From the human T2T-CHM13v2.0 reference genome, Homo sapiens, in assembly GCF_009914755.1 (NCBI RefSeq), contig NC_060947.1: 64,000 nucleotides of DNA. One strand, given 5' to 3'. A program made the translations under genes and the position numbers. Positions within the stretch are counted from its first letter, which is position 1; the number at the start of each line of letters is the position of its first letter. Positions 1 through 64,000 of the stretch are shown piece by piece. Below the pieces are notes generated by a model. That model did no database searches. It was not told the origin of the DNA and saw only the letters and a program-made list of their open reading frames with translations.

Positions 1-628
1 CATTAATATAATGGAATAAATTTATTGTTTGTTTTTAACATTCAATAAGCCCTGCATTCCTGGGATAAGCCTCACATGGTTGAGCTATATATTTTTTAGA
101 CATTGCTGGATTCAATTTGCTAATATTTTGTGATGATTTTTGCATTTATGTTCGTGAGAGTTGGTGGTCTGTCGTTTCTTGCTTGCTTGCTTCTTTTATA
201 CAGTCTTTGGGTGGTTTTGGTATCAGGGTGATCCTGGCCTCACAAAATGTGTTGACAAGTAGTCTTTACTGTTCTATTTTTGGGAAGAGATATTGTAGAA
301 TCGGTATTAATTCTTCTTTGAATGTTTGGTGGAATTTGCCAGTGAAACCACGTGGGTTGGAATATCTTCTTTGGAAGGTATTTTACTATGAATTCCATTT
401 CGTTTTATATATAAATTTTTTTGTAGAGCTAGGGTCTCACTTTGTTGCCCAGGCTGGTCTCGGTCTTCTGGGCTCAGGCGATTCTCCCAGCTTGGCCTCC
501 CAAAGTTCAATGTCTTTATAGGACTACTCAAGTTATTTCATATTGGGTGAGTCTTGATAATTCGTGTCTTCAAAAGATTTAGAGATTTAGTCCATTTCAT
601 GTAAGTTCTTGAATTGAGTTGTTTGTGG

Positions 629-701
629 TATTGGGTTGGTGCAGAAGTTTTTGCTATTAAAAGTAACGACAAAAACTGCAATTACTTTTGCACCAACATT
701 A
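629..701. mobile_element. MADE1 (Hsmar1-derived MITE), partly deleted
   Basis: GGTTGGTGCA...AATTACTTTTGCACCAAC inverted termini. Confidence 0.75.
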
Positions 702-735
702 TACCATCTCTGCCTCTTTTGGGCCATTGTTAGCA

Positions 736-1180
736 TGTGTCTTAGTCTGTTTTGTGTTGCTGTAACAGAACGCCTGAGACTGGATAATTTAAAAATAAAA
801 GAGGTTGATTTAGCTCATGTTTCAGCAAGCTGGGAAGTAGGAGGAGCATGGCACCAGTAACTGCTCAGCTTCTGGTGACAGCCACCTGCTAGGCCAAAAC
901 ATAGTGGAAAAGGCCAAAGGGGAAGCAGACACGTGCAAAGAGGGAAAAACCGAGGGGCATGCTGGCTTTATGACAAACCTACCGTCATGGGCACTAATCC
1001 AGTCTCACCAGAGCCGGTACTCACTCACTACCTCCAGAACGGCAGCAAGCTCTTCATGAGGGATCTGTCTCCATGACCCGAACACCTCCCACAAGGCCCC
1101 ACCTTCCAACATCACCACACTGGGGATCCAATTTCCCCATAAGTTTTGGCGGGGACAGACGAATCATATCCAAACCATAG
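736..1180 (+). mobile_element. MST-family MaLR solo LTR (5'-truncated copies at 50545-50925 and 53698-54080)
   Basis: TGTCTTAGTCTGTTTTGTGTTGCTGTAACAGAA...CAAACCATAGCA. Confidence 0.75.
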
Positions 1181-2571
1181 CAGTATATTTCTATATTCCC
1201 AGGATCTGGAAAGATCCCAATAAGATGAATTTTTTTTATAATGTGCATTTTTCTGTGCACTTAATGTGTAATAAAGAATGGGATGCTTGGACTTTGTCCC
1301 TGAGTCCTGGGAGATAACCTCTAATCCCTTGCAATTTCCTGAGTGACACTGTCATTCCTGATGGGTCCCATGGACCACACTTCATGGTTTATGCTAATGA
1401 GGTGAGTCATGGGAGGCCCCTAGATAGTTTGTGTGATGAGATGACTCCAAATGGAGGCTGGCCAGACCAGAAAGACCAATCATATGACTAGAGGGTTGGG
1501 GCATTGAACTATGTGATATCAGCCCAGTCACCAGAGAGAGGGAGGGAGGCTGTAGATGGAGTTAAACCAGATGGCCAACTAACAGATGGCCAACACACAG
1601 GGTTTATCTGAATTATCTCATCTGCCATTACCAGGAGAAGACATAGGGCTTATTCCCATATCAGTGATCACTCCTCAGTCTTTACTGGTTCCTCATTTTC
1701 TCTCAAAATTCTCTTTCTGGGGATGGGAGGATGTTGAAAATGTTCTATATTTTGATCTGGATGGCGGTTACATGGGTGTATAACTGTGATAAAATTGTAG
1801 ACTTATGTTTCTGTGATTTGCTGTATGTAGGTAATACCTCAATTTTTAAAAGACGTCATATAAAAGTGGAAATACATGGTGCAAGCTGGAAGAAGATCTT
1901 TATCCTATATACAATTGACAAAAGATTGGTATCAATAATATATTTTGAGAACTTGTAGAAATCAATAAGAAAGACAAACAACCCAGTAAGAAAATAGGCA
2001 AAAATCATGAACAGGAATTCCATAGAAGAAGGAACCTATGTGGCCAATAAACACATGAAGATATGCTCAGCTCATCAGTAGTCAGGGAAATGCTAAACAT
2101 GACCTCAAGATAAATCTTGTACCCATTTGATTGGCAAAGAATAAGAAACCTAGCAACATCAAAGGTTAGAGATAACGCAGAGCAGTGGGATCTCATACAG
2201 CTTGCAACATGTTGGGAATATAAACGAACACAACCAGTTTGGAAAACAATGTGGCATCAATATATGAAGTAGGTCATTGCTAACTCAGCAATTCCTATCA
2301 ATGTCCACTGGACAAGAATTTCACAGCAGCACTGGCCACGGTAGCAAAAACCTGGGACCAATGCAAATGCTCATGAACAAGAGAATGCCTAAACTGTGGT
2401 ATATGCACACCATGATACACTATGTAGCAAGGCAAATGGGTGAACTGCAGTTCCATAGTCAACAATGGATAATGTTAGTATAAGTATGAAAAAAGTAATT
2501 CCCACAAGACTACATACCGTGTGACACCCTTTTCATAAGGTTCAAAATCAAGCAAAACTGAAGAGTTTAAT

Positions 2572-2860
2572 GGCCGAGCACAGTGGCTCACGCCTGTAAT
2601 CCCAGCACTTTGGGAGGCAGAGGTGGGTGGAGTGCTTGAGTCCAGGAGTTTGAGACCAGCCTGTGCAACATGGCTAAACCCCGTCTCTCCAAAAAATTAG
2701 CCAGACATCACAGCGCGCGCTTGTACTCCTAGGTACTCGGGAGACTGAGGTGGGAGAATCACCTGAGCCAGGGAGGTCGAGCCTGCAGTGAGCCAAAATC
2801 ATGCTACTGCACTTCAGACCGAACAATCAGAGTGAGACCCTGTCTCAAAAACAAAAAAAG
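2572..2860 (+). mobile_element. Alu (old; rearranged homologs at 48505-48800 and 55823-56110)
   Basis: Dimeric Alu with A tail. Confidence 0.85.
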
Positions 2861-3859
2861 GGTATATTGTTTTATATATATACTTATTTGCAATAAAAAC
2901 CAAAGGAATGCCAAGTACACAATTCAGGCTGGGGTTGCCTCTGGTGGAAGTGAAGGGATTCAGGAGGTTACAGTGAGGGGAGCTCAGAGGTAGATATACA
3001 GGTTTCTACTGATAGTCTAGTTATTGGATCGGGTAATAGGTAAATGGGGGCACATTGCATTTTAAAATAAACAAACAGGGCCTCGTATCAATCACGGGTA
3101 GCATGTTATGAAATAAGGATTATGATTAACTCAATTCTGTATTACCCAAGTCTCCTCCAAAAATCAAATGCTGCATTGACCTACTTGGACCTGGGCCTGA
3201 AATATTTGTTCTTCTCTCCTTCCAGGCTTCACACATGCTCCAGAAGCTCTTTGGTCAGGCCAGAAAGCATTTGAGTTCGACATCTCTGTATTTGTATCTA
3301 TTTGAGCAGGAGGCACTAGATCAGGGCTGCATGTCTTGCATCTGACACTGTTTAACCCAAAAGTTAGTTGGGACAGAAAGAATACCTCAGAATCCTGGAA
3401 TAAACGGGGTCCCGATGATCAATACGAGTTCTACTCAGCGAATGCAGATTACAGCAAACGGAAGAAAGAATGTCCAGACTTCTAAATGAAATGTTTCCCT
3501 ACAAAACAGTTTAGAATGAAGGTCTTCCAGAGGCCTTTTGCACAATTTCCTACTTAACTAGGAAATATTTCTCCTCTAAGTGCACAAAATCATGTTAGTG
3601 TATCGTGTTGGGTTTTATCACTGATTAATAAATATGTTACCCATTTATTATGAAGAACATGAGAAAGGATACAGACGAACAGCCAGATGAAAGAGATGCA
3701 TAGGGCACAGGTGCACCTCCCTCCAGGAACTTCCATGTGTTCAGCTATCTGGAAGCTCCCTTACCCCAGATTCTTAAAAATATAGAGCCCCGGGGCTCAA
3801 TTTCTGGTCTGATTCTTTTCTTTAACTACATTCTTGCCACAGCTGATGGAAGACCCTGG

Positions 3860-8100
<4,241 letters not shown>

Positions 8101-8132
8101 AAAAGTGGTGTAATTTCTGTCTCTGGAGTGGG

Positions 8133-8534
8133 TGTCGGGGGTGCACGGCAACATATTCAAGCTTATGTACAAGGCGTTTGAGGTCGGGGCATGGAAACAT
8201 ACTGAGGCACTGTGTGTATGTTATTTGTGCATGAGAATGAAACTCCTTGACCCTGAAAACAGGACGGGGAGTGGAGTGTGTGGTGTGATAAGGAACGCTG
8301 AAAACAGCCTCCCGAGAATGCGGTTTGAGTGCTTTTACCAGGCCACAGGTGTCTCATGACCCGACCTCAAAAAGGCCATCTAGTGGATGTTTGTGGTCTA
8401 ACAAGCCCTTTCAATGAATACTTGGCGGACAGATGCTGGGGCGGAGTCTCTTAGAAGAGCTGCCCCCGGCCCCCCTCAGCTGGATTTGTCTGAGAACTCA
8501 TTCTTGGCGTTCACTGCAAGCTATAAGCTCTGCA
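8133..8534 (+). mobile_element. 5' LTR
   Basis: TG...CA termini; direct repeat of 14123-14523; followed by PBS. Confidence 0.92.
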
Positions 8535-8536
8535 AG

Positions 8537-8554
8537 TGGTGACCCCGACGTGAT
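8537..8554 (+). other. Primer-binding site, tRNA-Trp type
   Basis: TGGTGACCCCGACGTGAT, complementary to the 3' 18 nt of tRNA-Trp, 2 nt after the LTR. Confidence 0.85.
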
Positions 8555-8677
8555 CGCCTTGAAGTTACGCGTGAAGGAGGAGAGCTCATTACTTTTCGGG
8601 GAATCCTGGTAAGGGACAGTCCTGACTCCCATCAGGAGGACGGGACCCATGCGTAAACTATCGCGGGTTGGGTTATC

Positions 8678-9165
8678 ATGGGTCAGGAAATGACCAAAGA
8701 ACAGAAAGTATTTTTTAAAACAGTGCAACAGCTACTTAAGGCTATCCAGTGCACTGTAGAGCCTGGAGCTCTACACAAGCTTATGCTTTTAATTTGGCAG
8801 AAATGCCCTTGGTTTCCTGATCAAGGAACCTTAGATTTAGGGTTATGAGAGCAGGTAGGTCGCTGCCTGAAAAGAGGATATGAGCAGGGTCATTTTACTA
8901 ATGTTACTATTTTGACCACCTGGGCGCTGGTACGCTCTGCGTTGTATCCTCTTTATCTGCCAGATCGTGGTTAGATCGCCCATTATCTCCACCTGAAAAG
9001 AATTCAGAAGATTTGAAGGGAGAGATTCCTCTCCCCACTTCATTCCCTTCTATGGGGAATAAGGAAGAGGTTTTTTTCTAGTGAGGACAAACAGGAACCA
9101 GAACAGTGGTTGGGGGGTGGGGGTGCTCCTCTCTCTACTTCATTCCCTTCTGTAGGGCATAAGGA

Positions 9166-9220
<55 letters not shown>

Positions 9221-9425
9221 TGAGGATAAGGACGGACGGGAGCCTTTTCCTCCCCCTGTAGAAAAGCCATTGCCCTTCTTTCCTCCACCCTTAAAAGGAC
9301 CTGCATTTGTTGGCCCTGTTCAGCCAACAGCGCCTTCCATCCCCCTTAAGGAGATTGGAGGCCGCCCAAGGGACGGCTCTTAGATAAGACCCCCGGTCAG
9401 CGAACATCTGTATGATCTGTATGAT
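8678..9425 (+). pseudogene. gag: gag N-terminal remnant (matrix and proline-rich region)
   Basis: MGQEMTKEQKVFFKTVQQLLKAIQ...CPWFPDQGTLDLGL*EQVGRCLK, a betaretroviral matrix signature; stop at 8846. Confidence 0.85.
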
Positions 9426-9427
9426 TG

Positions 9428-10864
9428 GGTGGCTGCGTCTCCTCGACTAACTTCCCTGCTGGAGGGGTGCGTCCAGGAGGGAAGGAAAGTGGCTGATTAT
9501 GATTGTCTTCCTAATATGCAAGTTCCCATTTGCTACTTCCAGCATCAGCCTTTCTGGCCTTGTCTTTTTTCTGTTTCACTGGAGTAAAAGGGGAAGTTGC
9601 ATGCTGCCTCCTGGGTTTTATCCCAGATAGCTCTAGCTTTCTTGCTGCCCACAGAGGCCTGGGGCAGGAGAGTTGCTGAGATGCCATGGAGTGCACACTT
9701 GGTCACTGGCAGCCTGGGCAGGTTGCCCCTTTCTGGGTTTGTGGTGACGGAGGGAAGGCCAAAAGGCACAGACCGAGTCCCCGGGTGGCTGCAGGCAGCT
9801 CCAGCCCAGTCCTGAGGATCCGCCTCACCATGGTCACGTGCCTTAGTAACTGTGCCCAGGAAGTGGCCTGCTGCTTGCCGTGCTGCTGCTTTTCCTACTT
9901 CTGCCCTTCCCTGCCACCCCTCACATGTCTCAGTTGACGAGCAATTCCTTGTCTTCCCTGGCCCCCTAGGGAAAGGGCTGAGAAATAGTCCATGTGCACC
10001 CGGACCTTACTAGCCTAAGGTGGGCAAAGGAGTGTGGAGCAGCCCGGAGTACAGAGCCCTGGAGGAGGAGCCCACTAATAAGGGGCGCTCTCCCATAGCC
10101 ATATATTAAATGCTAACTAGACTGAGGGGGACGAGCTCTGCCAGCTGCTGTCATCTTCAGAAGATAGACGCAGCAGTAAGGAGTGTTTGTTTTGCTTTTT
10201 TACAAAATGTTTAAAAACACTGTGGTTAAGAAACTTCAAAGCAGACCCTGTGCTGCATGTCTGCTCCTCCCCTGAGCCTCTCTGCTTGGGGGTGGTAAAA
10301 ATAATAAAAAGCCCAGTATATTTTCAGTACCTCACCTAACAGGGTTGGCTGCAGGCGTAGGTGGCCTAGAAGATAAGGGGAGTGTTTTTCTCCCAGCCTG
10401 TTACCTTCTTGCCTCCAGCCTCCGCACTTCCACACACAGTTTACCACCCGGTCATTCTCTGGCCTCTTACTGCCGCTTGTACTCTTCCTTCCTTCCTCTC
10501 AGGGTAAGGACAGCAACAAGTGGCAGGCTATTAAAAAGAGAAGCTGCCTAAGGGGCCCAGAACGAATAGAAAGAAACTGGCCACAGCCCTACTTTCCCAA
10601 GCTCACTTCTAAGACATTCCAGCTAAAGGCTGATGCAGGAAAATGGCTAACACCAAAGGACATTTTAAAAAGCTTTTTTTTGTTTTCTTTTCTTTTTAAC
10701 ACACTTAAGCTAACTCAATGCAGGTTTATTATCCTGGCGACTTGCAGTCACTTTCTAATGGCTTTCAAGGGCCAAAATATAGTAAAAATCACTTAAAATA
10801 TCCATCCTTTCCATGCCTTAGTTTAACAGGTAGGCTTTATCTTTTGCCATTTCGGTATTTTATA
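9428..10864 (+). other. Non-viral insert inside provirus (candidate captured cellular 3'UTR)
   Basis: No gag/pro/RT motifs recognised in any frame; UTR-like, AATAAA at 10303; occupies the CA-NC-pro-RT position. Confidence 0.7.
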
Positions 10865-12150
10865 TGTTATGTACCTGTCTCATAATCCCTCTAAACTTAT
10901 ACAAAAGACTACAGATATAATAGCTTCTCTTCTCATAAAAGGACGCCAACGTTGCGTCCAGCTGTCAGGATAAGACCCTGCTACTCTTTTCCTACCTTTA
11001 AGCAAGGAACAATTTCACACTCTCTTAGCTTGTGATCTTGATTGGCAAGTAGCAATGGCTGTCTTTATTGGTAATATCAGCTTTCATTTACCAGCCTCTA
11101 AGCTCCTGAACTTTTTACAAACTGTACCTGTTTAATTTGTATGTATTGTTGTCTCTGAGCCTTTACTTCATGCCACCACTGTCTTTACAGATGGTTAAAA
11201 AAAAACCCAAAAACTGAAAAAGCAGCTATAGTGTGGCAAGATGCCATGCAGAACTGGCAGTACAAAATCCAGGAGCATTTTAAAAACTATGCAACAGGCG
11301 GAATTAGGTGCCCTGATATTGGCCTTACAAACTTTTCCTCACCAAGACATAAATATCGTTGGTGATTCCGCTTATGTGGTGTATAGTATTACTCATTTAG
11401 ATCTTGCACATGTGAAGGGCATTACTAATAAACCCCTATTAGCTTTGTTTCTTGCAGCGCAAGAGCTCCTCTGTGCCTGTCATCACCCTCTTTACATCAC
11501 ACATATTCGCCGTCATTCTGGGCTACCTGGTCCTTATCAGAAGGGAATGCTTGAGCTGATGCTCTGGTACGACCACAGATGTGCTTTGCAAATTCTCCTG
11601 CTTTTTTGCAAGCTCAAGCTGATCATGTTGTTTTTTCATCGGAACGCCCGCCGTCTTAAACAACAGCTTCATTTGACACTTACTCAAGCTTGCATGATTA
11701 TTAAAACTTGTCCTAATTGCCAACAGCATTCTCTTTCCCCCTTTTCCTTAGGGCTTAGTGCCAACCTACGAGGTCTGGTGCCTAATGCTATCTGGCAAAC
11801 TAATGTCACTCGGTGTCCACCCTTTGGACGTTTTAAATTTCTCCATGTTACCGTGGACACATATACAGGCCTAATACATGCTACCTCCCAGACAGGAGAA
11901 AAAACTAAAGATGCAATCGCTCATTTGTTTAAATCTATGATAACTCTAAGCCTTCCACACACTATAAAAACTAATAATGGACCTTCCTATCTTAGCGCTC
12001 GATTTACATATGCATTGCAACTTTGGCACATGCAACATAAAACTGATATTCCTTATAACTCAACCAGTCAGGCCATTGTTAAACGAGCTCATCAAACTCT
12101 TAAAGTATATCTTAATTTAAAAAGGGCGGGGGGGAATATGGGGCTCTCTT
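10865..12150 (+). pseudogene. pol: pol remnant: RT connection, RNase H, integrase zinc-binding and core domains
   Basis: YLSHNPSK...DWQVA...TVFTDG; QQAELGAL; NIVGDSAYV; CPNCQ; WQTNVT; KTNNGP; IPYNSTSQAIVKRAHQTLK. Confidence 0.9.
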
Positions 12151-14122
12151 CTAGAGAACAGGACCAGTCGTTGGAGAACCAACCAACAATGATGGTGATG
12201 ACTCGGAAGGCACCTGACATCACCTGGGGACAGCTAAAGAAATTGAATCAACAAGCATCTATCCAGCTTGCCGCCGTGGAAGCCCCTGCAACTGCAGACA
12301 ATCGGTTTCTTACATATCTGGTGGCAATTGGGGAAACTTCTGAGAAAGTAAGACAGACATGGATGTTGGGGTGGCAGGTAATTCTTGTCCTTTGCTAAGT
12401 GGGATCAGCTTAAGGACACGTTTATTGGAGTCATGTTCTAAATCCCCCTGTTTTTAATGTTATTACATGGTGGGATGCTGACCCGCCTTTGTCATCTAAT
12501 GATACTTCTTGGGCAGGAGGCCGATGGATGCCTCTGTCTTACCCCGTAACTGAAAATTTGGGATGGATTCAACTTAATTACTCCTCGATTTTATTGTCTA
12601 GTAATCCCCCTCTTTGTTTTTCCACAATAGCACATGATAAGTGTGTTACTCTCATCCCTCAGGAGTATCTTTACTATCAGCCTAAAAGGGATGCTAAGCT
12701 TGCAAACTTGACCTTTATTTCTACTATTACCACTAATCTTACTGAGGTCTCTAATGAAGCTACACAAGTGCCTGATCTTCCTATATGCCGTCCGAGTAGG
12801 GACTGGCGATAAAAGTTTGAGGCCGTCCAGTGGTCGCCGTGCAGACAGCCTGCTCCACGTCAAGGGCCTCTGTTTGATAATGGCACCTTACTTGATTGGG
12901 GTCCCCGTGGTAATCTTATGTCTGCAAATCAGACTATTGGACTTGGGAGTCCCTCCAGTAGTCCTATTACCTAGTCAGAGTATGGGCTTTCAGGACCAGT
13001 ATTACAAGTGAGAGGGAAACAAGCTTTAAGCCCTGCTCATACCCAAATTTGGAGATTAGGATTTCCTTTTTTTGAACGGGTTCTTTCACATGGTGAGTAT
13101 ATTACTGGCGGTGGCAACCATACCCTCTCTTTGCATAATAATGTTACTGACACAGTCCTGATTTGTACCACGCACCCTTATATACTTTTGTTTGGGCAAG
13201 GTGTTCCTAACATAGAGCAGAATCAATCTTTTTATAGTATTAAAGTCTCTTCCAGTAGTTGGTATGCTGCATGCTTGTCCATCGAAACATTACACAGTTG
13301 GATATAACCTATGTCATGATCTTAAAATGGCGTGCAGAATTGTGGCTGCCTGTAAATTTAACCTGGAGCTGAAAAGGAGATTCCACCCTGCAGCTATTTA
13401 GAAAATCACTATCTCATACTCGGAAAAAAAAAAAAAAAAAAAGATTCCTGGCCACTTTAATTGCCTTTTTAGTCTCAGCTATTATTATATTAGCAACTGC
13501 TGCTACTGCAGCTGTTTCTCTGACAGAATCTATTCACACAGCCTCAGTGGTGAACCACATGGTGTATAATGTAACCCGTGAATTTCAAGAACAGGTAAAT
13601 ATAGATAAAACCATTCTGTCTCGCCCGGTCTCTTGAAGCCGCTGTTGAATAACTGGGGAATCAGCAGCAGGCATTCATTACCCATCAAAATTTACATTGT
13701 TGATTGGCAATATAATTCTATCTGTGTCACGCCTCTGCCATATAATAGCTCCCAATATGCTTGGGAGAGAGTGAAAGCACATCTGCAAGGGGCTTATCAC
13801 GACCATTTGTCTTCTCAAATTTCCATTCTTGAGTGTGAATTAAAGAAACACCTTGAAGAATGGTCGCAGCAATTACAAACAAGTATCCTTCAGCAATTAC
13901 AAGAAGGCTTTCAATGGTTAAACCCGAACACTTGGTTGTCTGGGTTAAACATACGCATTTGGGTGATGGCCGCTGTACTTATTCTTTTTTGTATCTGTTT
14001 GCTAGGCACTTGCAGATGGCTCTGTGCTGCCACCCGACGCATCTATGACCAGGGAAGAATCATGGAAGCTTACCTTGCATTGGATGACCAGCACGCTATA
14101 AGAATTAAAGAAGGGGGGAATA
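12138..14122 (+). pseudogene. env: env remnant (leader, SU, TM) with stops and frameshifts
   Basis: ITWGQLKKL leader; LWLPVNLT; basic cleavage site before FLATLIAFLVSAIII fusion peptide; DWQYNSICVTPLPYNSSQYAW. Confidence 0.88.
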
Positions 14123-14523
14123 TGGCGGGGTGCACGACAGCATATTCAAGCTTATGTACAAGGCGTTTGAGGTCGGGGCATGGAAACATACTGAGGCACT
14201 GTGTGTATGTTATTTGTGCATGAGAATGAAACTCCTTGACCCTGAAAACAGGACGGGGAGTGGAGTGTGTGGTGTGATAAGGAACGCTGAAAACAGCCTC
14301 CCGAGAATGCGGTTTGAGTGCTTTTACCAGGCCACAGGTGTCTCATGACCCGACCTCAAAAAGGCCATCTAGTGGATGTTTGTGGTCTAACAAGCCCTTT
14401 CAATGAATACTTGGCGGACAGATGCTGGGGCGGAGTCTCTTAGAAGAGCTGCCCCCGGCCCCCCTCAGCTGGATTTGTCTGAGAACTCATTCTTGGCGTT
14501 CACTGCAAGCTATAAGCTCTGCG
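14123..14523 (+). mobile_element. 3' LTR preceded by polypurine tract (14107-14120)
   Basis: AAAGAAGGGGGGAA followed by LTR copy; start uncertain by about 2 nt. Confidence 0.92.
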
Positions 14524-14769
14524 ATGGGCCCTGAAAAAAAAAAATCGATACTACGATGACTCTCATATGTATTTCTTCAGCCCAGATCCAGACCTTTGTC
14601 TACTCAGCTTCTCCACGTGGATACCTAATAGGCATCTCAAATTTAAATATCCAAAACCAAACTCCTGACATTAAACACAAGAAGCAAGAAATATGAACAT
14701 ATTTTCTGATTCCACTAATATAAAAGTACATAACAGTCAACACCAAACCATATTATTCTTATTTCTTGA

Positions 14770-17090
14770 ATTGAACTTTTATTTTAAGTTCAGAGGTACA
14801 TGTACAGGTTTGTTACATAGGTAAACTTGTGTCGTGGGGGTTTCTTGTAGAAATTGTTTCGTCACCCAGTGATTAAGCCTAGTACCCATTCGTTATTTTT
14901 CCTGCTCCTCTCCATCCTCCCACCCTCCACCGTCCAATAGGCCCCAGTGTGTGTTGTTCCCCTCTTTGTGTCCCCGTGTTCTCATGGTTTAGCTCCCACT
15001 TGTAAGTGGGAATATGCGATATTTGGTTTTCTGTTCCTGCATTAGTTTGCTAAGGATAATGGTCTCCAGATCCAACCATGTTCCTGCAAAGGACCTGATC
15101 TCATTCTTTTTTATGGCCGCATAGTATCCCGTGGTGTATATGTACCACATTTTCTTTATCCAGTCTACCATTGATGGGCATTTAGGTTGATTCCATGTCT
15201 TTGCTATTGTGAATAGTGCTGCAATGAATATACACGTGCACGTGTCTTGATAACAGAATGATTTATTATATTCCTTTGGGTATATGCTCAGCGATGAGAT
15301 TGCTGGGCCGAATGGTATTTCTGTCTTTAGGTCTTCGAGGAATCACCACACTGTCTTCCACAATGGTTAAACTAATTTACACTCTCACCAACAGTGTATA
15401 AGTGTTCCTTTTTCTCTGCAACCTTGCCAGTATCCATTATTTTTTTACTTTGTAGTAATAGCCATTCTGACTGGCGTGAGATGGTATCTCATTGTGGTTT
15501 TGATTTGCATTTCTCTAATGGTCAGTGATGTTGAGCTTTCTTTCACAGGATTGTTGGCCGCATGTACGTCTTGTTTTGAAAAGTGACTGTTCGTGTCCTT
15601 TGCCCACTTTTTAATGGGGTTGTTTGGTTTTTTCCTTGTAAACTTGTTTAAGTTCCTTATAGATGCTAGATATTAGACCTTTGTCAGATCCATAGTCTGC
15701 AAAAGTTTTCTCTTATTCTGTAGGTTGTCTGTTCACTCTGCTGGTAGTTTCCTTTAGTGTGCAGAGCTCTTTAGTTTAATTAGATCCCATTTGTCAATTT
15801 TTGCTTTTGTTGTAATTGCTCTTGGTGTCTTCGTCATGAAATCTTTGCCCATTCCTTATCCAGAAAATGATTGCCTGGGTTGCCTTTCAGGGATTTTATA
15901 GCTTGGGGTTTTACATTTAAGTCTTTAATCCATGTTGAGTTAACTTTTGTGTATGGTGTGATATAGTTTGGCTGTGTTCCCACCCAAATCTCCTCTTGAA
16001 CTGTAGCTCCCATAATCCCCACGTGTTGTGGGAGGGATCCGGTGGGCGGTAATTGAGTCACGGGGGTGGATTTTTCCTGTGCTGTTCTCATGATAGCGAA
16101 TAAGTCTCATGAGATCTCATGGTTTTATAAAGGGCAGTTCCCCTGCACATGCTGTCTTCCCTGTCGCCATGTAACGCACATCCTTTGCTCCTCCTTCGCC
16201 TTCTGCCATGATTGTGAGGCCTCCCAAGGCATGTGGAACTGTGAGTCCGTTAAACTTCTTTTCTTTATAAATTACCCAGTCTCGGGTATGTCTTTATTAG
16301 CAGCAAGAGAACGGACTAGTACCTGGTGTAAGAAAGGGGTTCAGTTTCAGTCTTCCATATATGGCTAGCCAGTTATCCCAGCACCGTTTGCTGAATAGGG
16401 AATCCTTTCCCCATTGCTTGCTTTCGTCAGGTTTGTCAAAGACCAGATAGTTGTAGGTGTGGGGCCTCATTTCTGGGTTCTCTATTGTGTTCCATTGGTC
16501 TCCATGTCTGTTTTTGTACCAGTACCATGCTGTTTTGGTTAGTGTAGGCTTGCGGTATAGTTTGAAGTCGGGTAGCGTGATGCCTCCAGCTTTGTTCTTT
16601 TTCACTTAGAATTGCCTTGGCCATTCAGACTCTTTTTCAGTTCCATATGAATTTTAAAATAGGTTTCCTCGTACTGTGAAGAATGCCAAAGGTAACTTAA
16701 TAGGAATCGCATTGAATCTGCAAATTGCTTTGGGCAGTATGGCCACTTTAATGATATTGATTCTTCCTATTCATGAGCAGAAATGTTTTTCCATTTGTTT
16801 GTCACGTCTCTGATTTCCTTGAGCAGTATTTTGTAGTTCTTCTTGTAGAGATCTTTCACCTCCCTGGTGTGGTGTATTCCTGGGTATCTTGGTGTGTGTA
16901 GCAATTATGAATGGGACTGTGTTCCCGATTTGGCTCTCTGCTTGACTGTTGTTGGTGTATACGAATGTTAGCGATTTTTCACATTGATTTGGTATCCTGA
17001 GACTTTGCTGAAGTTGATTATCAGCTTAAGGAGCTTTGGGGCTGAGACTGTGTGGTTTTCTAGATTTAGGAACATGTCGTCTGCAGGCAT
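14770..17090 (-). mobile_element. 5'-truncated L1 (L1PA/PB-type) with MST/THE1-type LTR inside at ~15958-16322
   Basis: [26 protein letters not shown]; L1 3'UTR. Confidence 0.85.
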
Positions 17091-19136
17091 ACTGTAGTAT
17101 TAAAAGAATGTAATATAGGACATAGGACAGAAAAACGTAGAGAAAAAAGAGGAAAGAAGGATCACAAATGTAAATGTGTTGGTTTCCTCTTGAAGGAGGA
17201 ATGAGGCTGAGATCAGGCAGAGACACCCCAGGAGCTTTGGGGAATGCTGGCGGTGTTCTCCTCTGTGACATGGGGGTGTTTCTGTAGAGGTGCCCTTGAT
17301 AATCACTTATTAAACAACACACACATATTGTGAGGTTCTCTCTATGTATGTTACATTTCAAAATAAAGAGGGGCAAAATTGCTAATAACAAATAACACAC
17401 ATTTGTAGTTAAACACTTCTCACAATCCACAGACCTGGAAATGACTGATTAGTTTTCTGTATGTGTAGTTTTCCAGTTTTAAGAATGTTCTACAAATGGA
17501 ATCATACATTATGTAGAGTTTCATATTTGGTGTCTTTAGCACAATGAAATACATATAAGACCTCTAGAACTGCAATGTACTCTTTCTTGACCTCAGTACT
17601 CAATACGTGTTTTCCTCACTTCACAATAGTTCATTCACAGTCGATTGGTTTTCTAAACTTGTATATATGTGTAGTATGCTTTATAAATATCATATGATAG
17701 TTAACTTTATGTAATTTGTTATATCTTGGTAATGGACTTTTCTTAAAAATGGACAGTATCCCTAAGAATACCCCGTACATTTCCATTGCAAAAAAAAAAA
17801 AAAAAAAAAGGTATTCCATCATGTGAGTATACCACAATTAACTGATATAAACTATGAAGGTAAAAATTTGCGTTGCTGCCCCTTAATGTTGTTGCCTTAA
17901 TTTCTTTTTCTCAGGTCCTAAGTCGTCTGCCCCTGAGAATAAGTGGATGGGGAGGTGACAAATCTCCCGTGAGAAAAATGTACCAAGTGCATGGTGTTCC
18001 AACACATAATCACAAATTCTGAATGAAAACTTGCCACCCAAATATAAAATATTTACCAAAACATCGAAATTAATATCACAATTATGTAAGCATCGTTCCT
18101 ACGATGTTTGGTGAAATCTATGAGAATTTGAAATCAAGCTATCACTATCAATAAACTGATATTAGTACTCGCAAGGAGATCTGCTATAAATAGAGAAAAT
18201 AAAATTTTGGTTATCCTTCTGGTTATAAAATACTTACCTGTTTAATGCAGTGTTACTTCCCTTAGCACTATTGTTTTGTCTGCTTATGGTGGCAGGCAAC
18301 GTACAGAAAGAAAACATCACAGTTTATGTGCATAGTTTAATAAATGATTGTCCAGTGCACCTGCACAGGAACGCTCCCCTAGGTCCCAGAGAAGAACACC
18401 GCCAGCATTCCCCAGAGCCTCCTGGGGTGTCCCTGCCTGAGCTCAGCCCCACTCCTACTGCAAGGGGAAACCAACATCCTGACTTTTCTGATTGTCCTTT
18501 CCTTGCTCTTCTCTGTGGTTTTATATCCTAAGTATGCATTCTTCAACAAGGTAGGTTAGTGTTGCCTGTCATTTGAAGTTATAGGAATGGAATCATTAAG
18601 CATGTCCGTGTTGTCCCTTGCTTCTTTCCCTCGATGTTATCTTTGTAAGATTCGCGCCTATTATTCCATGGAGGAGTACTTTGTACTTTTCCGTTGCTGA
18701 AATAGTATTCCATTGTATTAACATACCACAATGTATTCATTCCGTCCCATGGAAGTTGTGATTTTCATTGTTTCCCATATTTGGGACTGGATGATTACAA
18801 AAATACTACTCATAAACCCTTGTCGGCACCAGTAAAGGAGTCCTGAGAGGGACGTGTAGGCTGCTAAAAGCATATATTTAAAAGAGGATCGCAGACAATT
18901 AAAGAGAAAACGTTCGAAAAAGAAGCCCAACGTAAGACCAAGGAAAGTAGAAGGAAGTCATCAAGGTAAAAGCAGAAATCAGTGAAAGTGGAAACAAGCA
19001 TAAGGATCACAAAACCAGAAGTTGGGTGTTTGGAAGAAGAATGAAATTGGTAAACCTCTTGTGAGACTGGTCAAGAAAACAAGGGAGAAGGGCACCGCTA
19101 TCAGGAAAGAAAAGGGAGAAATAAGCACAAACGATG

Positions 19137-19545
19137 TTACGTCCGTTCTCGTGTTGCTATATAGAAATATCCAAGACCGAGTCATTTATAAAGAGAAGAG
19201 CTCATGGTTCTGCAGGCTGTACTGGTAGCATAGCGGCTTCTGCTTCTAGGAGGACTCAGGAAACTTGCAATCATGGCAGAAGGCAAAACAGGAGCAGGTA
19301 CTTGTTACATGGTAGGAGCAGGAGCAAGAGAGAGAGAACAGGGGGAGGTGTCACACACTTTTAAACAACCAGACTCATGACAACTCACTCGCGACCACAG
19401 GGACAGTACCAAGTGGATGCTGCTAAACCATTCCTGAGAAATCCAGCCCCATGATCCAGTCACCTCCCACCAGGCCCCACCTCCAGCATTAGAAGTCACA
19501 GTTTGACAGAAGACTTGGTGGGGACACGGTTCCAAGCCATATCAT
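19137..19545 (+). mobile_element. MST-family LTR (mirror 37880-38293)
   Basis: GGCAGAAGGC...CCACCAGGCCCCACCTCCA...CCATATCA. Confidence 0.7.
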
Positions 19546-19903
19546 ATGCAGACATCCAAAAGATAGAAAGAAGATATTGTGGGGGAACTGGATATTCACA
19601 CAGAGTGCCCATGCAGTAACAGCGCATAGCTAATTAAATACAAAGAGAAGATGGCACTTTCACAATGGGGTAATCTGGAACAGCGCCCTGAGCACATGGT
19701 CAAGATGAACATCGCCAGTCATGAGACAAACCGACATGGAGAATCTGCTGATGTCGTGCACTGAGAAGAACAGCATGTCTGCTATGCAGTAGTCCTGCCA
19801 AAAATGTTATACCTACCTGAATCTAATCACAAGGAAGCCATTCGACAAACCTACGTTCAAGGGCTTCCTGACAATGACTGCACTGGTTTAAAGCACACTT
19901 TAA

Positions 19904-20243
<340 letters not shown>

Positions 20244-21136
20244 CTAGGCGAGCGGTTGGCGCTTGCCTGTGGTCCAAGCTACTCAGGAGGCTGAGGTGGG
20301 AGGATGGCTTGAGCCTGGAGGTCGAGGCTACAGTGAGCCGGGTTCGTGACACTACATGCCAGCGTGGGCGACAGAGGGAGACCCTGTCTCAAAAGAGACT
20401 TGACAACTAAATGCAAAGCATGATGTTTGGTTGGAAAGAGAATTTTGTTAGAAAGCAGCTATGAGGGATACTATGGGACCATGGGGACAATCGGAGAATG
20501 TTTCATGTGATCATACAGTAGAAAATTGTGTGGTCTCCATGTTACATTTCCTGAGTGTCATGGTGGCATTAAGGTTTTGTGGGAGCCCATGCTTCCTTGC
20601 AGGCGATACATGCTGCAGTATTTACCGATGATGGATCTAAATGATTCCAAGGGATCTCAAATGATTCCACAAAACAATAAAACAAAAATACAAGCACGCA
20701 CACACGCTTAGAGAAAGACAGGGGTGCAGGATGGAGGGAGGGCTGAAGCAGATGTGAGAAAGTGGTAACAACTGGAGGATGCAGTTGAAGAATATACGTA
20801 TGGGTGCTCCTTGTGCTTTCCCTGCAACTAACTCTCCTGTGACTCCAAAATTTAAACAAATGCAATCTGGGATGAAGCGGGTATTATGGACCATTTTATT
20901 CCAGTCAGTTTGAAAACAGTGAAAAAGGTCACCAATTGCTAGGAAACCAAACCCGCCAAAACTGACACAAGAAGGCACAGCCAACCTGAACCGTTCCAGA
21001 ATCATTACAGAAAGATATCAGTAGTCAAAGGCTTTCCACGAATGAACTCCAGGATTCACCACCACATTCTGACAAACATCCTAGGAATACATATCTTCCA
21101 TTTTACACAAACTCGTGCAGAAAATTGAAAGTGAGG

Positions 21137-21566
<430 letters not shown>

Positions 21567-24500
21567 TCACATGCTCGTGACATAGAAGTAAAAATTGGAA
21601 GCAGAATCTTAGCACACGGAAGCCTACAGGATATAAAAAGGAAAATACCTAATATGGCATGACTAATATTGGCTTCATCCCAGAAATACGAACTTAATTT
21701 CTCTTCAGAAAATACAGTGGTATAATTCCCCACATTAACAGATTCGGGGAGACAAACATGCTCTTCGTAGTCACAAAAGGTATTGACTAAATGTCAATTT
21801 CCATTTGAGATGTATTGCTGACAATTTTTTTTTTCTAAAAAGTCAGGACTATTGGGCTATAACTTACACAGAGGTCTGTGAGATCTCGTAAATGCGTATG
21901 GCTGTAAAAACACCAGCACAATATATATAGATATAGAGCATCGCCATCCCCCGCCCCCCTCCCCCGCCAGGTTCCCTTACGTCCTCTTGTACTGAACTCC
22001 TCGTCTTAACCCTCAGACCCTGGCAACCATCAATCTGTTTTGTGTTCCTAGAGTTTTGCCTTTTCCAGAATGTCATATAAATGGAATCACACGGTACGTA
22101 GCATGTGCATTTGGCTTCCTTCAGAGAAAGACACTCGGACTGCGATTCTCTAAAGGTGCAATGTACAGTTTCATGACCTGGGTAGTAGTTACCTGGCTTG
22201 ATCACCTTACAACTGTTTGTCAGATGGCGGGCTTCTGAGTTCTCTCCGTGTGTGTGTGTGTGCGTGTGTGTGTGTGTGTATCATGTTTCAAACATATAAT
22301 TTTACATTTAACTGCCTCTAACTTTTATATGTTGGTGAGGGTTATTAAATGACAATTATTAATACTTAAAGGGAAGTGAGTGATTATTGTAAAAGCCAGC
22401 AGAGTCATTTCCTCTGGGGTGTGCAAAGCGGGAGGTAGTGATCAGGATGGGGCAAACAGGAGGGTTCCAAAACCCTGCCAACCTTCTGTTCCTCGCTCTG
22501 CATGGTAGTGACCTGGACTTCAACATTGCACAACCACATGGGCGCCGTTCACGCTGGATCACGAGAACAGAGCACCCTGGAATCCCACAGATAGATGTGG
22601 CCACCCTGGCGGCCACAGCCTACGCGGCCGTACCTGGCAAACACTGGTGTTGGCCTCATCCTTCGAGGAAACGCATGATGAGAAAATGTGTGGGGAAAAG
22701 GAGGAGTTCTTGGGGTGGAGGTTGAGGACAGATGTGCGTGAGGTTGTCCGAGTTCACCCAGGAGTGTGTTCCAGGCGGGCTAAAGTTCATGGCTGGTACT
22801 CACCATGACCACTATGATCCTATGACTGCCATCTCACATCCCCGTGTGCGATGCCCTGGGCCTCCGCCACAGCCTGGAAGGCCACCCTAGGGGACTCTGG
22901 CTGGTGGGCGTGTGCAGAGACTCACACACCTTCGGCTCTAGCTGGAGTCTGAAGAGGAGATGCTCTTTTCTGCCCACAGAGTAAGAGGTCTCATCTGGAA
23001 ATGTACCTGTGGCAGCCCTGGCGCCGGGTGTAGGTGGGATTCTGCTCAGGGCTCTGCCACTGTGGCTGCATCAAGGGCAGGCACTCAGCTCGCCAGACCT
23101 CCGGAGCCTGTCTGAGCTGAGTGGCAGGACAAGGCAGGAGGGGGTCTAAGGCTCTCCAGGCGGGACCCCACATTCCTCTTGGTGGGAGAGCAGGATTGAA
23201 GGAAAAGACAAAGCGGGACACTGAATGAGGGGAAGGGCTCGACCTCCTCCTCTCCACTGGGGCCCAGGTGGATTCCTCTAATCCGAGGAGTCTCGGATTC
23301 TGCACCTATTTCCCCTAGAACTGGAAGGCTCCACCCGCCCATGGCCTGGGGTGTACATGTTACAGCCTCATTATTGTGCGGGAGGTGGTCTGAATATGGA
23401 ACCGAGGTGGTGTGCTGAGAGGCGGGGCTGGCAAATGCAGCCACCGGGAGATGGGTTCACGCCTTCCACGACTCCGTCCACGGGCTTCTCCCCTTCCACA
23501 CCCTGTTGACCATGGCCCATGCCCCCCGGGGCAGTGCCTGGGGCTAGAGTTCTCACGCCACCAGAACCTGCCTAGATGTCTCCGGTGGCAAAAACCCAAG
23601 CTGGAGAGTCCCTGACGCACGTCTTCCCCCAGACACCAGCCCACTGTGTTATCCCCCCAAGAAACAACCACCTGTGTCAGGGTCAAAGCCTTGGCCCGAG
23701 GAATCAAGCCAACCCTCTCAGGGAAGGTGTTGGATTCCGATGGGGTAGGTCCCCACCAGCGTTCGTTTCCAGGTCTGAGGCCTGTGATTGGCCCACCACG
23801 TGCGTGATGGTCCCCCTCACTGAGCTCACACCATGGGCCCACAGGGAGACGCACAGGGAGTATGGGGGAAGGCAGACACCGGGCCCGACCAGCTGTCCCA
23901 GGGCAGTCCCTCTTTCCCACTTTCCACCCTCTCTGTGGGCATCCTGCCCGTCCATGTCTTGGTTAGCGGGTGTCGTGGCACCCTCCCACGGGAGCTCCCC
24001 ACTTCTAGATGAGGCACCAACCAGCGACTCTGAGGTATTACCACTGCACCCACACATGGGAGTGCTGAGACATCCCATCCATCCCGCGGAGGATCGGGAG
24101 CCTACTGTGGCACCTCCAGCATTCTGAGAGCCCCGACACCTGTCCCTGTGTTTGGGGATGTCCCCTTCGTCCCACTCCACAGCCTTCTAGGTGTTAGAAT
24201 TGAACAACACCTCCTGTGAAAGGGTAGATCCCAGCCCCGCTTTAGCGAATTCGATCCTTCATGGATCCTTCACCACTGCTTCCACTCCGTGAATCAGCCC
24301 ATTCTCCCTCAACGGAGAGCACCCCCGATTAATTTGATTCCCAAGCGGGTGCTTGCAGGGGCGTGCACACACACATACACACGCTAACCTTGAATGGTAT
24401 CTGTATTTCTCCTGTCCTTGTTCGACACCCTGTCTCTCGGCGATGGGAGCTGGCAGAACCTACACACACCTCCTCACTGGAATCGGAATCTGTGCCCAAA

Positions 24501-25699
24501 TCTGGGACCTGCCCAGCCCAGGATTCTGGCTGAAGGAAGCGGGCGATCCCAACTGTCAGGGAGGGTGAAGGCAGAACAGGGAGCTCTAGGAAATCTCGTG
24601 TGACCTCGAGAGGCGGTCGGGAAGACTGACCAGGGACACAGAAATAATCACGTCCACAAAAACCTGTTGGCCTTGGGGGTGGTGAAACGGTATTTCACGG
24701 GAACCATCCAAGAACAGCCAGGCCTAGCATCCACACTTGCCCTGGAAACCAGCTGGCCATTTTCAAATCAATGGTATGGAGCCCACCGGCTGCAGAAGGG
24801 GCTGTTGGCTGCGTATAGGACACCAAGGATGTGGAAGCCGCCTTCCGCGTAGCTACCGGCGGGCGGTTTCCACCAGGTTGGCCCGCAGGCACCAGAACAG
24901 ACTCAGTGCCCCCACCTCCAACCGAGAGACTGTCTTGCCCTTTTCTTCCGCACTCCAGGTATCTTCCCTTTGGCTCAGCTTCCCACCAGGATGTGGTTTC
25001 TGTCTCCACCTGGCTACTGAAGCTAAGGAGGAGATCTGACAGAATTTGGTAACTAAGGTTCAAAGGTGAGGGCTAAGAGGAACTGAGGATGCCAAGCGGG
25101 TTTTTGCCCCAGATGACCTGACCCTGTGCATGGTGGCACCGGAGGGACATAACGGCTCAAGGAAGAGGACTGGGCCCCTGAGGGGCGGGGAGGATGAGCT
25201 CCGTCTTGTTCCTCAACAGCATGGAAATAACCATGCAGGAAAGGCCACTGGCATCAAGCCACTGGGGAGAGCAAGGATGCTCACGATGGAAAGGATGGTG
25301 AGAGGGCAGAACAGAAACAGTGAACCGCAGGAGGAAAGGTGAGAGAGACGGGTTCTGGAAGGAGGCCATCAGTTCCTGCTGAAGGGGAGGGAGAATAGCG
25401 CTGAAGAAGGGGAACTGTGAGACCCCAAAGTGGGAAGAGAAGAGGAGGGACCGTGAGCAAGGCGTGTAGGAGAAAGGCAGGAAATGCTGCTGTGGCCGGG
25501 CAGGGCCCCCACACACCTAGACCCAGGGCACTGTGGTGAGCCCGAGTGCAGGGCTGCTGCTCAGAGGCCGGCCCAGGTGCCCCGCAGGGAGAGGGCCCAC
25601 CACAGAGCACCAGGGGAACTGTTCTTCAACCGCCAGTGAACCGGGCAACACGCTGCAACCCCCAACACTCCCAACAATCGCAGAGAGGGCAGACCACAG

Positions 25700-25879
25700 A
25701 CCACAGAATATGAGAACGACTTTATTTCAAATTGCTTTGAACTGCGTTGGGAAGGGGGCAAATGCAGCGGAAGAGAGGAAGCCCTGGCTGAACAGGATAT
25801 GGAGGGAACCCGCTTGGCTGCAGCTCCGGAGCTCCAAAGGTGGCAGCTGTTCATCTTGTAGGAAGATGCTGGCTCCAAC
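25700..25879 (-). other. CXorf49: CXorf49 non-coding last exon with polyA signal
   Basis: GTGAG donor 1 nt after the stop codon; acceptor TTTCACAG ending at 25880; AATAAA on - strand at 25721-25726. 3' end approximate. Confidence 0.75.
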
Positions 25880-25986
25880 CTGTGAAACAGAGTAGGCTCA
25901 GGGACGGGCCCTCAGCCAGGGCCAGCCCACAGCCCTCCTAAGGTACCATGATTGTGGAAAGGGGCATGGTGTGTGCAACACTCACT

Positions 25987-32150
<6,164 letters not shown>

Positions 32151-33453
32151 GTCTGTGGTCTGCCCTCTCTGCGATTGTTGGGAGTGTTGGGGTGTGCCGG
32201 GTGTTGCTCCGTTCCCTGGCGCTGGAAGAACAGTTCCCCTGGCGCTCTGTGGTGGGCCATCTCCCTGCGGGGCGCCTGGGCGGGCCTCTGAGCAGCAGCC
32301 CTGCACTCGGGCTCACCATAGTGCCCTGGGTCTAGGTGCTGTGGGAGGCCCTGCCCGGCCACAGCAGCATTTCCTGCTTTTCCTGTACACGCCCTGCTCA
32401 TGCTCCCTCCTCTTCTCCTCCCACTTTGGGGTCTCACAGGTCCCCTTCTTCAGTGCTATTCTCTCTCCCCTTCAGCAGGAACTGATGGCCTCCTTTGAGC
32501 ACCCTGGTCCTTTGAGCAACCTTTCCTCCTGCAGTTCACTGTCCCTGTTTGTCCTGTCACTGTCCTTTCCATCATGAGCATCCTTGCTCTCCCCCGTGGC
32601 TTGACCCCGGTGGCCGTTCCTGCATGGTTATTTCCGTGCTGTTGAGGAACACGACGGAGCTCAGTCCTCTTTCTGGAGCCATTATTTCCCTCCGGTGCCA
32701 CCATGCACACGGTCAGGTCATCTGGGCCAGTAACCTGCGTGACATCCTCAGTTCGTCTTAGCCCTCACCTTTGAACCTCAGTTATCAAATCCCGTTAGGT
32801 CTCCCTCTTTAGTTTCAGTAGCCTTGTGGAGGCAGAAGCCACACCCCGGTGGCTGGCTAAGTCAAAGGGAAGGTAGATGGAGTGCAGAAGAAAAGGGCAA
32901 GATAGTCTGTTGGTTGGAGGTGGGGGCACCGAGTCTGTTCTGGCGCCTGTTGGCCAACCTGGTGGAAACTGTTCGCAGGCACCTACACAGAAAGTGGCTT
33001 CCATATCCTTGGTGTTCTATAGGTGGCCAGCAGCCCCTTCTGCAGCCAGTGGACTCCATACCCTTGATTTGAAAATGGCCAGCTGCTTTCCAGGGCAAGT
33101 GTGGATGCTAGGCCTGGCTGGTCTTCGATAGTCCCTGTGAAATACCATTTCACCACCCCCAAGGCCGCAGGTTTTTGTGGACATAATATTTTCGCGTCCC
33201 TGGTCAGTCTTCCAGACCGCCTCTCCAGGTCACACGAGATTTCCTCGAGCTCTCTCTTCTGCCTTCACCATCCCTGACAGTTGAGATCGCCTCGTTCCTT
33301 CAGCCGGCATCCTGGGCTGGGCAGGCCCCAGATTCGGGCATAGATTCTGGTTCCAGTGAGGAGGTGTGTGTAGGTTCTGCCAGCTCCCATTGCCAAGAGA
33401 CTGGGTGTTGCGAACAGACAAAAACAATAGAAATGCAGATACCATTCAAGGTT

Positions 33454-33454
<1 letters not shown>

Positions 33455-33495
<41 letters not shown>

Positions 33496-33519
33496 CGCGC
33501 GCGCACATGTGCACGCGTG
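33455..33519. repeat. (TG)n(CG)n alternating purine-pyrimidine tract
   Basis: Seen directly. Confidence 0.85.
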
Positions 33520-36500
33520 AGCATGCCCCTGCTAGCACCTGCTTGGGAATCAAATTAATCGTGGGTGCTGTCCCTTGAGCGAGAATGGACTGATTCATGG
33601 AGTGGAAGCAGTGGTGAAGGATCCATGAAGGATCGAATTCGCTAAAGCAGGGCTGGGATCTACCCTTTCACAAGAGGTGTTGTTCAAGTCTAACACCTAG
33701 AAGGCTGTGGAGTGGGACGAAGGGGACATCCCCAAACACAGGGACGGGTGTCGGGGCTCTCAGAATGCTGGAGGTGCCACAGTAGGCTCCTGATCCTCCA
33801 CAGGATGGATGGGATGTCTCAGCACTCCCGTGTGTGGGTGCAGTGATAATACCTCAGAGTCGCTGGTTGGTGCCTCATCTAGGAAATGGGGAGCTCCCGT
33901 GGGAGGGCACCACGATGCCCGCTAACCAACACATGGGCAAGATACGCACAGAGAGGGTGGAAAGTGGGAAAGAGAGACTGCCCTGGGACAGCTGGTTGGG
34001 CTCGGTATCTGCCTTCCCCCATACTCCCTCTGTGTCTCCCTGCTGGGCTCATGGTGTGAGCTCAGCGAGGGGGACCACCACGCACGTGGTGGGTCAATCA
34101 CAGACCTCAGACCTGGAAACCAACGCTGGTGGGGACCTACCCCATCCGAATCTAACCCCTCACCGGAGAGGATGGGCTTGACTCCTTGGGCCAAGGCTTT
34201 GACCCTGACACAGGTGGTTGTTTCTTGGGGGGATAACACAGTGGGCTGGTGTCTGGGGGAAGACATGTGTCAGGGACTCTCCAGCTTGGGTTTTTGCCAC
34301 CGGAGACATCTAGGCAGGTTCTGGTGGGGGCAGAACTCCAGCCCCAGTCACTGCCCCGGGGGGCATGGGCCATGGTCGACAGGGTGTGGAAGGGGAGAAG
34401 CCCGTGGACGGAGTCTTGGAAGGCGTGAACCCATCCCTCAGTTGCTGGCTTTTGCCAGCCCCGCCTCCCAGCACGCCACCTCGGTTCCATATTCAGACCA
34501 CCTTCTGCACAATAATGGGGCCATAACATGTACACCCTAGGCCCATGGTACACCGCATGGTCGGGCGGAGCCTTCTGGTTCTAGGGGATGTAAGTGCAGA
34601 ATCCGAGGCTCCTCGGATTAGAGGAATCCATCTGGGTCCCATTGGACAGGAGGAGGTTGAGCCCTTCCCCTCATTCAGTGGCCCCCTTTTGCTTTTCCCT
34701 CAAGCCTCCTCTCCCACCAAGAGGAATGTGGGGTCTGGCCTGGAGAGCCTTAGACCCCCTCCTGCCTTGTCCTGCCACTCAGCTCAGATGAGCTCCAGAG
34801 GTCTGGTGAGCTGCGTGCCTGCCACAGTGGCGGAGCCCTGTGCAGAATCCCACCTACACCTGGTGCCAGGACTGCCACAGGTACATTTCCATATGAGACC
34901 TCTTACTTTGTTGGCAGAAAAGAGCATCTCCTCTTCAGACTCCAGCTAGGGCCGAAGGTGTGTGAGTCTCCTAGCACGCCCGCCAGCCAGAGTCCCCAAG
35001 GGTGGCCTTCCAGGCTGTGGCGGAGGCCCAGGGCACCGCACACGGGGATGTGAGATGGCAATCATAGGATCATAGTGGTCATGGTGAGTACCAGCCATGA
35101 ACTTTAGCCCGCCTGGAACACACTCCTGGGTGAACTCGGACAACCTCATGCACATCTGTCCTCAACCTCCACCCCAAGAACTCCTCCTTTTCCCCACACA
35201 TTTTCTCATCATGCGTTTCCTCGAAGGATGAGGCCAACACTTGTGTTTGCCAGGTATGGCCGCGGAGGCTGTGGCCGCCAGGGTGGCCGTGCAAACTCTA
35301 TCTGTGGGATTCCAGGGTGCTCCGTTCTCGTGATCCAGTGTGAACGGCGCCCATGTGGTTGTGCAGTTGTTGAAGTCCGGGTCACTACCATGCAGAGCGA
35401 GGAACAGAAGGTTGGCAGGGTTTTGGAACCCTCCTGTTTGCCCCATCCTGATCACTACTTCCCACTTTGCACACCACAGAGGAAATGACTCTACTGACTT
35501 TTCCAACAATCAGTCACTTTCTCTTAAAGGATTAATAATTGCCATTTAATAACCATCATCAAGATATAAAAGTTAGAGGCGGTTAAATGTAAAATTACAT
35601 TTTTGAAACATAATACACCCCCCCACGCACGCACACACCCATACACTCTCTGTCTCACATACACGCACACACACGCACACGGAGAGAACTCAGAAGCCGG
35701 CCATTTGACAAACAGTTGTAAGGTGATCAAGCCAGGTAGCTATTACCCAGGTCATGAAACTGTACATTGCACCTTTAGGGAATCGCAGTCCGAGTGTCTT
35801 TCTCTGAAGGAAGCCAAATGCACATGCTACGTACCGTGTGATTCCATTTATGTGACATTCTGGAAAAGGCAAAACTCTAGGAACACAAAACAGATTGATG
35901 GTTGCCAGGGTCTGAGGGTTAAGACGAGGAGTTCAGTACAAGAGGACGTAAGGGAACCTGGCGGGGGAGGGGGGCGGGGGATGGCGATGCTCTATATCTA
36001 TATATATTGTGCTGGTGTTTTTACAGCCATACGCATTTACGAGATCTCACAGACCTCTGTGTAAGTTATAGCCCAATAGTCCTGACTTTTTAGAAAAAAA
36101 AATTGTCAGCAATACATCTCAAATGGAAATTGACATTTAGTCAATACCTTTTGTGACTATGAAGAGCATGCTTCTCTCTCCAAATCTGTTAATGTGGAGA
36201 ATTATACCATTGTATTTTCTGAAGAGAAATTAAGTTTGTATTTCTGGGATGAAGCCAATATTAGTCATGCCATATTAGGTATTTTCCTTTTTATATCCTG
36301 TAGGCTTCCGTGTGCTAAGATTCTGGTTCCAGTTTTTACTTCTATGTCATGAGCCTGTGATTGATCTGCAATATTTCTCTAAGTGTCCCTGCAGGATTTG
36401 GTATCGAGGTTATGCCAAGCTCATACAGTGAGTGGAGGATTGTTCCTCCTTTTCAATTTTCTGCACGAGTTTGTGTCAAACGGAAGACAGGTATTCCTAG

Positions 36501-37179
36501 GATGTTTTTCAGAATGTGGTGGGGAATCCTAGAGTTTATTAGTGGAAAGCCTTTGACTACTCATATCTTTCTGTAATGATTCTGGAACGGTTCAGGTTGG
36601 CTGTTCCTTCTTGTGTTAGTTTTGGTGGATTTTGTTTCCTAGCGACTGGTTACCTTTTTCTTTGTTTTCAAACTGACTGTAATAAAGTGGTCCATAATAT
36701 CCCCCTTCATCTCAGATTGCATTTGTTAAAATTAGGAAGTCACAGAAGAGTTGCACAGAAAGCCAAAGGAGCACCCATACGTATATTCTTCTACTGGATC
36801 CTGCAGTTGTTACCATTTTCTCACATTTGCTTCATCCCTCCCTCCATGCCGCGCCCCCATCTTTTTCTGAGCGTGTGCGTGTATTTTTTTTTTTTTATTG
36901 TTTTGTGGAATCATTTGAGATCCATTGGAATCATTTAGATCCATCATCCGTAAATACTGCAGCATGTATCGCCTACAGGGAAGCATGGGCTCCCACAAAA
37001 CCTTAATGCCACCATGACACTCAGGAAATGTAACATTGAGACCACACAATTTTCTACTGTATGATCACATGAAACATTTTCCGATTGTCCCCATGGTCAC
37101 ATAGTATCCCTCATGGCTGCTTTCTAACAAAATTTTCTTTCCAACCAAACATCATGCTTTGCATTTAGTAGTCAAGTCT

Positions 37180-37470
37180 CTTTTGAGACAGGGTCTCCCT
37201 CTGTCGCCCAGGCTGGCTTGCAGGGTCGTGAACCTGGCTAAGTGCAGCCTTGACCTCCCAGGCTCAAGCCATCCTCCTGCCTCAGCCTCCTGAGTAACTT
37301 GGACTACAGGCGAGTGCCACCATGCCTGGCTAATTTTTAACATATTTTTTGTAGAGACAGGGTTTCACCGTCTTGCCCAGGCTCGTCTGGAACTCCTGAG
37401 CTCAAGCCATCCGCCCGCCTAGGTCTCCCAAACTGTTGGGATTACAGGCGTGAGCCATGGTTCCCGGCCC
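37180..37470 (-). mobile_element. Old Alu (internally deleted homolog at 20189-20394)
   Basis: Alu consensus similarity. Confidence 0.8.
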
Positions 37471-40337
37471 ATCAAGTCTCTTCAGTGTCCTTTAAAGTGT
37501 GCTTTAAAGCAATGTTTAAAGTGTGCTTTAAATCACTGCAGCTGTTGTCGGGAAGCCCTTGAACTTGGCTTTGTCGAGTGGCTTCCTTGTGATTAGATTC
37601 AGGTAGGTTTAACATTTTTGGCAAGACTACTGCATAGCAGACGTGCCGTCCTTCTCGGTGCATGACATCAGCAGATTCTCCATGTAGGCTTCTCTCATGA
37701 CTGGCGATGTTCATCTTGACCGACCATGTGGCCAGGGCGTTGTTCCAGATTACTCCATTGTGAAGGTGCCATCTTCTCTTTGTATTTAATTAGCTATGTG
37801 CTGTTACTGCATGGGCACTCTGTGTGAATATCCAGTTCCCCCACAACATCCTCTTTCTATCTTTTGGATGTCTGCATATGATATGGCTTGGAACCGTGTC
37901 CCCACCAAGTCTCGTGTCCAACTGTGACTTCTAATGTTGGAGGTGGGGCCTGGTCGGAGGTGACTGGATCATGGGGCTGGATTTCTCAGGAATGGTTTAG
38001 CAGCATCCACTTGGTACTGTCCTCATGGTTGCGAATGAGTTGTCATGAGTCTGGTCGATTAAAAGTGTGTGACACCTCTCCTTTCTCTTTCTTGCTCCTG
38101 CTCCTGCTCCTATCATGTAACAGGTACCTGCTTCTGTTTCACCTTCCGCCGTGATTGCAAGCTTCCTGAGTCCTCCCAGAAGCAGAAGCCGCTATGCTTC
38201 CCTTCCCGTACAGCCTGCAGAACCATGAGCTCTTCTCTTTATAAATGACTCGGTCTTGGATATTTCTATATAGCAACACGAGAACGGACGTAACATCGTT
38301 TGTGCTTATTTCTCCCTTTTCTTTCCTGATAGCGGTGCCCTTCTCCCTTGTTTTCTTGACCAGTCTCACAAGAGTTTTACCAATTTCATTCCTCTTCCAA
38401 ACACCCAGCTTCTGGTTTTGTGATCCTTATGCTTGTTTTCGCTTTCACTGATTTCTCCTTTTACCTTGATGACCTCCTTCTACTTTCCTTGGTCTTACGT
38501 TGGGCTTCTTTTTTGAACGTTTTCTCGTTAATTGTCTGCGATCCTCTTTTAAATATGTGCTTTTAGCAGCCTACACGTCCCTCTCAGGACTCCTTTACTG
38601 GTGCCGACAAGGGTTTATGAGTAGTATTTTTGTGATCATCCAGTTCCAAATATGGGAAACCATGAAAATCGCAACTTTCATGGGACGGAATGAATACATT
38701 GTGGTATGTTAATACAATGGAATACTATTTCAGCAACGGAAAAGTACGAAGTACAAAGTACTCCTCCATGGAATAATAGGCGCGAATCTTACAAAGATAA
38801 CATCGAGGGAAAGAAGCAAGGGACAACACGGACATGCTTAATGATTCCATTCCTATAACTTCAAATGACAGGCAACACTAACCTACCTTGTTGAAGAATG
38901 CATACTTAGGATATAAAACCACAGAGAAGAGCAAGGAAAGGACAATCAGAAAAGTCAGGATGTTGGTTTCCCCTTGCAGTAGGAGTGGGGCTGAGCTCAG
39001 GCAGGGACACCCCAGGAGGCTCTGGGGAATGCTGGCGGTGTTCTTCTCTGGGACCTAGGGGAGCGTTCCTGTGCAGGTGCACTGGACAATCATTTATTAA
39101 ACTATGCACATAAACTGTGATGTTTTCTTTCTGTACGTTGCCTGCCACCATAAGCAGACAAAACAATAGTGCTAAGGGAAGTAACACTGCATTAAACAGG
39201 TAAGTATTTTATAACCAGAAGGATAACCAAAATTTTATTTTCTCTATTTATAGCAGATCTCCTTGCGAGTACTAATATCAGTTTATTGATAGTGATAGCT
39301 TGATTTCAAATTCTCATAGATTTCACCAAACATCGTAGGAACGATGCTTACATAATTGTGATATTAATTTCGATGTTTTGGTAAATATTTTATATTTGGG
39401 TGGCAAGTTTTCATTCAGAATTTGTGATTATGTGTTGGAACACCATGCACTTGGTACATTTTTCTCACGGGAGATTTGTCACCTCCCCATCCACTTATTC
39501 TCAGGGGCAGACGACTTAGGACCTGAGAAAAAGAAATTAAGGCAACAACATTAAGGGGCAGCAACGCAAATTTTTACCTTCATAGTTTATATCAGTTAAT
39601 TGTGGTATACTCACATGATGGAATACCTTTTTTTTTTTTTTTTTTTTTTGCAATGGAAATGTACGGGGTATTCTTAGGGATACTGTCCATTTTTAAGAAA
39701 AGTCCATTACCAAGATATAACAAATTACATAAAGTTAACTATCATATGATATTTATAAAGCATACTACACATATATACAAGTTTAGAAAACCAATCGACT
39801 GTGAATGAACTGTTGAGAAGTGAGGAAAACACGTATTGAGTACTGAGGTCAAGAAAGAGTACATTGCAGTTCTAGAGGTCTTATATGTATTTCATTGTGC
39901 TAAAGACACCAAATATGAAACTCTACATAATGTATGATTCCATTTGTAGAACATTCTTAAAACTGGAAAACTACACATACAGAAAACTAATCAGTCATTT
40001 CCAGGTCTGTGGATTGTGAGAAGTGTTTAACTACAAATGCGTGTTATTTGTTATTAGCAATTTCGACCCTCTTTATGTTGAAATGTAACATACATAGAGA
40101 GAAGTTCACAATATGTGTGTGTTGTTTAATAGTGATTATCAAGGGCATCTCTACAGAAACACCCCCATGTCACAGAGGAGAACACCGCCAGCATTCCCCA
40201 AAGCTCCTGGGGTGTCTCTGCCTGATCTCAGCCTCATTCCTCCTTCAAGAGGAAACCAACACATTTACTTTTGTGATCATTCTTTCCTCAGTTTTCTCTA
40301 TGATTTTTGGTCCCACGTCCTATACTACATTCTTTTA

Positions 40338-40481
40338 TCTTTTTTTTTTTTTTCCTTTTTCTGGAGAACGGGGTCTCGCTATATTGCCCAGGCAGGTCTC
40401 GAACTCCTGGGCTCAAGCTATCCTCCCGCCTCTTGCCTCCCTGAGAGCTGGGATTACAGGCGTGAGCCACCGCGCCCGGCC
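40338..40481 (-). pseudogene. BC200 (BCYRN1) retropseudogene, 3'-truncated in the A-rich domain
   Basis: BC200-diagnostic CCCAGCTCTCAGGGAGGC, GGATAGCTTGAG, GACCTGCCTGGGCAATATAGCGAGACCCCGTTCTCCAGAAAAAGG; TSD TACATTCTTTTA. Confidence 0.9.
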
Positions 40482-40504
40482 TACATTCTTTTAATACTAC
40501 AGTA

Positions 40505-40692
40505 TGCCTGCAGACGACATGTTCCTAAATCTAGAAAACCCCACAGTCTCAGCCCCAAAGCTCCTTAAGCTGATAAACAACTTCAGCAAAGTCTCAGGAT
40601 ACCAAATCAATGGGAACAATCACTAACATTCCTATATGCCAACAACAGTCAAGCAGAGAGCCAAATCAGGAACACAGTCCCATTCATAATTG

Positions 40693-40728
<36 letters not shown>

Positions 40729-42840
40729 GATACCTGGGAATACACCACACCAGGGAGGTGAAAGATCTCTGCAAGAAGAACTACAAAACACTGCTCAAGG
40801 AAATCAGACATGTCACAAGCAAATGGAAAAACATTCATGCTCATGGATAGGAAGATCAATATAATTAAACTGGCCATACTGCCCAAAGCAATTTGCAGAT
40901 TCAATGTGATTCCTAGTAAGTTATCATTGGCATTCTTCACAGAACTAGAAAAACTATTTTAAAATTCATATGGAACTGAAAAAGAGCCTGAGTGGCCAAG
41001 GCAATCCTAAGCGAAAAAGAACAAAGCTGGAGGCATCACGCTACCCGACTTCAAAATATACCACGGGCCCACAATAACCAAAACAGCATGGTACTGGTAC
41101 AAAAGCAGACACGGAGTCCAATGGAACAGAATAGAGAGCCCAGAAATAAAGCCGCACACCTACAACTCTCTGATATTTGACAGACCTGACAAAAGCAAGC
41201 AATGGGGAAGGTATTCTCTGTTCGGCAAAGGGTGCTGAGATAACTGGCTAGCCATACATGGAAGACTGCAACTGGATCCCTTTCTTACACCAGGTACTGG
41301 TCTGTTCTCTTGCTGCTAATAAAGACATACCCGAGACTGGGTAATTTATAAAGTAAAGAAGTTTAATGGACTCACAGTTCCACATGCCTTGGGAGGCCTC
41401 ACAATCGTGGCAGAAGGCGAAGGAAGAGCAGAGGTGTGTGTTCCATGGCGGCAGAAAAGACAGCATGTGCAGGGGAACTGCCCTTTATAAAACCATGAGA
41501 ACTCATGAGACTTATTCGCTATCACGAGGACAGCACGGGAAAAATCCGTCCCCATGATTCAATTACCTCCCACCGGATCCCTCCCACAACACGTGGGGAT
41601 CATGGGAGCTACAGCTCAAGAGGAGATTTGGGTGGGGACACAGCCAAAGTATATCATACCGTATACAACAATTAACTCAACATGGATTAAAGACTTAAAT
41701 TAAAACCCCAAAATATAAAAACCATGGAAGACAACTTAGGCAATCATATTCTGGACACAGGAACGAGCAACGATTTCATGACGAAGACACCAAGAGCAAT
41801 TACAACAAAAGCAAAAATTGACAAATGGGGTCTAATTAAGCTAAAGAGCAAGCTTCTACACACTAAAGGAAACTGTCAACAGAGTGAACAGAAAACCTAC
41901 AGAATGGGAGAAAATTTTTGCAAACTGTGGATCTGACAAAGATCTAATATCCAGCATCTATAAGGAACTTAAACAAGTTCCACAAGAAAAATACCAAACA
42001 ACCCCATTAAAAAGTGGGCAAAGGACATGAACAGACACTTTTCAAAAGAAGACATACATGCGGCCAACAATCCCATGAAAGAAAGCTCAACGTCACTGAC
42101 CATTAGAGAAATGCAAATCAAAACCACAATGAGATACCATCTCACGCCAGTCAGAATGGCTATTACTACAAAGTAAAAGAATAATGGATACTGGCGAGGT
42201 TGCAGAGAAAAAGGAACACTTATACACTGTTGGTGAGAGTGTAAATTAGTTCAACCATTGTGGAAGACAATGTGGTGATTCCTCGAAGACCTAAAGACAG
42301 AAGTACCATTCAGCCCAGCAATCTCATTACTGGGCATATACCCAAAGGAATATAAATCATTCTATTATCAAGACACGTGCACGTGTATGTTCATTGCAGC
42401 ACTATTCACAATAGCAAAGACATGGAATCAACCTAAATGCCCATCAATGGTAGACTGGATAAAGAAAATGTGGTACATATACACTATGGAATATTATGCA
42501 GCCATAAAAAGAATGAGATTAGGTCCTTTGCAGGAACGTGGTTGGATGGGGAGGCCATTATCCTTAGCAAACTAATGCAGGAACAGAAAACCAAATACCG
42601 CATCTTCCCACTTATAAGTGGGAGCTAAATGACGAGAACACAGGGACACAAAGAGGGGAACAACACACACCGGAGCCTATCGGACAGTGGAGGGTGGGAG
42701 GAGGGAGAGGACCGGGAAAGTAACAAATGGTACTAGGCTTAATCACTGGGTGACGAAATAATTTCTACAAGAAACCCCCACGACACAAGTTTACCTATGT
42801 AACAAACCTGTACGTGTACCCTCGAACTTAAAAAAAAAGT
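40505..42840 (+). mobile_element. L1 copy homologous to 14770-17090 (MST/THE1-type LTR at ~41297-41655)
   Basis: [20 protein letters not shown] motif. Confidence 0.85.
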
Positions 42841-43109
42841 TAAATTCAAGAAATAATAATGATATGGCTTGGTGTTGACTGTTCTGTACTTTTATATTAG
42901 TGGAATCAGAAAATATGTTCATATTTCTTGCTTCTTGTGTTTAATGTCAGGAGTTTGGTTTCGGATGTTTAAATCTGAGATGTGTGTTAGGTATCCAAGT
43001 GGAGATGTTGAGTAGACGAAGGTCTGGCTCTGGGTTGAAAAAGTATCTATGAGAGTCATCATAGTATCGATATTTTTTTCCAGGGCCCACTCCAGAGATA
43101 GAAATTACA

Positions 43110-47390
<4,281 letters not shown>

Positions 47391-48419
47391 AGGGTCTTCC
47401 ATCAGCTATGACAAGAGTGTAGTTAAAGGAAAGAATCAGACCAAGGACTGAGCCCGGGGGCTCTCTATTTGTTAGGATAAGAATTTGGGGAGAAGAGAAC
47501 TTCCGCATAGCTGAACACATGGAAGTTCCTGGAGGGAGGTGCACCTGGAGAGGGCATGGAAGCTCCATGCCCCTTCCCACATACTGTGTCCTATGCATCT
47601 CTTTCATCTGGCTGTTCGTCCGTATCCTTTTTCCTTTGTCATGTTCTTCATAATAAATGGGTAAACATATTTACTAATCAGTGTTAAAACCCAACACGAT
47701 ACACTAACATGATTTTAGTGCACTTAGAGGAGAAATATTTCCTAGTTAAGGGGGAAATTGTGCAAAGGGCCTCTGGAAGACCTTCATTCTAAATTGCTTT
47801 GTAGGGAAACATTTCATTTAGAAGTCTGGACATTCTTTTTCAGTTTGCTGTAATCTACATTCACTGAGTAGAACTTGTATTGATCATTGGGACCCAGTTT
47901 ATTCCAGGGTTCTGGGGGATTCTTTCTGTCCCAGCTAACACCTGGGTTAAACAGTGCCAGATGCAAGACATGCAGCCCTGCTCTGGTGCCTCCTGCTCAC
48001 ATATATACAAAGAGAGAGAGATCACACTCGAATGCTTCCTGGCCTGACCAAAGAGCTGGGGGAGCATCTGCGTAGCCTGGAAGGAGGGAAGAACAAATAT
48101 TTCAGGCCCGGGTCTAAGTAATCCAATGCAGCATTTGATGTTTGGAGGAGACTTAGGCTATATAGAATTGAGTTAACAATACTCCTGGTTTCATAACATG
48201 CTACTCATGATTGATGTCAGGCCCTATTTGTTTATTTATTTTATAATATAGTGTTCTCCCATTTACCTATTACCCAATCCAAAAGCTAGACTATTACCAG
48301 TAACTTACGTCCACCTCTGAGCTCCCCCTCACTGCATCCTCCTGACCCTCTTCACTCCCACTAGAAGCAACCCTAACCTAAATTGTGTACTTGGTATTTC
48401 TTTGATTTTTATTGCAAAT

Positions 48420-48423
<4 letters not shown>

Positions 48424-48507
<84 letters not shown>
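48424..48507. repeat. Compound (CA)n(TA)n microsatellite (mirror ~56117-56206)
   Basis: Seen directly; followed by a ~47-bp tandem duplication of an Alu fragment. Confidence 0.9.
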
Positions 48508-49520
48508 TTATGGTTTTGGCTCACTGCAGCCTCAACCTCCCCAGCTCGTATATATATATAAATATATACTTATGATTTTGGCTCACTGCAGCCTCAACCT
48601 CCCCAGCTCAGGTGATTCTCCCACCTCAGCCTCCCGAGTACCTGGGAGCACAAACGCGCGCCGTGATGCCTGGCTAATTATTTGTAGAGATGGGGTGTAG
48701 CCATGTTGCGCAGGCTGGTCTCCTATTCCTGGACTCAACCACTCCACCCACGTCTGCCTCCCAAAGTGCTGAGATTACAGGCGTGAGCCGCTGCGCCTGG
48801 CAATTATACTGTTCAGTTTTGCTTGATTTTGAATTTTATGAAAAGGTTGTCATACTGCATGTAGTCTTGTGGTAACTGCTTTTTTCATACTTATACTAAC
48901 ATTGATCCATTGTTGAGCATAAAACTGCAGTTCACCCATTTGCCTTGCTACATAGTATATCATGGTATGCATACACCACAGTTTATCTACACATTCTCTT
49001 ATTTGTGATCATTTGCATAGTTCCCAGGTTTTTTGCTACTGTGGTCAGTGCTGCTGTGAAATTCTTGTCCAGTGGACATTGACAGGAATTGCTGAGTTGT
49101 CAATGATCTACTTTATATATTGATGCCACATTGTTTTCCAAACTGGTTGTGTTCGTTTATATTCCCAACGTGTTGCAAGCTGTATGAGATCCCACTGCTC
49201 TGCATCCTCTCTAACCTTTGATGTTGCTAGGTTTCTAAATCTTTGCCAATCAAATGGGTACAAGATTTATCTTGAGGTCATGTTTAGCATTTCCCTGACT
49301 ACTGATGAGCTGAGCATATCTTCATGTGTTTATTGGCCACATAGGTTCCTTCTTCTATGGAATTCCTGTTGATGATTTTTGCCTATTTTCTTACTGGGTT
49401 GTTTGTCTTTCTTACTGATTTCTAGGACTTCTCAAAATATATTCTTGATAACCAATCTTTTGTCAATTGTATGCAGGATAAAGATCTTCTTCCAGCTTGT
49501 ACCATGTATTTCCACTTTTA

Positions 49521-49867
<347 letters not shown>

Positions 49868-50929
49868 ATTGAGGGTTAACATGCATACGACAAATCACAG
49901 AAACTTAAGTGTACAATCTTAACACAGATCTACACCCATGTAACCGCCATCCAGATCAAAATAGAGAACATTTTCAACATCCTCGCATCCCTAAAAAGAG
50001 AATTTTGAGAGAAGATGAGGAACCAGTAAAGAAGATTGAGGAGTGACCACTGAGATTGGAATAAACCCAATGTCTTCTCCTCCTGGCAATGGCAGACTAG
50101 ACAATTCAGATAAACCCTCTGTGTTGGCCATCTGTTAGTTGGCCATCTGGTTTAACTCAATCTACAGCCTCCCCCCGTCTCTCTGATGATTGGGCAGATA
50201 TCACATAGTTCAATGGCCCAACCCTCTAGTCATATGGTTGGTCTTCCTAGTATGGCCAGCCTCCATTCAGAGTCATCTCATTACATAAACTATCTAGGGG
50301 CCTCCCATGATTCACCTCATTAGCATAAACCATGTAGTGTGGTCCGTGGGGCTCACCAGGAATGACAAAGGCATGCCCATCACTCAGGAAATTGCAAGGG
50401 ATTAGAGGTTATCTCCCAGGACTCAGGGACAAGGTCCAGGCAAATTCTTTATTATACATTAAGTGCACAGAAAAATGCACATTATAGAAAAAATTCATCT
50501 TATTGGGATCTTTCCAGATCCTGGGAATATAGAAATATACTGCTATGGTTCGGATATGATTGGTCTGTCCCCGCCAAAACTCATGTGGAAATTGGATCCC
50601 CAATGTGGTGGTGTTGGGAGATGGGGCCTTGTGGGAGGTGTTTGGGTCATGGAGACAGATCCCTCATGAACAGCTTGCTGCCGTTCTGGAGGTAGTGAGT
50701 GAGTACTGGCTCTGGTGAGACTGGATTAGTGCCCATAACGGTAGGTTTCTTATAAAGCCAGCATGCCCCTCGGGTTTTCCCTCTTTGCATGTGTCTGCTT
50801 CTCCTTTGGCCTTCTCCACTATGTTTTGGCCTAGGAGGTGGCTGTCACCAGAAGCTGAGGAGTTACGGGTGCCATGCCTCTCCTACTTCCCAGCTTGCTG
50901 AACCATGAGCTAAGTCAATCTCTTTTATA

Positions 50930-52130
50930 TCTATATTACATATCTAAATAATATATAGATATAGAATATATCTGTATATTATATAGATATAGAATACATC
51001 TCCATACTATATAGATATAGAATACGTCTCCATACTATATAGACATAGAATACGTCTCCATACAACACAGACATAGAATACGTCTCTATACTACATAGAC
51101 ATAGAATACGTCTCTATACTACATGGACATAGAATACGTCTCTATACTACATGGACATAGAATACGTCTCTATACTACATGGACATAGAATACGTCTCTA
51201 TACTACATGGACATAGAACACGTCTCTATACTACATGGACATAGAACACGTCTCTATACTACATGGACATAGAACACGTCTCTATACTACATGGACATAG
51301 AACACGTCTCTATACTACATGGACATAGAACACGTCTCTATACTACATGGACATAGAACACGTCTCTATACTACATGGACATAGAACACGTCTCTATACT
51401 ACATGGACATAGAACACGTCTCTATACTACATGGACATAGAACACGTCTCTATACTACATGGACATAGAACACGTCTCTATACTACATGGACATAGAACA
51501 CGTCTCTATACTACATGGACATAGAACACGTCTCTATACTACATGGACATAGAATACGTCTCTATACTACATGGACATAGAATACGTCTCTATACTACAT
51601 GGACATAGAATACGTCTCTATACTACATGGACATAGAATACGTCTCTATACTACATGGACATAGAATACGTCTCTATACTACATGGACATAGAATACGTC
51701 TCTATACTACATGGACATAGAATACGTCTCTATACTACATGGACATAGAATACGTCTCTATACTACATGGACATAGAATACGTCTCTATACTACATGGAC
51801 ATAGAATACGTCTCTATACTACATGGACATAGAATACGTCTCTATACTACATGGACATAGAATACGTCTCTATACTACATGGACATAGAATACGTCTCTA
51901 TACTACATGGACATAGAATACGTCTCTATACTACATGGACATAGAATACGTCTCTATACTACATGGATATAGAATATGTCTCTATATTATATAGATATAG
52001 AATATGTCTATATTATATAGATATAGAATATGTCTCTATACTATATAGATATAGAATATGTCTCTATACCATACAGATATAGAATATGTCTCTATATTAT
52101 ATAGATATAGAATATGTCTCTATATTATAT
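50930..52130 (+). repeat. 28-bp minisatellite (TATACTACATGGACATAGAAYACGTCTC)n
   Basis: About 30 perfect units plus degenerate AT-richer flanking units. Confidence 0.95.
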
Positions 52131-52580
52131 ATATAGAATAAACAGATATAGAATATATCTATATATTATATCTATATAATATATAGATATGTAATATATC
52201 TATATTATATATCTATAAAATATATAGAATATATATAACTATATAATATATAGAATATATCTATATATCTACATAATATAAAGATATATATCTATATATC
52301 TATATAGCATATATATATCTAGATATATGCTATATAGATGTATAGATATATATATCTATATTATAAGTTTTTGTAGAAATAGGGTCTCTATATCTAATAT
52401 AGATATATTATATAGATATATATCTTTATATTATGTAGATATATAGATATATTCTATATATTATATAGTTATATATATTCTATATATTTTATAGATATAT
52501 AATATAGATATATTACATATCTATATATTATATAGATATATTCTATATCTATATATTATATAGATATAATATATAGATAT
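52130..52580. repeat. AT-rich low-complexity centre of P2 (asymmetric spacer 52299-52408)
   Basis: (TA)-rich sequence with GA/TC interruptions; symmetry breaks at 52298/52409. Confidence 0.85.
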
Positions 52581-53697
52581 ATTCTATATCTGTTTATTCT
52601 ATATATATAATATAGAGACATATTCTATATCTATATAATATAGAGACATATTCTATATCTGTATGGTATAGAGACATATTCTATATCTATATAGTATAGA
52701 GACATATTCTATATCTATATAATATAGACATATTCTATATCTATATAATATAGAGACATATTCTATATCCATGTAGTATAGAGACGTATTCTATGTCCAT
52801 GTAGTATAGAGACGTATTCTATGTCCATGTAGTATAGAGACGTATTCTATGTCCATGTAGTATAGAGACGTATTCTATGTCCATGTAGTATAGAGACGTA
52901 TTCTATGTCCATGTAGTATAGAGACGTATTCTATGTCCATGTAGTATAGAGACGTATTCTATGTCCATGTAGTATAGAGACGTATTCTATGTCCATGTAG
53001 TATAGAGACGTATTCTATGTCCATGTAGTATAGAGACGTATTCTATGTCCATGTAGTATAGAGACGTATTCTATGTCCATGTAGTATAGAGACGTATTCT
53101 ATGTCCATGTAGTATAGAGACGTGTTCTATGTCCATGTAGTATAGAGACGTGTTCTATGTCCATGTAGTATAGAGACGTGTTCTATGTCCATGTAGTATA
53201 GAGACGTGTTCTATGTCCATGTAGTATAGAGACGTGTTCTATGTCCATGTAGTATAGAGACGTGTTCTATGTCCATGTAGTATAGAGACGTGTTCTATGT
53301 CCATGTAGTATAGAGACGTGTTCTATGTCCATGTAGTATAGAGACGTGTTCTATGTCCATGTAGTATAGAGACGTGTTCTATGTCCATGTAGTATAGAGA
53401 CGTGTTCTATGTCCATGTAGTATAGAGACGTATTCTATGTCCATGTAGTATAGAGACGTATTCTATGTCCATGTAGTATAGAGACGTATTCTATGTCCAT
53501 GTAGTATAGAGACGTATTCTATGTCTATGTAGTATAGAGACGTATTCTATGTCTGTGTTGTATGGAGACGTATTCTATGTCTATATAGTATGGAGACGTA
53601 TTCTATATCTATATAGTATGGAGATGTATTCTATATCTATATAATATACAGATATATTCTATATCTATATATTATTTAGATATGTAATATAGATATA
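52580..53697 (-). repeat. Mirror 28-bp minisatellite
   Basis: Reverse-complement array with about 26 perfect units. Confidence 0.95.
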
Positions 53698-54813
53698 AAA
53701 GAGATTGACTTAGCTCATGGTTCAGCAAGCTGGGAAGTAGGAGAGGCATGGCACCCGTAACTCCTCAGCTTCTGGTGACAGCCACCTCCTAGGCCAAAAC
53801 ATAGTGGAGAAGGCCAAAGGAGAAGCAGACACATGCAAAGAGGGAAAACCCGAGGGGCATGCTGGCTTTATAAGAAACCTACCGTTATGGGCACTAATCC
53901 AGTCTCACCAGAGCCAGTACTCACTCACTACCTCCAGAACGGCAGCAAGCTGTTCATGAGGGATCTGTCTCCATGACCCAAACACCTCCCACAAGGCCCC
54001 ATCTCCCAACACCACCACATTGGGGATCCAATTTCCACATGAGTTTTGGCGGGGACAGACCAATCATATCCGAACCATAGCAGTATATTTCTATATTCCC
54101 AGGATCTGGAAAGATCCCAATAAGATGAATTTTTTCTATAATGTGCATTTTTCTGTGCACTTAATGTATAATAAAGAATTTGCCTGGACCTTGTCCCTGA
54201 GTCCTGGGAGATAACCTCTAATCCCTTGCAATTTCCTGAGTGATGGGCATGCCTTTGTCATTCCTGGTGAGCCCCACGGACCACACTACATGGTTTATGC
54301 TAATGAGGTGAATCATGGGAGGCCCCTAGATAGTTTATGTAATGAGATGACTCTGAATGGAGGCTGGCCATACTAGGAAGACCAACCATATGACTAGAGG
54401 GTTGGGCCATTGAACTATGTGATATCTGCCCAATCATCAGAGAGACGGGGGGAGGCTGTAGATTGAGTTAAACCAGATGGCCAACTAACAGATGGCCAAC
54501 ACAGAGGGTTTATCTGAATTGTCTAGTCTGCCATTGCCAGGAGGAGAAGACATTGGGTTTATTCCAATCTCAGTGGTCACTCCTCAATCTTCTTTACTGG
54601 TTCCTCATCTTCTCTCAAAATTCTCTTTTTAGGGATGCGAGGATGTTGAAAATGTTCTCTATTTTGATCTGGATGGCGGTTACATGGGTGTAGATCTGTG
54701 TTAAGATTGTACACTTAAGTTTCTGTGATTTGTCGTATGCATGTTAACCCTCAATTTATTTTATTTTATTATTTATTTTATTTTTTTTTTGAGACGGCGT
54801 TTTGCTCTTGTAA

Positions 54814-55102
<289 letters not shown>

Positions 55103-56115
55103 TAAAAGTGGAAATACATGGTACAAGCTGGAAGAAGATCTTTATCCTGCATACAATTGACAAAAGATTGGTTATCAAGAATATATTTTGAGAAGTCCTA
55201 GAAATCAGTAAGAAAGACAAACAACCCAGTAAGAAAATAGGCAAAAATCATCAACAGGAATTCCATAGAAGAAGGAACCTATGTGGCCAATAAACACATG
55301 AAGATATGCTCAGCTCATCAGTAGTCAGGGAAATGCTAAACATGACCTCAAGATAAATCTTGTACCCATTTGATTGGCAAAGATTTAGAAACCTAGCAAC
55401 ATCAAAGGTTAGAGAGGATGCAGAGCAGTGGGATCTCATACAGCTTGCAACACGTTGGGAATATAAACGAACACAACCAGTTTGGAAAACAATGTGGCAT
55501 CAATATATAAAGTAGATCATTGACAACTCAGCAATTCCTGTCAATGTCCACTGGACAAGAATTTCACAGCAGCACTGACCACAGTAGCAAAAAACCTGGG
55601 AACTATGCAAATGATCACAAATAAGAGAATGTGTAGATAAACTGTGGTGTATGCATACCATGATATACTATGTAGCAAGGCAAATGGGTGAACTGCAGTT
55701 TTATGCTCAACAATGGATCAATGTTAGTATAAGTATGAAAAAAGCAGTTACCACAAGACTACATGCAGTATGACAACCTTTTCATAAAATTCAAAATCAA
55801 GCAAAACTGAACAGTATAATTGCCAGGCGCAGCGGCTCACGCCTGTAATCTCAGCACTTTGGGAGGCAGACGTGGGTGGAGTGGTTGAGTCCAGGAATAG
55901 GAGACCAGCCTGCGCAACATGGCTACACCCCATCTCTACAAATAATTAGCCAGGCATCACGGCGCGCGTTTGTGCTCCCAGGTACTCGGGAGGCTGAGGT
56001 GGGAGAATCACCTGAGCTGGGGAGGTTGAGGCTGCAGTGAGCCAAAATCATAAGTATATATTTATATATATATACGAGCTGGGGAGGTTGAGGCTGCAGT
56101 GAGCCAAAACCATAA

Positions 56116-56209
<94 letters not shown>

Positions 56210-57239
56210 ATTTGCAATAAAAATCAAAGAAATACCAAGTACACAATTTAGGTTAGGGTTGCTTCTAGTGGGAGTGAAGAGGGTCAGGAGGATGCAGTGA
56301 GGGGGAGCTCAGAGGTGGACGTAAGTTACTGGTAATAGTCTAGCTTTTGGATTGGGTAATAGGTAAATGGGAGAACACTATATTATAAAATAAATAAACA
56401 AATAGGGCCTGACATCAATCATGAGTAGCATGTTATGAAACCAGGAGTATTGTTAACTCAATTCTATATAGCCTAAGTCTCCTCCAAACATCAAATGCTG
56501 CATTGGATTACTTAGACCCGGGCCTGAAATATTTGTTCTTCCCTCCTTCCAGGCTACGCAGATGCTCCCCCAGCTCTTTGGTCAGGCCAGGAAGCATTCG
56601 AGTGTGATCTCTCTCTCTTTGTATATATGTGAGCAGGAGGCACCAGAGCAGGGCTGCATGTCTTGCATCTGGCACTGTTTAACCCAGGTGTTAGCTGGGA
56701 CAGAAAGAATCCCCCAGAACCCTGGAATAAACTGGGTCCCAATGATCAATACAAGTTCTACTCAGTGAATGTAGATTACAGCAAACTGAAAAAGAATGTC
56801 CAGACTTCTAAATGAAATGTTTCCCTACAAAGCAATTTAGAATGAAGGTCTTCCAGAGGCCCTTTGCACAATTTCCCCCTTAACTAGGAAATATTTCTCC
56901 TCTAAGTGCACTAAAATCATGTTAGTGTATCGTGTTGGGTTTTAACACTGATTAGTAAATATGTTTACCCATTTATTATGAAGAACATGACAAAGGAAAA
57001 AGGATACGGACGAACAGCCAGATGAAAGAGATGCATAGGACACAGTATGTGGGAAGGGGCATGGAGCTTCCATGCCCTCTCCAGGTGCACCTCCCTCCAG
57101 GAACTTCCATGTGTTCAGCTATGCGGAAGTTCTCTTCTCCCCAAATTCTTATCCTAACAAATAGAGAGCCCCCGGGCTCAGTCCTTGGTCTGATTCTTTC
57201 CTTTAACTACACTCTTGTCATAGCTGATGGAAGACCCTG

Positions 57240-61520
<4,281 letters not shown>

Positions 61521-61789
61521 GTAATTTCTATCTCTGGAGTGGGCCCTGGAAAAAAATATCGATACTATGATGACTCTCATAGATACTTTTTCAACCCAGA
61601 GCCAGACCTTCGTCTACTCAACATCTCCACTTGGATACCTAACACACATCTCAGATTTAAACATCCGAAACCAAACTCCTGACATTAAACACAAGAAGCA
61701 AGAAATATGAACATATTTTCTGATTCCACTAATATAAAAGTACAGAACAGTCAACACCAAGCCATATCATTATTATTTCTTGAATTTAA

Positions 61790-63900
61790 CTTTTTTTTTA
61801 AGTTCGAGGGTACACGTACAGGTTTGTTACATAGGTAAACTTGTGTCGTGGGGGTTTCTTGTAGAAATTATTTCGTCACCCAGTGATTAAGCCTAGTACC
61901 ATTTGTTACTTTCCCGGTCCTCTCCCTCCTCCCACCCTCCACTGTCCGATAGGCTCCGGTGTGTGTTGTTCCCCTCTTTGTGTCCCTGTGTTCTCGTCAT
62001 TTAGCTCCCACTTATAAGTGGGAAGATGCGGTATTTGGTTTTCTGTTCCTGCATTAGTTTGCTAAGGATAATGGCCTCCCCATCCAACCACGTTCCTGCA
62101 AAGGACCTAATCTCATTCTTTTTATGGCTGCATAATATTCCATAGTGTATATGTACCACATTTTCTTTATCCAGTCTACCATTGATGGGCATTTAGGTTG
62201 ATTCCATGTCTTTGCTATTGTGAATAGTGCTGCAATGAACATACACGTGCACGTGTCTTGATAATAGAATGATTTATATTCCTTTGGGTATATGCCCAGT
62301 AATGAGATTGCTGGGCTGAATGGTACTTCTGTCTTTAGGTCTTCGAGGAATCACCACATTGTCTTCCACAATGGTTGAACTAATTTACACTCTCACCAAC
62401 AGTGTATAAGTGTTCCTTTTTCTCTGCAACCTCGCCAGTATCCATTATTCTTTTACTTTGTAGTAATAGCCATTCTGACTGGCGTGAGATGGTATCTCAT
62501 TGTGGTTTTGATTTGCATTTCTCTAATGGTCAGTGACGTTGAGCTTTCTTTCATGGGATTGTTGGCCGCATGTATGTCTTCTTTTGAAAAGTGTCTGTTC
62601 ATGTCCTTTGCCCACTTTTTAATGGGGTTGTTTGGTATTTTTCTTGTGGAACTTGTTTAAGTTCCTTATAGATGCTGGATATTAGATCTTTGTCAGATCC
62701 ACAGTTTGCAAAAATTTTCTCCCATTCTGTAGGTTTTCTGTTCACTCTGTTGACAGTTTCCTTTAGTGTGTAGAAGCTTGCTCTTTAGCTTAATTAGACC
62801 CCATTTGTCAATTTTTGCTTTTGTTGTAATTGCTCTTGGTGTCTTCGTCATGAAATCGTTGCTCGTTCCTGTGTCCAGAATATGATTGCCTAAGTTGTCT
62901 TCCATGGTTTTTATATTTTGGGGTTTTAATTTAAGTCTTTAATCCATGTTGAGTTAATTGTTGTATACGGTATGATATACTTTGGCTGTGTCCCCACCCA
63001 AATCTCCTCTTGAGCTGTAGCTCCCATGATCCCCACGTGTTGTGGGAGGGATCCGGTGGGAGGTAATTGAATCATGGGGACGGATTTTTCCCGTGCTGTC
63101 CTCGTGATAGCGAATAAGTCTCATGAGTTCTCATGGTTTTATAAAGGGCAGTTCCCCTGCACATGCTGTCTTTTCTGCCGCCATGGAACACACACCTCTG
63201 CTCTTCCTTCGCCTTCTGCCACGATTGTGAGGCCTCCCAAGGCATGTGGAACTGTGAGTCCATTAAACTTCTTTACTTTATAAATTACCCAGTCTCGGGT
63301 ATGTCTTTATTAGCAGCAAGAGAACAGACCAGTACCTGGTGTAAGAAAGGGATCCAGTTGCAGTCTTCCATGTATGGCTAGCCAGTTATCTCAGCACCCT
63401 TTGCCGAACAGAGAATACCTTCCCCATTGCTTGCTTTTGTCAGGTCTGTCAAATATCAGAGAGTTGTAGGTGTGCGGCTTTATTTCTGGGCTCTCTATTC
63501 TGTTCCATTGGACTCCGTGTCTGCTTTTGTACCAGTACCATGCTGTTTTGGTTATTGTGGGCCCGTGGTATATTTTGAAGTCGGGTAGCGTGATGCCTCC
63601 AGCTTTGTTCTTTTTCGCTTAGGATTGCCTTGGCCACTCAGGCTCTTTTTCAGTTCCATATGAATTTTAAAATAGTTTTTCTAGTTCTGTGAAGAATGCC
63701 AATGATAACTTACTAGGAATCACATTGAATCTGCAAATTGCTTTGGGCAGTATGGCCAGTTTAATTATATTGATCTTCCTATCCATGAGCATGAATGTTT
63801 TTCCATTTGCTTGTGACATGTCTGATTTCCTTGAGCAGTGTTTTGTAGTTCTTCTTGCAGAGATCTTTCACCTCCCTGGTGTGGTGTATTCCCAGGTATC

Positions 63901-63944
<44 letters not shown>

Positions 63945-64000
63945 CAATTATGAATGGGACTGTGTTCCTGATTTGGCTCTCTGCTTGACTGTTGTTGGCA
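61790..64000 (-). mobile_element. L1 copy with internal MST/THE1-type LTR
   Basis: P2 mirror of 40637-42840. Confidence 0.85.

What the first reader, a model, noticed from the sequence alone, without database searches (positions are those of the whole stretch)
9428..10864. Provirus carrying a captured host mRNA-like segment in place of CA-NC-pro-RT
Seen: gag stops after a short ATCTGTATG duplication, ~1.4 kb of non-viral UTR-like sequence follows, and pol resumes in the RT connection domain. There is no polyA tail or TSD, and several kb of viral sequence are replaced. Established: this substitution layout matches template-switch capture in acutely transducing retroviruses rather than L1 insertion. 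Unverified recall: it resembles the LARP1 3'UTR. Inference: an LTR-driven lncRNA could present host UTR miRNA/RBP sites as a decoy, and the chimera may have spread as a family.
Basis: partly seen in the sequence, partly recalled or inferred. Interest (0 to 1): 0.85.

Follow-up and report, generated by a model that had tools for sequence, protein, structure and literature searches.

The report
ERV-Hako provirus carrying SUSD6 3'UTR
This is an old, broken retrovirus copy on the human X chromosome whose core genes were replaced by a piece of the untranslated tail of the host gene SUSD6; it is real, but it was already published in 2025.

Summary
Window 8133-14523 is a betaretrovirus-like provirus: 402/401-nt LTRs, a tRNA-Trp primer site, and gag p10, RNase H, integrase and env TM remnants. 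About 1.39 kb (9483-10872) stands where related copies carry 2.76 kb of CA-NC-dUTPase-PR-RT.

The insert's only non-proviral match in the genome is on chr14. It lies in sense orientation, downstream of the stop codon of SUSD6. It is not LARP1.

The same junctions recur at independent integration sites on chr1 and chr3, and the left one on chr2. A derived fragment lies on chr6, and chrX has an inverted twin copy. All three breakpoints sit in short microhomologies. There is no poly(A) tail or target-site duplication around the insert.

Versus SUSD6, 52 of the 87 differences shared by three copies are G>A on the plus strand (C>T: 9). This polarises the transfer from gene to virus and looks like APOBEC3 editing.

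All the essentials are in print: Frith 2025 (PMC11905727) named this ERV-Hako, described its SUSD6 3'-UTR variant and mentioned a chrX copy.

The decoy idea is not supported for the RefSeq LINC00891 model. That transcript starts in the 5' LTR but splices the SUSD6 piece out.

Verdict: real, correctly read in outline, already known.

The parts
8128..8132 (+). 5' copy of the putative 5-bp target-site duplication (4 of 5 match with 14524-14528)
   Evidence: Read. Other copies of the family have their own 5-6 bp duplications at different flanks.
8133..8534 (+). 5' LTR (402 nt, TG...CA). It contains the LINC00891 start at 8503.
   Evidence: Direct repeat with 14123-14523. A 382-nt run is identical between the two LTRs. 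The TSS comes from the hub's gene table.
8537..8554 (+). Primer binding site complementary to the 3' end of tRNA-Trp
   Evidence: A 15-nt core (8540-8554) was searched genome-wide and gave 10 exact matches. Five non-proviral ones were scanned; 4 of the 5 lie at the 3' end of an ARAGORN tRNA-Trp(CCA) gene on the opposite strand.
8503..8608 (+). LINC00891 exon 1 (R-U5-leader), ending at the proviral leader splice donor (GT at 8609-8610)
   Evidence: Gene table. The GT is kept in 10 of 11 family copies.
8679..9482 (+). gag remnant (MA/p10 and proline-rich part), broken by stops
   Evidence: Pfam Gag_p10, E 4.7e-10. Homology to long forms runs up to 9482.
9027..9218 (+). Approximately 100-nt tandem duplication in gag (9027-9077 / 9127-9177), with a 50-nt T-run at 9169-9218
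   Evidence: In this set, a T-run of this size is private to the two chrX copies.
9406..9423 (+). 9-bp tandem duplication ATCTGTATG x2, a later private event unrelated to the junction
   Evidence: Alignment. Present only in the window copy and its chrX twin: 2 of 8 copies checked.
9481..9482 (+). Left junction: 2 nt (GA) shared exactly by virus and SUSD6, within an imperfect 6-of-8 overlap
   Evidence: Alignment of 4 chimeric copies, 3 non-chimeric copies and chr14.
9483..10513 (+). SUSD6 3'-UTR block 1, sense orientation (chr14 63919417-63920443 in this assembly)
   Evidence: 91% identity.
10510..10513 (+). Internal breakpoint. 843 bp of the SUSD6 UTR are missing, at a 4-nt microhomology (GCAG in SUSD6). 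It is not a GT-AG intron.
   Evidence: Shared by the chrX, chr1 and chr3 copies.
10514..10872 (+). SUSD6 3'-UTR block 2 (chr14 63921287-63921695)
   Evidence: 77% by BLAST and 84.5% over ungapped columns. It holds 26 of the 52 shared G>A changes.
10873..10882 (+). Right junction: viral sequence resumes inside an imperfect 10-of-13 overlap with SUSD6
   Evidence: Alignment.
10873..12154 (+). pol remnant: RT connection region, RNase H (about 11274-11528), integrase Zn (about 11631-11726) and integrase core (about 11781-12062)
   Evidence: Pfam. In the long form L015 the RVT thumb ends about 180 nt before the equivalent of 10872.
12155..12377 (+). LINC00891 exon 2 = start of env (ATG at 12189). 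Its acceptor AG at 12153-12154 is private to the chrX copies.
   Evidence: the other 6 copies covered at this site read CG, TG or CT; the twin is identical here.
12189..14100 (+). env remnant (SU and TM), broken by stops
   Evidence: Pfam GP41, E 1.9e-13, in 13609-14100. ORF list.
14006..14740 (+). LINC00891 exon 3: end of env, the whole 3' LTR and 217 nt of flank
   Evidence: Gene table. AG at 14004-14005.
14107..14122 (+). Polypurine tract
   Evidence: Read. It lies directly before the 3' LTR.
14123..14523 (+). 3' LTR (401 nt)
14524..14528 (+). 3' copy of the putative target-site duplication

Best explanation
The window holds a copy of ERV-Hako, a low-copy betaretrovirus-like (group II) primate endogenous retrovirus primed by tRNA-Trp. 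It belongs to the subtype in which CA, NC, dUTPase, protease and most of RT are replaced by two pieces of the SUSD6 3' UTR joined head to tail.

Shown:
- The host segment is in sense orientation.
- It has three breakpoints (virus|UTR, UTR|UTR with 843 bp skipped, UTR|virus). Each lies in a short microhomology.
- All three breakpoints are identical in copies at independent integration sites, so the chimera arose once and was then copied.
- The host segment carries a strong plus-strand G>A excess relative to SUSD6.

Inferred:
- The chimera was made by non-homologous copy-choice jumps of reverse transcriptase during minus-strand synthesis, between a viral genome and a co-packaged or read-through SUSD6 transcript.
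- Because it lacks capsid, protease and polymerase, it spread only with proteins from a replication-competent helper Hako.
- It was edited by APOBEC3-type deaminases on the way.

Today the chrX copy is a dead relic. Its 5' LTR drives LINC00891, which uses the proviral leader donor and splices the SUSD6 piece out.
For: - Provirus anatomy.
- tRNA-Trp primer site.
- Long-form relatives carry CA-NC-dUTPase-PR-RT in place of the insert.
- In the genome search with the insert, all 8 of 8 first-look candidates were scored. The only non-proviral match is chr14.
- That chr14 locus is the SUSD6 last exon. The upstream open frame hits SUSD6 proteins (82 hits; best named ones at E 3.2e-82 and below). A splice acceptor, a short final coding piece and the stop lie 760 nt before the match.
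- Identical junctions are seen on chr1 and chr3, and the left junction on chr2. Each locus has its own flanks and its own 5-6 bp duplication.
- The chr6 fragment has the proviral base at 33 of 34 shared derived sites.
- G>A accounts for 52 of 87 differences shared by three copies, against 9 C>T (binomial p 1.8e-8). By context: GA 20/67, GG 20/121, GC 8/104, GT 4/68. Differences private to one copy are symmetric, for example chrX with 6 G>A and 4 C>T.
- A second, independent host insert in another Hako (L020, matching chr2:228.46 Mb) shows G>A in 33 of 93 differences against 7 C>T.
- Frith 2025, PMC11905727 (abstract, sections 6 and 13 and Table 1 read) reports ERV-Hako with a 401-nt LTR, a Trp primer, 5-6 bp duplications and a SUSD6 3'-UTR insert in copies on chr1, chr3 and X.
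Against: The step 'template switching inside a virion' is not shown directly. The same junctions could come from microhomology-mediated DNA repair.

The G>A excess is confined to the host insert. On the stem of the chimeric clade, the flanking viral gag, pol and env show G>A at only 5-9% of informative G sites, about equal to C>T in three of four comparisons, against 14.4% in the insert. A single hypermutated reverse-transcription round over the whole genome does not predict this.

The captured segment lies within one exon, so loss of introns, the classic proof of an RNA intermediate, cannot be tested. The 843-bp gap is not a canonical intron.

The poly(A) site of SUSD6 was not determined here. 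That both blocks lie in the 3' UTR rests on the paper and on an ATTAAA about 1.1 kb further downstream.
Confidence: 0.88

Rival explanations
1. DNA-level origin. A single-stranded SUSD6 cDNA or DNA fragment, already deaminated, was patched into a broken proviral or pre-integration DNA by microhomology-mediated end joining. The resulting defective provirus was later transcribed and mobilised by a helper.
For: All three breakpoints have only 2-4 nt of exact microhomology, which end joining also produces. The G>A excess is restricted to the insert and is absent from the viral flanks. This reading explains that directly.
Against: Copy-choice jumps by reverse transcriptase give the same junction type and are the established route for retroviral capture of host sequence (textbook knowledge, not tested here). 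The family did it at least twice, with SUSD6 and with a second host insert (named SPHKAP in PMC11905727). That fits a virion-linked process. Recombination with helper genomes, or depletion of editing motifs in viral sequence, can also explain the clean flanks.
Confidence: 0.1
2. A later L1-mediated insertion of a processed SUSD6 fragment into an already deleted provirus.
For: None found.
Against: There is no poly(A) tail and no target-site duplication at the insert ends. The viral break points are 2.76 kb apart in long forms. The same junctions occur at independent loci, each with its own LTR pair and duplication, which an insertion into one genomic copy cannot give.
Confidence: 0.01
3. Reverse direction: the SUSD6 3' UTR took up a fragment of the virus.
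For: Sequence similarity alone has no direction.
Against: chr14 has no LTR or other viral sequence around the match. It holds 843 extra bp between the two blocks. Long-form Hako copies lack the segment. The strand-asymmetric G>A pattern (52 against 9 C>T and 5 A>G) is what reverse transcription under deaminase pressure does to the copy, not to the source.
Confidence: 0.01
4. One reading: the LTR-driven lncRNA displays SUSD6 UTR sites as a decoy for microRNAs or RNA-binding proteins.
For: The 5' LTR does drive an annotated transcript (gene table; splice sites checked). An unspliced proviral RNA would contain the segment.
Against: In the single RefSeq model the segment lies in intron 1 (8609-12154). 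It has diverged from SUSD6 by about 9% in block 1 and 15% in block 2, with no sign of constraint: private changes look neutral. No expression or CLIP data could be examined here. The 36 papers that mention LINC00891 were seen only as a listing of 15, and none of those ties it to SUSD6.
Confidence: 0.04

Closest known systems
ERV-Hako, SUSD6-insert subtype (Frith 2025, Mobile DNA 16:11, PMC11905727)
   Same: LTR length (402/401 nt here, 401 in the paper's Table 1), tRNA-Trp primer site, group II protein remnants, 5-6 bp duplications, a SUSD6 3'-UTR insert and a copy on chrX named in the text. My census of about 13-15 interior loci fits the paper's 16.
   Different: Nothing essential. Not found in the paper's main text by word search: junction microhomology, the G>A (APOBEC-type) bias, partial copies on chr2 and chr6, and the link to LINC00891. 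Its supplements could not be opened and may cover some of these points.
Acutely transducing retroviruses (v-onc capture, such as the v-src and v-myc viruses; recalled, not tested)
   Same: Host sequence in sense orientation replaces viral replication genes. The junctions are non-homologous or microhomologous. The product is replication-defective and helper-dependent.
   Different: Only non-coding 3'-UTR sequence was taken. No host open reading frame is carried, so there is no oncogene. The chimera became endogenous and multiplied in the germ line.
RecKoRV, the defective recombinant koala retrovirus (named in the discussion of PMC11905727; otherwise recalled)
   Same: A defective recombinant in which foreign sequence replaces the core genes, amplified in trans and outnumbering or outliving the intact virus in some lineages.
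   Different: In RecKoRV the foreign part is another repeat element, not a host gene UTR (recalled).
Rec/Rem-type doubly spliced betaretroviral mRNAs (HERV-K HML-2 Rec, MMTV Rem; recalled)
   Same: LINC00891 joins the leader, the first 63 codons of env, and the end of env plus the LTR. This gives a 94-codon open frame.
   Different: The exon-2 acceptor AG is a change private to the chrX copies, so this splice pattern is not simply the virus's own. No arginine-rich motif is evident in the frame. No function was tested.

Membership tests
ERV-Hako (Frith 2025) | LTR of about 401 nt with TG...CA ends | tested here: met
   LTRs are 8133-8534 (402 nt) and 14123-14523 (401 nt; the last base differs). 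The paper's Table 1 gives 401.
ERV-Hako (Frith 2025) | Primer binding site for tRNA-Trp | tested here: met
   The core of 8537-8554 equals the reverse complement of the 3' end of tRNA-Trp(CCA) genes at 4 of 5 non-proviral genomic matches scanned.
ERV-Hako (Frith 2025) | Group II (betaretrovirus-like) proteins | tested here: met
   Gag_p10 in the window; dUTPase between gag and RT in the long form L015; RNase_H, rve and GP41.
ERV-Hako (Frith 2025) | Target-site duplication of 5-6 bp | tested here: met
   chr2 CAAAA, chr11 TAAAG, chr8 TTACTC, chr3 4 of 5, chrX 4 of 5 (GTGGG/ATGGG).
ERV-Hako (Frith 2025) | SUSD6 3'-UTR insert subtype, with a copy on chrX | tested here: met
   The genome search found such an insert on chrX only at this locus and its inverted twin.
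Acutely transducing retrovirus | Host sequence replaces viral genes, in sense orientation | tested here: met
Acutely transducing retrovirus | Captured sequence derives from spliced mRNA (introns absent) | not testable with these tools
   Both blocks lie in one exon. The 843-bp gap has no GT-AG ends.
Acutely transducing retrovirus | Captured host coding sequence is expressed (oncogene) | tested here: not met
   The segment starts 760 nt after the SUSD6 stop codon. The two long frames scanned inside it have no Pfam match (2 of 2).
L1-mediated processed pseudogene | Poly(A) tail and flanking target-site duplication | tested here: not met
   Junction alignments.
   All 8 genomic candidates were scored and none is on chr5. 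LARP1's position on chr5 is recalled, not from a call. The only non-proviral match is chr14, in SUSD6.

The most novel reading that the evidence does not exclude
The host-derived inserts of ERV-Hako record ancient APOBEC3 editing, and the unedited original still sits in the genome for comparison. Two independent captures (SUSD6, and the insert the paper calls SPHKAP) both show a strong plus-strand G>A excess, with GA context above GG. The flanking viral sequence of the same genomes does not. If this is real, one of two things follows. Either the viral parts were kept clean by recombination with helper genomes or by long-standing depletion of editing motifs, or the host pieces were deaminated as free cDNA before being joined in. 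Either way it would give a directly measurable editing rate and motif preference for a simian retrovirus about 30-40 million years old.
Probability: 0.55. Interest if true: 0.45.

Novelty: already known. Interest (0 to 1): 0.3.

Why it matters
Capture of host sequence by a retrovirus that then became endogenous and multiplied is rare in the human genome. It shows that a defective, helper-dependent chimera can out-multiply its intact parent, and that host DNA can travel with a virus.

All of this was reported in 2025, so the present value is confirmation plus detail:
- exact junctions with microhomology;
- a polarity test (G>A) that proves the gene-to-virus direction;
- two further partial copies, on chr2 and chr6;
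- the observation that LINC00891, which the cancer papers listed by title and abstract treat as an ordinary lncRNA, is an LTR-driven spliced transcript of this provirus that does not contain the SUSD6 piece.

Tried and rejected
Its copy lists and supplementary figures (S1-S6) were not seen and may already list the chr2 and chr6 fragments or the junction details.
- Pfam on the SUSD6 exon frame gave no family. The gene was named through the protein search instead.
- LARP1 as parent was rejected.
- A canonical intron as the cause of the 843-bp gap was rejected.
- The 50-nt T-run as an antisense poly(A) tail was rejected. It has viral gag on both sides and is private to chrX.
- Whole-genome hypermutation of the chimeric progenitor was tested on gag, pol and env flanks and not found.
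- The double splice of LINC00891 as a purely native viral pattern was rejected for the exon-2 acceptor. Conservation of the other three splice dinucleotides is no more than expected at 85-90% identity.
- No structure prediction, RNA family search or complex prediction was run. None bears on the question.

Full report
**What is at the site.** Window 8133-14523 (+) is a provirus. Two direct repeats of about 400 nt, at 8133-8534 and 14123-14523, bound it. They begin TG, and the 5' one ends CA.

Two bases after the 5' LTR lies an 18-nt primer binding site (8537-8554). Its 15-nt core occurs 10 times in the genome. Five non-proviral matches were scanned, and 4 of the 5 are the 3' end of a tRNA-Trp(CCA) gene read on the other strand.

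Pfam finds Gag_p10 in 8657-8848. It finds RNase_H, Integrase_Zn and rve in 11232-12398, and GP41 in 13609-14100. All frames are broken by stops. A polypurine tract (14107-14122) precedes the 3' LTR. The flanks read GTGGG and ATGGG, a 4-of-5 target-site duplication.

**The observation.** Genome searches with the gag part and with the pol-env part found about 13-15 related loci. Three of them (L015 chr8:79.07 Mb, L016 chr19:24.10 Mb, L017 chr12:70.42 Mb) carry 2764 bp between the points equivalent to window 9482 and 10872. In L015 this stretch holds Gag_p24_C, CxxC knuckle motifs, dUTPase, RVT_1 and RVT_thumb.

The window has 1390 bp of unrelated sequence there.

Two details need correction. Viral gag homology continues 59 nt past the ATCTGTATG duplication to 9482, so the left junction is 9482|9483. 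The duplication (9406-9423) and a 50-nt T-run in gag (9169-9218) are private to the two chrX copies, so both are later events. The right junction is 10872|10873.

**The parent.** The insert was searched against the whole assembly, and 8 of 8 first-look candidates were scored. Matches fall on the window, on an inverted twin at chrX:70.2125-70.2187 Mb (100%), on chr1:86.34 Mb (92%), chr3:188.38 Mb (91%), chr2:183.26 Mb (two short pieces), chr6:33.18 Mb (660 bp, 94%) and chr14:63.92 Mb.

Only chr14 has no viral sequence around it. There the match is in two blocks, at 91% and 77%, separated by 843 bp.

About 2.6 kb upstream on the same strand, an open frame (L009:6812-7303) hits 82 proteins. The named ones are 'sushi domain-containing protein 6' from many vertebrates, with E down to 3.2e-82. 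A splice acceptor, a short last coding piece and the stop codon follow at L009:~9120-9146. I located this piece with a 5-residue motif that I recalled.

The match starts about 770 nt after that stop, in sense orientation. The parent is therefore the SUSD6 3' UTR, not LARP1.

**One origin, many copies.** Alignments of both junctions and of the internal break show the same three breakpoints in the chrX, chr1 and chr3 copies, and the same left junction in the chr2 copy.
- Left junction: virus and SUSD6 share GA exactly, and 6 of 8 positions.
- Internal break: GCAG is shared.
- Right junction: 10 of 13 positions are shared.

The chr2 copy has a further deletion with a small inversion. The chr3 copy has a roughly 9-kb foreign element inserted 4 nt past the right junction, with its own short duplication. 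The chr6 fragment carries the proviral base at 33 of the 34 shared derived sites it covers, so it descends from the chimera and not from SUSD6 directly.

Each locus has its own flanks and its own 5-6 bp duplication. These are independent integrations, apart from the chrX pair. That pair shows 0 mismatches and 2 gaps over 7.9 kb and belongs to an inverted segmental duplication.

Two other loci (chr11:60.71 Mb and chr8:29.59 Mb) share a different 2.1-kb deletion. So several defective lineages of this family multiplied.

**Direction and mechanism.** Across 1.39 kb, 87 positions differ between SUSD6 and all three full chimeric copies. Of these, 52 are G in SUSD6 and A in the proviruses. C>T accounts for 9, A>G for 5 and T>C for 5 (binomial p 1.8e-8 for G>A against C>T).

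By context the changed fraction is GA 20/67, GG 20/121, GC 8/104 and GT 4/68. Only 5 of the 52 involve CpG. Both blocks show the bias: block 1 has 26 G>A against 7 C>T, and block 2 has 26 against 2. This explains the lower identity of block 2.

Differences private to one copy are symmetric: chrX 6 G>A and 4 C>T, chr1 8 and 10, chr3 10 and 6.

Plus-strand G>A with a GA/GG preference is the known mark of APOBEC3 deamination of minus-strand cDNA (established knowledge, not tested here). It fixes the direction as gene to virus and shows passage through reverse transcription.

A second host insert gives the same picture. It lies in another Hako (L020 3691-4546), matches chr2:228.46 Mb in sense, and is the one the paper calls SPHKAP. 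It shows 33 G>A among 93 differences against 7 C>T, with 21 of the 33 in GA context.

**A result that does not fit simply.** On the stem of the chimeric clade, the viral flanks are not G>A-biased in three of four comparisons:
- pol, two long-form outgroups: 7/117 G>A against 12/193 C>T;
- gag: 7/79 against 5/61;
- env: 6/124 against 5/109;
- pol, deleted-form plus long-form outgroups: 5/105 against 1/171.

The insert shows 52/360. Fisher p against the insert is 0.004-0.015 for pol and env, and 0.21 for gag.

Possible reasons, all inferred, are three. Helper recombination may have refreshed the homologous flanks. Viral sequence is already G-poor (19.5% G in pol-env against 27.2% in the SUSD6 blocks) and may be depleted of good target sites. 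Or the host cDNA may have been deaminated before it was joined in. The last would favour a DNA-repair origin of the chimera. I cannot separate these here.

**The transcript.** The single RefSeq LINC00891 model (NR_034005.1, from the hub's table) starts at 8503 in the 5' LTR. It uses the leader donor at 8609 (GT in 10 of 11 family copies) and joins to 12155-12377, which is the start of env. It then joins to 14006-14740, which is the end of env, the 3' LTR and 217 nt of flank.

The SUSD6 piece lies in intron 1. So the decoy idea has no support from the annotated RNA.

The exon-2 acceptor AG is private to the chrX copies. The other 6 copies covered at this site read CG, TG or CT. The spliced RNA has a 94-codon frame beginning at the env ATG. 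Its significance is unknown.

**In print.** A full-text search for 'SUSD6' with 'endogenous retrovirus' found Frith 2025, Mobile DNA 16:11, PMC11905727. I read its abstract, sections 6 and 13 and Table 1, and ran word searches on the main text. It names ERV-Hako:
- group II, LTR 401 nt, interior 7085 nt;
- tRNA-Trp primer, the only such human ERV according to the paper;
- duplications of 5-6 bp, about 47 LTRs and 16 interiors.

The paper shows a chr1 copy with a SUSD6 3'-UTR insert. It states that Hakos on chromosomes 3 and X have the insert too. It reports a SPHKAP variant and the same SUSD6 insert in a platyrrhine relative, HakoP. The finding is therefore already known.

The main text holds none of the words APOBEC, hypermutation, microhomology, template, splice, LINC00891 or 'chromosome 2'. 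Its supplements could not be opened.

'ERV-Hako' occurs in no other work of the library. No paper there holds both 'LINC00891' and 'retrovirus'.

**Verdict.** The gene name, the left boundary and the functional speculation are wrong. Novelty: already known. The added details (junctions, G>A polarity, extra partial copies, the LINC00891 link) are modest increments.

Noticed in passing
window 8133-8534 vs 14123-14523: The two LTRs of the chrX copy are identical over a run of 382 nt and differ only in the first ~20 nt and the last base. LTR pairs of 8 other family copies are 88-95% alike. Gene conversion between the LTRs is the likely cause. LTR divergence would grossly under-date this copy.
   Followed up: partly
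window 7200-15100 vs G000:C23:70211500-70219500 (L026, minus): An inverted twin of the whole provirus and its flanks lies about 80 kb away. It shows 0 mismatches and 2 gaps over 7.9 kb. It coincides with the place the gene table gives for the lncRNA LOC100132741, which is thus the paralogue of LINC00891.
   Followed up: partly
window 12153-12154: The AG acceptor of LINC00891 exon 2 is private to the chrX copies. Six other family copies read CG, TG or CT there. A single base change in the relic therefore appears to have created the exon.
   Followed up: partly
window 12189-12377 joined to 14006 onward (spliced LINC00891): The spliced RNA carries a 94-codon open frame that starts at the env ATG and crosses the exon 2-3 junction. 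Its layout resembles Rec/Rem mRNAs of betaretroviruses (the resemblance is recalled). No arginine-rich motif was seen.
   Followed up: no
L020 (G000:C1:160040500-160050400) 3691-4546: Another family copy carries 856 bp that match a single non-proviral locus at chr2:228.46 Mb at 87%, in sense. This is presumably the SPHKAP 3'-UTR variant of the paper. It too is G>A-biased. A high-copy repeat of about 390 bp is inserted just upstream.
   Followed up: partly
L012 6375 onward and L021 up to 5650 (chr3:188.378-188.3876 Mb): A foreign element of about 9.2 kb, with TG...CA ends and a short duplication, is inserted in the chr3 copy 4 nt from the right junction. It is probably another provirus and was not identified.
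   Followed up: no
L018 (chr11:60.71 Mb) and L019 (chr8:29.59 Mb): Two copies share a 2.1-kb deletion from NC to the RT connection region (L015 3099 to 5198), a second defective lineage that was copied. The chr11 copy may be the one the paper links to the MS4A15 start site. That link was not checked here.
   Followed up: no
L024 3434-4017 and L014 4605-5263 (chr6:33.167 and 33.178 Mb): A 5' LTR with leader and a 660-bp piece of the SUSD6 insert lie 10.5 kb apart on the same strand, with no pol or env between them. This is a badly disrupted chimeric copy. What separates the pieces was not examined.
   Followed up: no
window 9027-9177: There is a roughly 100-nt tandem duplication in the proline-rich part of gag (84% between units). 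Long forms appear to have one unit. Whether the duplication marks the chimeric clade was not settled.
   Followed up: no
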